Origin: Shigella phage SP18
Direction: 5' to 3' (one strand)
Sequence record: GQ981382
DNA length: 64,000 nucleotides
The notes under the pieces were generated by a model that saw only the letters and a program-made list of their open reading frames with translations, was not told the origin of the DNA and ran no database searches. The position numbers and the translations under genes were made by a program. Shown piece by piece: positions 1 to 64,000 of the stretch; within the stretch, counting starts at the first letter, position 1, and each line of letters begins with the position of its first letter.

Positions 1-1
1 A

Positions 2-2236
2 TTATTCCTTATTGGCCGCTTCCACGGCCTTCATGATTTGAGCAACGTTCTGCACTTGTTCAGTTGACATGGCGTTACGGTTATATAAAAAGTGTGAAAC
101 AATTGGGTGATTCTTTTCAAATTCAAAAACCATTTTATCGCTTGTTACCGAAGCGTTTTTGGTCAGGTCGTCATAAATCTTATTACAAAGGACCAGCGTT
201 TCCTGCATGGTCTTATCAACCGTTCCACTGTTATATGCGTTATAAGCAAAGAACTTATTGAACTGCATTAGTTCGGCATAGTCAGTATTCACATCTTTCT
301 GAACATCTTTTGCATAAAAATACTTGAACATAAAATTCAGTTCTGCATATTCAGACAGGATAGGAATATAATAACGCGAACGGCTTGAAGCGGCAATGTA
401 CTGGTCCGCATCAACCGCATCAATCAATTCCACATAACGATTGACTGCAGCTTCAATCAGACAATCATACTGCGCCAGCTTGGTAACCTTTTTCTGAAGC
501 TGTGGACGAATAACACAGAATTCATTGATTTCCAACAGATTCGCCAGTTTGCACAATGTCTGGGTCCCGAAGGTCGTGGTGCCATATTCCTGATTCAACG
601 GGGAAATGCTACTGCGGTTAATGAATACAGCATAACCATCGATTTCCTCTGCATCAGCTGCACATGTAAATTCTTCAACAGACTGCCATTTGCCATTGGT
701 TTTAGTCCAACGAAGCAATGATGGAGTCTTTGACTTAACGCGGGCTTTCGGGTCAGCAACCGGAATCCAGTCTTTTACAAGGGCAGTCAGTTCAGACGTA
801 CGATAGATATTAACCGTATCGCCTTCAAATCGTTCCTGGAGTTGAACCATCAACCGTGTTTGAATTTCGCTGGTTGGGTCAACGAACAATAGACTACTAC
901 CTTGTACAGTCGGAACTTTACCGGATGCTTTGAGCTTTTTGGCTTTCGCGCTGGTGTCATACAGCATTGAACTGATACCACGAATCATCGCAATTCGCCC
1001 TTTAGCATCGTCAATAACAATATTCAAGGTATCATTATGAATACCAAACATGCTTGTCAGGCTTGCAGTATTCGTGTTCGAGCTTGAGTTACGCAGACGT
1101 TTCAGACGGGTGGTGCTATAGATATCATAGACAACCCCGGCATTAATAAGGTCTTTGTCCAGCTCGAACATTTCGTACATCTGATTAAAGGTCAATTGTG
1201 ATTTCGTAAATTTCGTTTCAACATTACGAGCTTTCAGAAAATTACGAGCTTCATAATTCAGATTCTGCAATTCGCGATACGTATGGCGGATACATTCTGA
1301 TTCCTGCCATTTCTTACAATCATCTTCCATGACCTTCTTATCAAGCGATTCAATACGTTCAACGATATTTGCGACCGTACGTTTGTCCAGTGATAATGCT
1401 TCGCGAGAAGGTGCAATATCCAACGAACCCATCGGGAACTTAATAAAGACAACATCATTTTTGGCAGTCATCCAGGTTTTCTTGGTGTAACCATCACCAA
1501 TCGGATAAACAATTCCGCCATAAATTGCATAAAGTCCATAACGTTCTGGACTGCTATAATTAATACGCGCTGGAGCATAGTAATCATCAAATTCCGGGAA
1601 GTATTCAATTTCGCCAGCGCCTTGCACTTCAGCCAGTCCAGCAAATGGACGCATGATATATGCAATCTCGTAGCGGAACTTACCGAAATCATTACTATCG
1701 ACCGGGACAACAACTTCAATCCCTGTGCGGTCACCAGGTTTCATTGGTTCGCTAAAGGTTGGCTTAATCTGTGGACCATCGCCGTCCATATAAGCGACAT
1801 AACCATTAACTTGTCCATCATGATATGAAATCAGGCTAAACGTCTCTGTATAACTGAACGGAGATTTAGAACCCAGACCAAAGCCACCAATAAAATCGTT
1901 GGATTCAGCCTTGGATGATGCAAAGAAACTGTTATACAAACCTGGAGTATTTTCATCACCACGAATCTGGAAATCACTCATACCCGGACCAAAGTCACGA
2001 CATACAAAACGTGGGTCCAGTTCACCAGGAGCTTGCACAATGAATTTATCCTGACAGCCATTGAGCATATGAGCATCAATCATATTGGTAATCAGCTCAC
2101 GAACAACCGCGCGCACCTTGTTTGTATAAAGGTCGCTGGTCAGAATCTTAAACACCTTTGGAGATGCCTGGATTGTGAATGCTGATGCCTTGGCACCATT
2201 ACCAAGGATTGCTTCCTTTTCAGTTTCTAAAATCAT
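2..2236 (-). CDS. rIIA: rIIA membrane-associated protein (protection against prophage-mediated exclusion), complete 744 aa
   Basis: N-terminal GHKL/HATPase-like motifs (ELITNMIDAH, GGFGLGSKSPFSY) and strong resemblance to T4 rIIA; first gene of the T4 map; stop codon at 2-4. Confidence 0.9.
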   Translation of the reverse strand: MILETEKEAILGNGAKASAFTIQASPKVFKILTSDLYTNKVRAVVRELITNMIDAHMLNGCQDKFIVQAPGELDPRFVCRDFGPGMSDFQIRGDENTPGLYNSFFASSKAESNDFIGGFGLGSKSPFSYTETFSLISYHDGQVNGYVAYMDGDGPQIKPTFSEPMKPGDRTGIEVVVPVDSNDFGKFRYEIAYIMRPFAGLAEVQGAGEIEYFPEFDDYYAPARINYSSPERYGLYAIYGGIVYPIGDGYTKKTWMTAKNDVVFIKFPMGSLDIAPSREALSLDKRTVANIVERIESLDKKVMEDDCKKWQESECIRHTYRELQNLNYEARNFLKARNVETKFTKSQLTFNQMYEMFELDKDLINAGVVYDIYSTTRLKRLRNSSSNTNTASLTSMFGIHNDTLNIVIDDAKGRIAMIRGISSMLYDTSAKAKKLKASGKVPTVQGSSLLFVDPTSEIQTRLMVQLQERFEGDTVNIYRTSELTALVKDWIPVADPKARVKSKTPSLLRWTKTNGKWQSVEEFTCAADAEEIDGYAVFINRSSISPLNQEYGTTTFGTQTLCKLANLLEINEFCVIRPQLQKKVTKLAQYDCLIEAAVNRYVELIDAVDADQYIAASSRSRYYIPILSEYAELNFMFKYFYAKDVQKDVNTDYAELMQFNKFFAYNAYNSGTVDKTMQETLVLCNKIYDDLTKNASVTSDKMVFEFEKNHPIVSHFLYNRNAMSTEQVQNVAQIMKAVEAANKE

Positions 2237-2243
2237 GTTTTTC

Positions 2244-2453
2244 TCACTTTATGTTACGTTTGATTAATTCTGCAACTTCAAGAAGTTCATCCTTTGTTGC
2301 GGCGTCTGAAGCTATTTTAATACGGATTTCTTTGAAGCGTTCTTTAAACTCTTCAGCTTCTCTTATATCAAAAAATCGTTGGATAACACGGTACTCTTTA
2401 TGGATAGCTTTATCAAACAGTTCCATATTAACTTTGAAGTTCGTCATTTCCAA
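2244..2453 (-). CDS. small hypothetical protein (rIIA.1 position)
   Basis: 69 aa ORF immediately downstream of rIIA on the same strand; positional analogy to T4 rIIA.1. Confidence 0.5.
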   Translation of the reverse strand: MEMTNFKVNMELFDKAIHKEYRVIQRFFDIREAEEFKERFKEIRIKIASDAATKDELLEVAELIKRNIK

Positions 2454-2712
2454 TCTCCTGTAATATTTTTCTCATACTACGCATGGTAGCTTTATGTTCT
2501 TGGTCATGGTATATCAATGCAAGGAGTGCTTCAATTCGCTCCTCAGGGACCTTCTGGCCAGCCTTAATGCTCATGGCTGTTGTTCTTACAGCTAATAAGT
2601 AACTTCGCTTCCTGTCGCTATCTGGGAGCTCCTGTACCTTCCTCAGGCCTGCTTCCATAATACACCGTGCGACATTTTGCAGATTAACTAAACTTCCGTC
2701 AGACATAATCAT
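2428..2712 (-). CDS. hypothetical protein
   Basis: 94 aa ORF, same strand, compact spacing; start uncertain (MIMSDG). Confidence 0.45.
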   Translation of the reverse strand: MIMSDGSLVNLQNVARCIMEAGLRKVQELPDSDRKRSYLLAVRTTAMSIKAGQKVPEERIEALLALIYHDQEHKATMRSMRKILQEIGNDELQS

Positions 2713-2762
2713 ATTTTCACCTCAAAGACATCTTAACACAATTTTTGTGGCTTGTACATAAT

Positions 2763-2791
2763 AAAAAGGTCTCCCGAAGGAGACCAAATTT
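2763..2791 (-). terminator. CUUCGG-tetraloop hairpin terminator (GGTCTCC-ttcg-GGAGACC plus U-tract)
   Basis: perfect 7-bp inverted repeat with cgaa/ttcg loop flanked by A/T runs. Confidence 0.55.
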
Positions 2792-2943
2792 TATTCTACT
2801 TTATAGACTTGACCATACGCCATGAAAGTTTCACCTTCCCAGGTTTCGCACGTGATTGTTACAAATTCTGCAAACAAAGGCTTTTTCTCTGCCCAGAGAA
2901 AACCATATTCACCGGTAGCGAGTGTAATCCAGTATTTAGTCAT
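2791..2943 (-). CDS. small hypothetical protein (~50 aa, below ORF-track cutoff)
   Basis: ATG preceded by GGAGA Shine-Dalgarno, ends at the terminator hairpin; coordinates hand-derived. Confidence 0.35.
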   Translation of the reverse strand: MTKYWITLATGEYGFLWAEKKPLFAEFVTITCETWEGETFMAYGQVYKVE

Positions 2944-2983
2944 ATTGTCTCCTAGTAGCGGGAGAATATTCTCCCACCTCTAT

Positions 2984-4816
2984 TTATAGCGTCGCATTCA
3001 TCCAATCTTTGCGCTGCTGGGAATCTTTACCGAATAGCATTTCGAACAGTTCTTTCCAGTTGTCGGGCAATTGAACAACTTCGAATACCGGTTCAAGCAA
3101 TACGCGTTTATACTCGGAATCTTCCAGAGAGCCAAGCCCCTTGATATATCGAATGGTATGCTTCGGAAGTTTATCCTTAGCTTCTTCATAGTCAGGAAGA
3201 GAATAGAACCATTCTTGTTTATCTTTGAGCTGCGCAATAATAACAGGAGTTTTCACAAAGCGAATTCGTCCTTCATGGAACAGTTCTGGCCAGTTACTGA
3301 AAAACGCCAATAATGACGGATAGATACTACCGACACCATCCACATCCGCATCTGTCATGATAGCAATGTTTCGGTAATTCATATTCTCGGCCGGTTGTCC
3401 AATCGTTAAACCAGTAATCGCACACACATCAAAGGCTTCAGCGTTCTTCATAACTTCAACAGCTTTCAAACCCCATGTGTTTTTAAACTTACCACGTAAT
3501 GGATAAGCACCTTGCAATTCACGGTCACGAACCTTGATAAATGGACCAGTTGCAGAATCACCTTCGGTCAGGAACAGAGTCGTTTCCAACTTATCATTGC
3601 CCCATTCGTTGGCCTTAATATGCTTCTGTACCTTGGCCTTTGAAGCTTTCTTATTTGCCTTAGTCTCTGCTGCTTTCTCTGCAGCCAATTTACGGGCTAA
3701 TGCAGCTTCAACAATCGGCATAATCAGCGGTTCATTTTTCAGAATAGCTTGCGCGATTTTCTTAGCATCAATCTTAATGTGATTTCGAATTTCACCAGCC
3801 GGAGAAGTCAATCGCTCCTTAGTCTGGGAATCAAATCGCATGTTGCTCATATCGCGGATGAACATAAGCATGGTGAGACATTCTTTAACTCGTGCCTTGG
3901 TCACCTCGATGCCTTTATATTTGCGCTTAATCGCCGGCTGAAGGTGTTCACAGATATCATCCATAACACATTCAACGTGGTGTCCGCCATTCTTTGTATG
4001 AATGTTGTTGACATAAGTCAGCTGACGGAAACCATCTGGGCTGGTCGTAAAGGCCATCGATACTGTATCAGTTTCCTGGATAACAACTTCGGTTCCGAAT
4101 TGCTTGGAGAACTTCTTGAAATTACCATCAACCTTTTTACCATTAAAGGTGAACTGAATATCCGGATAAACAACCGCGAGAGTCTGCAGACGGTCCAATG
4201 TAATATCCAGATAAATCTGGGACAGACTATTTTCTTCAAAGTGACTAAAATCTGGAACAAATATAACAGTTGTACCTTTGCCCTTAGATTTCTTGGTCGA
4301 CCAACCTTTGTTTTCCATACCGTTGGAGCAGTTAACGGTGATTTCATTTGCACCATCAGCGGTAATCCCTGTGAACAATACGGAGAAAATATTGGTCAGA
4401 GAAGACCCGACGCCATTCATCCCGCCAGTTTTACGTTCAGCATCATCGCCGAAGTTACCACCAGCTTTTGGAATAGTCCATGCTGCAACAGGGCCAGGGA
4501 TTTGTTCACCGTTTTGGTCTGTAACCATTGCTTGAGGAATACCACGACCATTATCAGAAACCGAAATCTGATTATCTTTAATTTGAACATCAATTTTATT
4601 GGCAAATTTAAAACTGGTGCGAATTGCTTCATCAACAGAGTTATCGATAATTTCATCAATCAGTTTTACAATACCAGGAACATAGCTTACGGACTTATAT
4701 TCACCAAACAAGAATCGCTCATGCGCTTCATTTGAACTGGAACCAATATACATCCCGGAACGTTTTTTGATATGCTCGACGTCCGAGAGTACTTTAATTT
4801 CATTATTAATCATCAT
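2984..4816 (-). CDS. 39: DNA topoisomerase II large subunit, fused 39+60 form (GyrB-like ATPase plus Toprim)
   Basis: 610 aa; GHKL ATPase motifs (IDNSVDEA, DNGRGIP, GGMNGVGSS), Toprim EGDSA and MTDADVDG; continuous ORF, no gene-60 split. Confidence 0.9.
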   Translation of the reverse strand: MMINNEIKVLSDVEHIKKRSGMYIGSSSNEAHERFLFGEYKSVSYVPGIVKLIDEIIDNSVDEAIRTSFKFANKIDVQIKDNQISVSDNGRGIPQAMVTDQNGEQIPGPVAAWTIPKAGGNFGDDAERKTGGMNGVGSSLTNIFSVLFTGITADGANEITVNCSNGMENKGWSTKKSKGKGTTVIFVPDFSHFEENSLSQIYLDITLDRLQTLAVVYPDIQFTFNGKKVDGNFKKFSKQFGTEVVIQETDTVSMAFTTSPDGFRQLTYVNNIHTKNGGHHVECVMDDICEHLQPAIKRKYKGIEVTKARVKECLTMLMFIRDMSNMRFDSQTKERLTSPAGEIRNHIKIDAKKIAQAILKNEPLIMPIVEAALARKLAAEKAAETKANKKASKAKVQKHIKANEWGNDKLETTLFLTEGDSATGPFIKVRDRELQGAYPLRGKFKNTWGLKAVEVMKNAEAFDVCAITGLTIGQPAENMNYRNIAIMTDADVDGVGSIYPSLLAFFSNWPELFHEGRIRFVKTPVIIAQLKDKQEWFYSLPDYEEAKDKLPKHTIRYIKGLGSLEDSEYKRVLLEPVFEVVQLPDNWKELFEMLFGKDSQQRKDWMNATL

Positions 4817-4838
4817 CTTTCCTCTTGTGTATGGAGGT

Positions 4839-4863
4839 ATTATAAGTCACATATTTTAAAGCA
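4839..4863 (-). promoter_or_regulatory. candidate MotA-dependent middle promoter upstream of gene 39 (MotA box TGCTTTA plus TTATAAT)
   Basis: minus-strand reading tttGCTTtaaaatatgtgacTTATAAT about 25 nt upstream of the gene 39 ATG; spacing slightly short of T4 consensus. Confidence 0.35.
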
Positions 4864-4864
4864 A

Positions 4865-4884
4865 AAAGGCCCGAAGGCCTTTTA
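4865..4884 (-). terminator. hairpin terminator (GGCC-cgaa-GGCC with flanking U/A tracts)
   Basis: inverted repeat aaaGGCCcgaaGGCCttt; between upstream gene stop and gene 39 promoter. Confidence 0.5.
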
Positions 4885-5280
4885 TTTGAATCGAAGCTGC
4901 TCTAACATTTTAATAGCTTGTAGGCGTCCGGCTTCAGTTTTAACCGTAATAATAACATCACCGCCGGTAACAACGATATCCTCTTTTGATTCCTGTTCGG
5001 TTATTTCAGAATCACATTCTGGAACTTCTTCAAAATATTTAAATTCATCACCAAAAATAAGACCGGTTCCATTACGACTATGGAAAGAAAATCCAGTCCC
5101 ATCGATAGTACTAAATTCCGTAACAACATTTGAATCCATCTTAGTGACTGAAAACTCTTTGGTGGTAACCAAATCAATGATAGAGGTTCCTTGTTGGTTC
5201 AAAATACTACCAGGCATACCGACATGTTTAAGGAAGCCATCTAAATCTTTAATGCAATAACTCTTTCCAATTTTAAACAT
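4882..5280 (-). CDS. hypothetical protein (goF/39.x region)
   Basis: ORF track 4882..5295 starts at a TTG; first ATG (MFKIGKSY) preceded by GAGGA gives 132 aa. Confidence 0.5.
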   Translation of the reverse strand: MFKIGKSYCIKDLDGFLKHVGMPGSILNQQGTSIIDLVTTKEFSVTKMDSNVVTEFSTIDGTGFSFHSRNGTGLIFGDEFKYFEEVPECDSEITEQESKEDIVVTGGDVIITVKTEAGRLQAIKMLEQLRFK

Positions 5281-5287
5281 AATATCC

Positions 5288-5548
5288 TCATTCAAATCGG
5301 ATGGTTGAATTTTTAAACAGCAATCCAGAACAAACAGTTCCTTTAACTTTCTTACCGGTTGGGCCTACGGCTGTAAAACCAGTATGCTGAAAATCATCTT
5401 CAGAGCAACCCAACCAGTTATATCCGGTGATTTGGATTTGCTCATAGCCGTTTGCATCTAATACCCGAATGGCATTATCTGCATCAGTACAACCAGCCAA
5501 TGAAACCGCCAGTACCAGTGCTGCAATAGAACGATTAATGTATTTCAT
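5288..5548 (-). CDS. small lipoprotein (signal peptide with lipobox LAGC)
   Basis: MKYINRSIAALVLAVSLAGC N-terminus; ATG with GAGGAA SD. Confidence 0.6.
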   Translation of the reverse strand: MKYINRSIAALVLAVSLAGCTDADNAIRVLDANGYEQIQITGYNWLGCSEDDFQHTGFTAVGPTGKKVKGTVCSGLLFKNSTIRFE

Positions 5549-5732
5549 AATTCCTCACTTAGTCAGCAGGTCGTAAAAACCGCCATTAACATGTTTAGGA
5601 GCCGAGACTAACCGAACAGCCAGCCGATGGCAATCAGGACAAACATCATTATCTCTTTCAGAGATTTTCTTGATTTTTTCGTATTCTTTCGCGCAGTCAT
5701 TGGATTGGCATTTGTAGTCATAAAGTGGCATG

Positions 5733-6107
5733 TTATTCCTTAAAATGTGCTTTCAACATCTGGTAAACGGTCCAGGCTTCAGAGTTATTAGAAATGGTGA
5801 TTTTAGCCAAAGGGAATTCGCTTGGTTCAAATGCTTCATCAGCGTCTTCGCATTCATCTTCAGTATCGTCATCTTTTTCTTCTTCAAAGAAACGACGCTC
5901 ATCTTCCTTTATGAATATTCTCTCCATTCCACCGGTCGAAAATTCTATCCGATATACATCACCACCTTCAATTCCGACTGGTCTAAATCCTTCACCATTG
6001 ATTATAGCATCAGCTATATTATCATTATCAGAGCATAACAAACGGAATCTGCTTTCAGCAACATTATCTTTAAAATAATACCATTTATCAGTTTCAAATT
6101 TCAACAT
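5733..6107 (-). CDS. hypothetical acidic protein
   Basis: track ORF 5733..6248 overlaps upstream gene; internal ATG (MLKFETDKWYYF) with AAGGAGA SD gives 124 aa. Confidence 0.45.
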   Translation of the reverse strand: MLKFETDKWYYFKDNVAESRFRLLCSDNDNIADAIINGEGFRPVGIEGGDVYRIEFSTGGMERIFIKEDERRFFEEEKDDDTEDECEDADEAFEPSEFPLAKITISNNSEAWTVYQMLKAHFKE

Positions 6108-6324
6108 GATAAGTCTCCTTCCAAAAATCTGTACCATCTTCTGATTCTTCGCGGAACAGCGCATAGCTAGGTAGTTCCGCACCTTCATACGCATACACAT
6201 AAATGATATCAGTTGTGCAAAGAAATTCATTGATATTTTTCTTAACAATCACTTTATCACTTTCAGCGGTTTCCCAGAACTCTTCAGCGGTCAGGGAAGT
6301 GGTCACACAATCTTCATTAAACAT
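6094..6324 (-). CDS. hypothetical protein
   Basis: 76 aa, ATG with GAGGAGA SD. Confidence 0.5.
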   Translation of the reverse strand: MFNEDCVTTSLTAEEFWETAESDKVIVKKNINEFLCTTDIIYVYAYEGAELPSYALFREESEDGTDFWKETYHVEI

Positions 6325-6339
6325 AATATTCTCCTCATT

Positions 6340-6359
6340 GATAGGGCAAAAACCCTATC
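6340..6359 (-). terminator. hairpin (ATAGGG-caaaaa-CCCTAT) downstream of motB
   Basis: inverted repeat between motB stop and next gene. Confidence 0.35.
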
Positions 6360-6370
6360 ATTTTTATAAT

Positions 6371-6862
6371 TTAGGCAAAATGAATATCAGCATACTCAAC
6401 GATAAAGCTCTCAGGAACAACCTTAAAGGTTCCAAGGAATACGATATTATACAGTTTGACACCTTCTTCAACCCACTGGTCGGTGATGTAACCAGACATA
6501 CTAGTGGTTTCATAAGTCGGACCGTACTTGCAATTGTATTCAAACGGTTTAGGTGAAACGAAAAAGACACCTTTACCTAATTTCCATTTAAAATCAACCC
6601 CAACATGAGACTGGTCAATGGTTTCAACTTCTTCAACTACTGGAGCGATGTATCCAGTAAATTCAGTTGATTCCAGGAATTTAGGATGTACATAAGCCAA
6701 TTGAGTTTCAGCATGACCATGTTTAGGAATAATACGCACTTTAACTTCTTTAATTCCACCTACTAAATTAGTGCGAAGACTCACAACCTCAACAAAACGA
6801 CCAGCAGCTTTAGAACGAGATTCTTTAGAAACACGTACAATATCACCTTCTTCAACTTTCAT
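6371..6862 (-). CDS. motB: MotB-like modifier of transcription
   Basis: 163 aa, position and size match T4 MotB (162 aa); called from memory of the T4 sequence. Confidence 0.65.
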   Translation of the reverse strand: MKVEEGDIVRVSKESRSKAAGRFVEVVSLRTNLVGGIKEVKVRIIPKHGHAETQLAYVHPKFLESTEFTGYIAPVVEEVETIDQSHVGVDFKWKLGKGVFFVSPKPFEYNCKYGPTYETTSMSGYITDQWVEEGVKLYNIVFLGTFKVVPESFIVEYADIHFA

Positions 6863-6905
6863 AATTTTCTCTCTTGATTAATAAGTTTATTCTCCAGTGG
6901 GGTCA

Positions 6906-6934
6906 TTATACTCTGACCCCAAGAGTTTGTACAC
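6906..6934 (-). promoter_or_regulatory. early promoter (GTGTAC -35, 18-bp spacer, TATAAT -10) driving motB
   Basis: minus-strand GTGTACaaactcttggggtcagagTATAATgacccc; matches the recurrent promoter cassette. Confidence 0.6.
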
Positions 6935-6941
6935 TTTAAAT

Positions 6942-7697
6942 TTAATTAAAAATTTCAACAACCATGGAACGTGGGACAACAGTAAATTCACCAGCATGGA
7001 CAACGTTCAGGAGTTCAACACCATCTTCAATCCACTGGTCTGTTACCCAACCACAAATGGAACTGTTAAATGGGCGTTTGATTTGAACTGGTTTACATAG
7101 CAAGTCAATAGGGTCACCCAGCTCGCTAACTTCTTTTAGCAGTACAGATTCACGCGGATAAAGGATAGCTTCAAGATTGTCACCTGATTCATTGACTGCA
7201 GTAAATTCAAAGATGCTTTGGTGATTGTGGTACTTAACTGTTTTAACGGTAAATGGAGCAAATCCAAAAATACCTTTCAGTACCCGCCAACCAGCATGCA
7301 TTGCGACAGTCTTTCCAAATTGACTATCATCTTCAATAAGCTGATAGGTTTTACCAACTTTGATAGGAGTTTCTTCAACTTCTTTGAAGAGTTCAATCTC
7401 AGCTTCATAAACCATAATTTTTTCTACTTCATTTGTATCAAGGCGACGTGCATGTAGAATATATGCTTTATCAAACCAGTTACTTTTTACAAAAGTTTCA
7501 ACAATAAATTCACCTTCGCCTAAAGCATCAGTCAGAGTATTATACCCAGAAACCATAGCTGCATTTTGAATAATAGGTTCAATCAGTTGATAAGTTTTGT
7601 TAATTTCAATAGTCATATTTTGTTTCTCAAGTTTTAATGGTTTAATTGGGCGAACATACATACTTACAACATCAAAGTCAATAAATTCTGGTTTCAT
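6942..7697 (-). CDS. MotB paralog with N-terminal extension
   Basis: 251 aa; C-terminal ~60 aa (GWVTDQWIEDGVELLNVVHAGEFTVVPRSMVVE) aligns with MotB C-terminus (GYITDQWVEEGVKLYNIVFLGTFKVVPESFIVE). Confidence 0.6.
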   Translation of the reverse strand: MKPEFIDFDVVSMYVRPIKPLKLEKQNMTIEINKTYQLIEPIIQNAAMVSGYNTLTDALGEGEFIVETFVKSNWFDKAYILHARRLDTNEVEKIMVYEAEIELFKEVEETPIKVGKTYQLIEDDSQFGKTVAMHAGWRVLKGIFGFAPFTVKTVKYHNHQSIFEFTAVNESGDNLEAILYPRESVLLKEVSELGDPIDLLCKPVQIKRPFNSSICGWVTDQWIEDGVELLNVVHAGEFTVVPRSMVVEIFN

Positions 7698-7954
7698 TAT
7701 GCAACCTTATTGAACATCGCCAGTTGATTAGGTTGTACAACCATAATTTCACGACGACCTTTTGTATTTGACACGTTCAGGTAGATGCCTTTGTTCATGT
7801 CTGTTTCTTTATCATATACCGCAATTTTATTGACAGTAAAGATTTTACCACGAATATTTGCAAATGCACATTCAAACGCTTTAGTCAGACCTGCTTCAGC
7901 AGCTTGAAGAGCGGACATTTCATATTGTTGGCCAATTTCAAAAGAAGTAATCAT
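7697..7954 (-). CDS. hypothetical protein
   Basis: track ORF extends through promoter leader (translating STTDEDNKM); true ATG after conserved leader gives 85 aa. Confidence 0.5.
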   Translation of the reverse strand: MITSFEIGQQYEMSALQAAEAGLTKAFECAFANIRGKIFTVNKIAVYDKETDMNKGIYLNVSNTKGRREIMVVQPNQLAMFNKVA

Positions 7955-7985
7955 TTTGTTGTCCTCATCAGTAGTTGATGAGATG

Positions 7986-8015
7986 ATTATGTCTCTTTCC
8001 ATTGACCTTGTACAC
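7986..8015 (-). promoter_or_regulatory. early promoter (GTGTAC -35, CATAAT -10) with conserved leader ATCAACTACTGATGAGG
   Basis: recurrent cassette; leader ends in GAGGA SD before ATG at 7954. Confidence 0.6.
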
Positions 8016-8021
8016 TACTTT

Positions 8022-8705
8022 TTATCGTTTTTTCGGTAAAGATAACGGGTCTGCATCTTCTTCGGAAGGAACTTCATCCAAACCAAGGGCATAGCGCTGG
8101 GCATACTTCAACATCAAAATATCTTTCGCGCAGTCATGTACCGAATCGTGCGCCACGAATCCATCTAAAGTCCCCTTTGGTAATGGAGTTTCACACATCT
8201 TACGGACGAGTGACAAGGCTTCGATGGCTGTCCTGATATCTCGCTGGTTCCAGAATACAACCGGCTCCAGGCCATAGGTATTCAATTCACGCTCAGGAAT
8301 CCCCTCATTGCGCTGTAGGTCGCGGATAAGGTCAACAAACAACGGGAAGTCAAAAGACATTCCCCGACACCACATAAGGCTTTCGTATTTGTTAATTCCA
8401 TTACCATTCAGATAGTCAATCGCCTGTTGGATACCGGTCAGAGTATCAACATCATGCGCAGAAGGGACCAGGTTAACACGTGCTTCGGTTGATTGTTTTT
8501 TCCACCAACCCATAGTTGTTGTGTCGAACAGCCGCTTACCTTTTTGATATTCAAGGCTGAACTTAATGCGTTTGCCGCGATTAACCAGAGTTTCGAATGA
8601 TTCTACAATAGCAGGGTCAGATTCAAATGTAATCAGGGCCAGGTCAATAACGGCTCCCTTCGAGCCGTTTCCCAGAGTTTCAAAGTCAATAATAGCATCA
8701 ATCAT
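8022..8705 (-). CDS. dexA: exonuclease A (DnaQ-like 3'-5' exonuclease)
   Basis: 227 aa, same length as T4 DexA; DFETLG exo motif. Confidence 0.8.
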   Translation of the reverse strand: MIDAIIDFETLGNGSKGAVIDLALITFESDPAIVESFETLVNRGKRIKFSLEYQKGKRLFDTTTMGWWKKQSTEARVNLVPSAHDVDTLTGIQQAIDYLNGNGINKYESLMWCRGMSFDFPLFVDLIRDLQRNEGIPERELNTYGLEPVVFWNQRDIRTAIEALSLVRKMCETPLPKGTLDGFVAHDSVHDCAKDILMLKYAQRYALGLDEVPSEEDADPLSLPKKR

Positions 8706-8937
8706 CGCACATCTCTTTTAATTTCTGAATTTCGCCAGCAACATAGTCGGAGATAAAAATCCCTGGCTCTTCATTGTTAAAATATTCAATCGCGGCCATA
8801 CGTTTCCGAATAAGATTCAGTTCCAGTAAAACGTAATTACTCTGCACGACGATAGTCGGATTATCTTCGAAAAATTCAACCGCGTCCTGAATACCATAGA
8901 TGAGATTATCTAAATCTTCTTTATGTACCTTATACAT
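8698..8937 (-). CDS. hypothetical protein (dda.1 position)
   Basis: ATG 2 nt after dda stop; about 79 aa. Confidence 0.45.
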   Translation of the reverse strand: MYKVHKEDLDNLIYGIQDAVEFFEDNPTIVVQSNYVLLELNLIRKRMAAIEYFNNEEPGIFISDYVAGEIQKLKEMCDD

Positions 8938-10258
8938 AATATGCGTCGTACCTCGCTCGTGTGATTCCAACATAAGCCAACTGGCTCGCTAATGAAGCTT
9001 CGGCCATATGGATGCATGGAGTATAGATGAATGCTTTGTCCACTGAAACGCCCTGGGCCTTGTGGATTGTACTAACCGGAAGAGCACGAACTTTCAAGAA
9101 GGTCCGGCGAGCTTTCCAGAAGTCTTTCCACTCTGGACGTTTACCAGCGGCTTTCATCTGTTTGTATGTGTCAGCAACTTTAGCCAGATATGCCTGGAAT
9201 TTCGGTTGCTGGTCTTCTGGTAAAACTTTAATGCGGTCAACCTGATATTCTTCATCTTCATCAATTGACTCAACTTCCAGGTCCCAGTAATTAATCACTA
9301 ACTGGTGCGATTCCCCTTTACAACGGAGAATGGTGGAAGTGTATTTGCAATCCTTGATGCGAACCAACTGACCATTATTAAAAATGGTTTCGCTGAATTT
9401 CTTACCTTCAAATTCCAGCTCTTTCATGTGTGGCTCTTGCATAACCAGGACTTCATACGGTAAAAATGCTTTATCCGTTTCATAGAGCTTGCGACGAATA
9501 ATATTATTCAGTTTTTCAACTGATTTATTCGTGTACGCGTACATCCTGTTTTCCATCAACATATCAGCATCTTTTACAATACCGAAATAGTTTACCATGA
9601 AATCCTTTAAAGCGGTTTGTGAGGTGAAACCCTGTACGCCATGGCCATCATACATACAGTCGCGGAACCAACCCCCATTACGAATTTCTGTCGCCACTTC
9701 AATGATAGGAGCATTGCTTCGCATGACCTCAGTCAGATGAATCTGTTTGAACTTAGGATGCGTAAAGAATGGGCTTATCTTTTGTTGTGTGCTTCCTGGG
9801 TCAACTGGCTGCAGCTGGTGCATATCACCAATCCCAAGAATAGTACACCATTCAGGAACAGAGTTACAAATAATCTTAAACAGAGACCCATCATACATAC
9901 TTGCTTCATCACAAACCAGAACATTACATTTTGACATGTCAGGCATTTCACGCTGTTCAAAAATGTTTTGGTCTTCATATGTGGTCGGGTTAATCTTCAG
10001 GATACTATGGATTGTATTCGCCGTTTGACCAGACAATTTAGATAGAACCTTTTTTGCCTGGTGAGTTGGTGCAGCAAGCACAATTCCCATAACTCCATTA
10101 CGCACTAAATGGTCAATGACAAATTTTGTCAGAGTAGTTTTACCTGTGCCAGCTGGGCCATTCAGAGTGATACATTCCCCCGAACGTCGCTGAATAGCTT
10201 CAGTGATATAATCAAAAGCTTCTTTTTGTCCTGTATTCAAGTCTTCAAATTTAATCAT
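8930..10258 (-). CDS. dda: Dda SF1B DNA helicase
   Basis: 442 aa; Walker A GPAGTGKTT; size and position as T4 Dda. Confidence 0.9.
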   Translation of the reverse strand: MIKFEDLNTGQKEAFDYITEAIQRRSGECITLNGPAGTGKTTLTKFVIDHLVRNGVMGIVLAAPTHQAKKVLSKLSGQTANTIHSILKINPTTYEDQNIFEQREMPDMSKCNVLVCDEASMYDGSLFKIICNSVPEWCTILGIGDMHQLQPVDPGSTQQKISPFFTHPKFKQIHLTEVMRSNAPIIEVATEIRNGGWFRDCMYDGHGVQGFTSQTALKDFMVNYFGIVKDADMLMENRMYAYTNKSVEKLNNIIRRKLYETDKAFLPYEVLVMQEPHMKELEFEGKKFSETIFNNGQLVRIKDCKYTSTILRCKGESHQLVINYWDLEVESIDEDEEYQVDRIKVLPEDQQPKFQAYLAKVADTYKQMKAAGKRPEWKDFWKARRTFLKVRALPVSTIHKAQGVSVDKAFIYTPCIHMAEASLASQLAYVGITRARYDAYYV

Positions 10259-10551
10259 GCCAATTTTACTCGCTTAACATATAAAGTATCTAAAACTAAT
10301 TTCAATTCTCGTGCGTGTTCTTCAGTAGGAAAAACTGTTTTTGTTTCACGCTTATCAAACCACCATTTTCTGGGAATATACCGTGTTTCAATACGTCCCA
10401 TGCGTAAATAGCGGTTTGTAGTATATGAATAGTTGGCAAGTTCATACTCTGCACCCGGTTTTGTGGTGTATAAGGTAACCTTTCCATCATACTCCAATGG
10501 GCGTTCAAAACCATCTTTATCTTTGTGAACTAGCACATATGCGTAGTACAT
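10255..10551 (-). CDS. hypothetical protein
   Basis: about 98 aa ORF overlapping dda start by 4 nt. Confidence 0.5.
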   Translation of the reverse strand: MYYAYVLVHKDKDGFERPLEYDGKVTLYTTKPGAEYELANYSYTTNRYLRMGRIETRYIPRKWWFDKRETKTVFPTEEHARELKLVLDTLYVKRVKLA

Positions 10552-10555
10552 CACA

Positions 10556-11302
10556 TTAACCTCTAATCAGTTTAAAAATTGACGCCTTCAAAGGCAGACC
10601 ACGTTTCAGTTTTAATTTACCAATAAAACCAATCTTCTCAAAACGCTCAAGACCTTGAATGATTTTATCATAGCAATCAAAAAGCGTTTCAGCATCAGTT
10701 AATTTCTTGGTAACTTTCCAGTCATTACCTTTGAGCAGGACGTTCAATTTAGTAAGCTCATGACCTTCCGCAACACGGGAACCATCAATGCGAGCCTTCA
10801 GAGCAACCATTTTTAATTGGTTTTCTTTGGACTGCTCTGATTTACTCATTTGAGCATAATGCTTAACGCGATTATCACGTTTATGCTGGATGTTCTTGAT
10901 ATGAGTATACGACTTTTTAATCTGTTCCCATTTCTCTGCAGTCAGATTTAACTTATCAATCTTCTTGGCGGATGGGCGCGCAATTTTTACAGCAACATCA
11001 TCGCGACGTTGTTTAAGCTCATCCAGGGACCAATCAGAACGCATGGTATTGTATTTCTTTTTAACAGGAATAACATTACCTTTGATATAACCAATATCAT
11101 TGTTAAAACGCTCTAATGATAACTTCTCACCTTCAATAGAGTTATTAAATGTCTCACCAGAATAAGCACAAACTTTTTGGTCAAGAATGTTAACCAGATA
11201 ATTGAAATCCAGGTTAAAGTCCTTACCGCGACGTTTAGCGGAAGCTTGAGTGTGTTCCAGACGACGTTTAACTTTCAGCGTTTTGGTTTTTGATAAAGTC
11301 AT
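10556..11302 (-). CDS. srd: Srd-like protein (T4 srd position)
   Basis: 248 aa basic protein between dda and modA, as T4 srd; assignment positional. Confidence 0.5.
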   Translation of the reverse strand: MTLSKTKTLKVKRRLEHTQASAKRRGKDFNLDFNYLVNILDQKVCAYSGETFNNSIEGEKLSLERFNNDIGYIKGNVIPVKKKYNTMRSDWSLDELKQRRDDVAVKIARPSAKKIDKLNLTAEKWEQIKKSYTHIKNIQHKRDNRVKHYAQMSKSEQSKENQLKMVALKARIDGSRVAEGHELTKLNVLLKGNDWKVTKKLTDAETLFDCYDKIIQGLERFEKIGFIGKLKLKRGLPLKASIFKLIRG

Positions 11303-11349
11303 GATATTTTTCTCATCTTACGGACGATTTGATAACTCAGTATGGATTC

Positions 11350-11378
11350 ATTATACACCATCCATTGGGTGTGTACAC
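11350..11378 (-). promoter_or_regulatory. early promoter (GTGTAC -35, TATAAT -10) upstream of srd
   Basis: GTGTACacacccaatggatggtgTATAATgaatccatactgag. Confidence 0.55.
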
Positions 11379-11458
11379 TACTTTTTGCCTTTAACGCTTT
11401 TATTTTTACTGTGTATAATGGTTCTAAGGTCTTTGGCCTTTTGTCAACCCAGAATACT

Positions 11459-12073
11459 TCAGTAAGAAAGAACGGAAAGATTCCATAATTTATAGTCTTC
11501 CCATCTATAAATGCTCTCAATAGAGTCCACGCGTAGCGTAGTTCCCGCAGGGAACATCATCTCATCTTCATCATTTACTAATTGCAAGTTTGAAGAACGA
11601 GTTATTTCAGGATATAGTCCATTGAACTCTTCAGGAGGTGCCGCACAAATCATTTTAAAAATCGCTTCCTGATAATCAAATGCGAATGGTGCATCATTAA
11701 TACAGAAAATATTTTTGGTTCCATAGAAGCTAAAGGAAGCAAAGTTACGCGCAACACTGAAATCTTTGGAGAAACTCATTACACGGTCAAACTCAATCGT
11801 AGCACCAACACATCCTACGGTTTCAAGATATGCCAAAGTTTTCTTAGAAATCCCGCGATATAACTTACCAGGCACAGCAGAAGTCAAATTCTTACGAATA
11901 ATTTTGTTCAAAGTTTCCTGGATAGTGTCTGGCTTATTTTCCATGCACTGCCAGAGTGTACTCTGTTCCAACTCAGAGTAAATTTCATCAATTTCAATCT
12001 GGGTATTTTCACGAAAATATTCACATTTAACTGCATTGATGTACTCTGCTAATTGGTGACTTGCGTACAGCAT
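11459..12073 (-). CDS. modA: ADP-ribosyltransferase ModA-like
   Basis: about 204 aa after trimming promoter leader; ART motifs (YRG, SFS, downstream acidic residues); A versus B label is positional. Confidence 0.65.
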   Translation of the reverse strand: MLYASHQLAEYINAVKCEYFRENTQIEIDEIYSELEQSTLWQCMENKPDTIQETLNKIIRKNLTSAVPGKLYRGISKKTLAYLETVGCVGATIEFDRVMSFSKDFSVARNFASFSFYGTKNIFCINDAPFAFDYQEAIFKMICAAPPEEFNGLYPEITRSSNLQLVNDEDEMMFPAGTTLRVDSIESIYRWEDYKLWNLSVLSY

Positions 12074-12104
12074 TTTATTATCCTCATCAGTAGTTGATAG
12101 GAAC

Positions 12105-12134
12105 ATATTAACGTGTCTTATTGCTCTTGTACAC
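12105..12134 (-). promoter_or_regulatory. early promoter with conserved leader, driving modA-like gene
   Basis: GTGTAC -35, TTAATAT -10, leader ATCAACTACTGATGAGG. Confidence 0.5.
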
Positions 12135-12678
12135 AGTCAAGAACATAATAATCACCAACAAATCCAGCATCAACTATCACGAATTTCTGGTCAACTGGAA
12201 CAAACCATTCAAGCTCAGAATCAATCATGTCCATGTATTCTTCACGTCTTAACGTTGCTGCCTGTTCGGAACCAGAAGCTGTATTGAAGAATTCCAGTGG
12301 AACATCAAGCGCGAGCTTACGCATTGCATCATGGTAACAAAAAGCTTTGGTCTGATTCAATCTGACGATAGTCCTAGTCACATATTCCATTGCAGCAAAA
12401 TCCCTGGCAATACCATAGTCTTCTGTAAAGGAGGTTATCCTTCCAAATTCAAAAGGTTTCATTGATTCTTTTGCTTCATCTAACAAATCAATCTCTTGCT
12501 GGGTAACCCCACGATACAAGACTGTATCAGGTACAGATAACCTTGACTTGATGATTGAGTTAACGTTTGAATGCAAGGTCTTATCGACTTTTGATGTGCG
12601 GCATTCAAATAATGAAGCTATCTCCATTTCACTAAATTTTAACTGGTTGGGTTCGGTATCAGATTTGATGATGTTCAT
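12118..12678 (-). CDS. modB: ADP-ribosyltransferase ModB-like
   Basis: 186 aa; ART motifs (LYRGV, SFT); paralog of adjacent modA-like gene. Confidence 0.65.
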   Translation of the reverse strand: MNIIKSDTEPNQLKFSEMEIASLFECRTSKVDKTLHSNVNSIIKSRLSVPDTVLYRGVTQQEIDLLDEAKESMKPFEFGRITSFTEDYGIARDFAAMEYVTRTIVRLNQTKAFCYHDAMRKLALDVPLEFFNTASGSEQAATLRREEYMDMIDSELEWFVPVDQKFVIVDAGFVGDYYVLDCVQEQ

Positions 12679-12734
12679 AATGGCCTCTCTGTTGTAAGAA
12701 AGACCATTATGTCATTAGGAGGGGAGTAAGTAAA

Positions 12735-12968
12735 CTACTTAAATACTCCAAGTGGGACGCCAAAGACTGCAATGTCTGCGGCCATGCCAATCGGAGATTG
12801 ATATGATGAGTAAGAACTTTTCGATTCTGTCGGGCGTTCGGCTTTAATTGTCTTGGATTCAGTCTTAATCCTTTGTAAGCGATTAATTTTTTGTTGCTCA
12901 ATTTCCTTATGAGCGTGTTTACGGTCGATATCCAGCGCCGATGTGGGAATATTTGTTAACCAGTTCAT
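12735..12968 (-). CDS. small hypothetical protein with SSYSSY motif
   Basis: start chosen at ATG overlapping upstream stop (ATGA); hydrophobic C-terminus. Confidence 0.4.
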   Translation of the reverse strand: MNWLTNIPTSALDIDRKHAHKEIEQQKINRLQRIKTESKTIKAERPTESKSSYSSYQSPIGMAADIAVFGVPLGVFK

Positions 12969-13144
12969 CGTTTCACCCATGGTGCCCATGGAGGTGGGTC
13001 GTCGTAATATGAGGCCAGGTCGCGCAGAACTTCCATTGGGAGACTAAAACCATGCTTCTGTATAATCGCATCAAGTTCGTCAACTAGGTCCACACGGGCT
13101 TCCGTAGGAGCTTTAGGCTCTTCAAAAAGTTCAAATAAATCCAT
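12965..13144 (-). CDS. small acidic hypothetical protein (~59 aa, below cutoff)
   Basis: hand-derived ORF filling gap between flanking genes with stop/start overlaps; coordinates approximate. Confidence 0.3.
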   Translation of the reverse strand: MDLFELFEEPKAPTEARVDLVDELDAIIQKHGFSLPMEVLRDLASYYDDPPPWAPWVKR

Positions 13145-13626
13145 TAGTAGCCACCGATAGGACCGTAACCATACATACGAGCACGCATTTTAGTATCTTG
13201 AATAGCTTCTTCTGTTAAAGTAAAGCGCAAGCCGATATCAAAGTGTTTCCAAATCTGACGTTCAACTTCAGCAAGGTCGTCGGTAGTGGAAATCAGATAT
13301 GTGCGACCTTTAAGGCGTTCAGTGGCCATTTTATCTCTATCTTTATAGAAAATGATATCTTCGCCATAAAGGTCCGGGTGACGATAGCCTTTGATATGCA
13401 GAGCTTCGGAAACAGTAAACGGACACCCTTCAGCCACATTAACGTTTTTGTTATGAAATACCTTCATCGTGACATTTTCTGGCATCGTCAGGTTCATTAA
13501 TTTTGTTTCCAACTCAGTAACCGAATCCATGCCATTGTAAACCATGATAAGACAAGCTGTAGCATCGTAAAGTCGTGTTTGTCCGGCAGAATCACGGACA
13601 TAGAATTCTAATTCGTATACTTTCAT
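13144..13626 (-). CDS. hypothetical protein (mrh region)
   Basis: 160 aa ORF, ATG start. Confidence 0.55.
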
Positions 13627-13772
13627 AATGATTTCCTCTTACCAACTAATGGACCATCAGGAACTTTATTTTCCTTGATGTACTTTTCATTTTCTTCCAT
13701 CATTTTACTGCCAATTTTCAAAAGCAAATCCAGTGCTTCTTTTGCCCGGCGTTCAGCCTCTTCTTGTGTCAT
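13626..13772 (-). CDS. small hypothetical protein (~48 aa, below cutoff)
   Basis: ATG with GGAGA SD overlapping upstream stop; coordinates approximate. Confidence 0.3.
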
Positions 13773-13963
13773 GATTTATCTCCGTAGATATCACGCATCA
13801 GTTTAAGCACAGCTCGTTCGGTCTTCTTTTCCTGCATAGCTTTAAGCCCTGTAGCAGCCCATTCTTCAGCTTCGCGCTGCATTTCTTCCTCGGCTCTGGC
13901 CACCCAGGAATCATCAATCCCTGGAGTAACCAACCAATCTTTAAGCCAACTTGTAATTCTCAT
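13769..13963 (-). CDS. hypothetical protein
   Basis: 64 aa, adjacent stop/start. Confidence 0.45.
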
Positions 13964-14320
13964 TTAATCACACGAGCTGGAAGACGAATCGCAGCTTCCT
14001 GAATCATAGGAGGAATAAGACGAATCACCAGTCCACGAACTGACGGCAGCAGCGACTACAATCGGAGTCATATCAATATGCGGTGTAGTATCGACATGGC
14101 TTGTAGAACGTCTTGAATCCAGATGCTCTTTTAACTTTTTAGAATTCAATGGTAATGCACCTGGTCCGACATTACCGGCTTTTTCTGGTTGGCGACGAAC
14201 TTCTTCCATCGTGCCATCACCCATGTAAACATATTCTCTTAGCTTGACATCTGGTAGGCTAACAGGAACCACACCTTCATTCGGTTTGGTCTTGAATAAA
14301 TTCTTGAGCCAACTAATCAT
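13964..14320 (-). CDS. hypothetical protein with Ser/Cys-rich C-terminal tail (SSYSSYDSGSCDSSSSSCD)
   Basis: 118 aa, ATG start. Confidence 0.5.
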   Translation of the reverse strand: MISWLKNLFKTKPNEGVVPVSLPDVKLREYVYMGDGTMEEVRRQPEKAGNVGPGALPLNSKKLKEHLDSRRSTSHVDTTPHIDMTPIVVAAAVSSWTGDSSYSSYDSGSCDSSSSSCD

Positions 14321-14514
14321 AGGAAACCTCGTTTAAATTCAACTTTACCATCATCACAACGGATTTCAATATTGAATTCTAAAGAATCATCATCGTGCAT
14401 CATGAACGAGTGCACGACAACCTCGTCAAACACACCCAGACCATACTTAAAATGCACATCATGGGCAATAACTTCATCTAAAGTTTTATTTGGTTTAATC
14501 CAACGGTTTAACAT
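14317..14514 (-). CDS. small hypothetical protein (soc.1 position)
   Basis: track ORF reads through the soc terminator; internal ATG after GGAGA gives 65 aa. Confidence 0.45.
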   Translation of the reverse strand: MLNRWIKPNKTLDEVIAHDVHFKYGLGVFDEVVVHSFMMHDDDSLEFNIEIRCDDGKVEFKRGFL

Positions 14515-14567
14515 AGTATTCTCCTCTGTAATTGAAATAATTATACCGCTTCTATTAAAAGCAAAAA

Positions 14568-14586
14568 GGGAACCCGAAGGTTCCCT
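14568..14586 (-). terminator. CUUCGG hairpin terminator downstream of soc
   Basis: GGGAACC-cgaa-GGTTCCC with flanking A/T runs. Confidence 0.6.
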
Positions 14587-14590
14587 ATAA

Positions 14591-14821
14591 TTAAACTCCT
14601 GGGGTAGGCGCAAACATCGCCGCGTTCTTAGTTCGCCAATCGGCTGCATCAGTCACTACAGTAGTATAGGCTGCAACGGCCGAAGGAAAAGTCTGATAAT
14701 GAGCATCCGCAATACGATGCTCGTTCGAATAGATTTCAAACGGAACTGATACTTCAACACCTTTAACTTCTTTACCTTCACCAGCTGGATGCGTAAAGGT
14801 TTTGATATTAACACCACCCAT
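14591..14821 (-). CDS. soc: small outer capsid protein Soc, copy 1 (76 aa)
   Basis: MGGVNIKTFTHPAGEGKEVKG...HYQTFPS; Soc-family, RB69-like by memory. Confidence 0.8.
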   Translation of the reverse strand: MGGVNIKTFTHPAGEGKEVKGVEVSVPFEIYSNEHRIADAHYQTFPSAVAAYTTVVTDAADWRTKNAAMFAPTPGV

Positions 14822-15056
14822 GATTAACTCCTGGGGTAGGCGCAAACATCGCCGCGTTCTTAGTTCGCCAATCGGCTGCATCAGTCACTACAGTAGTATA
14901 GGCTGCAACGGCCGAAGGAAAAGTCTGATAATGAGCATCCGCAATACGATGCTCGTTCGAATAGATTTCAAACGGAACTGATACTTCAACACCTTTAACT
15001 TCTTTACCTTCACCAGCTGGATGCGTAAAGGTTTTGATATTAACGAAACCACCCAT
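14808..15056 (-). CDS. soc: small outer capsid protein Soc, copy 2 (82 aa, one extra Phe codon, C-terminus reads through the repeat junction)
   Basis: near-identical to copy 1 at DNA level; ends ...PTPGVNHGWC because the junction lacks the copy-1 stop context. Confidence 0.7.
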   Translation of the reverse strand: MGGFVNIKTFTHPAGEGKEVKGVEVSVPFEIYSNEHRIADAHYQTFPSAVAAYTTVVTDAADWRTKNAAMFAPTPGVNHGWC

Positions 15057-15097
15057 GATTAACTCCTTTGTTGTTTAATTACAGGTGTATTTATAAC

Positions 15098-15616
15098 TTA
15101 ATAACCACGGTCCTGACGAGCAAAGTTCTCAGCATTTTTCAGGTAATACAATTTAAAGATTTCTTCTGCAGATAGACCAAGACCCTGGAACATATTCAGA
15201 ACAAAGTGCAGGATATCAATCATCTCGAATTTAATTTCGAGCTGGTCTTCAGGAGATAAATTATTAATCAGGGTTTGCTGCATTTCGCCATGTTGTGCTT
15301 TCCATGGTTTCCATACGGCCGAGGCAGCTTTCTCGCCATTGGACATACCGCCGAGAGAAGTCAGAAGTTCACGGAATTCGTCGTCAACATAATCTTTCTG
15401 GTTGCGAAGCCATGCAACAACATCGCCCGCGGTTGCCAATTCATCTGGATGTGCGTTATATTCTGGTTTTTCTGTAGCCAGACGAACCTGCAAAGATTTC
15501 TGCATATCAAGCATAATCTGCAGAGGGTCATCATTGCCTTTTAGGACATCATTATACGCATCTTGAGCTTTATCAACACCAGCAATCAGTTGAGAACACT
15601 CGTTAAAATGAGCCAT
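15098..15616 (-). CDS. 56: dCTP pyrophosphatase / dUTPase gp56
   Basis: 172 aa from MAHFNECSQL, resembling T4 gp56 N-terminus and length. Confidence 0.8.
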   Translation of the reverse strand: MAHFNECSQLIAGVDKAQDAYNDVLKGNDDPLQIMLDMQKSLQVRLATEKPEYNAHPDELATAGDVVAWLRNQKDYVDDEFRELLTSLGGMSNGEKAASAVWKPWKAQHGEMQQTLINNLSPEDQLEIKFEMIDILHFVLNMFQGLGLSAEEIFKLYYLKNAENFARQDRGY

Positions 15617-15654
15617 TATATTTTTCCTTATCAATTCATGTTGTTTGTATGTTA

Positions 15655-15680
15655 ATTATATCATATTGGTTTAAAGCATA
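15655..15680 (-). promoter_or_regulatory. candidate middle promoter (MotA box TGCTTTA plus TATAAT) upstream of gene 56
   Basis: minus-strand tatGCTTTAaaccaatatgaTATAAT; spacing about 11-12 nt. Confidence 0.3.
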
Positions 15681-15700
15681 AATACAAGAAAGGAGGATGT

Positions 15701-15898
15701 ATGCTCAAACTATCTAGTCTAATTCAAGCCATCAAAGGCAGTCGTAAGCGAACGATTCTGGTCCTTTCGATACTCTGTTTTGTTCTACTCTGGAATTTCA
15801 TTGTTGTCCCTATTGCATTGGCACATGGTGTTATATTGCCAGTCGTCGCGCTCGAATCAGTTGTAGATGTTTCACTAGCATTAATCGGCCTTATATAG
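15701..15898 (+). CDS. small hydrophobic (two-helix membrane) protein on the opposite strand
   Basis: 65 aa ORF with canonical AAGGAGG SD 6 nt upstream of ATG; sits in the 61-56 intergenic gap where T4 has dam. Confidence 0.45.
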   Translation: MLKLSSLIQAIKGSRKRTILVLSILCFVLLWNFIVVPIALAHGVILPVVALESVVDVSLALIGLI

Positions 15899-16006
15899 GT
15901 GGAACTTACTGGTTGTGCCTATCGCTGCAACACAAGGGGTGCACTTACCCCAGGTCACAATGGAACATATTCATTCCATCATCGGTTACTTTACCGGAAT
16001 CCCTTC

Positions 16007-17035
16007 CTAAACTTTTGCGTACTTCGAAAGTCGCATTCTCGCCATCAATCCTTGAGCAACGTTATCGGCCATATATGATTCGATTTGTTCAGGGGTTGCC
16101 CCTTCTGATTTAACCATCTCATTTATGTCTTTCGTATGCCATGGTGCATTGTCCCAGAACATAACAGCTTCGCCAGCTTCAACGAGCTTCTTCATACGTT
16201 TAATCGTATCCGGATGTCTTGGCTCGTTGTCCATTACCCATACTCTTGTTTCAGCATAAGGAACAGCTTCCAATGCCAATGTGCCACCGGTTATCGCAAT
16301 GCTGTTAGGGATAAACAAACTATCAATTGGACCTTCCATTACCCATACGCGTTTACGCTCATCAATCTTGTCTACTCCATAGACTTTGGAAGCTTCTGGG
16401 TGAGCTTTGATTGTGATATATTTTTGTGGTGCATCTTTGCGAAGAGCTCGTCCTTGGAAAGATTCGATTTCTTTTTTGCCGTTGAAGATAGGAATAACCA
16501 AGCGTGGCTCATTCGTTTCATTCTTATACGTCCCGGGATTAACGGAGTTAACTAATGCAGGCCATTTGTTTGTAAACCATAACCGGTTCCAAACATTGCT
16601 AGGAATACACCGACTTTTTACATACTTAATTATCGGATGTGCTTCTGGTAAAGTATCGAGTCTTTCACAAAAAGCAAGCTGCTCGATAACCGGAGTTTTT
16701 TCTGGTTCTTTCGGAGTTTCTGCAACTTCATTGCGCTGTCTGCCAAAGGCATTCTCCTTATACTTCTCAACCATATATTCCCGGTGTAAATCCGGCTCAA
16801 ACTCTTTTATGTATTTGCTTATATGCGTGGAGTAGTCACAGTTAAAACATTTCACGTAAACCGCGCCATCAGACGGATTGGTATACGCCCAGAATCGAGC
16901 TTTATGTGAATCTTTCTGGGAGTCGCCACAAACTTTACATCTGCAGTTTGCCTTAAATGTGCTCCCGGTGACTTCTCTATAACGTGGTTGATACGATAAA
17001 GCTCTGACTGCAAATTCTTTATCAATATATGACAT
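16007..17035 (-). CDS. 61: DNA primase gp61
   Basis: 342 aa, same length as T4 gp61; N-terminal Cys4 zinc ribbon (CRCKVCGD...CFNCDY) and Toprim core. Confidence 0.9.
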   Translation of the reverse strand: MSYIDKEFAVRALSYQPRYREVTGSTFKANCRCKVCGDSQKDSHKARFWAYTNPSDGAVYVKCFNCDYSTHISKYIKEFEPDLHREYMVEKYKENAFGRQRNEVAETPKEPEKTPVIEQLAFCERLDTLPEAHPIIKYVKSRCIPSNVWNRLWFTNKWPALVNSVNPGTYKNETNEPRLVIPIFNGKKEIESFQGRALRKDAPQKYITIKAHPEASKVYGVDKIDERKRVWVMEGPIDSLFIPNSIAITGGTLALEAVPYAETRVWVMDNEPRHPDTIKRMKKLVEAGEAVMFWDNAPWHTKDINEMVKSEGATPEQIESYMADNVAQGLMARMRLSKYAKV

Positions 17036-17067
17036 AGTTTCCTCATTTCAATGGCCCCGAAGGACCA

Positions 17068-17235
17068 TTATACTGTAGGTTTATCGTCTTTGTTCTTACG
17101 CTTTTTTGATGGGATTTGTTCAGGGCCTTTATTGACAACCACCCCGGAAGTGGTACCTGTTGCGGTATTAGTTGGGTTTCCACCTGCATCACCGGCAACC
17201 ATATCTTCGTTTATAAAATCTTTGAATGTTTTCAT
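17068..17235 (-). CDS. small protein (55 aa) with IP-like capsid-targeting N-terminus MKTFKDFINED and basic C-terminus
   Basis: ATG preceded by AGGGGG SD; N-terminus resembles MKTYQEFITE of the IP genes; hand-derived coordinates. Confidence 0.4.
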   Translation of the reverse strand: MKTFKDFINEDMVAGDAGGNPTNTATGTTSGVVVNKGPEQIPSKKRKNKDDKPTV

Positions 17236-17254
17236 AACACCCCCTTTCCGCTAT

Positions 17255-17446
17255 TTATACAACAAAGATAGCTTTATCACCATTTGCATCAGTCACTTCA
17301 TAAGTGTCTTCATGATACAACGGAATAATCCAGGTAACACCATCATCAGCGATAACATGGATTGCTTCTTGGTCTTGCGACACGATTTCATATTCTTCAA
17401 AAAGCTGGAAGACCGAAATCTTAGAGCCCGTACACATTGCACTCAT
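17255..17446 (-). CDS. hypothetical acidic protein
   Basis: 63 aa ORF. Confidence 0.45.
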   Translation of the reverse strand: MSAMCTGSKISVFQLFEEYEIVSQDQEAIHVIADDGVTWIIPLYHEDTYEVTDANGDKAIFVV

Positions 17447-17642
17447 ATTGTTCCCTTCTTTTAATCAATTGACGATGTGCCTTTTTAAGTTTACGAATCT
17501 GACGTTTAGTCGGTCGCGCAACGTAAGCTTGTGTAGTTACTCGTCCAAAAACACCATACTTAGGCGAAGGAGTATCAATAAAGACTTCCCACTGGCAAGA
17601 GTAACTATATATTGCTTTAGAGAATTGGGTCAAAACAAACAT
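17421..17642 (-). CDS. hypothetical basic protein
   Basis: 73 aa ORF. Confidence 0.4.
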   Translation of the reverse strand: MFVLTQFSKAIYSYSCQWEVFIDTPSPKYGVFGRVTTQAYVARPTKRQIRKLKKAHRQLIKRREQYECNVYGL

Positions 17643-17643
17643 A

Positions 17644-18003
17644 TTAACCTCGCTTCATGAAGGCATTAAAAATCTGGTCATCAATATCAGTAGGCGGTTC
17701 TTGAGCTTTGACCCAAGCCCCTTCCAGAATGTCATTTGCTTCAGTAGATATCATGACCCCAATTTCAGGGTTTCCGGTTATCCATACTGCACAATCGCGG
17801 ACATTCTTTTTATCAAATGGATAACCACGATTATCTTCACAAGGCCCATTCATTGTCATAAATGAACGAGCCTTTATGATAACATCATCTTTAACGATAA
17901 TATAACCAATCGCCTGATTATAACGAGGCTCACGAAATTCATAGTGAGCATTACCATTATTATTGCTCACCAGTTCAAAATTCAGAAAATTATAATAACT
18001 CAT
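17644..18003 (-). CDS. hypothetical protein with C-terminal DDQIFNAFMKRG tail
   Basis: 119 aa; shares about 40-bp 3' coding segment with the adjacent upstream gene. Confidence 0.5.
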   Translation of the reverse strand: MSYYNFLNFELVSNNNGNAHYEFREPRYNQAIGYIIVKDDVIIKARSFMTMNGPCEDNRGYPFDKKNVRDCAVWITGNPEIGVMISTEANDILEGAWVKAQEPPTDIDDQIFNAFMKRG

Positions 18004-18004
18004 A

Positions 18005-18445
18005 TTAATCTCGCTTCATGAAGGCATTAAAAATTTGGTCGTCAACTGAATATACAGGGGTTTCCAGAAGTTTCAAAAGACTGTTTTTAATGTACTTACC
18101 CGGGATACCCATATTAACAATACTGTCATTCAATTCATTATCAGGGTTGATGTCTTTAAATTCAAACCCATCAAATTCAACCTTGTCAGGAATACCATCA
18201 GCGAAAAAATAAACCAATTGGTGCATTGTATTGCGCGAAAATAATTTAGACTTGACCGCAATAAGTTCTTGCCAATGGTTTAATTCTTTGTTAAGAAGTT
18301 TATGAGCAAACGTAATTCTATTATCACTATCAACAAGAAAATAACCCAGGTATTGAATGGGTTCGTCGCTCCAAAACATCCTGTATGCTTGTGCATTTTG
18401 ATTTTTACAACGAAGTTTTTTGATAACTAGAGTTCTGTTAATCAT
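18005..18445 (-). CDS. hypothetical protein with C-terminal DDQIFNAFMKRD tail
   Basis: start trimmed to MINRTLVIKK to abut sp; about 146 aa. Confidence 0.5.
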   Translation of the reverse strand: MINRTLVIKKLRCKNQNAQAYRMFWSDEPIQYLGYFLVDSDNRITFAHKLLNKELNHWQELIAVKSKLFSRNTMHQLVYFFADGIPDKVEFDGFEFKDINPDNELNDSIVNMGIPGKYIKNSLLKLLETPVYSVDDQIFNAFMKRD

Positions 18446-18446
18446 T

Positions 18447-18740
18447 TTATTCACCTGTAACCCATTGAACAATCTTGCTGTTGTCAAATGAAGCATCGCA
18501 ATACAGAACATAGTTATACTGCATAACATCACCAGAAGTCAATTGGTCAGATACTTCTTTAACCATATCAGGACGGTCACGTTTAGTAATATTCATGATG
18601 TCAGCATAAATCTGATGTTCAACATCAGCCTGGTCAGCAGTCATGGACCACTCGCAAAGGTCTTTATCAAGTCCAGCAGTAACTGGAGCTGTGCCACATG
18701 ATGCTACGGTAAGAATTGCTGCGATTAATAACTTTTTCAT
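18447..18740 (-). CDS. sp: Spackle periplasmic protein (superinfection exclusion; inhibitor of gp5 lysozyme)
   Basis: 97 aa with signal peptide; DKDLCEWSMTADQ and MQYNYVLYCD motifs as in T4 Sp. Confidence 0.85.
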   Translation of the reverse strand: MKKLLIAAILTVASCGTAPVTAGLDKDLCEWSMTADQADVEHQIYADIMNITKRDRPDMVKEVSDQLTSGDVMQYNYVLYCDASFDNSKIVQWVTGE

Positions 18741-18768
18741 TTCAATCTCCTCAGTAGTTGATAGGGAT

Positions 18769-18798
18769 AATATACTGCATTATCCCTATGTTGTACAC
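18769..18798 (-). promoter_or_regulatory. early promoter (GTGTAC -35, TATATT -10) upstream of sp
   Basis: recurrent cassette with leader ATCAACTACTGAGG. Confidence 0.5.
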
Positions 18799-19002
18799 TT
18801 ATTTTTCGTTAGAACGATAATCATATTCAAAAACTTTATTGTCATTAACAAAGGCTTTAACCAGCGCATTATTCACTTCTGCATACTGCACTGTAACCCA
18901 TTCAATCATATTTTTGTCACTGACATCCAGCGCGGTTTCTTTGGTAAACATATTACCATTTTCAAACCAACCAATAAACACTACGTTCTCTAATTTATAC
19001 AT
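18799..19002 (-). CDS. dmd: Dmd antitoxin-like protein (inhibitor of host RnlA/LsoA toxins)
   Basis: 67 aa; VVFIGWFENGNMFTKE...VQYAEVNNALVKAF closely resembles T4 Dmd. Confidence 0.75.
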   Translation of the reverse strand: MYKLENVVFIGWFENGNMFTKETALDVSDKNMIEWVTVQYAEVNNALVKAFVNDNKVFEYDYRSNEK

Positions 19003-19320
19003 TTAGATTTCCTCACAAAACGCCCATGCGGCGTGATAAACTGTTGCGCCTTTAGTGTCATTTAAACAAACCACGTCAACAGGTGCAATCACACGATAAA
19101 GACGGGGTTCTCCTCCATATGAGCGAGCTGCTCTTCCTGCATAGATACGCGCCAAACCAATATCTTCAGTAAAAAACACACGCCCTAAATTTTTCTTACG
19201 CCCAACTTCTGACAAAACGCCAGTTGCATCAGGAGGACAAAGCATATTTTGGATTCCAGCATTAGAGCTTGACCCATGATAATAAACTTTGTATTCTGCC
19301 TTGCAATCAATGGTTTTCAT
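19003..19320 (-). CDS. hypothetical protein
   Basis: 105 aa ORF, stop/start abutting dmd. Confidence 0.5.
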   Translation of the reverse strand: MKTIDCKAEYKVYYHGSSSNAGIQNMLCPPDATGVLSEVGRKKNLGRVFFTEDIGLARIYAGRAARSYGGEPRLYRVIAPVDVVCLNDTKGATVYHAAWAFCEEI

Positions 19321-19364
19321 TTTATTCTCCAGTAGTTGATAGGGTCATTATAACATAAGAAAAA

Positions 19365-19379
19365 GGGGCTGTAAGCCCC
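19365..19379 (-). terminator. hairpin terminator (GGGGC-tgtaa-GCCCC plus U-tract)
   Basis: inverted repeat with flanking A/T runs. Confidence 0.5.
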
Positions 19380-19388
19380 TTTGTTCAC

Positions 19389-19691
19389 TTACGCCAACTC
19401 ATAGTTGTGCATAGTCAGACAACGAATTTTCCCAGTAGTTGGGTGCATAACAGTCACACTAATTGTGTAATCATCACACACGTTAACAAAAGGTTCGGCG
19501 ATAACATATACTGCCCCACCTGCCAACAGGTATTCACGAAGAGAGCTGCGAACAGATGAAGGTTGAACATCGCTTTTGAGCTTTATTAATTTACCAGTTT
19601 GAATGCCTGATGCGATAAGAGCAGCACAGTTTTCATCACGGCGAGCGAATTGTCCAAAATAGTAACGATTCATGTCGGTTTGATTAAACAT
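19389..19691 (-). CDS. hypothetical protein
   Basis: 100 aa ORF. Confidence 0.5.
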   Translation of the reverse strand: MFNQTDMNRYYFGQFARRDENCAALIASGIQTGKLIKLKSDVQPSSVRSSLREYLLAGGAVYVIAEPFVNVCDDYTISVTVMHPTTGKIRCLTMHNYELA

Positions 19692-19740
19692 ATGGTTTTC
19701 CTTTTAACAGTTGGTTTATTGTGTAACTCAGTATGGAATC

Positions 19741-19770
19741 ATTATGTCCTAAGACAAGGGGCTTGTACAC
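19741..19770 (-). promoter_or_regulatory. early promoter (GTGTAC -35, CATAAT -10) with ATACTGAGTTAC leader
   Basis: second cassette subtype, also seen at 11.35, 47.5, 48.1 and 61.9 kb. Confidence 0.55.
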
Positions 19771-20018
19771 TATTTTAATTCATTAATTAAATGAAAATCT
19801 TGTGCATTGAAAGTAATGAAAAAATAATCATTCCCTTCAACTGAAGCATGACAGGCAACACTACACCAGCGCCTTGCTCTGTTCAAGGAGCAATCCAAAA
19901 TTTTAAAAGGCTTCAGACCAACAATGGCAGCTGTTCTTTTATTATGCTCACAAATATCAGCATACTTTTGGAGAGCTTCTTCAGATTTGAACTGGTAATG
20001 CACATTAACTAATAACAT
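19770..20018 (-). CDS. hypothetical Cys-rich protein
   Basis: 82 aa single-gene unit bounded by promoter-terminator cassettes on both sides. Confidence 0.5.
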   Translation of the reverse strand: MLLVNVHYQFKSEEALQKYADICEHNKRTAAIVGLKPFKILDCSLNRARRWCSVACHASVEGNDYFFITFNAQDFHLINELK

Positions 20019-20049
20019 TTTATTATCCTCATCAGTAGTTGATGGGATA

Positions 20050-20079
20050 ATAGTACACCCTTTTTATGGTGATGTAAAC
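20050..20079 (-). promoter_or_regulatory. early promoter (GTTTAC -35, TACTAT -10); about 55 bp near-identical to the cassette at 51.8 kb
   Basis: GGTTTACatcaccataaaaagggtgTACTATtatcccatcaactactgatgagg. Confidence 0.55.
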
Positions 20080-20092
20080 CTCTAAAATGAAA

Positions 20093-20106
20093 AAGACCCG
20101 AAGGTC
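20093..20106 (-). terminator. CUUCGG hairpin terminator downstream of gene 41
   Basis: AGACC-cgaa-GGTCT with flanking A/T runs. Confidence 0.55.
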
Positions 20107-20107
20107 T

Positions 20108-21547
20108 TTAGAATTTCATTTGAGCAGCAAGGTCGTCCAGGTCGCTCCTGTTGACCCTGGTTTGTCTATTCATTTCAGCCTGGCGATTCATCTCACCGGT
20201 GGCTTCTTTAACCGTAGGGCCTTGTTTAGGAGCTGAATCATCATCAACCTCGTACCAGCGCTGATTGCCTTTCTTAACACCCATCTTGAATTTATTATAG
20301 TAGTTCTTATCGCCATAACGAGACTTAAGCTGTTTGATTAACTGTAGACCCATTTGAGCGAATTCTTCGGTCTCAACAACACCCAACATAAAGTCAGCCG
20401 TGTGAGCAATACCAAAGGATTCTGCGATGTCAGCCATATCAATCTCAGCTGCAACGTTCGCACCCCTGGTTGTCTGCGCTGCAGTCCACAGGACCACATT
20501 TTTCTCAACAGCCAGACCACGAAGTTCTTCTGCAACCATCTTAATCAGGCCGTAACTGTTTTCGGTAAACGTTTTCAGTCTTGAGCTTGCACAGATTGCC
20601 AGGTAGTCAACAATAATCACATCCGGCACAAATCCTTGCTTCAGTTTGTATTCATTCAGCAATGCACGGAAGGTATCCGCATGAGCACCGCCAGTTGGAT
20701 ATTGTTTTATCTTCAGAGTCCCAAGAGTCCCGGAAGCACGCCATTTTTCCATCTTAGCTTTATATTCCGCCCATGATATATGACCTTCATCAATATCATC
20801 CAGAGATACATCCAGCAAGTTGGCATCAATACGTTTGGCACATACTTCTTCAGCCATTTCCATGCTTATATAAAGCACATTATGACCAGTCTGAAGATAG
20901 TCAGCCGCTAACGAACAAAGTCCAAGGGATTTGCCGACGTTCGTCCCGGCCAGTAAAACGTTCTCTGTACCGTACTCAACCCCACCCTTTGTGATTTTAT
21001 TCAGGATGTTAATACGGAACGGAACCTTCTTCGATTTGTTCAGATAAGTCTGGAATCGAGCTTCGTAATCGTTTAACCAGTCATGGCCCAAAGCGGAGTC
21101 AAAACAGATAGACAATGCGTCGCGCATGATGTCGGGGATAGCACCAATATCCGGGATTCGTTTATCACGTTTATCTTTCGGAAGTTCGGCATTACTCTGG
21201 ATTTCGATAATCCTGGATGTGGCATTGAACATCGCAGACTTCTGCACATACTTCTCGGTTTCTTTAACCAACCATTCCTGGTCTTCTGGAGTATCGGCCA
21301 GGACTCCTAAGAGTTTCTTTGTGCCTTCATATTCGACTTCAGAAAGGTCAGAACTGTCGAGCGCGATATCAAGTGCAGTCTTAGTTGGTACCGCTTGATA
21401 TTCTTTTACGTGTTCGTTAATCGTATTAAAAAGAGTCTTCGCGGGACCCTTTTCAAAATATGTGTTATTCAGATACGGCCAGACTTTAACAAAATATTCC
21501 TTGTTAAAGAGTAGCTGGGATAAAATAGTTTCTACCACTTCCACCAC
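20108..21547 (-). CDS. 41: replicative DNA helicase gp41 (DnaB-like)
   Basis: 479 aa; strong identity to T4 gp41 throughout (Walker A GTNVGKS, LYISMEMAEEVCAKRIDAN). Confidence 0.95.
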   Translation of the reverse strand: MVEVVETILSQLLFNKEYFVKVWPYLNNTYFEKGPAKTLFNTINEHVKEYQAVPTKTALDIALDSSDLSEVEYEGTKKLLGVLADTPEDQEWLVKETEKYVQKSAMFNATSRIIEIQSNAELPKDKRDKRIPDIGAIPDIMRDALSICFDSALGHDWLNDYEARFQTYLNKSKKVPFRINILNKITKGGVEYGTENVLLAGTNVGKSLGLCSLAADYLQTGHNVLYISMEMAEEVCAKRIDANLLDVSLDDIDEGHISWAEYKAKMEKWRASGTLGTLKIKQYPTGGAHADTFRALLNEYKLKQGFVPDVIIVDYLAICASSRLKTFTENSYGLIKMVAEELRGLAVEKNVVLWTAAQTTRGANVAAEIDMADIAESFGIAHTADFMLGVVETEEFAQMGLQLIKQLKSRYGDKNYYNKFKMGVKKGNQRWYEVDDDSAPKQGPTVKEATGEMNRQAEMNRQTRVNRSDLDDLAAQMKF

Positions 21548-21876
21548 CTCTTTTTCATTTTAATTTTATCAATTTCATCTTGTATTTGCATTGTAACACA
21601 CTTTTCTACATGCACAGCAAGCTCCGCTTTGCGGTCTTCAGAAGGGGTGCCGAAATCAACTGAAACTTTTCCAGATGGTTCAATTTTAATTCCGGTTACG
21701 TACACAATGTGACTGGACCCATCAGGGAGTGATAACAGAATTTCCTGCCGTACAGTTCCCATGGATTGCCGGATAATCTCCAAACTTTTTTCGTAGTAAG
21801 GTACAGAAGGAGCCTTAGCTCCCTCCGCATCTTTCTCGAAATTATCTAAATCAGATAAATCGATATCATTCATCAA
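21532..21876 (-). CDS. 40: gp40-like protein (head vertex assembly chaperone position)
   Basis: 114 aa between 41 and uvsX as in T4; positional. Confidence 0.5.
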   Translation of the reverse strand: MMNDIDLSDLDNFEKDAEGAKAPSVPYYEKSLEIIRQSMGTVRQEILLSLPDGSSHIVYVTGIKIEPSGKVSVDFGTPSEDRKAELAVHVEKCVTMQIQDEIDKIKMKKRWWKW

Positions 21877-23044
21877 GGTCTTCCATCATATCTAAATCGT
21901 TTTCGATATCTGCCGCAGACGGTTTTGTCTTACCTTCAGGAGCAGTGTATTTTTCAACCTTGGAGGCAATAAGCGCATCAACTTCGGCATCAACAACAGC
22001 ATTGCTATCGATTGCACCCAGTTGGTAATGGCGTTTGATTGCATCACGGAAAGGTTCGTGCTTGAACAGCGGGCCCCAGAATTCGGTGCAGTTAGTATCT
22101 TTTGCGCGCCATGATTTTTCTTCGCGGACCATTTCACCGGTCTCAACATCAAGATATTCACGGTTATACCAACCAACTTTTGGTTTCACCACAAATCCGA
22201 TTTCCATTGCCATATCAAGCAGGCCAGAATACGGGTCAATACCCCCATCGAATTTTACATCAATGAAGAATTTACTTTTCTCTTTGACCATACGAGATTT
22301 TTCGGCGTTCAGAACAAATTGGAAGCCTTCAAGTTCTTTACCAGTTTCTTTAATCTGGCGTTTGCCGATAATGAATACGGTGTCTGCGGAATACATAACA
22401 CCTGTACCACCGGTCATAACGGTTTTGCTATACATCTCAATCGTCTCGATTGTATGGTTAACCGCGACACAAGGAATATCCTTGATGCTAAAATACGGGG
22501 TAACAATACGGAACAGAGATTTCAGGGATTTAGCACGAGTCATATCACCAACAACTTTTTCGTTCATCGCATCTTCTGTTTCTTTTTTCGACGCCATGTT
22601 ACCGATTGAGTCAATAAAGATAATGACTTTTTCACCACGCTCAATTGCTTCAAGCTGGTTAACCATATCAACTTTCAATTGTTCAACCGACTGGATTGGT
22701 GTATGGATAACACGCTCCGGGTCAACTTTCATTGCACGAAGATATGCTTCTGTGATACCAAATTCTGAATCATAGAACAAACAGATTGCATCGGGGTATT
22801 TGTTCATATATGCAGAGACCATCGTTAAACCCATATTGGATTTAAAGTGTTTTGACGGACCAGCAAAAATAGTCAAACCTGACTGCATACCACCATCTAG
22901 TGCACCGCTGATTGCAATGTTCAGCATCGGGATTTTTGTACGAACTACATCTTTATCATTAAAGAACTTGGACTTGGTAAGAGTCGCAGTCATTTTGGAT
23001 GTAGAAGCTTTAATCAAACGGGATTTCAAATCTGCAATAGACAT
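21866..23044 (-). CDS. uvsX: UvsX recombinase (RecA/Rad51 family)
   Basis: 392 aa; near-colinear with T4 UvsX (Walker A GPSKHFKSN). Confidence 0.95.
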   Translation of the reverse strand: MSIADLKSRLIKASTSKMTATLTKSKFFNDKDVVRTKIPMLNIAISGALDGGMQSGLTIFAGPSKHFKSNMGLTMVSAYMNKYPDAICLFYDSEFGITEAYLRAMKVDPERVIHTPIQSVEQLKVDMVNQLEAIERGEKVIIFIDSIGNMASKKETEDAMNEKVVGDMTRAKSLKSLFRIVTPYFSIKDIPCVAVNHTIETIEMYSKTVMTGGTGVMYSADTVFIIGKRQIKETGKELEGFQFVLNAEKSRMVKEKSKFFIDVKFDGGIDPYSGLLDMAMEIGFVVKPKVGWYNREYLDVETGEMVREEKSWRAKDTNCTEFWGPLFKHEPFRDAIKRHYQLGAIDSNAVVDAEVDALIASKVEKYTAPEGKTKPSAADIENDLDMMEDLDE

Positions 23045-23129
23045 TCATTTTTTCCATAGGCACCATTATATTTTTCTCACAGGTTTAAGATAGGATAATT
23101 ATATCACTGTATTTTTAGAGCAATTAATG

Positions 23130-23633
23130 TTAGTTAATACCTTGGCGTGCTTTCTCTTTAGCTATACATTTATTAATATAGCTCAGACGGTTTTGAGCAG
23201 AACGCTGATACATATCGCGGTACTCATTAGCTTTTGGAGAACCCGTCTCCGCCGCCTGATAAGCTTCCGCGCGCATGATGTTTATCTGCATATTGATGTA
23301 TGACATGCAGACCTGCGAAATCTGGTTAACAGTATCCAGGTCATTTTGTCGCTTGGTTTCTGCTTCCAGCTTGGCAATGATTTCGTCATGCTTCGCAGCT
23401 TGCTCGCGTTTGTACTCAATTTCTTGTTGAGCATATTTCGCGCAGTTGTTTCCACATTGATTGTTGTCGCGTTTGTAGATAAGTCCAGTACCACCTTTGA
23501 AATCAAAGGAACCATTATGCACCCGACGGTCGGCAGCAATTCGCGCTTTACCAATCTCGTTGGCATTAACAACATCACCCTGGTAAGCACAACCAGATAG
23601 CAGCATAACAGCTGCGATAGCTAACTTTTTCAT
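23130..23633 (-). CDS. lipoprotein of unknown function, coiled-coil rich
   Basis: signal peptide plus lipobox MKKLAIAAVMLLSGC; track ORF extended upstream. Confidence 0.55.
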   Translation of the reverse strand: MKKLAIAAVMLLSGCAYQGDVVNANEIGKARIAADRRVHNGSFDFKGGTGLIYKRDNNQCGNNCAKYAQQEIEYKREQAAKHDEIIAKLEAETKRQNDLDTVNQISQVCMSYINMQINIMRAEAYQAAETGSPKANEYRDMYQRSAQNRLSYINKCIAKEKARQGIN

Positions 23634-23783
23634 TGTATTTTCCTCAATTAAAACATTCATAGCGGGCTTGGAGCCCCAAAAATACCCAACCCAAAATTAA
23701 AGTTGGAATCATATGTGGAGTCATTATTGCCCAGTAGATTGACATACTAAAAAATGCAATCAGTACAATAATTGTAATTATCT

Positions 23784-24026
23784 TCATTTTGCTTCCTTGA
23801 TGATAATTACTTGTGCGTTTGATTTACGTTCAGCAACGAGTGCCCAGATAAATGCAATAAACCATCCGACCATTGTCCAACCTAACAGGAGGTTAACAAA
23901 GAAGATTCCGCAATTACTTTTGGTTCCACGCAGTAGCGCGATAATCCACGGCAGAAAATATGCCAGTGCAGCCAGGAAGAAAGAACCTGCACCAAGAACA
24001 ACAGTACCCGCAATTAATGTTTCCAT
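23784..24026 (-). CDS. small two-TM membrane protein (possible Imm-like, immediately upstream of gene 43)
   Basis: 80 aa highly hydrophobic; T4 imm occupies this position; assignment tentative. Confidence 0.5.
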   Translation of the reverse strand: METLIAGTVVLGAGSFFLAALAYFLPWIIALLRGTKSNCGIFFVNLLLGWTMVGWFIAFIWALVAERKSNAQVIIIKEAK

Positions 24027-24095
24027 TTTAATATCCTTAAGTTATTCATCAGTTGATGGGGTAATCATACGGCAATCCATTGCCGTTGTAAACAC

Positions 24096-26810
24096 TTAAA
24101 AGTCAAACATATCAAAAAGAGTTGCTTTCTTTTCGTAATCAACCTTAGCTGCTTCAGAGAAACCTGTTAATGGCTTAACAAAAGTCTTCTGGAACAGTGT
24201 GTTGTAGTCCATCCACTGCAAGACTTGGTCACGAATTTCAATCGGGAGTTCAATCCCTGACGGCCATGCAATCACAGTTTCACCAAACGGGTTGCCGACT
24301 TTAAGAGGAAGTACATACACCTTTTCCCCTTCCATGATTTGCGGAACAGTCTTCAGACCTTTAGTTGCACGCATATATGCAAGCACACCTTTGATATGAG
24401 CCGGACACTTAAATCCAGGGAAACCGCCTTCATTATATTTCTGGATGTTGTTAACCGATGATACACCTGCGATGGTCATGTAGTTAAGCTCATTAAATTC
24501 CTTATTGAATTCCTTGAAGTATGTCTGCAGAGATTCTTCACCTTCTTGCAGCATACGGCGGATACATTCTTTCAGAGCTTTCTGACATGCCTTTGGAGTA
24601 CTCGACTTTTGAGTTTCCAGACCCATGATTTTCAGTTTCGGAACCGCATATCGTGTGCCTTCCATATCGTACACGTTCAGCGCATAACGCTTCTTCGCCG
24701 TCCAGAATCCACCCACACCTTTAGAACCCAGCGGAGGACATGCAATCGCCTCACGGTCCATAAACATAAGGTGCTGTTTGTTGTTCATGTATTCAGCCAG
24801 CTCACGGAAAGCTTTATCGATTGCCGGTTCCAGACGGTCTTTCGCAAACTTGTCCATGAAGTCAACCAGGTGGTTTGTATCACGGAATTTAGATTCGCCA
24901 CCAACCTTTTTAATCAGGTTATCGCACTGGATATAAATGGAGTCAGTATCGCCATAGAACACATAAGTTTCACCGCTTGTCCCACAAACACTATCGAAGT
25001 ATTCGTTAACTTTACGCTCAATCCACTGCAATGCAAGTTGTCCGAAAGATGTAATCGCGGTTGCATTTCGCAGGTCAAAGTAACGGAACCAGATATTACC
25101 CAGAGCGCCATAACAACTGTTGATAAGCAGTTTACGGTTAATCTGTGCGGTCATGCCTGCAACTTCTTCCATCTGCGCTTTGTACAACATACCATTCAGA
25201 ACTGTTTGATTCAGACCATGTAAGGTTGTTTTCATATTGTCATCAAAGTCATGACGATAATCAACTTCAGGCTCGGTTGTACCAGTTCCTGGATTACGCA
25301 GAGCTTCCTTAATCAGTTCACCATTACGTTGAGCCGCAAGCATATAGCCTTTGTGCTCTTTACGCTGATTAAACACCTTGGTGACTTCTGTCGGAATAAT
25401 ACCCGCAACATCTTTAAAATACATCATACCATTTGGAGCACAACTAAATGTATCAGATGGACGGTCAGCAGTTCCTGCGATGTATTCGTACATCGGCGCT
25501 GGTGCAAATGACCCGGCAATCGTTTCTGGACTGATGTTAATCTGTCGGATGATGCTCGGATACAGAGATGTTAAGTCACAGCTCATAACGTATTTGTATG
25601 CGTTCGGAATCGGTTCCTTAACAAATGCACCAGGGAACGATTGGCGAACATGTGATTTGGTTTCCGGAATGACTTTGTTTTGAGTCTTCAGGCTGTTAAA
25701 GATAATCGCATCCCAAGTTTTGATTGGGCTGAATACAGACTGAATCTGCATTTTTGCATAATAACCCATTGACTGGCTCAGGTTAATAAACTGCCGCTTA
25801 CGGTCAATCTGCACAACACGATAAACGTCGATGATGTTATAAGAAATATACCGCTGGTGATTTGATTCACGCAGTTTAGAAATCGGGCCATCATACGGGA
25901 GTTTACCAACACCCAGTTCAGATTCCGCAACATAATCCAACGAATAAGACGGTTGGTTTGTGAAGCTGAACTTTTTATACAGGTCCAGATAATCCAGAAC
26001 AGAGATACCCAGAATCTGAATGATTTCTTGTTCTTCACCAAAGCCGTTGTTAATGACTTTAACTTTTGTACGACGATGTGGGCTCAGACGTTTTGCCGTA
26101 GCTTCACCAAATACATTTTTAAGGCGGTTGTAGATATATGGAATATCAAACTTCTCGATGTTCCAACCAGTTAACATAACCGGAGTTTTCTCGTTCCAGA
26201 ATACCAAATACTGCTGGAGCATTTCTTCTTCTGAATCGAAAGCCATATAAACAATTTTTTCCAGGATTTCTTCCGGGACTTCATCACCACCATCTTCCTG
26301 CAGCTTAGCAGCAATATCAATAGACCATTGCTCCACAGTGGCGTATGGTGAGCCCAAAAGGTCAAAGACATAGAATTTATCGTCTACCGAATCATAGTGC
26401 GTCAGGGCATCAATAGGGTGACGTGCTTCAGACGGTTCAGGAAACCCATCAGGAGATGTCACCTCGATATCGAAGTTAGCAACACGGATTTTACTTGAAT
26501 CATATTTGATTTCGTGTGGGTAACGGTCGGACAAGTATGCGAGTTTAAAGTCGTCCATACCCATAGCTTCGAGACCCATGTCATTCATTCGCTTCATCCA
26601 CTGGGATGCATCACGCATGGAATCGAATTCTTTTTTCACACAACCTTTATTATAGATGTCTGTATACTTTGCAGCTTGGTCTTCGCGGGCGTGCATAAAC
26701 AAGCATGGAGCATAAGGGATTTCACGAACACGTTCATGACCATTCTTGTCAATATATCGTTCGAGCAGATTGTCACCGATTTGTTCGATAGTTAAATAAA
26801 ATTCTTGCAT
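24096..26810 (-). CDS. 43: DNA polymerase gp43 (family B, 3'-5' exonuclease plus polymerase)
   Basis: 904 aa; exo motifs FDIEV and YNIIDV, polymerase motifs DLTSLYPSII, KILINSCYG, YGDTDS; RB69-like by memory. Confidence 0.95.
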   Translation of the reverse strand: MQEFYLTIEQIGDNLLERYIDKNGHERVREIPYAPCLFMHAREDQAAKYTDIYNKGCVKKEFDSMRDASQWMKRMNDMGLEAMGMDDFKLAYLSDRYPHEIKYDSSKIRVANFDIEVTSPDGFPEPSEARHPIDALTHYDSVDDKFYVFDLLGSPYATVEQWSIDIAAKLQEDGGDEVPEEILEKIVYMAFDSEEEMLQQYLVFWNEKTPVMLTGWNIEKFDIPYIYNRLKNVFGEATAKRLSPHRRTKVKVINNGFGEEQEIIQILGISVLDYLDLYKKFSFTNQPSYSLDYVAESELGVGKLPYDGPISKLRESNHQRYISYNIIDVYRVVQIDRKRQFINLSQSMGYYAKMQIQSVFSPIKTWDAIIFNSLKTQNKVIPETKSHVRQSFPGAFVKEPIPNAYKYVMSCDLTSLYPSIIRQINISPETIAGSFAPAPMYEYIAGTADRPSDTFSCAPNGMMYFKDVAGIIPTEVTKVFNQRKEHKGYMLAAQRNGELIKEALRNPGTGTTEPEVDYRHDFDDNMKTTLHGLNQTVLNGMLYKAQMEEVAGMTAQINRKLLINSCYGALGNIWFRYFDLRNATAITSFGQLALQWIERKVNEYFDSVCGTSGETYVFYGDTDSIYIQCDNLIKKVGGESKFRDTNHLVDFMDKFAKDRLEPAIDKAFRELAEYMNNKQHLMFMDREAIACPPLGSKGVGGFWTAKKRYALNVYDMEGTRYAVPKLKIMGLETQKSSTPKACQKALKECIRRMLQEGEESLQTYFKEFNKEFNELNYMTIAGVSSVNNIQKYNEGGFPGFKCPAHIKGVLAYMRATKGLKTVPQIMEGEKVYVLPLKVGNPFGETVIAWPSGIELPIEIRDQVLQWMDYNTLFQKTFVKPLTGFSEAAKVDYEKKATLFDMFDF

Positions 26811-26874
26811 TTGGTTTCCTTTATAGTCGAGTGATTGACTTTTGTTTTATGACTTGATGCTATTATACTACAAA

Positions 26875-26889
26875 AGGGACCGAAGTCCC
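26875..26889 (-). terminator. CUUCGG hairpin between regA region and gene 43
   Basis: GGGAC-cgaa-GTCCC followed by U-tract on the minus strand, about 60 nt upstream of the gene 43 ATG. Confidence 0.5.
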
Positions 26890-26895
26890 TTTGCT

Positions 26896-27111
26896 TTAAA
26901 TTTCTATTGTACGACGTTCGATGGTCGGATTACCATTTTCATCTTTAGTTCTAACCATAGCCTGGAAGACTCTCTGCCCAGGATGTAATAATTTATTGAG
27001 TTCCTTTTGAAATTCTATTTGAAGTTCTTCGGAAAGGTCAAAAATAGTTTGAGTTGGGGAAAGTCCGTATACTTCTTTAAGGCGTTCACATGTTTCAATT
27101 TCATGCTTCAT
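26896..27111 (-). CDS. small hypothetical protein
   Basis: about 71 aa from MKHEIETC, start overlapping regA stop. Confidence 0.4.
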   Translation of the reverse strand: MKHEIETCERLKEVYGLSPTQTIFDLSEELQIEFQKELNKLLHPGQRVFQAMVRTKDENGNPTIERRTIEI

Positions 27112-27112
27112 A

Positions 27113-27481
27113 TCAATTACCAATTGTATATTTGGCTACGAGCTTCCAGTCGTCTTTTTGTTTGAAGGAGATAACACGGAAGTTGTTTGTTACTGCGAAC
27201 AATTCATTATGCTCTTCTTCTTTGATAGCAATTAAGCCCCAGTCTTCAAGCAGTTGGGCGATGGAATCACGGCGCTGATAGTCTTCGCCGTCAATATCAA
27301 CCTGACGACCATCCATGCGCAGCATTTCTTTGAAGTGAACAATATAATAATGACCTTGCTTCTGGAGGATGTGGCAGCTCTGGTACAGCACACGGTCTTT
27401 ATTATTTGCGATACCCATACGGGTCAGAGTTTCTTTAACTTTCAGGAAGTCTTCAGGTTGCTTTAATGTAATTTCAATCAT
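27113..27481 (-). CDS. regA: RegA translational repressor
   Basis: 122 aa, same length as T4 RegA and highly similar from memory. Confidence 0.85.
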   Translation of the reverse strand: MIEITLKQPEDFLKVKETLTRMGIANNKDRVLYQSCHILQKQGHYYIVHFKEMLRMDGRQVDIDGEDYQRRDSIAQLLEDWGLIAIKEEEHNELFAVTNNFRVISFKQKDDWKLVAKYTIGN

Positions 27482-27482
27482 T

Positions 27483-28061
27483 TTACCATTCCAATATTTG
27501 TTTTTTAATTTCTTTTTGTTCTTTCACATTACTGGTAACGGTCTTTAAGAATTCATCCGTCACCAGACCTTTTGTCTTTTTCAAAACATCTTTAAGACTA
27601 CCTTTGACTTTCAATGTTTCCATATACATCAAAGCATCATCTGCATTAATTGTATAATATTTCATCAAAAGCTTTAACACAAGCTGGACGTTGACTACAT
27701 CCGGTTCAGCCTTCGCCCATTTGCCATAACGCTTGCCTTGTGGAACCGCATGCAGCAAATAATTATAATGCTGTTGGTCTGTTAATCCAGAACCGATTAA
27801 GTTCATCACGTTCACCTGCATGATGCAATCGACATGTTGACTCAAGGCATTGTCCAGCCAGAATTTATTGTAGTTTTCCGATTGAATCAGGTTCCGTGGT
27901 TTTTTGCTAACGGTTATGTCGTTAAGAATCGCGAACAATTCATTTTCTGCTTTCTCTTTGTATGAATCGGACAATTCCTGAATTTTGTTAAAGTCGCGTG
28001 ATTTCCACGCAACTTCATGTTCGTTTAATTGAACGTCATCATCAAAGAGACTTACAGCCAT
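27483..28061 (-). CDS. 62: clamp loader small subunit gp62
   Basis: 192 aa; ends LKKxxLEW like T4 gp62. Confidence 0.85.
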   Translation of the reverse strand: MAVSLFDDDVQLNEHEVAWKSRDFNKIQELSDSYKEKAENELFAILNDITVSKKPRNLIQSENYNKFWLDNALSQHVDCIMQVNVMNLIGSGLTDQQHYNYLLHAVPQGKRYGKWAKAEPDVVNVQLVLKLLMKYYTINADDALMYMETLKVKGSLKDVLKKTKGLVTDEFLKTVTSNVKEQKEIKKQILEW

Positions 28062-29029
28062 TTCATTTCCCCAGCCAGTTGAGCAAACAGATAAGTCAAG
28101 TGAACTTCGGTATTGGCCGCAATGCCATGGTACTGATTATTCTCACCTACAATCTCATACATGCGGATGATACTTGCACCAGTCAGTTTGCCATACATTT
28201 CATCAGCCAGCTTTGCAATGAAGCTTGAATAATCATTTGCATGCTTAGGAGCCAGACCACGAAGAACTTTAAAGTTACGGTCCTTAAGGGCATCAATCAC
28301 ATCATCAATTGGCGTGCGATTGTTTGTCACGATACTCAGAATACCAGAATCGATAACACCCTTTGCAGAGTAACGGTCAAGCTCGTTAATTGTCTTACGC
28401 AGGTCCGGGAAGTTATGCTTAACCAGAGCAGCAACAACTTTCAGGTCTTCGATTTCAACGCCTTCATTTTTACATATCGCAACTGCACGATGAATCATTT
28501 CTTTCATCATGGTAGTCTGGTCAGCCGGGGTTGATTCGCCGAACTTAATGACACGACAACGAGACTGCAACGGAGTAATGATGCCATCGATATTGTTCGC
28601 GGTCATAATGATTGAACAGTTGCTTGAATAAGCTTCCATAAAGCTACGGAGATGTCGTTGTGATTCAGCCAGACCTGCACGGTCAAACTCATCGATAACG
28701 ATTACCTTGCGGCGACCTTCGATTGATTTGGATGATGCAAAGCGAGTCAATTCATTACGCACAAAGTCAATTCGGCAATCGGAGCCGTTAACAAACAGCA
28801 TATCAGAATTCGTATCTGCGCACATAGCTTTTGCAACTGTTGTCTTACCAGTACCAGGGGAACTACTGACCAGAATCAAGTTAGGAATCAAACCTTTTTT
28901 AACAATCGCCTCTAATGTTTCTTTATCATGAGCCGGGAGAATACACTCTGATAATGTACCTGGGCGGTATTTTTGTTCCCACATGAAGTCGGATTCGTTG
29001 ACTGTCAAACCGTTAATTACTGTTGTCAT
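28052..29029 (-). CDS. 44: clamp loader large subunit gp44 (AAA+)
   Basis: track ORF begins at a TTG; ATG at MTTVINGL gives about 325 aa; Walker A SSSPGTGKTT, box VIVIDEFDR; near-colinear with T4 gp44. Confidence 0.9.
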   Translation of the reverse strand: MTTVINGLTVNESDFMWEQKYRPGTLSECILPAHDKETLEAIVKKGLIPNLILVSSSPGTGKTTVAKAMCADTNSDMLFVNGSDCRIDFVRNELTRFASSKSIEGRRKVIVIDEFDRAGLAESQRHLRSFMEAYSSNCSIIMTANNIDGIITPLQSRCRVIKFGESTPADQTTMMKEMIHRAVAICKNEGVEIEDLKVVAALVKHNFPDLRKTINELDRYSAKGVIDSGILSIVTNNRTPIDDVIDALKDRNFKVLRGLAPKHANDYSSFIAKLADEMYGKLTGASIIRMYEIVGENNQYHGIAANTEVHLTYLFAQLAGEMKWL

Positions 29030-29066
29030 TATTATTTTCCTCATATTAGTTTCTACTTTGTACTCC

Positions 29067-29084
29067 ATGGGGCCGAAGCCCCAT
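29067..29084 (-). promoter_or_regulatory. intercistronic CUUCGG hairpin between genes 45 and 44
   Basis: ATGGGGC-cgaa-GCCCCAT, perfect 7-bp stem; possible attenuator or RNA stability element. Confidence 0.45.
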
Positions 29085-29087
29085 TTA

Positions 29088-29783
29088 TTAATCTTGGAAT
29101 TCGTGGCTAGAGCCTTGTTCCATTGCAATCACATAGCTTGCTTGTGTACCTTCAAACTTCGTAGCAAATTTATCATCTTTCGCCCAAAGCATAACACGGT
29201 AATCAGCCGGAATCATTTTCATATTCAGTTTGTTAATGATAAATTTGAACGCTGCATCGCCTTCGTAATCGCCACACACCAGGGAATACAATGGACGCGC
29301 CAATTCTTTATCTTCGAGCTGGTTATAACCATGGATAACAATCTTACCGTCTTTGTTGGTGATTGCAAAAGTATCCAGAGACAAACCACCAGCCACACGC
29401 AGAAGCTGCTGCAGGTCACTGCCTTTCAGGTCGAAGATAACCTTAGCTACCGGGAAAGGAATCTTCTTAGCAGGGAACACGATAGTGCTCGGGTCAGCCG
29501 CAGGCCAGTGAATCGTTGAACGTTGGTCTTTGATAATGATATTTGATGCGTCTTCAGCCAGAGATACTTCAGCTTGGTCAGTTACCAGGCCCAGGATACT
29601 TAAGAAGCCGTTCAGGTCATAAATCGCAGCTTCAAAGTCAATTGTATCATTGATTTCGGATTCGCCATATGACGCTCCAGTTACAGAACGAGTCAGGATG
29701 GTATTGCCTGGTTTAAGCATAATGCCAGAGTAGATGGAGGTGAAGTTTTTCAAAACTGCGATAGTGTCTTTAGAGAATTTCAT
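29088..29783 (-). CDS. 45: sliding clamp gp45
   Basis: 231 aa; colinear with T4 gp45 (LKNFxxIxSGIMLK, IxWPAADPST). Confidence 0.9.
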   Translation of the reverse strand: MKFSKDTIAVLKNFTSIYSGIMLKPGNTILTRSVTGASYGESEINDTIDFEAAIYDLNGFLSILGLVTDQAEVSLAEDASNIIIKDQRSTIHWPAADPSTIVFPAKKIPFPVAKVIFDLKGSDLQQLLRVAGGLSLDTFAITNKDGKIVIHGYNQLEDKELARPLYSLVCGDYEGDAAFKFIINKLNMKMIPADYRVMLWAKDDKFATKFEGTQASYVIAMEQGSSHEFQD

Positions 29784-29813
29784 TTAATTACCTTTTATTC
29801 AAATCAAAATTAA

Positions 29814-30245
29814 TTAAGCAACAACTGCCATTTGTTTGCGGATAGCTTCTGGAAGAGATTCAATATACTCTGGAAGTTGCGCAGCAATAATAGAACCAGC
29901 TTGCACCAGATGGTCGTCAGAGTTAACACAGTAATCATCTTCAAGACGTTCGGAACCGTCACGGTCGATAACCAGTTTAGCACCAGCAGCCAGTGAATCG
30001 TTGTAATGACGTTGCATCAGTTCAATCCACTTATCAGATACATCAGTATCGATAACACCATACAACATGAATTTAACTTCTTGCGGCAGAGACTGCAGAC
30101 GGGTGGCAGATACTTCATCACACGCCAGGACCCAGGATTTGCGGATGCGGTTTTGGTTATGTGGGTTGGCGTCGGTGCGGATGGTTTTAACTTGGATATC
30201 TTTAGCAGTTACGTTGTTCATAATATTCTCTCTATTCATTATCAA
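29814..30245 (-). CDS. rpbA: RpbA-like RNA polymerase-binding protein (positional)
   Basis: 143 aa immediately upstream of gene 45 as T4 rpbA; start uncertain. Confidence 0.45.
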   Translation of the reverse strand: MIMNRENIMNNVTAKDIQVKTIRTDANPHNQNRIRKSWVLACDEVSATRLQSLPQEVKFMLYGVIDTDVSDKWIELMQRHYNDSLAAGAKLVIDRDGSERLEDDYCVNSDDHLVQAGSIIAAQLPEYIESLPEAIRKQMAVVA

Positions 30246-30437
30246 TTAATCAAAGTATTCATATGCGAACCAGGCTTTGTGTCTGTTCGCGATTATTTTA
30301 ACATATTCTTCACCGAAAGCGTTTTGTAAGTCACGTTCAGTAACAAGGTGTTCATCTTTCGAAAAGGTATTAACTAACACATACCGTTTAATTTCAGGGA
30401 CAGCCAGTAAATGCTGCCCGGTTAAGAAGTCAGCCAT
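30246..30437 (-). CDS. small hypothetical protein (45.2 position)
   Basis: about 63 aa from MADFLTGQ, avoiding overlap with gene 46. Confidence 0.4.
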   Translation of the reverse strand: MADFLTGQHLLAVPEIKRYVLVNTFSKDEHLVTERDLQNAFGEEYVKIIANRHKAWFAYEYFD

Positions 30438-30471
30438 AATAGCCTCTATTATAACATCCTTGTTTAAAGCA

Positions 30472-32166
30472 TTATTCCATAACAGTGAATCGACCAACTT
30501 TTTTCATCTGGAGATGTTGCCCGTATGCTTCCGGGTCATGGTCTCGGTGACTGATAATAAAGATGTTGGTGTCTTCCAATTTGTTCAGGATGGTAGCAAT
30601 TGCTTTAACACCCTCTACATCGGTGGCCGAGTCAAAAACTTCATCCAGAATCAAGGTGTTAATATTAACACCAGATACTTTCGCAGCAATATCACGCCAT
30701 GTAAACAGCAATGCAATATCGATACGAGCTTTTTCACCCTGGCTAAATGATGCATAGCTGAAGTCTTCACGTCCACGAGATTTAATCGTTTCGTTGAACT
30801 CTTCATCTAACGTAAAACTATAATCAGCTTCCATAACTTTAAGGTAAGCGTTTATCTGCTTATTAAAGATAGGAATATATTTCTTAATAATCGCACCTTT
30901 GATACCGGAATCTTTCAACATATCCGTTAGGATGCCACGTTGATATTTTTCCATCACAAGGTCAGATTTCTGTTTGACTATTTTATCAAGCTGGTCTTGA
31001 AGCATTTTAATGTCTGCTGCATGGTCGATGAATTCTGACTTAGCTTGCTCGATTAATGCTTTAACCTTTTTAGCTTTTTCGACAGTCTGGACTAAGGTTT
31101 GTTTCTTAGTTTGAATGTCTTGAGCTATTGTACGTTGTTTTTGTCTTGCAGCAGAATACGCATCAAATTGCTCCTGAACAGCGTTCTGGCGAGCTTTATG
31201 GTTATCAGCTGATACATTACATTCTTCAATCTTTGACTCAATCCTGGCGACAATGGGGTCTCCTGGATGCAACTGACTGGCACAAGTCTGACAGCAACCA
31301 CCTTTCTCGTACAGACCAACAACCTTTCGGTAATCGTCTATCTTCGACTTAATCAGGAATGATTCCTGCTTTAACTTCGTGAGTTCATGCTCAGGGTCTT
31401 CTCCCAAGATTATCTCAGTCAGTCTTGTCGTTGCTTCTTCGATAGTCGTTTTGATTCCACGTGCTTCTGTGGCAAGTTCATCATACATCGTTTGCAGCCG
31501 CAACAGATTATCACCTGATAATTTTCTTTGACGGTCTTCGTTGTCCTGATAGATTTTAATCTGTTGAACAATCCCGTCATGCTGCACATCCATCACCTGG
31601 ATTTGACTATTGACTTCGCGGATAAGAGATTTGTTCAGCTTATCCATATCGGCCAGTACAGAAACCTCTAAAAGGTCTTCGACAAGTTTTCTTCTTGCAG
31701 GAGTGGATAGGCCCATAAAAGGGGTATATCCAGCTGTGCCGAGTACGACAATCTGTTTGAAGCTCGCATAGGACATTCCGATGAGCTGTTCAAATTCCGC
31801 TTGGAAGTCTTTACTGCTGGCAGATTCATCAAGACGTTTACCGCCACAAGAGATTTCAAAAACATTGGGTTTTTGCCCGCGTTTGATATAGTATTCTTTT
31901 CCATCATATTCCATCCACAATTCAACGAGCATATCTTTTTTGTTGCTCGAGTTAATCAGCTGGCCTTTCTTTACATCACGAAAAGGCTTACCGAACATAG
32001 CAAAGGTAACCGCTTCAAGGAACGTAGATTTACCCGCGCCATTCTTACCGGTGACCAGAGTTTTTTGGACTTTATCCAGTTCAACAGTAATCGGTTGAGC
32101 ACCAACCGACATAATATTTTTATAGATAACTTTCTTAAGCTTAAAAGTCTTCATCGTAATAAGCAT
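30472..32166 (-). CDS. 46: recombination/repair ATPase gp46 (Rad50/SbcC-like)
   Basis: 564 aa; Walker A GKNGAGKST, long coiled coil, CxxC zinc hook, C-terminal LILDEVFD. Confidence 0.9.
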   Translation of the reverse strand: MLITMKTFKLKKVIYKNIMSVGAQPITVELDKVQKTLVTGKNGAGKSTFLEAVTFAMFGKPFRDVKKGQLINSSNKKDMLVELWMEYDGKEYYIKRGQKPNVFEISCGGKRLDESASSKDFQAEFEQLIGMSYASFKQIVVLGTAGYTPFMGLSTPARRKLVEDLLEVSVLADMDKLNKSLIREVNSQIQVMDVQHDGIVQQIKIYQDNEDRQRKLSGDNLLRLQTMYDELATEARGIKTTIEEATTRLTEIILGEDPEHELTKLKQESFLIKSKIDDYRKVVGLYEKGGCCQTCASQLHPGDPIVARIESKIEECNVSADNHKARQNAVQEQFDAYSAARQKQRTIAQDIQTKKQTLVQTVEKAKKVKALIEQAKSEFIDHAADIKMLQDQLDKIVKQKSDLVMEKYQRGILTDMLKDSGIKGAIIKKYIPIFNKQINAYLKVMEADYSFTLDEEFNETIKSRGREDFSYASFSQGEKARIDIALLFTWRDIAAKVSGVNINTLILDEVFDSATDVEGVKAIATILNKLEDTNIFIISHRDHDPEAYGQHLQMKKVGRFTVME

Positions 32167-32404
32167 CCTTGATACATGATTCAGCCATATGGATTAATGT
32201 CTCTGGAGTATCATCTTCCATTACATTAAAGCTAAATTCCACGGCCCAATCGGTGACTACATAGACTTTGATAAGTTGACCAGTTTCCCGGTCAGTGATA
32301 GCTTCAAACCAATACTTAATAGTATTCGGTTGATTATCGTCGTCAACCACATCACATTCGCGGATATGCTCAAGCCCCGCTTCATTAAAATCATAAAGTC
32401 TCAT
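32141..32404 (-). CDS. hypothetical acidic protein between genes 47 and 46
   Basis: 87 aa ORF with overlapping stop/start. Confidence 0.5.
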   Translation of the reverse strand: MRLYDFNEAGLEHIRECDVVDDDNQPNTIKYWFEAITDRETGQLIKVYVVTDWAVEFSFNVMEDDTPETLIHMAESCIKDAYYDEDF

Positions 32405-33420
32405 GGTTGCACCTCAAGATATAATTTGTTGGCCAATGCTTTGAGAGCTTTTGATTCTTTCTCATTGGCGTCAGGTAATGCATCGATATATTCTGCCATC
32501 ATATCTGTTAAGCGTTTTATGTCTAACTCTTCATCAGAGTCTGACGTATCAACACTGTTATCAACCTTATTGACAACACGCAATTCGTGCACACGCTTTT
32601 CTAATTCAGATTCGAACTTGGTCAGGTCTTTATCGACTTTTTCTACAATAACACGGACCGATAAGTCTTTGAAGTCGTCGTAGTTAATAGTTTCGTTTGG
32701 ATAGAAAATCTTCCGATGCCAGGTGGTTTCATTCGGAATAAATTTCATCTCTTCGGTTTCGGTATCAAATTCCCAGAACCCGCGTGGGTCGTTCTCATCA
32801 CCTGCTGTTAATGTCCATGGTGTTCCTATGTACTTAACGTTTGCAGCTTCTGAAATGGTATGGAAGTGACCAGACCAAACTTGCTTGTACTTCTTAAGGA
32901 AATCAGGCTCAAGTCCGTGGGATTTCAATCCTTTATAGAAATAAAACCCGGTTAATTCCCAGTGACCGATGCAATATTCAGCACCAGAAGTTTTGATATG
33001 TTGGTGAATGTCAGTTGCGTTCTCGTCACACATCCATGGAATCATATCAATCTGACAACCGTCAAAATCAACAGTCGTTGGCTTATCGTAGATTTTAACA
33101 TGGTCATACTTATTCAGGAGTTCAGTGATAGCATTAGGATGAATCTTATTCTTCAGATTCATGTCATGGTTCCCGACTATCGTGTGCATAGTAATTCCTG
33201 CTTCACGAAGGAGTTCCATAATCTCACGGCTGAATTCCATCGTCTTATGCGTTACGGCCTTACGGACGTCAAAAATATCGCCATATTGAATCCAGACTTT
33301 AATCCCATTCGCTTTGGAATATGCAATCGCCTGTAAAATACCATCGCGTTGAATGTTTTGAGCCCATGGGTCGTCAGCTTTGACACCTAAGTGCCAATCA
33401 CCTAAATTTAAAATTTTCAT
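32401..33420 (-). CDS. 47: recombination nuclease gp47 (Mre11/SbcD-like phosphoesterase)
   Basis: 339 aa from MKILNLGDWHLG; phosphoesterase motifs GDxHxG, GDIFD, GNHD. Confidence 0.9.
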   Translation of the reverse strand: MKILNLGDWHLGVKADDPWAQNIQRDGILQAIAYSKANGIKVWIQYGDIFDVRKAVTHKTMEFSREIMELLREAGITMHTIVGNHDMNLKNKIHPNAITELLNKYDHVKIYDKPTTVDFDGCQIDMIPWMCDENATDIHQHIKTSGAEYCIGHWELTGFYFYKGLKSHGLEPDFLKKYKQVWSGHFHTISEAANVKYIGTPWTLTAGDENDPRGFWEFDTETEEMKFIPNETTWHRKIFYPNETINYDDFKDLSVRVIVEKVDKDLTKFESELEKRVHELRVVNKVDNSVDTSDSDEELDIKRLTDMMAEYIDALPDANEKESKALKALANKLYLEVQP

Positions 33421-33563
33421 AAGCCAAGCACCGTTATCGCAATGCAAAATAAAATTATTGAAATGAACCCGTCAGGAGTGGAAAAGAATCCTATCCAACA
33501 AGCTCGTGTGAATGTATAGAATGCCATGAATAGCACGACATATCCTAAAAATAATTCCATATG
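33417..33563 (-). CDS. small hydrophobic membrane peptide (~48 aa, below cutoff)
   Basis: ATG after GAGGAGAAC SD; TGA overlaps gene 47 ATG; coordinates approximate. Confidence 0.35.
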   Translation of the reverse strand, partial: HMELFLGYVVLFMAFYTFTRACWIGFFSTPDGFISIILFCIAITVLGL

Positions 33564-33610
33564 TTCTCCTCAGTTGGTTCATTTTATCATCCCGAATATA
33601 AAGCAAAAAA

Positions 33611-33627
33611 GGAAGCACTAGGCTTCC
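33611..33627 (-). terminator. hairpin (GGAAGC-actag-GCTTCC) with flanking A/T runs
   Basis: inverted repeat in the 47-upstream region. Confidence 0.4.
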
Positions 33628-33947
33628 TTTCCAATTAATACACCGTACAGAGGTTCGTGAGAAGACCTGAACTTGATAGGCTTATAGGTAATAGTACCTT
33701 CATTTTCTGCTTTAATGCGAGCGGCTTCAAATTGAAGTATCATCTCATTTTTGTCAGATTTAATCTTATCAAAATCCGTCGAATTCGTCATTCATACAGC
33801 CTCTTAAAAATCAGGATGTTCGTCTTGAAATATATTACCCAATCGTTTTAATTCATCAGAAGTAAGAATATCTACATCATCAATAGCCATAATATGCCTC
33901 TTAAACTTTTTCGTATTCGTCTTTCATTAGCCAACCTGTCCATGTTA

Positions 33948-34148
33948 TCATCTCTGCCACCACTTCTTAAGTTGATGAGAATCAACCCAAACCTTGGCTA
34001 CAGGCTCAATCTTAAAAATACCATCAGAATATTGGCCCATCATTTTGTATTCGGTTTCGGTCTGCTTAATACAGATATTACCGTATGAGCGAAGTCTGAA
34101 AGCGGCTCCAATAAGAAGCCGTTTAAAAGGTTTATTTACTAATGCCAT
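33948..34148 (-). CDS. hypothetical protein
   Basis: 66 aa ORF. Confidence 0.4.
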   Translation of the reverse strand: MALVNKPFKRLLIGAAFRLRSYGNICIKQTETEYKMMGQYSDGIFKIEPVAKVWVDSHQLKKWWQR

Positions 34149-34443
34149 TTACGATTTCCCAAATTTGTTTGCGAGTAGAATCCCACATCAACTTAATCAG
34201 GTCTTCCGTAACGGGTTGGCGGTAAATCCCACGCAGTTTAACTAAAGCGTATTTGTATGCTTCAAAATTGTTTTCCAGCACTGCGCCTTGAGCATGCTTA
34301 TTCAGTCGTGCAATTTCACGAGCATTCTTTTTCAGAATCTTCGCTGCTTGACTGGTTGCTTCAAGTGCGTTCGCTTCTTCGAGACGTTCCTGTGCTTCTT
34401 CAATCTGCTTATCGGTCAGTTGAGAAATATCTGGAGCTTGCAT
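34132..34443 (-). CDS. hypothetical protein
   Basis: 103 aa ORF. Confidence 0.5.
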   Translation of the reverse strand: MQAPDISQLTDKQIEEAQERLEEANALEATSQAAKILKKNAREIARLNKHAQGAVLENNFEAYKYALVKLRGIYRQPVTEDLIKLMWDSTRKQIWEIVNGISK

Positions 34444-34444
34444 A

Positions 34445-34696
34445 TTAATCCTTGGGAGTTAACTCAATTGTAAAATATAGATTAGCATTATCCACATGAT
34501 AACGGTAATCAACGTTATTATCCGGTGAAGTAAATTCCAGATTCCGGACGTTTAAAGGGTCGATATCAATTGGAAGACCTTTTATGTCTCGCAGATAAAG
34601 TTTAATGAAATATGGGAGCGCAGTAAAGTCTTCCTCGATTTTATCTAAAAAATCGGTAATATCAAATTGATGTTTCATATAAAAAATCCAAATCAC
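34445..34696 (-). CDS. hypothetical protein
   Basis: 83 aa ORF abutting gene 55. Confidence 0.45.
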
Positions 34697-35219
34697 CTTC
34701 TTTATCTTTGGCGCTCTTATCAGACCCTGGCGCTTTAACTAAAGAGGATTCGTACTGTGTCATTTTGTCATAGATGTCCTGGATAAATGTTTCATCAGCC
34801 AGAGCCACCATATCGTCATCACGTGAATCGTATACGTTATGGACGAAGTAGCTATATTTCTTTGCCATTTCTTTACGTTCTTTTTTGATACGCTGAACGA
34901 AAGCATTGAAGCAAGCCATTGTTATGTAAGCATGTGGATTATCGTATTTTGTTTCGTCGAAGTTGTGAAGACCTTTTATTGCGGCCTCAATTCCGTCTGC
35001 TATCATTTCTTGCTTCCAGGATTGGGTATATCCGGAGAAGTTGAAACGTTTGCTAAGACCTTCGGCTATAAGCATAATCGCCAGACCAATAACATCGTTC
35101 TGGCGAATAATTTTGTTCGGGTCGGTGTTCGCATTCAGCTTCTGTTTCCACTCCGAAATAGCTTTCAAAAGCTCTTTATTATTTACATAGTTATTCTTGG
35201 TTAATTTAATTTCGTTCAT
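34662..35219 (-). CDS. 55: late-transcription sigma factor gp55
   Basis: 185 aa, same length as T4 gp55; position downstream of 47 region. Confidence 0.8.
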
Positions 35220-35267
35220 ATCGCCTCACTTAGTATATGAATATTATATCATCCTTAATACAAAGCA

Positions 35268-35534
35268 TTAGCGAAGTAAACAGTACGCCTGAAAGACCTT
35301 CTCCATAATTGCCTTAAATTCATGGATGTCAATATAAGGGATAACCTCGGCATCACTAATGAATTCCATCAGACGGTCATGCTCGTTGCGGTATTGTCCT
35401 TCATTCAACATGCCGATATGGGACTCCCACGAGCCATACCCTTCTACGTGTGGGAAGAATGTTATTTTCATGAATTCATCCACCCAAAACGTTCCCAGGT
35501 CCTGGATGGATATCATTGTATGATTGATGTGCAT
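35268..35534 (-). CDS. hypothetical protein
   Basis: 88 aa ORF. Confidence 0.45.
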   Translation of the reverse strand: MHINHTMISIQDLGTFWVDEFMKITFFPHVEGYGSWESHIGMLNEGQYRNEHDRLMEFISDAEVIPYIDIHEFKAIMEKVFQAYCLLR

Positions 35535-35821
35535 CAGTACACCAATTGAGCAGCTTCTAAAACATCATCAAGCTTATCAAACTGGTCAATATAATCAATC
35601 CCACCAACTTCATCTTTAGCATACAACCAATATTGGTGGAATTCATATTCAATAATAAAGTGGTCACCTTCAATCTGGAGAACCCCATCACCATTAAATT
35701 GAACTGCATAACCCGTAAAGCGGACATCATTCAGGAGTTCTTCTTTCATAGTAATCATTTCCAAGTTTTTATCGTAATTAGAGAGTTTTATTTTAATCAT
35801 TAAGATAATCCTCAAATTCAT
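35534..35821 (-). CDS. hypothetical protein
   Basis: 95 aa ORF. Confidence 0.45.
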   Translation of the reverse strand: MNLRIILMIKIKLSNYDKNLEMITMKEELLNDVRFTGYAVQFNGDGVLQIEGDHFIIEYEFHQYWLYAKDEVGGIDYIDQFDKLDDVLEAAQLVY

Positions 35822-36047
35822 TTAATGTCATACCTTCGTTCCATGCTGTTTTCAGGTGCGGCATTCTGTTATACGTCGGCTCCGAGCTTATAGGAAATAT
35901 CCTGAAATCGCGATTACTTCCACCAAGCATATTGGCAGCTTTTATAATAGTTTCACTTTTATTCATTATAGTTGTACGTTGAACACCATGAATAAATGGA
36001 CCTTTAAAAACAATTATGGCTGATACACCTTCTGGTAAATTATTCAT
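35793..36047 (-). CDS. hypothetical protein
   Basis: 84 aa ORF. Confidence 0.45.
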   Translation of the reverse strand: MNNLPEGVSAIIVFKGPFIHGVQRTTIMNKSETIIKAANMLGGSNRDFRIFPISSEPTYNRMPHLKTAWNEGMTLNEFEDYLND

Positions 36048-36370
36048 TTCGCACCCTTAATAATTTTCAGGTCAACAAAACCTTTCTTGCGCTGGGAATT
36101 CATACGCTTGATAGCTTTATCAGAAACTTCTTTGTTTTCACGCGGAAGCGGCAGACCAAACGCTACTACATCAAATTCATTCAGGATATACTGGACAAGG
36201 CTTTCACGAATACGCGCTTTACCCATTGTCTGACCTTCTGCAATAATCAACTTCTGTACATCGCCTTCCCACTGGTCCAGAATCTCAGGGGTAACGAAAC
36301 CAGATTTCATCAGAGTGTTAACTTTAGCAAATGCGAAATTAGTGATGATGTTAGTGATAGATGCAGTCAT
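36044..36370 (-). CDS. hypothetical protein
   Basis: 108 aa ORF. Confidence 0.5.
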   Translation of the reverse strand: MTASITNIITNFAFAKVNTLMKSGFVTPEILDQWEGDVQKLIIAEGQTMGKARIRESLVQYILNEFDVVAFGLPLPRENKEVSDKAIKRMNSQRKKGFVDLKIIKGAK

Positions 36371-36442
36371 GATATATTCCTCAGTCTCATTAAATTAAAA
36401 TTTTATTATCCTAGGGTCATTATACCATGACCCCGTTGGTTT

Positions 36443-36688
36443 TTACTGCGCTTTAGCGCCTTTCCAGCCTTCGTACATCATTGCAACGGATAAAAGCAAT
36501 GCGCCTTCGCATGCAGCATACTTATTATTCCAAAACCAGTTCAGAAAAACTTCATCCTCAATGCCAGAGTGTTTCATGTTCTGGAAAAATTTGGCACGTT
36601 CTTCTGCAATACGTTGTGACAATTTAGATTGTGGATTCATTTTAAATTTTCCAGTTACCGTTTTCATCAATAAATTCAATCCAGTCAT
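36443..36688 (-). CDS. hypothetical protein
   Basis: 81 aa ORF. Confidence 0.45.
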   Translation of the reverse strand: MTGLNLLMKTVTGKFKMNPQSKLSQRIAEERAKFFQNMKHSGIEDEVFLNWFWNNKYAACEGALLLSVAMMYEGWKGAKAQ

Positions 36689-36773
36689 TTACTGACCACT
36701 TGGTTGTATCGCCTTTTGGAGCAGAATTTAAAGCGTATAATCCTTGTTTAAAAAGCATTCGTTTGATATTCAT
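36642..36773 (-). CDS. small hypothetical protein
   Basis: track ORF extends upstream into neighbour; ATG at MNIKRMLFKQ gives about 43 aa. Confidence 0.3.
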   Translation of the reverse strand: MNIKRMLFKQGLYALNSAPKGDTTKWSVNDWIEFIDENGNWKI

Positions 36774-36780
36774 GTTTTCC

Positions 36781-37074
36781 TCAGCTGTAACGATAGCACT
36801 CGTTTGATTTACGTTTTGCAACACGGTGAGAAGTATTATAATCAAAATCATCCTCAACGTATACATCTTTTTTCAACTGACGAACTTCTTTACGCAGTTG
36901 ACGATTCATCTCATTCTTGACTTCTGAATCAACGCCACGCATACGCTTCCATTTGTCTGAACGGAAGATATTTTCTTCAACTTGTTCCTGACTTACACCA
37001 TCAGGCGCCTGACGACGCCCTGAATAATAAAAATCTTTTACAGACAATTCTTTGCGACGAATAGTTTTACCCAT
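36781..37074 (-). CDS. hypothetical basic protein
   Basis: 97 aa ORF. Confidence 0.45.
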   Translation of the reverse strand: MGKTIRRKELSVKDFYYSGRRQAPDGVSQEQVEENIFRSDKWKRMRGVDSEVKNEMNRQLRKEVRQLKKDVYVEDDFDYNTSHRVAKRKSNECYRYS

Positions 37075-37076
37075 AG

Positions 37077-37331
37077 TTACCTCAGCAGTTTGTATCCAAT
37101 AAGCTTTTTAATGTACTGGATATCTTTGACATCCAAATCCAACTTAAGGTCTTTCAGACGGTCACCCAGGGTCAAAAAGGTTACATGTTTCCAATTCTTC
37201 ACTGAGCAACAATAAGTCTTAGGCCCATTTGCAATTTCAATATTTTTATCTGTGACGGTGATAAAAATCAAACGTTCATCATCAAGATTAAGGGTGGCGA
37301 CATTTTTCATTGAATGTAATTTCAGGCTCAT
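37077..37331 (-). CDS. hypothetical protein
   Basis: 84 aa ORF. Confidence 0.45.
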   Translation of the reverse strand: MSLKLHSMKNVATLNLDDERLIFITVTDKNIEIANGPKTYCCSVKNWKHVTFLTLGDRLKDLKLDLDVKDIQYIKKLIGYKLLR

Positions 37332-37510
37332 AATTTAGGTCCTTTTGCAACTGTATTGAACAAGCTACGGTCACACACCATCAACGGAGCATCAGGCCAT
37401 TTCAAAGGACGATACCATACATCTTGGTCCGTCACTTTGGTTACTTGCACAGGATAGCCATTTACTGAATAATACTGGTCGGCTTTAATTTCTTTATCTT
37501 CAATAACCAT
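37328..37510 (-). CDS. small hypothetical protein
   Basis: about 60 aa after trimming promoter leader (STTDEENKM). Confidence 0.45.
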   Translation of the reverse strand: MVIEDKEIKADQYYSVNGYPVQVTKVTDQDVWYRPLKWPDAPLMVCDRSLFNTVAKGPKL

Positions 37511-37541
37511 TTTGTTTTCCTCATCAGTAGTTGATGGGATA

Positions 37542-37571
37542 ATGATACACCGTTCAAAGGGGCTTGTACAC
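37542..37571 (-). promoter_or_regulatory. early promoter (GTGTAC -35, TATCAT -10) with ATCAACTACTGATGAGG leader
   Basis: recurrent cassette immediately downstream of nrdH. Confidence 0.5.
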
Positions 37572-37577
37572 CCCTTT

Positions 37578-37895
37578 TTAATCTTCAATTAAGTCCTGGT
37601 CATACCCCAGGGATATCAGTTTTGTTTTAAAGGCAGGAATATTTGTCATTTTTTCATCATTGACAAAAATCACTGGGTAACGAATGTTAAGGGTAGGATA
37701 TCCAGCACGCTTAGCCAAAGACACGATTAATGGCCTGTCATAAGCGATTTCAGAGCCTTGTTTGTTAAGGACTGAATAGAATGTATAAGGAAGGTTTAAG
37801 GAGCCCAGAAGGCTCCTGACGTGCATACAACCTGGGCATCGACCGACTTCTTCGGGGATACCATAGATTTCAATCTTAGTCGAGTTTTGGTCCAC
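37578..37895 (-). CDS. nrdH: glutaredoxin-like protein NrdH
   Basis: 105 aa; CPGC redox motif; adjacent to nrdG/nrdD as in T4. Confidence 0.7.
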   Translation of the reverse strand: MDQNSTKIEIYGIPEEVGRCPGCMHVRSLLGSLNLPYTFYSVLNKQGSEIAYDRPLIVSLAKRAGYPTLNIRYPVIFVNDEKMTNIPAFKTKLISLGYDQDLIED

Positions 37896-38175
37896 AGGAA
37901 ATCACTCCTTGGTAGTTCCAGGTTTTAATAACTTCTTCATCGCTGGCAGTTGCGTACGGGACATAAACCTGAATAAGGAAACCCGTGTCATCGAAAGAGA
38001 AATAAACCGTCGGTTTGATTCCATGAATCTCAGACAATGCATAGATGTCTTTAAGGTCTTCTTCCTTACCGACAAAGAATTCCGGGTCCAGGTCACAGTC
38101 GTGGAAGTACCATTCATCACCGAACTTGTCCCATGCGGTCCAATTAGTAGCTACATATTCTTCAAAACGTTTCAT
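37876..38175 (-). CDS. hypothetical acidic protein
   Basis: 99 aa ORF. Confidence 0.5.
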   Translation of the reverse strand: MKRFEEYVATNWTAWDKFGDEWYFHDCDLDPEFFVGKEEDLKDIYALSEIHGIKPTVYFSFDDTGFLIQVYVPYATASDEEVIKTWNYQGVISCGPKLD

Positions 38176-38411
38176 TCTTTCACCTTCAGCATTTTTGCAA
38201 TGGTACTATGAATAGTCTGGATTCTTTTGTTGAATTCAGAGCTTTCGAGGCCAGGATTGGTGCTTAACCAACCGATAATAACAAACAGCAAACCAAACGG
38301 GATAGCCAGAATAAGCAGACAAACGATGAACAACACAAGCGTTATGTTTGCCAGAATATCTGCTGTAGCATTACGAAATTTATTCATATTTACCCTTAAT
38401 TGATTAACCAA
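38172..38411 (-). CDS. small membrane protein
   Basis: 79 aa with one strongly hydrophobic segment. Confidence 0.5.
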   Translation of the reverse strand: MVNQLRVNMNKFRNATADILANITLVLFIVCLLILAIPFGLLFVIIGWLSTNPGLESSEFNKRIQTIHSTIAKMLKVKE

Positions 38412-38501
38412 GCATTGATAAACACTAAACTATACTGCGAATAAAATTCTGGACCAAAACGAAAAATCATATCATTTATAGTATCCATAATGTAATTCAA
38501 T

Positions 38502-38972
38502 TTAATCATGTTTCCACACCCCATCGGTATTTGACCAAAGTCGCTGATTATCTGACCCTCGCCACAGTTTTTTGGTCGGAAGATTTTTCTCATACTTCCC
38601 ATCAATAATAACATCAACATATTTAAGCATTTCTAGTTGTTTAATATCTTCAAACTTATATCCCGTCCACATCCAAATGCTTTTATTGGGATAAAGATTT
38701 TTAATAGTTTGAACCACAGAGTGAATAACATCTCGGTTATCAGGATAGAGAGGGTCTCCTCCGGTTATAGTTAATCCTTCTATATAATCATTATTCAAAC
38801 ATTCAATTAATTGTTCTAGTGTTTTACCAGTAAATGGAACACCATTTCTAGCATTCCATGTTGATTTATTATAACACCCTTCGCATTTATGCAAACAACC
38901 TGTAACGAAAAGAACGACCCTACAACCAGGGCCATTCACAAAATCACAAGGATAAATTCTATCATAATTCAT
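38502..38972 (-). CDS. nrdG: anaerobic ribonucleotide reductase activating protein NrdG (radical SAM)
   Basis: 156 aa as T4 NrdG; CxxxCxxC radical-SAM cluster motif (CLHKCEGC). Confidence 0.85.
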   Translation of the reverse strand: MNYDRIYPCDFVNGPGCRVVLFVTGCLHKCEGCYNKSTWNARNGVPFTGKTLEQLIECLNNDYIEGLTITGGDPLYPDNRDVIHSVVQTIKNLYPNKSIWMWTGYKFEDIKQLEMLKYVDVIIDGKYEKNLPTKKLWRGSDNQRLWSNTDGVWKHD

Positions 38973-40786
38973 TGATGTTTAACCCTATGCATGATTTCTT
39001 TATTTTTGCCGAGATTAAATCCACGTTCGTTCGGATTCCCCAAATAGCCGCATGTTCTTCTTATTGTGTTCATCTTTTTAGGGTCAGTTTCTCCACAAAT
39101 AGAACAAACAAATCCGTTTTCAGTAGGAGTCATTTCATGGGTACTTCCACACGTAAAACATTTATCTACTGGCATATTAACACCAAAATAATCTAAATGT
39201 TGTGCAGCATAATCCCATACAGCCTCAAGACCTTTTAAGTTATTTTTCATATCAGGAAGTTCAACATAAGAAATGTGACCACCTGTTGCAATGAAATGAT
39301 ACGGTGCTTCGCGAGAAATCTTTTCAAACGGAGTAATATTTTCTTCTACTGAAACGTGGAAACTATTAGTGTACCAGCCTTTATCAGTAACATCTTTTAC
39401 ACTTCCATATTTTTCGGTATCAAGTTTACAGAAGCGATAGCACAGGTTTTCAGCAGGAGTAGAATACAAACTAAAAGCAAATCCGGTTCTTTCAGTCCAC
39501 TGCTTAAGACGAGCATTCATTTTAGTCAAAATTTCTTGTCCAATATCACGACCGACAAGAATATTCAATTCGTGAATACCAATGTATCCTAAGGACACTG
39601 AACTTCTACCGTTTTTAAATAACTCAATTATATCGTCATCGGGTTTAAGACGAACCCCGAATGCACCTTCTTGATAAAGAATAGGAGCAACAGTCGCTTT
39701 AACTCCTTTTAAGGAACTAATTCTACACATCAAAGCTTCAAAACATAAATCCATTCGCTCATTGAACAATTCAGTAAATTTCTGTTCATTGAACTGTGTT
39801 CCAATATAAGAATCTAATGCAATGCGAGGAAGATTCAGTGTTACAACACCAAGATTATTACGTCCATCAAGAATTTCATTACCAGTCGAATCTTTCCATA
39901 CGCCCAAGAAACTACGACAACCCATTGGAGAAACAGGAATAGATGAACCAGTGATAGCTTTGTTATTCTTAGCTGAAATGATATCAGGATACATTCTTTT
40001 GCTTGCACACTCTAAAGCAAGCTGCTTAATATCATAGTTTGGGTCGTCTTTATAAAGATTAACACCTTCTTCAACGAACATAACAAGTTTAGGGAAAATA
40101 GGAGTTATCCCATCACGACCAAGACCTTTAATACGATTTTTCAGAATTGCTTTCTGAATCATTCGTTCGGTCCAGTCAGTTCCGGTACCAAATGTAATTG
40201 TCACAAAAGGAGTCTGACCATTTGAGCTAAAGAGAGTATTTACTTCATATTCATAAGCTTGGAATGCATCGTATACGTCTTTTTCTGTTTTAGATTGGGC
40301 ATAATTCAACGCATCAGTGATTTGCCATTTTTCCGCGTCCTCAATATGTTTCGCATAGGTACGTTTAACATAAGGAGAAAGTACTTTATCTACATTCGCA
40401 AAAGTCGTTCCGCCATATTGATGGGAAGCAACCTGCGCAGTAATTTGTGCCATAATTGCAGTAGCAACACTGATTGATTTAGGAGTTTCAATCTGTGCAT
40501 TACCGAGTTTAAATCCGTTCTCAAGCATTCCTTTTAAATCTACTAAACAGCAATTAGTAAATGGAAGAGCAGGGGAATAATCAATATCATGGAAATGAAT
40601 AATTCCGCTTTCATGTGCTTTCATAATAAAAGACGCGACCATATTTTTGGCAATATGTTTAGATACAATACCAGCCATAAGGTCACGTTGAGTTGGAAAA
40701 ACACGAGAATCTTTATTAGCATTCTCGTTTAAAAGGTCTTTATTAGTTTTATGAATCAATCCTTCAATTTCGTTTTCAATTGTCAT
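38969..40786 (-). CDS. nrdD: anaerobic ribonucleoside-triphosphate reductase NrdD, uninterrupted
   Basis: 605 aa as T4 NrdD; C-terminal glycyl-radical region and CxxC zinc motifs; no intron. Confidence 0.9.
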   Translation of the reverse strand: MTIENEIEGLIHKTNKDLLNENANKDSRVFPTQRDLMAGIVSKHIAKNMVASFIMKAHESGIIHFHDIDYSPALPFTNCCLVDLKGMLENGFKLGNAQIETPKSISVATAIMAQITAQVASHQYGGTTFANVDKVLSPYVKRTYAKHIEDAEKWQITDALNYAQSKTEKDVYDAFQAYEYEVNTLFSSNGQTPFVTITFGTGTDWTERMIQKAILKNRIKGLGRDGITPIFPKLVMFVEEGVNLYKDDPNYDIKQLALECASKRMYPDIISAKNNKAITGSSIPVSPMGCRSFLGVWKDSTGNEILDGRNNLGVVTLNLPRIALDSYIGTQFNEQKFTELFNERMDLCFEALMCRISSLKGVKATVAPILYQEGAFGVRLKPDDDIIELFKNGRSSVSLGYIGIHELNILVGRDIGQEILTKMNARLKQWTERTGFAFSLYSTPAENLCYRFCKLDTEKYGSVKDVTDKGWYTNSFHVSVEENITPFEKISREAPYHFIATGGHISYVELPDMKNNLKGLEAVWDYAAQHLDYFGVNMPVDKCFTCGSTHEMTPTENGFVCSICGETDPKKMNTIRRTCGYLGNPNERGFNLGKNKEIMHRVKHQ

Positions 40787-41256
40787 TTTAAACTCTTTCT
40801 AAGCTGCTTCTTAAATGAAGCCATTAATTGTGTTTTGGTGTCAGATTCATTATAAGTCATACCATTCAAAAGCATTTCCCGAATCATTTCTTCTTTTCCC
40901 AGGCGACCGAACTCTTTGGCTTTGTCTGTTACAAAATTGGGGTGAATATTGTTTTCGGTATAATCAGATTTCAGATAGACAAGCAAACTCTCTAACCATT
41001 CCAGGTAGTCAACATCGCGACTTTTTAGACCCGAACGGCTGAACTTATGCTTCATTTGTCCTTCTGTTCCATTGCACAGATTGCATAGTAACCCGCGAAC
41101 CTTACCGGCTTTTGGTCCGTTCAATTCGTGGTCATGGTCAAGATGGTTGGCCTGAACATCAGAGTCCAAATCACGGTGGCAAATTGGACACTTACCAGCT
41201 TGTGCATCATAAAGTTTTTGTTTTTCTTCTTTGTATAATTTGCCAGTCAACAACAT
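40783..41256 (-). CDS. 49: endonuclease VII (Holliday junction resolvase) gp49
   Basis: 157 aa as T4 endo VII; N-terminal Cys zinc site and His-rich nuclease motif (HLDHDHELNG). Confidence 0.85.
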   Translation of the reverse strand: MLLTGKLYKEEKQKLYDAQAGKCPICHRDLDSDVQANHLDHDHELNGPKAGKVRGLLCNLCNGTEGQMKHKFSRSGLKSRDVDYLEWLESLLVYLKSDYTENNIHPNFVTDKAKEFGRLGKEEMIREMLLNGMTYNESDTKTQLMASFKKQLRKSLK

Positions 41257-41261
41257 AATAA

Positions 41262-41290
41262 AACCCTTACCATTATTAGATAAGGGTATT
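41262..41290 (-). promoter_or_regulatory. hairpin sequestering the gene 49 Shine-Dalgarno (ACCCTTA-loop-TAAGGGT)
   Basis: 7-bp perfect inverted repeat whose 3' arm (TAAGGGT) lies 6-12 nt upstream of the gene 49 ATG. Confidence 0.5.
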
Positions 41291-41386
41291 TATTAATATC
41301 CTAATAGTTTAGCAGTGCAACTTAGCACTAACAACAATCCGAATAAAGCAACTCCGGCCCAAAATACCGTAATAAGAGCATCCATA

Positions 41387-41563
41387 TCAGACCCCGTAGA
41401 ACGAGCGATGCAAACGTTTAAATTGACGAATCATCTTTTTAGTAGGACGGGTATATAATCCTACACAGGTGGCCATAAACTGGTCAGTAGGGCTTCCTTT
41501 GATAAGAAGTTTCCAGACCTTGTCACCGTTTAACTTTTCGGTATAGACTAATGCAGTTTTCAT
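41387..41563 (-). CDS. small basic hypothetical protein (~58 aa, below cutoff)
   Basis: ATG overlapping upstream stop (TAATG); hand-derived. Confidence 0.35.
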   Translation of the reverse strand: MKTALVYTEKLNGDKVWKLLIKGSPTDQFMATCVGLYTRPTKKMIRQFKRLHRSFYGV

Positions 41564-41832
41564 TAAACAATCCTAAAACAAGGATAATGGCATTCAACGT
41601 TACCATTATCAATTATCATATACTCAGTGATACAGGTCCATGACCCTTCAATTTCTATGGTATCAAAAAGGTATTCATCTGTTTCAACAACGTCCCAAAC
41701 ATTACATTCAACGTCAGGGTCAAAACGTTGTCTTAACGCATGGATAACATCACCATTTTTAAATCCTGCGTCTTGAAGCTCTTTCATAAAACCTGATTGA
41801 GCAGCATGAATATTAACAATTTCTAAAAACAT
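41563..41832 (-). CDS. hypothetical protein
   Basis: 89 aa ORF. Confidence 0.5.
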   Translation of the reverse strand: MFLEIVNIHAAQSGFMKELQDAGFKNGDVIHALRQRFDPDVECNVWDVVETDEYLFDTIEIEGSWTCITEYMIIDNGNVECHYPCFRIV

Positions 41833-42005
41833 TAAAAGACCTCATCAGAAAAGCGGAGTTGGGCTTCAAGCCAATGAATGTAGTCAGCTGCAGCAAAAAT
41901 TAAAGCAGATTCTTCATCGGGTAACTTACGAGAATCTGACAATTCGTAAAGCGAATGCTCAATCAGACGGCCTTTATGGCGGCCAACTTCAATTTTGGTA
42001 CTCAT
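41832..42005 (-). CDS. small hypothetical protein (~57 aa, below cutoff)
   Basis: stop overlaps downstream ATG (TAATG); hand-derived. Confidence 0.3.
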   Translation of the reverse strand: MSTKIEVGRHKGRLIEHSLYELSDSRKLPDEESALIFAAADYIHWLEAQLRFSDEVF

Positions 42006-42122
42006 ATCCAAACCCCATATCGATTAAATCATTGTTTGAAGGTTCATTATAATCTATTTCGGAATCGTTGTAAACAGGTTCCTCTGGCTCGACAGTTTCC
42101 CATCGAGCGGTATACCATGGTT

Positions 42123-42443
42123 TTATAGCGTAATCCATTCTCTGATAGTTTGGGTTACGACACGTTCTTGGAGCTTAACCAGTTCAACAGTCGGGACCAT
42201 ATGGTCCCAGTCAGTATGATAAGAGCCGGTACGAGTTTCGTTTACAGCCACATGCACATTATGTTTTTTGCTGAAATAAATTGCCTGGCGATATTGGTAT
42301 TTGCCGGTTTGTGTCCATTCGCCTAATTCAACCGGAACCAGGTAGTCCGAAAATTCAAACTCGTATGATTCAGTAAACGCATCATGGTCTTCAATGATTT
42401 CGCTTAAAACAGCATCAACATCTAATTCATTTTCAATAGTCAT
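42123..42443 (-). CDS. hypothetical protein
   Basis: 106 aa ORF. Confidence 0.5.
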   Translation of the reverse strand: MTIENELDVDAVLSEIIEDHDAFTESYEFEFSDYLVPVELGEWTQTGKYQYRQAIYFSKKHNVHVAVNETRTGSYHTDWDHMVPTVELVKLQERVVTQTIREWITL

Positions 42444-42748
42444 TGGTCACTCCAATAGCTTGATACTTCAAAATCAGGCTCGCCGTTTTCCCAGTACCAA
42501 GGACCAACCGGATGCCAATCACCATGCTTATCTTCTTCATATTCTTCAGATTCAAGCCCAACGTATTGCCATTGGACTTCATAAGCAGTGCCGCCGATTA
42601 CAACAGTGTTCTCACCATATGGATTAGCCACAGCAAAGTCAATACCTTCTGCTTTAGCCAGCCAAACCATATATTCGTATAGCTTATATTCCAGGTCATC
42701 TTCGGTACCATCACCTAGAAAAATGGTTTGTTCGTTTAATTCAATCAT
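42440..42748 (-). CDS. hypothetical acidic protein
   Basis: 102 aa ORF. Confidence 0.5.
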   Translation of the reverse strand: MIELNEQTIFLGDGTEDDLEYKLYEYMVWLAKAEGIDFAVANPYGENTVVIGGTAYEVQWQYVGLESEEYEEDKHGDWHPVGPWYWENGEPDFEVSSYWSDQ

Positions 42749-43081
42749 AATTCCACCATAAATTCAAATAGCTGGTCACGTACACAAGTATCAGTCCAAC
42801 CCCATTCGTTGGCTTCTTCTTTTAACCAATCCGGGAGATTTGCCAATACGGTTTCTTTACTAGGCGCAGGAGTATCAAACTCTCTTGCGCAGGTTTCATA
42901 AGCTTTATCAAATTCGGTCATTTAAAGTTCCAGAATGAAGCACCAACCAGAAATAAAGGCCAACAAATCATAGACGTCAGCCACCAGCAAAAGTCACCTG
43001 CACCGAAATCATCTAATTTAGCTAGGGTCTTAGCATAACCAATACCGATGATAAGATACAAAACACCCAACAATAATTCAA

Positions 43082-43345
43082 TCATTTAAAATAAGCTCGC
43101 AGTTGGTCGAAGCCACCAATATGACTTCCATCAGGGGCAAATACCTGTGGCATGGTCAAACCAATTTGAGATTCACGACCAAGCGCAACCAGGAGTTGAG
43201 CAATCTTCTCATCATCAAACACACCTTTTTCAGGCATAACGTTAATGAATTCGTAAGGTTGTTTTTTAACGTCAAGTAAACGTTTTGCATTGTCACAGAA
43301 AACGCAACGATGAATGTTTGAATCGTAGCCATATACTTTAAACAT
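43082..43345 (-). CDS. nrdC: thioredoxin/glutaredoxin NrdC
   Basis: 87 aa as T4 NrdC; CVFC redox motif. Confidence 0.8.
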   Translation of the reverse strand: MFKVYGYDSNIHRCVFCDNAKRLLDVKKQPYEFINVMPEKGVFDDEKIAQLLVALGRESQIGLTMPQVFAPDGSHIGGFDQLRAYFK

Positions 43346-43346
43346 A

Positions 43347-43604
43347 TTATTCCTTAATTCCTAATACTTGTTTGAAGGTCTCAGTATAATCGGAGTATTG
43401 ACCGGTTTGTTCTTTATGTTTGACCATAATACCATAAACTTCTGAACGCATATTATTATATGAACGAGTTAAAGCAGATTTCAATACTGAATAACTATCC
43501 GGAAGTTTACCGTGTTCTTTATAATAGGCCAGAGTTAATTCACGGACCGCCTTATCAGCAGTCTCAAGATATTCTTTACGCTTTGCCATTTTCTTCTCGC
43601 TCAA
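43347..43604 (-). CDS. hypothetical protein
   Basis: 85 aa ORF. Confidence 0.5.
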
Positions 43605-43869
43605 ATTTGTGTTTGCAATGTCTGCATTTATAACGAAGATTACTAGTCTGCCAATGGACTAACTGGACCTGTTCAGTTCCACATTCTGGACAGTTTGGAA
43701 CGCTCTTAGAAGCACGTTCCCGGCGGCGAACCATAGCCATTACCATATCCCAATCAGGAACCTGACTATAATCATCAGTCCAGTTTATAAGACCTTTATT
43801 AACCCCCGCTGCGGGGGTCCATTCTGGAAATGCAGTTTCTGCAATATCTTCAGCTAAACGTTGTTTCAT
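43576..43869 (-). CDS. hypothetical zinc-ribbon protein
   Basis: 97 aa; CPECG...CRHCKHK Cys4 motif. Confidence 0.5.
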
Positions 43870-44855
43870 TTCAGCAGCTCCAGAGCCTGTTCCAGTTTAT
43901 CCAGACGATTAGTTGATTCTTCCCAAAGTCGCTTGGCTTTGGTATAGTCTTCAGTTGCCTTTTTATTAACAGCAAGAGCTTCATTATACGCCGTTTCCAG
44001 GGCAACAATTTCAGGCGCTTTTTGTTTCACCGGCTCGTTGTTCAGATTATCAATCAGGTCTTCAAGGGTGGTTTCTTGTGGTGCATTCATAATTTCCTCA
44101 CTTTTCTTTTTATAAATTTCTGCAACAGTTGGTTGTTTTGCACATTTAACTTCGTGTAATGTCACCACAATTTTCCAACCTTTCCAACCATGAGCACTGG
44201 TGATAGGGTCTACTTTAATTTTTTCAACAGTGCGCATATAGTTAAGGGCACACTGCATCTGTGAAGTAAGCGTGCTCGCAGCATCAAGATACTTTTTGAC
44301 ATTTTCTGGAGTAGCTACTGGAGTAAAGAACTCATGCTTAACTGTAATAATTACCTGGTTTTCCCCAGACTCTTTAACCTTGACCATGTGCTCAGCCAAA
44401 TGGGAGATAGTGCGATAATCACCATCCATCAATTTTGTCGCTGATTTTATGATAGACATTTTGTTATCTCTGAATTCACGCGCCCAGCGATGGGCGAATT
44501 CAGAAACAGTATAGCCTTGTTTATCAAGGTAGTATTTTTCAACGTCACCAAACCAATGATAGCCAATTGTACCTTTGCCGCGGTTGGATTCAACACCAAA
44601 CTTATGAAGAAGGTCTTTATTAACCAGGTATGACAGGACTCGGGAACCTTTAAAAGTTTTCTTGATATCATCGTTACCTGCACGACTCGCAATAGTTGCA
44701 ATGTCTTTCTTGAAGCGACCAGATGCAACAATCGTCGAGTCAATCTGATTTAACCAGAAATTGATAATCGAAAGGATAGACAATTCACCTGTTAATGGTT
44801 TTACTTTTGCGTCGATAGTGGTGTTAAAGGCCTGGATATATTCGTTACGTGTCAT
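43866..44855 (-). CDS. hypothetical protein (329 aa)
   Basis: long ORF with coiled-coil C-terminus; no recognised motif. Confidence 0.55.
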   Translation of the reverse strand: MTRNEYIQAFNTTIDAKVKPLTGELSILSIINFWLNQIDSTIVASGRFKKDIATIASRAGNDDIKKTFKGSRVLSYLVNKDLLHKFGVESNRGKGTIGYHWFGDVEKYYLDKQGYTVSEFAHRWAREFRDNKMSIIKSATKLMDGDYRTISHLAEHMVKVKESGENQVIITVKHEFFTPVATPENVKKYLDAASTLTSQMQCALNYMRTVEKIKVDPITSAHGWKGWKIVVTLHEVKCAKQPTVAEIYKKKSEEIMNAPQETTLEDLIDNLNNEPVKQKAPEIVALETAYNEALAVNKKATEDYTKAKRLWEESTNRLDKLEQALELLK

Positions 44856-44913
44856 AGTGTTCTCCTCATAAAGTAGGAATTCATTATACTCCCTCCATCC
44901 TTGGAAGTAAACA

Positions 44914-45291
44914 TTATTTTAATGCTAAAATCGCCGCCTGCAATTTATTGCGTTGTGTTTCCATGTTCTTGATGCGATTCAGAACATCCTGGATACCCTT
45001 TTTCTCATCTTCAATCAGACCATTTAAGCGGTTGACTGATTCCTGGATAGCATCAGCATGATGTTTCTCAATAGGCTTCATTGATGGGTTAAAGATTCCA
45101 AGAGAGCTAGCCGGTTTGACTTTCCATTGGTACATATTTTTAACGTCCAGCGGTGAAATAGGCTGTGTTTTATATTGACCTGCAAATGCTGGACCATATG
45201 ATGCGGATGATGCGATAGGGGTACGTTCTGTCATTTCTGGTTCCTTTTTCTCCTGATAAGGAGCGTAAGACAAAAGATATTCTTTAGTCAA
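44914..45291 (-). CDS. hypothetical coiled-coil protein
   Basis: 125 aa ORF. Confidence 0.5.
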   Translation of the reverse strand: MTKEYLLSYAPYQEKKEPEMTERTPIASSASYGPAFAGQYKTQPISPLDVKNMYQWKVKPASSLGIFNPSMKPIEKHHADAIQESVNRLNGLIEDEKKGIQDVLNRIKNMETQRNKLQAAILALK

Positions 45292-45305
45292 TTTAATATC
45301 AATGG

Positions 45306-45818
45306 TTATAGTTTTAAGGAATTTTCCGTTTGGTGGATATAATTTGTATCTTCTTCAAACGTGTATGCTTCAACAGCATGGCGCATATAAAACAGCGCAA
45401 TACCCATAACCTCTTTAAAGGTATCACAAAGAGCAACATCACCCTTGGTGGTTGGCTTGAACTTAATCTGCACACCATCATTCTTGATATTGATAATCAA
45501 GTTACTGGAGGTAAAATTATAGTTCTTGATGTTAACTGGAGCTTTACGAATACGAAGTCCAGCTGCCAGGATTTCCTTGATACTCTTACGAACTGTGACA
45601 CCAAACAAAAACGCAGGGCGGCGGCAGTAATCATTCAGAGAGTTAATTCTTACAATACGTTGACCATACCCCTGGGTGGCAGAACCAGATTTGATTTTGC
45701 CAAAGTTAACCAGAGAATTCATCGCAATAAGACGGGTTGCACGTCCTTCACGCTGTTCAAATCGAGAATATTCTTTACGTGTTTTAATGTTCATATCAGA
45801 GTCCAAATAATTTTTCAT
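45306..45818 (-). CDS. hypothetical protein
   Basis: 170 aa ORF. Confidence 0.5.
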   Translation of the reverse strand: MKNYLDSDMNIKTRKEYSRFEQREGRATRLIAMNSLVNFGKIKSGSATQGYGQRIVRINSLNDYCRRPAFLFGVTVRKSIKEILAAGLRIRKAPVNIKNYNFTSSNLIINIKNDGVQIKFKPTTKGDVALCDTFKEVMGIALFYMRHAVEAYTFEEDTNYIHQTENSLKL

Positions 45819-46011
45819 AGAGTTTAGCGATAGGCCACAGAATTAGCATACATAACCAGGCAAAGCAAAATACTGGCCATACAAATGTAATGAATACCGC
45901 ATCATAGCTTGATTCAATTTTAACCGGGTTCCATGCGCCTGTTTTATGCGCAATCAAAGCAGTAATAAATCCTATCACAAGATAAGCAAGAATAAAACCA
46001 ATAATTTCCAT
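45796..46011 (-). CDS. small two-TM membrane protein
   Basis: 71 aa, hydrophobic. Confidence 0.5.
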   Translation of the reverse strand: MEIIGFILAYLVIGFITALIAHKTGAWNPVKIESSYDAVFITFVWPVFCFAWLCMLILWPIAKLYEKLFGL

Positions 46012-46013
46012 AA

Positions 46014-46859
46014 TTAATCCTTAAGAAGATTTAGGATATCGATATATTTCTGACGTTCAGCCTTGGCTTTAGCATTCAGACCGGAGAGTCGGAAAATCTC
46101 ATCATCTTGTTGTTGAATTGTAACATTCAAGCAAGTAAGCAAATTGCTAAAATACTCAATCTGGACTTGATGCTTCTCATTGCTTCGCACTGGAACAGGT
46201 TCCATTTTAGGAGCTTGTTCTGAAGAGTCTTCAGCCAGGTCTTTAATTTTATAAAGTTTAATACGCTGACCTGCTCCAGTTTCGGCATCACCAAAACTAA
46301 GAACACCGTGCTGTTCTAATTCAGACAAGGCCAATCGGAGATGGAACTTCCAGTTGTCGTATTGACATCCACTGTAATGGGAAATGGTATACTCATTTTC
46401 ATTTCTGGGGTGGTTAACAATACTAAAGATAATCCAATCACCCGAACCATTGGTCTTAAAGGTCATTTGTTTATCTTGACCTTTTGCAAGGCGAGCACCA
46501 AGAGCCAGTAAACGTCGTTGGTTGGCATGAAGGTCTTTAACCACTTCATCAAACGTCATGGTGCTAATCGCACGACCATAAAGGTCGTAACCTTTGTTAT
46601 AATTTTTAAGAATAATTCTGGCATTAGCACGAGACAACATACCTGTTTTACGAAGAGTTTTCATGACTCGGTCTTCTAACGTAAACGAACCTTTAGTCTT
46701 GTCAAAGATTTTAGTGAAGTCATTTTTAACAGTACAAACATTGAACTTGTCCCACATCATATATAGAACCTTTTCAACCACATCTTTAGTGCTTGGAATA
46801 CTGTTAAATTTAACAACTTTTTTAACTTCAGAACGAATTTCATTAATTGCTTGTGACAT
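46014..46859 (-). CDS. hypothetical protein (281 aa)
   Basis: long ORF, no recognised motif. Confidence 0.55.
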   Translation of the reverse strand: MSQAINEIRSEVKKVVKFNSIPSTKDVVEKVLYMMWDKFNVCTVKNDFTKIFDKTKGSFTLEDRVMKTLRKTGMLSRANARIILKNYNKGYDLYGRAISTMTFDEVVKDLHANQRRLLALGARLAKGQDKQMTFKTNGSGDWIIFSIVNHPRNENEYTISHYSGCQYDNWKFHLRLALSELEQHGVLSFGDAETGAGQRIKLYKIKDLAEDSSEQAPKMEPVPVRSNEKHQVQIEYFSNLLTCLNVTIQQQDDEIFRLSGLNAKAKAERQKYIDILNLLKD

Positions 46860-46922
46860 AATAATTTCCTCAATAGATTAATCAAAGGTCAGAACCATTA
46901 TACCATCCTTGGTATAAAGCGT

Positions 46923-47447
46923 TTATGCGAGAACCGTCTTTAAACGCTCTTCAAACTTCTGAAGGAGTACCTGGCGCTCTGCTCTTTGTTTGGTATAGGT
47001 TTCAATACGCTCTGAAGTGAGATTGTATTGTTCATTAACTGATTCCCTCATGAATTCAGGAATCTCTTTACACGCCTTGATTTCATTGAACTTATCAAGC
47101 ACCGCTTGTTGTTCAGCAATCAGACCATCATAATATTGGATATCTGATTTGATGTTTTGTACATCAGATTCAGTAGGCATATTTTTCTTTGCTCTTGTCG
47201 CTTGATATTCTGCATTAGTCTCTCTTGACCAGAACAAAGAACGGTTTTTGTTGGTGTTTTTATACACATCAACAATACCAACTGAATCAACAGTCACAAT
47301 CCAGTTCCAGGCGTTTTTATAAGTCTGACCACCTGATACTGTAATCTCACCTGCACAAGCAACATCATTAAAGAACTTACTTTGTGCTTCTGATTTAAAA
47401 TTACCATTATTGTAATTAATCAGATTAAAGATTGATTTGGCTTCCAT
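46923..47447 (-). CDS. hypothetical protein
   Basis: 174 aa ORF downstream of promoter cassette. Confidence 0.55.
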   Translation of the reverse strand: MEAKSIFNLINYNNGNFKSEAQSKFFNDVACAGEITVSGGQTYKNAWNWIVTVDSVGIVDVYKNTNKNRSLFWSRETNAEYQATRAKKNMPTESDVQNIKSDIQYYDGLIAEQQAVLDKFNEIKACKEIPEFMRESVNEQYNLTSERIETYTKQRAERQVLLQKFEERLKTVLA

Positions 47448-47483
47448 TTTATTCTCCAGTATTTGGTAACTCAGTATGGGAAC

Positions 47484-47513
47484 ATTATACGTTTATCCCC
47501 ATACTATGTACAC
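47484..47513 (-). promoter_or_regulatory. early promoter (GTGTAC -35, TATAAT -10); near-identical copy at 48.06 kb
   Basis: GTGTACatagtatggggataaacgTATAATgttcccatactgagttacc. Confidence 0.6.
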
Positions 47514-47515
47514 AT

Positions 47516-47818
47516 TTAATTAAAAGTTCTTTCAGTATTTTCACCGCTGAACCAGACGCTCTTAACGGCTTGCTGTGCGCGATGGAGCTGCTCTGCCATA
47601 TAAACACCAAGGGCCTCAGCTTTACGCGTCCTGTGGGCTTCTGCGGCGACCATTTGCAGCTTATCCATCATGATAAGAGCTTTACATTTCTCCTTCAGAG
47701 CATATCGCTTCTTCTCTTCTGGAGTTTTGACCATTCCTCTTAACTTGTGCATTTTCAGCTTAAAATGGTCAGCAGATTTCAGACATGCCTCAATCATGTC
47801 AAGTTCATACTTTTTCAT
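47516..47818 (-). CDS. hypothetical basic protein
   Basis: 100 aa ORF. Confidence 0.5.
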   Translation of the reverse strand: MKKYELDMIEACLKSADHFKLKMHKLRGMVKTPEEKKRYALKEKCKALIMMDKLQMVAAEAHRTRKAEALGVYMAEQLHRAQQAVKSVWFSGENTERTFN

Positions 47819-47824
47819 AATTCC

Positions 47825-48019
47825 TCACTTGCGACGACGTTTTGGTAATGGCATTGCTTTACCTGCAGGGGTCAAAGTCACACGCAAAGCATTACCAATA
47901 CCAAGGGATGCTTTAACCAGACCTTTGGCTTTTAACTCACCAAATGCTTGACGTTGTTCAGGGTCACGAGTGTTAACCATCAGACCTTTTTCACCAGCAG
48001 CTTTGATTAATTCTAACAT
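47825..48019 (-). CDS. small hypothetical protein
   Basis: 64 aa ORF between two promoter cassettes. Confidence 0.45.
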   Translation of the reverse strand: MLELIKAAGEKGLMVNTRDPEQRQAFGELKAKGLVKASLGIGNALRVTLTPAGKAMPLPKRRRK

Positions 48020-48060
48020 TTTATTCTCCGTTTGTTTATTTGGTAACTCAGTATGGGAAC

Positions 48061-48090
48061 ATTATACGTCTATCCCCATACTATGTACAC
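48061..48090 (-). promoter_or_regulatory. early promoter (GTGTAC -35, TATAAT -10), paralogous cassette
   Basis: GTGTACatagtatggggatagacgTATAATgttcccatactgagttacc. Confidence 0.6.
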
Positions 48091-48333
48091 TACTTTATAT
48101 AATTTTTAATATCAATCCTGCCCTGGTAGTGCTTGGCAGTTTCCTTCATCTTTTCTATGTCGATACCAACAATCACCTCACATGATTGACTTCCATGATG
48201 GCGTTTAAAATGTTCAATCGCTTCTTCTCGCGTTTGTTTGGATACGCGAGGTCTCATATGATTCATAATGGCTCCTTAGTAAAAATTCATTATGCATCAA
48301 CAGAGACAAGTTTGTACACCTTTAAAATAAAAA

Positions 48334-48349
48334 GGACCCCGAGGGGTCC
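48334..48349 (-). terminator. hairpin (GGACCCC-gag-GGGTCC) with flanking A/T runs
   Basis: inverted repeat downstream of the nucleotidyltransferase region. Confidence 0.45.
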
Positions 48350-48592
48350 TTAGATTGCACTCCAAAAATTATGGAATCTTATAGTATTGATAGCCCAGTT
48401 AACAAACCTGCGAGTTTGCTTGGAAGTTGGTTTACATGTGTACTTGATATTGACCCGACGCCCAGTTTCCCGACAGACCGCTTCGAGATACCAGCGCCGA
48501 CCTTTATTGGGTCTTCCATATGATAAGAAGACCTTGATTTCCTGGTTATCGATAATAGGAATTGTGGTTGTCAAGATATACCTCTTCAACAA
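48350..48592 (-). CDS. small basic hypothetical protein
   Basis: 80 aa ORF overlapping 3' end of upstream gene by 47 nt. Confidence 0.4.
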   Translation of the reverse strand: MLKRYILTTTIPIIDNQEIKVFLSYGRPNKGRRWYLEAVCRETGRRVNIKYTCKPTSKQTRRFVNWAINTIRFHNFWSAI

Positions 48593-49556
48593 ACTTGTCC
48601 CAGAACTTCATGTCCACCTTCTCAGGCATACCATTCTTAGCGGCCCAGATAGCATTAGTTTCGACTTCATCAACGATAGCTTCAAGTTCGGCCTGCACAT
48701 CTTTAAAAGCATGAAGCCCTTGTTTGATTTCAAGGATAAATGGTGCTGTACGTAAAGGATATTGGAGGTCGCCAGTCATATAGATTTCCTTCAACTGGTA
48801 TCCAGCCCGATAAGCATGGCTCAGAGCTTTCCAGTCGATACCTTCATTAGCTTCAGCCTTACGAGCGCGCTCGCCATATTCCGCATCGAGCTTATTCAGA
48901 GATTGCTTGAGCTCGATTAAAGACAAGGTGGTTTGGTACTTACGTCCAAGAACAGTATAGAACGTTTGAGGACCAGTTTTCTCGTGGTTATGGAATACCC
49001 ATTCACAAAACTCGTTTTCAGGGAGTCTGTGTTTGATATCTTCTACCTTAGTTCGACGTTGCTTAGTCGAACCGTCTTCTTGATAATCGACCCACTGTTC
49101 AGGAATCTGGTTAACGATTGCCAGTACACCACGTAGAGCGGCCAGTCGAGAACCTTTAACACCATATTTGGAAGCTTGCTTACGGACATACCCCAAATAG
49201 GCTTTCATGTTGGTTGTATAGAACCGCGAACGGTTATCCTGAATAAACTTCCATACATCTGGTAAATCGGATTTGACAACCAGGTCAGCCGGTGTGTGAA
49301 TCATGTCCAGGGCAACGGTTTCGCCATCGGCTGCCAGTTTAAAGAAATATTTCAGACTATAAAGTTCATGGTCAACATCATCTTTTGTATTTTTGGTAGC
49401 CGTGTTATTCGTGTTCAGGTTTGTATGGTTCATCGCGGTTCCGAGCAGGATATCTCGCGGATGAGGAACGAAGATTTCTTTAAAATCAACATCAGATTCC
49501 GGAGTACTTGTTCCATAAAGGTGGGAGCCAAAATATCCCTTCATAACAGTTCTCAT
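48546..49556 (-). CDS. predicted nucleotidyltransferase (Pol-beta-like NTase fold)
   Basis: N-terminal YFGSHLYGTSTPESDVDF fits the NTase motif hG[GS]x9-13DhD; start chosen at MRTVMKGY (about 336 aa). Confidence 0.55.
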   Translation of the reverse strand: MRTVMKGYFGSHLYGTSTPESDVDFKEIFVPHPRDILLGTAMNHTNLNTNNTATKNTKDDVDHELYSLKYFFKLAADGETVALDMIHTPADLVVKSDLPDVWKFIQDNRSRFYTTNMKAYLGYVRKQASKYGVKGSRLAALRGVLAIVNQIPEQWVDYQEDGSTKQRRTKVEDIKHRLPENEFCEWVFHNHEKTGPQTFYTVLGRKYQTTLSLIELKQSLNKLDAEYGERARKAEANEGIDWKALSHAYRAGYQLKEIYMTGDLQYPLRTAPFILEIKQGLHAFKDVQAELEAIVDEVETNAIWAAKNGMPEKVDMKFWDKFVEEVYLDNHNSYYR

Positions 49557-50005
49557 TTTTTGTCCTCGAAGTGGATTACAGGGCACATCTTAGATTTACG
49601 AGCTTTAATGTATTGAATAACGATGTTTTCTTTAGTTTCCTTTCCTTCACGTTTGGCTAGAATACGTTGCCATTCCTTTTCTTCTTTACGTAAATCATAC
49701 CAGGACCATAAATTCATTAGACCATACATTAAACCAAATGCTACCGCCAGAATAAGAGCCAGTGTAGCTAGTCCTAAAATAAACCCTAAACCTAAACCAA
49801 CCGGGGTACTTAATACAAAGAAATGCTCTAATACACCAGCCCCCGCGACAGTGAATCCAAAAACCACACTACCGATAAAAATGGCACAAACAAAACAGGC
49901 CCAAACCATTTTCCAAAAGTAAGCACACAATGAGTGTGGACGAGAATGGCGGTCATAAAATTTATCGTGGAAACGAGCATGCCAAGAGTTTGCATTGATA
50001 ATCAT
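49553..50005 (-). CDS. membrane protein (multiple TM helices)
   Basis: 150 aa with long hydrophobic stretches. Confidence 0.55.
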   Translation of the reverse strand: MIINANSWHARFHDKFYDRHSRPHSLCAYFWKMVWACFVCAIFIGSVVFGFTVAGAGVLEHFFVLSTPVGLGLGFILGLATLALILAVAFGLMYGLMNLWSWYDLRKEEKEWQRILAKREGKETKENIVIQYIKARKSKMCPVIHFEDKK

Positions 50006-50015
50006 AATATTTTCC

Positions 50016-50576
50016 TTAAGAGTTCATAGTTGGGATAACCGAGTTCAGATAAGAGACTAAAACTTTTAGCTCGTCTTTAGTAAATACAACTTCACTTTCA
50101 CCGTCATGTCTTTGGACAATGGACAACAAGTCACGGCCGTTATGTTGATACACAGTCAGTTCAGTATTATAATCTAATTCCTCTTCATCGCCTTCAAACG
50201 TTTCGCTAGATCGAATCAGTGCGTCTTGACCAGGGACTTTCCATTCAACTTCTGGCTTGCATTCTTCCTGGAACAGTTTGAAAATACAATCAAAGAATTT
50301 ATCAGAATCGCTGATGCTCAGACATTTTTCATCTGTTTCAATATTAAACCCAGCGTCGTGCTTATAAATGCGAGCACATACATCGTCGGTAATATCAAAT
50401 ACACCACTAAAACTACCGTTAAGATATTCATCTTTATCCAAAACCATTAAATCATAAAGTGGTTTAATATCAGCGATAGTCAGTACGATTTTATCGTCTT
50501 CTTGACAAAGCTCAATTGCGTTATTAACTACTTCAGCGGTCAGTTCGCCAAACAATTCAGTTGTTTCAATAATCAT
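50016..50576 (-). CDS. hypothetical acidic protein
   Basis: 186 aa ORF. Confidence 0.55.
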   Translation of the reverse strand: MIIETTELFGELTAEVVNNAIELCQEDDKIVLTIADIKPLYDLMVLDKDEYLNGSFSGVFDITDDVCARIYKHDAGFNIETDEKCLSISDSDKFFDCIFKLFQEECKPEVEWKVPGQDALIRSSETFEGDEEELDYNTELTVYQHNGRDLLSIVQRHDGESEVVFTKDELKVLVSYLNSVIPTMNS

Positions 50577-50586
50577 TTTCTGTTCC

Positions 50587-50877
50587 TCAACGGTTATGTT
50601 TTAAAATACTATAAAGCGCTTCTACTTGGCTTGCATCCAGGTAAATAACATCATCATCTTGCTCAATGGAAATCCCGCCAGTATTACCTTTAACAAAATT
50701 ACATTCGCACACTTCAACTGGGCGGTATACGTCACCAACTGGATGCTCAGGCTCCAGAACAATCACACCATTTTCAGAATTACCACTTGGGTCATATAAC
50801 ATTACAGTTTCCTCGCTAACCATGAAAAGAATAAACCAATTAAAACAGGCCCTACAGCCATTGTTAACCAAGCCCAA
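50587..50877 (-). CDS. hypothetical protein
   Basis: 96 aa ORF. Confidence 0.45.
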   Translation of the reverse strand: MGLVNNGCRACFNWFILFMVSEETVMLYDPSGNSENGVIVLEPEHPVGDVYRPVEVCECNFVKGNTGGISIEQDDDVIYLDASQVEALYSILKHNR

Positions 50878-50893
50878 GGTTCAAGATAGTAAA

Positions 50894-51151
50894 TCATCTC
50901 ATGCTCCTGTGCCAGCAATTTCGTGGCTCACGTTTAAAAATTTTGTCGTGCATTGATTGACAACCAACACAATATATCACACCTTTAATCGCTTGTCTCC
51001 GCGCTTCAGGAATTTTTTCGTCGCAGTCAAAACAGAATTCAGCAGACTCCCTTTCAACTGCAACTTGCGCTCTCGCATGGGTGATAGCGGCTTGGACAAC
51101 CGCTTCCATCTCTAACTGTTCAGCACCATCTTTTGCAAATCCAACAGCCAT
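50894..51151 (-). CDS. DksA/TraR-family C4 zinc-finger protein
   Basis: 85 aa; CFDCDEKIP...CVGC C4 motif typical of TraR/DksA. Confidence 0.55.
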   Translation of the reverse strand: MAVGFAKDGAEQLEMEAVVQAAITHARAQVAVERESAEFCFDCDEKIPEARRQAIKGVIYCVGCQSMHDKIFKREPRNCWHRSMR

Positions 51152-51333
51152 TATTCTTTCAACTCATTCAGATACTCAACCAAGGCTGCTTTAGAGTTAG
51201 CCAAATCTCGTTTACACTGTTCTATTCCAGAATATGAATAACCTTCACAATATTCAACAGCCAGGTCATTGGATGCATTTTCAATGTGCCAGGCGAGTTT
51301 GATAATTTTTTCAATCTGTTCAGTAGTTAACAT
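51151..51333 (-). CDS. small hypothetical protein
   Basis: 60 aa ORF. Confidence 0.4.
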   Translation of the reverse strand: MLTTEQIEKIIKLAWHIENASNDLAVEYCEGYSYSGIEQCKRDLANSKAALVEYLNELKE

Positions 51334-51337
51334 AATA

Positions 51338-51574
51338 TCACCAGTATTTTTTGATGGTAGAAATTAATTCTTGGACTTGAGTGTTCTTCAGCTTGCACCC
51401 ACAACCTTTTAAGGTGTCTTTAAGGAGCCATGGTTCCTTGAGCTCGTCCTTTTCCAGGCGGATTCTATATCCTCTGTAATCAGCAAATATGCTTCCGTCA
51501 TCAAATATCTTAATTTCAAGAATATGATTATTGGTTTCATATTCCAATGAAACCATGGTATTTGTAAGTTTCAT
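51338..51574 (-). CDS. hypothetical protein
   Basis: 78 aa ORF. Confidence 0.45.
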   Translation of the reverse strand: MKLTNTMVSLEYETNNHILEIKIFDDGSIFADYRGYRIRLEKDELKEPWLLKDTLKGCGCKLKNTQVQELISTIKKYW

Positions 51575-51777
51575 TATTCCACCACATATGATAATGAGAA
51601 AATTGCTGATGAAAGATGGGTAGCATCTTCTTCACACAGTTCAAATGGAGCTTTCTGTAAGAGTTCAACCACTTCTTCATCAGTGGCACTGTCCATAAAG
51701 ATTGCATAATCATTAAGATAGATAACAACCTCATCACCAGTATTAACTGCATCAATCTTGATATTTTTAATTCTCAT
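51574..51777 (-). CDS. small hypothetical acidic protein
   Basis: 67 aa immediately downstream of promoter cassette. Confidence 0.5.
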   Translation of the reverse strand: MRIKNIKIDAVNTGDEVVIYLNDYAIFMDSATDEEVVELLQKAPFELCEEDATHLSSAIFSLSYVVE

Positions 51778-51805
51778 TGTGTTCTCCTCAGTAGTTGATG
51801 GGATA

Positions 51806-51835
51806 ATAGTACACCCTTTTTATGGTGTTGTAAAC
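51806..51835 (-). promoter_or_regulatory. early promoter (GTTTAC -35, TACTAT -10), near-identical to cassette at 20.05 kb
   Basis: GGTTTACaacaccataaaaagggtgTACTATtatcccatcaactactgaggag. Confidence 0.55.
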
Positions 51836-51878
51836 CCCCTAAATGAAAAAAGGTCCACCCGAAGGCAGACCTTTTGAA

Positions 51879-52262
51879 TTACTCTAATGTTAACAGATAC
51901 TTAGTCTGAAAGAAAACTCCAACGATATCGTCCAGGGTCGATTGAATAGCCTTGGGTACAACTTTATAGACTCTTTCCGAGCTTTTAATCATTTCATCTA
52001 AAAACAAAATTGTATCTTTCGGCAAGTCCGAGGCGGACGGTAATGCAGCTTTGTATTGTTTCCCGCTGTAACCTAACCATTGCTCACTGAACTGGTCGAG
52101 TGGACCTTGGATTTCTGTGAAGTAGAAATCATAAGCTTTATGGCGGGCGTAACTTTTGGTTTCAAGATGGGCGGACTTAAAATAAGCCAAAGAGACTAAC
52201 AACCACCCAATATATGAATCCACCTCAGACCCACGACCCGTTACGAAATCATCAAATTTCAT
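51879..52262 (-). CDS. hypothetical protein
   Basis: 127 aa ORF. Confidence 0.5.
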   Translation of the reverse strand: MKFDDFVTGRGSEVDSYIGWLLVSLAYFKSAHLETKSYARHKAYDFYFTEIQGPLDQFSEQWLGYSGKQYKAALPSASDLPKDTILFLDEMIKSSERVYKVVPKAIQSTLDDIVGVFFQTKYLLTLE

Positions 52263-52545
52263 CTTCCAATTTTACCTTCATTAATTTAGCGTACTCTCTC
52301 GCCGCAGCTTTACCATCGCTTTTGCAGGTAATTTCAGTTTCGCATTGGCTTTTGTTGTTCCATTCAGTCTTGATAAACGCCCAGAACTGTTCGGATTGGT
52401 GTACGCTTGGTTCTTTGAATTGCGAATAAATCTTCATCGCACTATCTGCATATTGGGTAAACTTCCCATCTGTTGCAGAGGACAGATTTGGACCTAAACA
52501 GCCCAGGATTATTAGACTTAATGAAAGTCCTCGAATAAGGTCCAT
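52252..52545 (-). CDS. lipoprotein of unknown function
   Basis: 97 aa; signal peptide with lipobox LGC. Confidence 0.5.
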   Translation of the reverse strand: MDLIRGLSLSLIILGCLGPNLSSATDGKFTQYADSAMKIYSQFKEPSVHQSEQFWAFIKTEWNNKSQCETEITCKSDGKAAAREYAKLMKVKLEDEI

Positions 52546-52617
52546 AAGGACTCCTATTGTTGGTCATGATTACGCTTTGCAGCCTTAACATAGCGGAATA
52601 CTAGTTAGTAACTGTAT

Positions 52618-52893
52618 TTATAGACGTTTAAAATTAAAGCAGTACTCTGAAAATAAACCTGCAAAATTACGTTCAACCCAGACCCGTTGTTTTGGACTGG
52701 TGACCGTTGACAAATAGTATGCTTGTTGCAGGCTTATTCCGTTTTTATTGGGGCACTCTTTGTTGAACGAGTGATAGGTACTTGCAACGATTTCGACTTC
52801 GCGCTCATACCTTTCCTGGTCCTGTTGCATAGGAACAAAAACCAAAACCAGGAATATCAAAATAGAGATATACGTCCAAACCTTGTATACCAT
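52618..52893 (-). CDS. membrane-anchored hypothetical protein
   Basis: 91 aa with N-terminal TM helix. Confidence 0.5.
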   Translation of the reverse strand: MVYKVWTYISILIFLVLVFVPMQQDQERYEREVEIVASTYHSFNKECPNKNGISLQQAYYLSTVTSPKQRVWVERNFAGLFSEYCFNFKRL

Positions 52894-52900
52894 GTGAACC

Positions 52901-53473
52901 TCAGCTTGTTAATTCGAGCCAATGTTTTCTGCACAAAGATACGTACGATTCATTCCCACCGACCAATACTTGCTCGCCGTCCTTTACAGCAGCACCGTCG
53001 ATTACTCGAGCGGTCATGGTTGCTTTCCGGCCGCAATGGCAGACGCCCTTTAATTCAACCAGTTTATCCGAAATAGCCAGAAGTCTGGCCGAACCGGGAA
53101 ATAATTGACCCCGAAAATCTGTTCTTAACCCGTAACACATAACGGGGATATTGTAATTATCAACCACTTGAGCTAACTGGTCAATTTGCTCTGGTAACAA
53201 AAATTGAGCTTCATCGACCAGGACACAATGGATATCCTTTTGAGACTCGGCCCATTTATAGAATTCAAACAGGTTCATGTCGGCCGTTACCAGGTTTGCT
53301 TCCTGGCTAATACCGATGCGTGATTTAATTTCGCCTTCCGAGTCCCGATTATCAATAACAGGTTTTAGCAAAAGCACACTCATTCCACGCTCTTTATAGG
53401 AATAAGCTGCAGTCAGCAATGAAGCTGTTTTGCCTGCATTCATTGCTGCGTAATGATAAATTAAACTCGCCAT
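52901..53473 (-). CDS. tk: thymidine kinase
   Basis: 190 aa; P-loop MNAGKT, VDEAQF box and C-terminal zinc-ribbon cysteines. Confidence 0.9.
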   Translation of the reverse strand: MASLIYHYAAMNAGKTASLLTAAYSYKERGMSVLLLKPVIDNRDSEGEIKSRIGISQEANLVTADMNLFEFYKWAESQKDIHCVLVDEAQFLLPEQIDQLAQVVDNYNIPVMCYGLRTDFRGQLFPGSARLLAISDKLVELKGVCHCGRKATMTARVIDGAAVKDGEQVLVGGNESYVSLCRKHWLELTS

Positions 53474-53482
53474 ATCACCTTC

Positions 53483-53668
53483 TTAAAGCGTATTCACATA
53501 AGCTATTAATTCGTTTTCTTTCGCATCAAATCGATTAGCAAATTCTTCCTGATGTTCGGCATCTATTGGACCGTATTCATCATAAAAGGCGTTTGCTTCT
53601 GTATGCTCATCCAAAAGCTCATGGATAAGCTCAAATAATCTACTTTTCTGACTAATGCTTAAACTCAT
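53483..53668 (-). CDS. small hypothetical acidic protein
   Basis: 61 aa ORF. Confidence 0.4.
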   Translation of the reverse strand: MSLSISQKSRLFELIHELLDEHTEANAFYDEYGPIDAEHQEEFANRFDAKENELIAYVNTL

Positions 53669-53892
53669 TTCGGTTCCCCATATCGCACAAATTTAGGATG
53701 TTCGCAATAACCAGAATGAAAACCTTCACCCTTATGATTGGAACACCCTTTATTGGAACAGTACCACCAGTAATCATATTCGCAATTCATTTCATCGTTG
53801 CATAAAGCTGCGATTACTGGCCATTCACATTTTTCACATTTGGCCGTTTTAAGAATTCGGGCTTGGCTCATAACCATTGCACCTTTAAGCAA
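53665..53892 (-). CDS. small Cys-rich zinc-binding-like protein
   Basis: 75 aa with about 9 cysteines (CEKCEW...CSNKGCSNH...CEHP). Confidence 0.45.
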   Translation of the reverse strand: MLKGAMVMSQARILKTAKCEKCEWPVIAALCNDEMNCEYDYWWYCSNKGCSNHKGEGFHSGYCEHPKFVRYGEPK

Positions 53893-54080
53893 TATTCTTC
53901 TACGTGCTGTTTACGTTTATTTTTATCTATAAAAGTATATTCAACATATTCACCGATATACCATTTATCAGTGTTGTGTTGACTTTTTATAGGACATTTG
54001 GTTACTCGAGTTTCGGTCCAGCGTCGAATAATTTCCGCTTTGTTTTTAGGGTCAAACGGATGTGGGTAATGTGCTTTCAT
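53868..54080 (-). CDS. small hypothetical protein
   Basis: 70 aa ORF. Confidence 0.4.
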   Translation of the reverse strand: MKAHYPHPFDPKNKAEIIRRWTETRVTKCPIKSQHNTDKWYIGEYVEYTFIDKNKRKQHVEEYCLKVQWL

Positions 54081-54531
54081 AATCCACCACTATTAAATCA
54101 ATGTCAGGAGTAAACATATCAATTAATTGAGATACCTTATCCCAATCACCACCAGCAATACCACAACCAATACGTGGAATATAAATTACCGGTTTAAACA
54201 AAAGGGTTTCTGCTTGTAGATTTAATTCTATCATACAATTTACTAAAGCGCCATAATCAAGATTAGGGCCTGGTTCGTATTGCGTATACAAGTTATAGCA
54301 CATGCCAAAACCTGTAGGCTTATGTTTAAAAACAATAGACATATCGCCTAATTTATCACGAGAACCGTATTCAGTAGTGGTTTTATCTATTTCTAAAACT
54401 TTTGGATAAGCCTTCGCCAACTGTCCAGCTACACCGGAACCCATTGTATGAAAGCAGTTGCAACCATGTGCAATAATATTGCCTTGAAGAAAGAGGGCGA
54501 CGATATCGCCCTTAATATACTGGGTAATCAT
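54052..54531 (-). CDS. macro-domain protein (ADP-ribose binding/processing fold)
   Basis: 159 aa; glycine-rich signatures (HGCNCFHTMGSGVAGQL; IGCGIAGGDW) typical of macro domains; called by eye. Confidence 0.55.
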   Translation of the reverse strand: MITQYIKGDIVALFLQGNIIAHGCNCFHTMGSGVAGQLAKAYPKVLEIDKTTTEYGSRDKLGDMSIVFKHKPTGFGMCYNLYTQYEPGPNLDYGALVNCMIELNLQAETLLFKPVIYIPRIGCGIAGGDWDKVSQLIDMFTPDIDLIVVDYESTLPTSV

Positions 54532-54887
54532 TTAGAGTTCAATCCTCTATTATATGAATCCACTAACCTGTCAACCATACTGGTGCAGGCCGCCTTGTAT
54601 TTTGCACTTGATAGAATGCAATCCATTTCAAATAATTTCTTTTCATATTTGTTGGATAATACATTCTTTTTCAAAAGCGTATGTTCAACATCATTTTGAC
54701 CATCTTTATAGGCTGCGGTGAGCTTGGCACTGAACTGGATTATACAATCCACATTGCTTGCTGCGCAATAATCTTTAGCCGTCCTCGTTGCATATTCTAT
54801 GATGCTGTTGTTGTCGTCGCTCTGTACTGAAGCTATTCCTCCCATGCTGAATACTAACCCTATGACTAAAGTGATAACTCTTACCAT
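54528..54887 (-). CDS. secreted/periplasmic protein (Vs position)
   Basis: 119 aa with cleavable signal peptide. Confidence 0.5.
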   Translation of the reverse strand: MVRVITLVIGLVFSMGGIASVQSDDNNSIIEYATRTAKDYCAASNVDCIIQFSAKLTAAYKDGQNDVEHTLLKKNVLSNKYEKKLFEMDCILSSAKYKAACTSMVDRLVDSYNRGLNSK

Positions 54888-54889
54888 TT

Positions 54890-55432
54890 TTAATCCACCG
54901 TTTTTAATAGGCCTCGTGATTTTAAGTAGTTAGCTTTTTCTAGGACCTGTGAAGCATACTTATTACCAGCTTTCACATTCCATCCTGCGTTATATGATGA
55001 TAGCGTTTTTCTTATATCCCCCTTATGAATATTCAACCAGTATGAAAGCTCAATATAAGCCCAGCGTGCACTGTTCTCTCTCTTGCTTATCATCTTGATT
55101 ATTTCTTTATCTGTCATTGTCCACCCAACCTGTTTCACTCGTTCGCGTACGGTTGGAAGATAATTTTGGAATATACCATATGCATGATGCTTATCTTTAT
55201 TTAATCCAGTATTAACCCCAGCAGAACTTTCCTGCCAGGTTAAACCAGCCATGATATATCCCAAACCATTACGTTGGTGTGGATTTTCTTTGTACTTGCC
55301 ATTTTTCTGGAACTGTTCTCCAAACGCATAAGCATATTGAAGGTTCTCCATTTGTTCATTACTGAAAGTAGGCTCTACGCTATGGGCAGACATACTAACT
55401 GTCAATAGTAAGGTGGCGATTACTTTTTTCAT
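54890..55432 (-). CDS. secreted lysozyme-like / lytic transglycosylase-like protein (tentative)
   Basis: 180 aa with signal peptide; weak SLT-like E-S ... GIFQ motifs. Confidence 0.45.
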   Translation of the reverse strand: MKKVIATLLLTVSMSAHSVEPTFSNEQMENLQYAYAFGEQFQKNGKYKENPHQRNGLGYIMAGLTWQESSAGVNTGLNKDKHHAYGIFQNYLPTVRERVKQVGWTMTDKEIIKMISKRENSARWAYIELSYWLNIHKGDIRKTLSSYNAGWNVKAGNKYASQVLEKANYLKSRGLLKTVD

Positions 55433-55442
55433 GAATTCCCCA

Positions 55443-55901
55443 TTAGATATAAATCACTTTTGTGCTAATTTTTCCTTCCAGACGATTAGAGTTAACAAAC
55501 GCCATACGACAACACATGGTTGGAGACTTCCCAGGAATAGCTGGATTAACTGTCATTCCTAACCATAGGTTCTTGTCTGTGATTTCCAGACGAAGTGGAC
55601 GGTAGTTCACATTCGGGTCAATTTGTGCTTCAACTTCCGGGAGTGGTTTCATCTCCAGGAATTCAACGATTTCTTTTACATGTGGTGTGATTTTTCCAAA
55701 CAAGTCAAAAACATATTGTTCATCAATTTCACGTTGGATTGCACGGTCCAATAGGTGTGGACTGTACTTAATGAAGAATACTTCAAGGCCTGCTTCTTTA
55801 CAAGCCTTGTTGATAGCATTATTAATTTTGAGGAACTCCGTTTCAAAAATGCGACGAAGTTTATTGCGGCGAATGTAAACACTTGAATCGATAGTAGTCA
55901 T
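55443..55901 (-). CDS. regB: RegB sequence-specific endoribonuclease
   Basis: about 152 aa from MTTIDSSVYIRRNKLRR; HLLDRAIQREIDE and YRPLRLEITDKNLWLG match T4 RegB. Confidence 0.85.
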   Translation of the reverse strand: MTTIDSSVYIRRNKLRRIFETEFLKINNAINKACKEAGLEVFFIKYSPHLLDRAIQREIDEQYVFDLFGKITPHVKEIVEFLEMKPLPEVEAQIDPNVNYRPLRLEITDKNLWLGMTVNPAIPGKSPTMCCRMAFVNSNRLEGKISTKVIYI

Positions 55902-55928
55902 GATTATCTCCTTTTGTTTGATGGGATA

Positions 55929-56537
<609 letters not shown>

Positions 56538-56541
<4 letters not shown>

Positions 56542-56771
56542 TTCACTTCCTCGCCAGTTGCGATATCATATTCTACCAAACGAAGGCCTTCAGTCCAACC
56601 TTGCACGGAGATATAGGTAGACGGGTAAATCATTTCTTTACCATTCCACCGACCGCCATCCCAGACTTCCAGAAAGTCTTGTTCACCTGGTCCATTAAAC
56701 CATTCAACAAATCTTTTCAGAGCTTCATCAGAGCCTTCAATTGTCAATTTAGACATATTTTTTCCAGTCAC
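56538..56771 (-). CDS. hypothetical protein
   Basis: 77 aa ORF. Confidence 0.45.
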
Positions 56772-57045
56772 TAATTAATCGCACATCCTGGTCATAGGTC
56801 AGGAGGCTACGAGTGATAATACCCTTACACGGTCCAGAAATAAATTCCAGAGTAAAGTAAGGAACCTGTTTCATTAATCGGATACTTGGAGCATGACATC
56901 TAAAACGAGAGCCCTTAAAGGGCCCTGACATGAATACATATTCTAATGGATAGAAATAAGCATATTCAAAATTTGTAGTAAGGTCCTCTCTTCGGACCTT
57001 ACGTGAGAAATAACAGAACTCAAAAAGTTCTTCATCAGTCATCAT
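56749..57045 (-). CDS. hypothetical protein
   Basis: 98 aa ORF. Confidence 0.45.
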   Translation of the reverse strand: MMTDEELFEFCYFSRKVRREDLTTNFEYAYFYPLEYVFMSGPFKGSRFRCHAPSIRLMKQVPYFTLEFISGPCKGIITRSLLTYDQDVRLISDWKKYV

Positions 57046-57569
57046 TGCATTCCTATCACAAAGAACAGTGGCAGAGGTTTAGAACCTTGGCACATAAATT
57101 TATTCATCATTGTCTGATAAGCTTCATAGAACTTATCCATCGCTGGTAGGCGAATAGGCTCTTCAATAATAATCAATAATCGGGTAACAGACAGTCCACG
57201 ATATTTGTGAAAATGATCTTCATCTAAAAATGAACGAACAGTATCATATACAACAAAACCAGGTCGTTCAACATTAAGATGTGGCTGTGCTTTAGAAACC
57301 CGCTTTATTATATCACAGATTTCTCGTGAGCGATGCGAAGAACTCGACATAACAATCACATCATTACCTTTGGAAACCCAATCCGCAGCAAACTGTGCAA
57401 TGGCACTTGTTTTACCTGTTTGTCGCCCACCGTCAAGTCTCAGAGTGCCAAACTCTTGCATTCTTGAAGCGGGTTCATACCAGGTGTATTGGTCTGAATC
57501 TAAACGTTCAATGGCGCGTTCAGCGAAGGCGTGCATTAAGGTTAGATAAATGGGAGTTAAAAATTTCAT
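57042..57569 (-). CDS. P-loop NTPase of unknown function
   Basis: 175 aa; Walker A GGRQTGKTS and Walker B-like LLIIIEEP. Confidence 0.55.
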   Translation of the reverse strand: MKFLTPIYLTLMHAFAERAIERLDSDQYTWYEPASRMQEFGTLRLDGGRQTGKTSAIAQFAADWVSKGNDVIVMSSSSHRSREICDIIKRVSKAQPHLNVERPGFVVYDTVRSFLDEDHFHKYRGLSVTRLLIIIEEPIRLPAMDKFYEAYQTMMNKFMCQGSKPLPLFFVIGMQ

Positions 57570-57730
57570 AATTGTCTCTTAGTTGGTGGGGCCGTTCCTT
57601 GGCACATAATTCATCCATGTATCCGTATGTAAACCCTTTACCGCACTTGGGCTCGACCTTATTACAGGTAGGGAAAGGTCCATCACTCAGAGGACGCGAC
57701 GTTCATGAGGAGAGGGCCGGCTTGCCTTTA

Positions 57731-58030
57731 TTAGAAAGAACCAGAGCCTTTAATTGTGTTCTGGCGACCTTTATTTTCTAATTCAGAATGGTCAATTTCA
57801 TATGCTTGTGCTACACCAAAAGCCTTTTTAACTTTAGCTAAAGAACCTTTAGATGTAACAATATTAAAAGTATTACCTTTGGTAAAATCAACCAAATCCA
57901 CTTGTACACCTTGTTTACCGAGGCTTGCGACAATAGCATCAACATATTGTTGGTCTAAATTGCCCTGGACTCCAATTTGGAATGCTTTAGGAGCTTTAGC
58001 TTCTGTGATAAATTCTTGATAAGTTTTCAT
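57731..58030 (-). CDS. internal protein (IP) with capsid-targeting sequence, cargo of unknown function
   Basis: 99 aa; N-terminus MKTYQEFITEA matches the T4 IP capsid-targeting/cleavage motif; own early promoter. Confidence 0.7.
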   Translation of the reverse strand: MKTYQEFITEAKAPKAFQIGVQGNLDQQYVDAIVASLGKQGVQVDLVDFTKGNTFNIVTSKGSLAKVKKAFGVAQAYEIDHSELENKGRQNTIKGSGSF

Positions 58031-58055
58031 TTATTCTCTCCAAGTTGATGGGATA

Positions 58056-58084
58056 ATTATGCACTATCCCATCAAAAAGTAAAC
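58056..58084 (-). promoter_or_regulatory. early promoter (GTTTAC -35, CATAAT -10) for the first IP gene
   Basis: GTTTACtttttgatgggatagtgCATAATtatcccatcaacttggagagaataa-ATG. Confidence 0.55.
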
Positions 58085-58086
58085 AG

Positions 58087-58350
58087 TTATGCTTTACCGC
58101 CAGAAACAATACCAAAGGTCTCAAAGTCCCATTCAATATCGTCAACATCAACTTTCTTACCAGCAACCACGAATGCGATTTCGCGACGTTTTGCATAGGT
58201 GACAATTTCTTTACCGTCACCACCAAAGAAAGAATAACCATTGCGCTTCATGGTGCCAAAGTCTTCAGCATCACCAGCAAACGCGCGGACTTTAAAGGAA
58301 CCGGCAGGAGCTTTAGTAGATTCAGTAATAAATTCTTGATAAGTTTTCAT
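58087..58350 (-). CDS. internal protein (IP) with capsid-targeting sequence, cargo of unknown function
   Basis: 87 aa; N-terminus MKTYQEFITES; 13 nt downstream of the preceding IP gene. Confidence 0.7.
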   Translation of the reverse strand: MKTYQEFITESTKAPAGSFKVRAFAGDAEDFGTMKRNGYSFFGGDGKEIVTYAKRREIAFVVAGKKVDVDDIEWDFETFGIVSGGKA

Positions 58351-58363
58351 AATGTCTCTTTAA

Positions 58364-58678
58364 TTACTCTTTAGGGAAATCGCGCAAAAACGCATCATAA
58401 AGTTTATTACCAATGCGACGGAATGCTTTTGCCGCATGAACGTTATCCGGATTTGCAATTTTAATTTGCATTACATGACTACCGGCCCATGATTTGGCTT
58501 CATCATAATAGCCTTTAATTTCTTTAATAGTCTTACGTTTTCCGCCAGGACCATCAACAGTAATTTTCCACGAACCGGTGCTTGTTTCACTTGGTGGGGT
58601 TAATTGTTCAATCCAGACATAACCGCCTTCAACACGTTTTTGGGTAGATTCAGTAATAAATTCTTGATAAGTTTTCAT
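58364..58678 (-). CDS. internal protein (IP) with capsid-targeting sequence, cargo of unknown function
   Basis: about 104 aa from MKTYQEFITEST; track ORF extends through promoter leader. Confidence 0.7.
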   Translation of the reverse strand: MKTYQEFITESTQKRVEGGYVWIEQLTPPSETSTGSWKITVDGPGGKRKTIKEIKGYYDEAKSWAGSHVMQIKIANPDNVHAAKAFRRIGNKLYDAFLRDFPKE

Positions 58679-58708
58679 TTTATATTCCATTGTTTGGTTG
58701 ATAAAATC

Positions 58709-58738
58709 ATTATACAACCTTTTTAGTTAAGCGTACAC
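58709..58738 (-). promoter_or_regulatory. early promoter for the IP operon; -35 GTGTAC lies inside the denV C-terminal codons
   Basis: GTGTACgcttaactaaaaaggttgTATAATgattttatcaacc. Confidence 0.5.
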
Positions 58739-59143
58739 AGCTTTCCCATAGTATTTGTACCAGGTAGGCTTTTGAGAAATTTTCTCATTCAGTCTGGCTT
58801 GACTGATTTTAATTGACCAGATTGATGGTTGATAATCATTCTTCCATTCATCAGGAATATCATTTAAATCTTGGGTAGAAATATCTTTTATGTTAAACCC
58901 TCGCTTTAAACATTCCGCAATAAGTTCTTGATGACGGTTTTTAAGGAACAAAAGTTTATCATAAAAGAAGGTGACATGACCAGTCCCTAGAAGAAAAGAT
59001 GATGGGATTTTAAAGTCAGAAACCTTTTTACCATTTTGTACATGCTTACGAACAGCACCAAAAACGCGAGGAAGCTCACGATATTCAGCCATAAGATGTT
59101 GGTCAGCAAGTTCAGATACCAGAGTTAAATTAATGCGAGTCAT
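58727..59143 (-). CDS. denV: endonuclease V (pyrimidine-dimer DNA glycosylase)
   Basis: 138 aa; [35 protein letters not shown] near-identical to T4 DenV N-terminus. Confidence 0.95.
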
Positions 59144-59169
59144 GTTTGTTCTCCGTAGTTGATAGGGTC

Positions 59170-59199
59170 ATTATAACCCTACCATTTGGAGATGTACAC
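59170..59199 (-). promoter_or_regulatory. early promoter (GTGTAC -35, TATAAT -10) upstream of denV
   Basis: GTGTACatctccaaatggtagggtTATAATgaccctatcaactacggaga. Confidence 0.55.
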
Positions 59200-59687
59200 T
59201 AATATGCGTCAAAAGTTCCAGTACGGAAAGTTTCGATAACTCGTTTGGCTCGGTTCGGAGTCTGGACTTTATACCATCTCGAGTCGGCCAGTTCCTTAGC
59301 GGCGGCTTCCCATGATTTAGCCTTCAGCAATCGCATACCCTTAGGAAAACCAGCAACACCAGCAACACCCATCTGGAATACCATATTAATGAGCGCACAC
59401 CGACGGACTTCATCCAGTACATCATAAACAGGTTTTAAGACAGGATGCCTCAAGATTCCAGCTTTAGCCTTTTCGACCGAACGGTTAAACAGTGTTTCAG
59501 CTTCGTGCTGGGTTATACGGCCATTACAGACACGACCCATGAGCTTGTCGAGCTCGGCACGAGCAACATCTTTTGATGGGTTCTTAGTTATCAGTTGCCC
59601 GATACCAATGGTCCAAAAGCCTTCGGTATCTTTATACAAATCCAACTTACAACCTTCATCTATGCGTAACATTTCGAATATATTCAT
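59199..59687 (-). CDS. e: lysozyme (endolysin) e
   Basis: 162 aa; [12 protein letters not shown] and catalytic region [13 protein letters not shown] as in T4 lysozyme. Confidence 0.95.
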
Positions 59688-59713
59688 AATACCCCCTTAT
59701 ATAGGGGTATTTA

Positions 59714-60172
59714 TTATCCGAAAATTTGAGTCAGTACCTTATACATCGATTTGCCCATCACGTACTGCCATTGGCTCGGTTTAATCAGAGCAAACGCATC
59801 AAACTCTGGGACCGAACTGCCATCCGGGAAGGTATGATAGGCAGAGCATTTACTATGTCTGAACTGCTCATGCTCGACCGGAACCGTGTACAAAAACAGG
59901 TGAAGGTTTTTATTATCTGAATAACGGAACTCACCGAGGTCTTTTAAGAATGCTGGGTCATATTGGGTAAACCCGGTTTCTTCTTCGGTTTCACGGATAG
60001 CAGCTTCAATCGGGGATTCATCAGCTTCAACATGACCCTTAGGGATGTCCCATTTGTGCGCAGGCATACCTGGTTTACGAGAACCGGTCACACGACCCAT
60101 GAATAACTCTTTATCTTCAGTCATGAAAATAATGCCAGCAGATAATTCTTTCACCTTGTTTTTCTTACTCAT
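59714..60172 (-). CDS. nudE: Nudix hydrolase NudE
   Basis: 152 aa; Nudix box GHVEADESPIEAAIRETEEETG; position after e. Confidence 0.85.
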   Translation of the reverse strand: MSKKNKVKELSAGIIFMTEDKELFMGRVTGSRKPGMPAHKWDIPKGHVEADESPIEAAIRETEEETGFTQYDPAFLKDLGEFRYSDNKNLHLFLYTVPVEHEQFRHSKCSAYHTFPDGSSVPEFDAFALIKPSQWQYVMGKSMYKVLTQIFG

Positions 60173-60401
60173 CGTCTCGTTTCCATGATTGGTTAAAAAT
60201 ATCGCTCATTAAAAATTCAAGTCTATTTTCCAATGAAGGGCTTTCACTATCAGAAACTTGAATCATATAATCAGAAATAGGTCGGAACATATCCAAGTCG
60301 CTTTCTAAATCTTCTTTGATTTTCTCTTCTGATGTTCCGGTGTCATAGGAATACAGATAAGAATCACACGACTCAGATTTAATATAAATTGCAATACTCA
60401 T
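60165..60401 (-). CDS. small acidic hypothetical protein
   Basis: 78 aa ORF. Confidence 0.45.
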   Translation of the reverse strand: MSIAIYIKSESCDSYLYSYDTGTSEEKIKEDLESDLDMFRPISDYMIQVSDSESPSLENRLEFLMSDIFNQSWKRDDE

Positions 60402-60982
60402 TTACGGCATTCCTCAATAAAAGAATTTAATGTATTTTTCTTAGCGATATCGTCGTATACCTTTTTAACTTTAGAAATACGAAAAGGTACTTCAATAGTC
60501 ATAGTCCATAAAAATGATGCAATAAGTCCAACAGCAGCAGAAGAAATGCACGCGCCCATTACAGCCACAGGCGCTTCATTTTTACCTGTCAGGAAAAACC
60601 ACAGGATTGGTAAAAATAAGATTCCAGACCAAGCATAAAACCTGGAACAAATTAACTTATCAAATTCATCTTTCCAGGTACGAAATCCATATTTCTTGCT
60701 ATAAGAAATTAATGGGTCGGGCGTCTGTTCTTTGAGTGGTTCTGGTTGATACCCATTAATGATGTATCCCATTTTATATTCCTTAATTAAAAGCTCTTTC
60801 ACATGACGATTGCATCGCGACCAATCAACATTTTCCACCTTGATTCCTTCATCACCATCATCAAGGTTCGCCCAATATTTTTTGGTAATCATAAATTCAT
60901 CTCTTGATACAATTATACCTGCATTTTCTGCCCGACGGATGAAGTTTACATCAACACCCATACAACCAGGTTCATACAGCAT
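60398..60982 (-). CDS. membrane protein (soluble N-domain plus two TM helices)
   Basis: 194 aa ORF. Confidence 0.55.
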   Translation of the reverse strand: MLYEPGCMGVDVNFIRRAENAGIIVSRDEFMITKKYWANLDDGDEGIKVENVDWSRCNRHVKELLIKEYKMGYIINGYQPEPLKEQTPDPLISYSKKYGFRTWKDEFDKLICSRFYAWSGILFLPILWFFLTGKNEAPVAVMGACISSAAVGLIASFLWTMTIEVPFRISKVKKVYDDIAKKNTLNSFIEECRK

Positions 60983-61668
60983 TACCAGCCCTCCATAGGA
61001 AATTCCAGATATACTTGAGCATTAACGCGGATTTCATTGGTGATTTTATTAACGCGGTCAGTTTTACGAGATACACGACCAAACCAGCGCCAACCATTAC
61101 CAACTGTTTTTGTTCCAGTATGCCAGGTCTGCCAGTTGAATTCACACAACGTGCGGTCAGGAGCTTCTTGAACTAAAAGTTCACCCGCCTTGATTTTTTC
61201 CAGAACTTCCTGGTGCCACTGGCGATAGATAAGTTCGCCATCAGGAATCTGACTGAATTCTGAAGTTCCCAGAGCAAAATGAGTAGGGCAAACAGAAGCG
61301 TTAACCAGACCCAGGATGTGTTCAGAATGGTAACGAGGGTTATCATAATCAGGTTGTCCTGCTGTAATAAAATGTTGTCCTGCTGGAATATCTGGACGTG
61401 GTACATCATCATGGTGATACCCAGGGATAGCAGGATACCAACCAGGCATCAACATATGGACGCGAGAGTCAAATACAACATCACGATTGGTCCAGTCCAG
61501 TGGTAATGCAGCAATAAAGCTACGGGTAATTAAACCGCCTTTATCCCAGGCAAAACTTAAATCACAATTAAAGAACATCGGTTCATTTTTGATTTCGTCA
61601 TTACTGACATATTGAGCAAATTGACCAACTTCACGCATTTGACTATTAAAAGTTTTTGAGCTATTCAT
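60982..61668 (-). CDS. hypothetical protein, His/Asp-rich (possible metal-dependent enzyme)
   Basis: track ORF 274 aa overlaps upstream gene; ATG at MNSSKTFNSQ gives about 228 aa; HHDD...H cluster. Confidence 0.45.
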   Translation of the reverse strand: MNSSKTFNSQMREVGQFAQYVSNDEIKNEPMFFNCDLSFAWDKGGLITRSFIAALPLDWTNRDVVFDSRVHMLMPGWYPAIPGYHHDDVPRPDIPAGQHFITAGQPDYDNPRYHSEHILGLVNASVCPTHFALGTSEFSQIPDGELIYRQWHQEVLEKIKAGELLVQEAPDRTLCEFNWQTWHTGTKTVGNGWRWFGRVSRKTDRVNKITNEIRVNAQVYLEFPMEGW

Positions 61669-61678
61669 GATATTTTCC

Positions 61679-61903
61679 TCAGTATTCTTCATCATATTCA
61701 AAGTCTTCATCAAACTCGGGTTCCAGAGAAATTTCTTCTTCTGGGTGGAATTCACAAGGGAAATATTCCACTTCACCACAATCGGCGTCATAGGACTGGA
61801 AATCAATTTGGATTACGGTTTCGGATACAACAATAACTTCAGCAACCAAGTCACCTGCAATTTCCATTCCAACTTTAACATCTTTAGCTTTGATAGTATT
61901 CAT
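61679..61903 (-). CDS. small acidic hypothetical protein
   Basis: about 74 aa from MNTIKAKD following GGAGAATAAA leader. Confidence 0.5.
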   Translation of the reverse strand: MNTIKAKDVKVGMEIAGDLVAEVIVVSETVIQIDFQSYDADCGEVEYFPCEFHPEEEISLEPEFDEDFEYDEEY

Positions 61904-61937
61904 TTTATTCTCCAATTTGGTAACTCAGTATGGAATC

Positions 61938-61967
61938 ATTATGCACTGACTCCATACTGATGTACAC
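61938..61967 (-). promoter_or_regulatory. early promoter (GTGTAC -35, CATAAT -10) with ATACTGAGTTACC leader
   Basis: recurrent cassette. Confidence 0.55.
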
Positions 61968-61969
61968 AC

Positions 61970-62929
61970 TTATTTTGTGAAAGGACGAATTAAATGTTGG
62001 TTAGCCTTAAAGCGTTTAACATAGTCTTCGCGCCCCAGGGTGTTGTACATATTAACCACTTCCTGGTAATGTTCCCAGGCATACTCACGGAACCATCCAG
62101 ACGTAATGGAGGTGCAGACTTTTTCCAGCGCAATATGGAAGCTCACAGATGGAGAGATATTGAACTCATTAGGAACCTGCGAACGCTCCAGAGCGAGCAC
62201 ACATGCTTCTTCATAAACCCCTGCCAGTTTAATAACATCAGGGAGCGCTTCAAATTTTTCACGCGAGGTCATGACTTCTGAATCATCCTTCATATAGAAC
62301 TTATATGCAGGCTTATCAGCAAGCGCCACGGCCTCGTGGATGGAGTCATGGTCAAGGGTATAGATTGTATCATTAAAGAAAGTTTTCTTGCCCACGTCTA
62401 GTTTAGGGTGACTGTATGACAGTGTTTCTGTCTGACGATGCAGCATGATTTTCTGCAGTTCATCATTAAGAACAATACCCTTATTGCGAAGGTAATTAAT
62501 ATGACTCATGGTCTTCAGGAAGAATGGATTGTTCTTCAGGTAACGATGAGACAATTTGATTGCCAAACAAATATCAGGGGTCGCCCAGTAAAAACCAGAT
62601 AGACGGTCTCTCTGAATATTTGCCTTCGCATATTTGAGCAGACGATAACTGGAGGTAAAATCTTCGTCTTGAAGCTCATCAGTCAACTCACGAACACTTG
62701 TCAGTGCGCGGACGATGTACGCTTCAAAATAGGTTTCTTTACCATTGTGCATACATTTAAAAGCTTGAACATCTGGGTTATCCACATGCACGTGCTGCCC
62801 CATCATCTGGGTTTTAAAACTGTTCCAAGAACCCTGGTCAGCGATAAAGTCCCAATCAGAGTTTTCAATTTTCTGACTTTCAATCAGACCAGCGTTATGT
62901 AATGCACGAGAACCAATAACTAACATCAT
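61970..62929 (-). CDS. hypothetical protein (319 aa)
   Basis: long ORF; no confidently recognised motif. Confidence 0.55.
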   Translation of the reverse strand: MMLVIGSRALHNAGLIESQKIENSDWDFIADQGSWNSFKTQMMGQHVHVDNPDVQAFKCMHNGKETYFEAYIVRALTSVRELTDELQDEDFTSSYRLLKYAKANIQRDRLSGFYWATPDICLAIKLSHRYLKNNPFFLKTMSHINYLRNKGIVLNDELQKIMLHRQTETLSYSHPKLDVGKKTFFNDTIYTLDHDSIHEAVALADKPAYKFYMKDDSEVMTSREKFEALPDVIKLAGVYEEACVLALERSQVPNEFNISPSVSFHIALEKVCTSITSGWFREYAWEHYQEVVNMYNTLGREDYVKRFKANQHLIRPFTK

Positions 62930-62942
62930 AATATTTTCCTCA

Positions 62943-63110
62943 TTAGTAAAGACGAGTTACTTCATATTTTCCAAGTGCCGATTTTTTCGCTTCAATTCGT
63001 GAGGCAGCAAGATTGGCGGCCTCTAGTGAAGAAAATTGAACCACTTGAGAAGTATTCTGTCTTACTCCGCCTTGCGGGTGAGTGACAAAAACAATAAGAA
63101 CATTATACAT
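62943..63110 (-). CDS. small hypothetical protein (~55 aa, below cutoff)
   Basis: ATG after GAGGA SD; stop abuts next gene SD; hand-derived. Confidence 0.4.
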   Translation of the reverse strand: MYNVLIVFVTHPQGGVRQNTSQVVQFSSLEAANLAASRIEAKKSALGKYEVTRLY

Positions 63111-63120
63111 AATATTTTCC

Positions 63121-63321
63121 TCAAATAATACCGTATGCGTAAATATCTTTTTTAATGCAGGAAACTACTTCTTCCAGAGAATCACAAACACGTTCTGTGA
63201 CGCCTGCGTAATCACCACTGATGGTTACTTTAATGCCATCAGAAACTTCCTGGAGATTAACCTCCAGTTGGTTGACTTTGGCTTCGTTCAGAACTTTGAT
63301 TAATTCGTTTGCGATAGACAT
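63121..63321 (-). CDS. small acidic hypothetical protein
   Basis: 66 aa ORF. Confidence 0.45.
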   Translation of the reverse strand: MSIANELIKVLNEAKVNQLEVNLQEVSDGIKVTISGDYAGVTERVCDSLEEVVSCIKKDIYAYGII

Positions 63322-63385
63322 TTTTATTCTCCTGTTCTGATAACGTGATTGTCATCAGTTGATAGGAGTATAGTAACACAGTTTT

Positions 63386-63730
63386 TTAGACTTGTATACT
63401 GCTTCTACAATATTCTAAAAATAATTTATCGTTGTCTACCTTATCCCAACGACGACAAGATGGATTCCAGACCAGAGCGTTGTCACCACAACCATTGAGT
63501 TTAAAATGGTCGTAGTACATAACTATATGCCTGGTTTCGTCACTGGAGAACCCCGGTATAGGTTCTCCGTGGGTGTGATACCTATGATGATGCATTGAGA
63601 GGTCGCATTTGTAAAACATCTCACGTTTACCGCGAACGAACAAGAAAGCTTGCCCATTCATATAGAATTCTTTATCTGTTTTCAAAAGATATTTGAATAC
63701 CGAATCTTTATGCATAATTCCTCCTACCAC
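63386..63730 (-). CDS. hypothetical His/Cys-rich protein
   Basis: 114 aa; HHHRYHTH and Cys cluster; start uncertain. Confidence 0.45.
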   Translation of the reverse strand: MVGGIMHKDSVFKYLLKTDKEFYMNGQAFLFVRGKREMFYKCDLSMHHHRYHTHGEPIPGFSSDETRHIVMYYDHFKLNGCGDNALVWNPSCRRWDKVDNDKLFLEYCRSSIQV

Positions 63731-63745
63731 ATCCTTGTGATTAAA

Positions 63746-63973
63746 TTATTTTCCTAACGAAATGCGAGTAGGTTTTTTACCGAAATATTCTTCATAGGAA
63801 CCATCTAAACGACCCGCTTTAGACCGACAATACGAATCATACTTTTTGTAATAAGTCAACTCGGTATTGTAACGTGGATGTCTATCAGCCATAATAATAC
63901 TTAACGGCCAACCTTTGGCGTAATCACGAAGACCATTTATTTTACGAATATATCTTTTCTTTAATTTTAACAT
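63746..63973 (-). CDS. small basic hypothetical protein
   Basis: 75 aa ORF. Confidence 0.4.
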   Translation of the reverse strand: MLKLKKRYIRKINGLRDYAKGWPLSIIMADRHPRYNTELTYYKKYDSYCRSKAGRLDGSYEEYFGKKPTRISLGK

Positions 63974-64000
63974 GAACTTGGGTACCAGATTTTACCATCG

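Follow-up and report, generated by a model that had tools for sequence, protein, structure and literature searches.

The question raised by the DNA immediately downstream of denV in Shigella phage SP18 (GQ981382) is what is encoded by three short consecutive genes whose products share a start and little else, and what such products might do for the phage. The genes lie in a 64,000-nt stretch of the genome that was analysed as a whole (the window), and the original prediction, made from the sequence, was of a hyperplastic internal protein (IP) locus at 57731-58738 specifying three capsid-targeted cargo proteins. The best explanation, to which we attach a moderate degree of confidence, is that they encode T4-type internal head proteins (Ip7, Ip10 and a member of one unnumbered family) that would be injected with the DNA to disable host nucleases and whose genes evolve as an array of exchangeable cassettes.

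The open reading frame (ORF) listing of the 64-kb window places ip7, the 87-aa gene and ip10 consecutively on the minus strand with products of 99, 87 and 104 aa, each starting, as predicted, with MKTYQEFITE followed by A, S and S, respectively. The ip7-family internal head protein gene occupies 57731..58030 (99 aa; ORF, VR7/VR20 annotation and PHROG 2667) and the 87-aa internal head protein gene 58087..58350 (ORF and annotation), the latter having no Ip number and belonging to the RB69 ORF125c / VR7ORF127c family. The ip10-family gene occupies 58364..58678 and encodes 104 aa from the MKTYQ ATG at 58678; translation from an alternative in-frame start (ATG at 58690) would yield a product of 108 aa (MEYK-MKTYQ...). 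The ORF as called mechanically spans 58364-58717 with a TTG start. The 87-aa gene begins 13 nt past the ip10 stop. Upstream of the array lie denV (endonuclease V; 58727..59143, minus strand; ORF and annotation), a conserved anchor gene, then the lysozyme gene e and nudE, with the vs.8 homologue (57042..57569, minus strand; P-loop motif GGRQTGKTS) as the conserved downstream neighbour, followed by vs.7 to vs.3 and regB. The stretch originally delimited was correct in its start and its genes, its end running 12 nt into denV; likewise, the description 'between regB and denV' is right on the denV side, but the immediate downstream neighbour is vs.8, with regB (within 55443-55958) five genes past it. 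T4-type phages have two IP loci, one in the neighbourhood of denV/e and the other between the tRNA region and 57B, and the three genes, lying between vs.8 and denV, are placed at the first of these. The order vs.8-ip7-87aa-ip10-denV-e in the window differs from vs.8-denV-ipII-ipIII-e in T4, such that the three genes here are downstream of denV whereas those of T4 are between denV and e, in keeping with the position originally described. The region is 93-97% identical to that of the Gaprivervirus phages VR20, VR7, VR25, TH57 and others.

The 30-nt pattern encoding the shared leader (ATGAAAACTTATCAAGAATTTATTACTGAA) occurs on the minus strand with 0 mismatches at 58649..58678 (ip10 copy) and 58321..58350 (87-aa copy), where chance would be expected to give 0 matches. 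The ip7 copy (58001..58030, minus strand) has 2 mismatches against the other two copies (28/30), both synonymous, so that the first ~30 coding nt, predicted to be identical in all three genes, are shared exactly by the 87-aa and 104-aa genes, with the 99-aa gene nearly the same. The repeat continues to 43 nt with 81-84% identity. The leaders match the MKTYQEFIAE/A start of T4 IPII and IPIII at 9/10 residues, the sole change (A9T) falling at the free 'x' position of the protease site, while T4 IPI starts MKTFKEF...ITE/A. The first 10 residues of IPIII are enough for packaging; experiments have shown targeting to depend on residues 4 and 7 of the leader and processing on residues 8 and 10, gp21 cleaving after the Glu of L/I-x-E, and fusion to the leader leads to packaging and delivery of foreign proteins (PMC9026906, a review of Black laboratory work). 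Y4, F7, I8 and E10 are retained in all three window proteins and the prohead-protease site I8-T9-E10 followed by A/S is present in 3/3, which agrees with the identification of the leader as a T4-type capsid-targeting sequence (CTS). The motif [LI]xE is found once, at the leader, in Ip7, the 87-aa protein and all three T4 IPs, and Ip10 has a second (IKE) at residues 51-53. Cut at the leader site, mature Ip7 is predicted to have 89 aa (9.5 kDa, pI 9.3), the mature product of the 87-aa gene 77 aa (8.3 kDa, pI 6.2) and mature Ip10 94 aa (10.6 kDa, pI 9.6), a small and basic character being typical of IPs rather than strictly defining. By analogy with T4, the three window proteins are very probably packaged and processed internal proteins. 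The literature that could be searched contained no virion proteomics for VR7-like phages or for the Ip7, Ip10 or 87-aa families.

The families to which the proteins belong are known ones. In VR7 the 99-aa gene is annotated as ip7 with a note pointing to the T2 internal head protein Ip7, the 87-aa gene as VR7ORF127c, an 'internal head protein' similar to RB69 ORF125c, and the 104-aa gene as ip10, similar to RB69 ORF124c and to Ip10 of bacteriophage Pol; VR20 is annotated in the same way with an extra ip5 between denV and e. The 99-aa protein falls in PHROG 2667 'internal head protein' (E 8e-43) and is 94-99% identical to ip7 products in Gaprivervirus and 42-47% identical to those in RB69-type phages, while the 104-aa protein falls in PHROG 3966 (E 2.5e-32) and is 100% identical to 'Ip10 [Shigella phage SP18]'. 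Membership of the Ip7 and Ip10 families of T-even phages, whose GenBank names follow T2 Ip7 and phage Pol Ip10, is direct and without substantial difference; the 87-aa protein differs in that its family is unnumbered, matching only 'internal head protein' entries without an Ip number. Searched with the cargo parts alone (tblastn), Ip7 is carried by 282 phage records, the 87-aa protein by 204 and Ip10 by 188, in phages of Escherichia, Shigella, Klebsiella, Enterobacter, Salmonella and Citrobacter, RB69, S16 and CC31 among them, and some phages carry a second, distant copy of the 87-aa family elsewhere in the genome. The novelty implied in the original prediction does not survive, the closest genomes already naming all three genes; the proteins are annotated, their families are known and the finding is real but ordinary.

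Beyond the leader the three proteins have nothing detectable in common, pairwise BLASTP of the cargo parts showing no similarity among them. Both the 99-aa and the 87-aa proteins match PHROG 2667, and a common fold was considered for them on that account and rejected at the sequence level (cargo-only BLASTP nil, hhalign probability 0.2%); since cargo-only comparisons show nothing, the shared PHROG match is leader-driven. Nor do the cargos have a significant BLASTP match to T4 IPI*, IPII* or IPIII*, the best having an E of 0.12, and the window cargos and the T4 IPs fall into separate clusters when clustered at E 1e-4. Homology of all the cargos to T4 IPs, named beforehand as a result that would count against the prediction, was looked for and is absent, and the cargos are, as originally proposed, unrelated both to one another and to T4 IPI-III. 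Pfam and NCBIfam hold no family for the three proteins and a sequence-profile search of the PDB found no relatives of them. For the Ip10 cargo a deep search of 1.84 billion representatives returned one genuine relative cluster, and hence no bacterial homologue to hint at function. The AlphaFold2 (AF2) model of Ip7, built from 16 sequences, has a mean pLDDT of 74.7 with the leader disordered and a core at residues 12-80 (pLDDT 80-90) predicted as beta-alpha-beta-beta-alpha-beta plus a C-terminal helix; its best BFVD match is 'Ip7 protein [phage MX01]' and it otherwise resembles only generic ferredoxin-like folds of the RRM/ACT type. The AF2 model of the 87-aa protein was unusable (pLDDT 51). 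As far as comparison and modelling go, neither sequence nor predicted fold reveals a function for the cargos.

The plasticity of the locus is evident from related phages. Retrieval anchored on denV gave 80 loci from IMG/VR, and 31 of the IMG/VR loci were compared with the window, VR7, VR20 and T4 as a set of 35 T4-like loci. The CTS-led ORFs of these 35 loci fall into 20 cargo families, which bears out the prediction of a hyperplastic locus, and the cassettes occur on either side of denV, with Ip7 and IpIII upstream of it in some loci and downstream in others. In VR7 a second IP locus (tRNA.4 to 57B, beyond the window) has five more CTS genes, one of them distantly paralogous to the 87-aa family. 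Polymorphic IP loci as such are attributed by the papers that cite it to Repoila et al. 1994 (EMBO J 13:4181).

A deletion and insertion series drawn from phages with flanks >92% identical to the window shows where the exchanges take place. The full set of ip10, the 87-aa gene and ip7 is present in the window, in VR7 and in VR20. In VR26 the 87-aa gene is missing and ip7 consists of the upstream spacer and 5′ end of the 87-aa gene (ATTACTGAATCTGCTAAAG) fused to the ip7 cargo, the crossover zone of this deletion chimera being the 87-aa copy of the leader-coding repeat. P479 and P896 lack ip10 and have the 87-aa gene fused to the denV-proximal leader, while RZ has ip7 alone, fused to the same leader; here the crossover zone is the ip10 copy. 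All of the junctions in VR26, P479/P896 and RZ fall within the leader-coding repeat, the tract shared in VR26 reaching into the (T/A)KAP codons that follow the leader in both genes. Recombination at the leader-coding repeat, proposed in the original prediction as a natural route for swapping cargo, is documented by these natural variants lacking one or two genes, and this is the part that is new here. Cassette genes are lost or gained by homologous recombination inside the shared ~30-45-nt leader-coding repeat, and related phages therefore carry the same cargo families in differing number, order and position, whether on one or the other flank of denV or at the second IP locus.

Two of the three genes are also preceded by sequences resembling the promoter/stem-loop cassettes (PeSLs) of T4-type phages. 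The PeSL-like cassette upstream of ip7 (58031..58086, minus strand) has GTTTAC (58084-58079) and CATAAT (58061-56) separated by a 17-nt spacer, in agreement with the T4/PST PeSL consensus TTTACW-N17-TAYWAT, a perfect 11-bp inverted repeat TTGATGGGATA/TATCCCATCAA (58045-55 / 58065-75) around the -10 box and a putative ribosome-binding site GGAGAG (58041-36). The PeSL-like leader upstream of ip10 (58679..58738, minus strand), which overlaps the end of denV, has GTGTAC (58738-33), an 18-nt spacer and TATAAT (58714-09) with a 5-bp stem GGTTG/CAACC (58719-15 / 58700-696); in P479/P896 this same leader is joined to the 87-aa gene, and in RZ it is joined to ip7. No such cassette lies in the 13-nt spacer upstream of the 87-aa gene. 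The ip7-type GATGGGATA...TATCCCATC cassette is also found at the second IP locus of VR7, ahead of ip6 and ORF153c, and a related PeSL-like motif precedes denV. PeSLs combine promoters and terminators and mediate modular shuffling (Arbiol 2010, PMC2839356; Comeau 2014, PMC4122927), their promoter and terminator activity and the formation of mini-circles having been demonstrated experimentally in RB49/phi1 only; the authors credit Repoila et al. (1994) with having seen the same earlier at IP loci (PMC2839356, PMC4122927). The window cassettes are like PeSLs in their early-promoter-like -35 and -10 boxes, their 17-18-nt spacers and an overlapping stem-loop between the upstream stop and the next ATG, and in their recurrence at several cassette boundaries and at the two IP loci. 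They differ in that the natural variants examined cross over in the coding leader repeat rather than in the PeSL itself and that one of the three genes has no PeSL, the resemblance here being one read from sequence. PeSL-like cassettes lie between genes of the array, with the crossovers mapping to the leader repeat. The locus has no exact T4 late promoter, the count across the window being at chance level, and no MotA box was found in 57500-59300.

The likeness to T4 IPs, which lies in the leader and its L/I-x-E site, the small size, the basic character of 2/3 of the proteins, the proximity to denV and the variable locus, suggests what the products might do. Inferred from T4, the 10-residue leader would attach every precursor to the prohead's scaffolding core, the protease (a gp21 homologue) would then cut after Glu10 of I-T-E and the mature 8.3-10.6 kDa proteins would stay in the head until the DNA is ejected and carries them into the cell. 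There each protein would most likely disable one particular host 'first-response' nuclease attacking the incoming DNA. In T4, IPI* inhibits the GmrSD enzyme of strain CT596. On ECOR17 ipIII is required, and IPIII is active in the cytoplasm when leaderless (Srikant et al., PMC9391042), and Ip1, Ip2 and Ip3 each block a different GmrSD enzyme (Silas et al. 2025, PMC12373910). By analogy with these three, each window protein would have as its target some variant among the GmrSD-like enzymes of modification-dependent (type IV) restriction. The same has been proposed for other proteins of both Ip loci (Silas et al. 2025, PMC12373910), so that the anti-defence idea of the original prediction was already a stated hypothesis; the locus type, its plasticity and the anti-defence hypothesis are all in the existing literature. 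On the T4 analogy an anti-defence role for the three window proteins is somewhat better than an even prospect, while GmrSD-type enzymes as the targets fall a little short of one.

Several differences from T4 bear on the GmrSD target. The T4 proteins inhibit defined GmrSD enzymes whereas the window proteins are candidate inhibitors, their cargo sequences being unrelated to those of T4, and no relationship in sequence or fold to known GmrSD inhibitors was found (no BLASTP match, a generic Ip7 fold and no PDB relatives). The window also differs from T4 in having neither gene 42 nor beta-gt of the hydroxymethylcytosine (hmC) pathway: tblastn found no homologue of T4 gp42 or beta-glucosyltransferase in the 64 kb, the flanking uvsX and imm being found, and the VR7 annotation agrees. 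Gaprivervirus has been reported to lack the hmC-forming enzyme and to have dCTPase, alc, denA and denB, and an unknown base or modification has been suggested for it (two comparative papers), while Mosigvirus and Tequatrovirus are reported to carry modified cytosine. Judged from the 64-kb window, the glycosylated hydroxymethylcytosine on which GmrSD enzymes act appears to be missing, and the substrate underlying the T4 logic may be absent from a Gaprivervirus-type phage. With no dCMP hydroxymethylase and no beta-glucosyltransferase in the window, a GmrSD target cannot be assumed, and the specific analogy with IPI* and GmrSD drawn for the window proteins is weakened.

The same absence of gene 42 and beta-gt leads to the reading that the proteins are packaged and injected and act on something other than type IV restriction, for which type I-III R-M, BREX, nuclease-helicase systems, abortive-infection sensors or a host takeover function like that of the packaged ADP-ribosyltransferase Alt would be candidates. 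None of the cargos is related to the three GmrSD inhibitors so far known, the predicted RRM/ACT-like scaffold of Ip7 is common in RNA and small-ligand binding, and Alt itself is a packaged protein with another role (PMC9026906). However, all three of the T4 IPs with known targets inhibit GmrSD-type enzymes, and the Ip7, Ip10 and 87-aa families are also found in Escherichia, Shigella, Klebsiella, Enterobacter and Salmonella phages including RB69, S16 and CC31, modified cytosine is reported for Mosigvirus and Tequatrovirus, and mature proteins of 77-94 aa are too small for Alt-like enzymes. We regard action outside type IV restriction as unlikely, though still to be reckoned with.

An older view of IPs would make the window proteins mainly structural or DNA-associated contents of the head, basic proteins that lack a specific host target and help to condense or neutralise the packaged DNA or occupy the core during assembly. 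This is in keeping with the pI of 9.3 and 9.6 of 2/3 of them and with T4 IPs being present at ~300 copies per head and binding DNA at low salt (PMC9026906), but it leaves the unrelated cargos, their presence or absence in near-identical phages and the 20 interchangeable families unexplained, the 87-aa protein is near-neutral, and the T4 IPs, long held to be structural, proved to be specific inhibitors (PMC12373910), all of which makes a purely structural role improbable. That any of the genes is a remnant, decaying or no longer functional, whose leader is kept only by gene conversion with its neighbours is more improbable still. Although the 87-aa gene is without its own promoter cassette and is missing from VR26, and ip10 is missing from P479/P896, the three ORFs are intact. 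Each shows 46-78% identity between genera over its whole length and retains cargo motifs (GDAEDFG..KRNGY and R-x-NT-[IL]-K-G, for example), a pattern indicative of purifying selection.

Injected anti-nuclease proteins encoded by exchangeable cassettes, the explanation preferred here, would place the locus beside the anti-CRISPR and anti-defence 'hot-spot' loci, which likewise consist of small, unrelated and rapidly exchanged genes at a fixed position between conserved anchors, a comparison already drawn by Silas et al. (PMC12373910). The window cassettes differ from those in sharing a protein-level address tag, the leader, that would deliver the product pre-made with the DNA, and in that the leader doubles as the recombination joint. 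Being delivered ready-made with the phage DNA, internal proteins can disarm host nucleases before phage gene expression, and by this early disarming they help to set host range, which is relevant to phage therapy. Targets are known for only three of ~20 cargo families. The Ip7, Ip10 and 87-aa families are widespread (about 190-280 sequenced phages each) and small, making them easy candidates for screens like those that solved Ip2 and Ip3, and the natural deletion series, in which near-identical phages carry three, two or one of the genes, offers ready-made material for host-range comparison. The value of the locus lies in this clean candidate list, in the deletion series and in the question of the target in a phage without hmC, a genus in which the usual target logic may fail being slightly more interesting than the routine case.

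On its downstream side the array ends at a second conserved feature. A GC-rich stretch of 160 nt separates ip7 from vs.8; it is conserved in 984 phage records and includes a structured RNA-like element (57619..57726, minus strand) between the ip7 stop and vs.8 that forms a fixed downstream boundary of the cassette array, with a 3′ hairpin GCCAAGGAACGGC at about 57591-57603. The element is found in nearly every T4-like locus, always directly upstream of vs.8, and in T4 is buried in the annotated N-terminal extension of vs.8. A coding extension of vs.8, as in the T4 annotation, was considered for the 160 nt and rejected, most sequences having stops and there being no 3-periodicity, and the element likewise has no conserved ORF and no 3-periodicity. 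A tRNA or known RNA was also rejected for this GC-rich stretch, ARAGORN and Rfam giving nothing, and Rfam has no match for the element itself.

The structure was tested on a MAFFT alignment of 23 sequences of the 108-nt core (57619-57726, minus strand). Paired cells made up 94.5% against 84.7% in shuffles (0/500), which supports a multi-helix structure, and 10 pairs were changed on both sides (shuffles 0/500). Controls in which the alignment was slid gave 24-43% paired, with a covariation score of 0.28 for the element against 0.01-0.06. The closing helix occurs as CCG/CGG, CAC/GTG, CGC/GCG, CCA/TGG, CTG/CAG and TCG/CGA, one C-G pair of a hairpin stem is deleted on both sides in four sequences, and G-U cells outnumber A-C cells by 25 to 4, favouring the gene strand. 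Covariation persists on the covariance-model alignment, though that alignment was fitted to the model. These observations suggest that 57619-57726 is a conserved, structured noncoding RNA-like element supported by covariation, its structure being partly derived from the same sequences.

The apparent absence of hmC and the presence of this element can be put together in a joint reading, which we offer tentatively as rather less than probable: in an hmC-less lineage Ip7, Ip10 and the 87-aa protein would neutralise host systems other than the GmrSD enzymes directed at glucosyl-hmC, and an undescribed RNA of ~108 nt would bound the array. Were it true, new inhibitor-target pairs would be expected, such as an RRM/ACT-like Ip7 binding a nucleic-acid or small-molecule part of a defence system, and the RNA might be a new class of cis-regulatory or stable RNA, part of which is used as a joint where cassettes insert. 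Some Klebsiella-type loci have ip7 downstream of the element, with a 29-nt piece of the 3′ end of the element on both sides of the gene, suggesting that this piece acts as an insertion joint as well. The covariance model finds one copy of the element per locus at 98-130 bits, with a shortened T4-type version at 45-52 bits, and in one locus a tandem second copy.

A GC-rich, noncoding, RNA-like element lies on the minus strand between ip7 and vs.8 (window 57619-57726), marked out by its conservation and by compensatory changes, with a hairpin on the same strand 3′ of it at about 57591-57603. About 980 phage records contain the element, and so do nearly all T4-like loci. Compensatory changes back a multi-helix secondary structure, with double changes at 10 pairs and 94.5% of cells paired vs 84.7% in shuffles; slid controls for the structure gave 24-43%. 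No Rfam match to the element was found, and neither a conserved ORF nor a tRNA was found within 57619-57726. The element is presented as a candidate new structured RNA, for which candidate roles are a cis-regulatory leader of vs.8, a 3′ stabiliser of transcripts from upstream or a stable RNA. In T4, the copy of the element sits within the annotated 5′ extension of vs.8, and because of this the annotated start of T4 vs.8 is probably wrong.

Copies of the element were also seen in other arrangements. In L019, a T4-like phage locus, it occurs twice in tandem (5421-5529 and 5556-5639), with covariance-model scores of 117 and 55 bits for the two copies, and a jumbo-phage locus (L030) has a weak match at 792-878 (23 bits, E 0.008). 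In two Klebsiella-type loci from IMG/VR (L034 and L036, about 6054-6183 and 6555-6583), ip7 is positioned downstream of the element, with a duplicated 29-nt piece from the element's 3′ end (ATGTGCCAAGGAATGGCCCC...) flanking ip7 on either side, as if the ip7 cassette had been inserted through recombination at this piece. The Ip7 homologues P0014 and P0017-P0019, grouped with this arrangement, carry N-terminal extensions beginning MCQGMAPFNL.

The ribosome-binding site of ip7, GGAGAG (58036-58041), contains GGAG, the motif cleaved by the phage RegB endoribonuclease (annotation note of the T4 record), with regB itself encoded five genes downstream. Because of this GGAG, RegB could inactivate early ip7 transcripts from the putative PeSL-like promoter, which would limit translation to later messages.

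An in-frame ATG precedes the ip10 leader by four codons (58679-58690; MEYK-MKTYQ...), and some annotations begin the gene there (SP18 Ip10, 108 aa), just as the fused ip7 of RZ is annotated from the corresponding ATG (103 aa). No obvious ribosome-binding site was found for the upstream ip10 ATG, the use of which would mean that the targeting sequence is no longer at the extreme N-terminus. Unlike all T4 IPs, Ip7 and the 87-aa protein, in which the leader site is the sole prohead-protease-type motif, Ip10 has a second in its cargo (IKE|IK, residues 51-53; 58518-58526), which is LKE in close homologues and IKD or LKD in the CC31 type. Cleavage of Ip10 might therefore yield two pieces, each near 5 kDa.

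Homologues of T4 gene 42 (dCMP hydroxymethylase) and beta-glucosyltransferase were not found anywhere in the window, including 21869-24026 (uvsX to imm), whereas T4 carries both genes in the uvsX-imm interval, a slot that ORF049c and 42.1 occupy in VR7. The VR7 annotation includes gene 56 (dCTPase), and published comparisons suggest an unidentified non-canonical base in Gaprivervirus DNA.

Gene 61.1 (55 aa; 17068-17235, minus strand), just upstream of the primase gene 61 (16007-17035), encodes a product that may be a fourth packaged peptide, a role for which no literature report was found. Its N-terminus, MKTFKDFINE|D, resembles the capsid-targeting leader and has an I-x-E motif, followed by low-complexity sequence and a basic tail, and T4 gp61.1 is likewise leader-like (MKTFKEFIKE|D). 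An exact late-promoter octamer, TATAAATA, of a kind occurring at chance level across the window, lies 16 nt upstream (17252-17259), whereas T4 gene 61.1 has no such octamer upstream.
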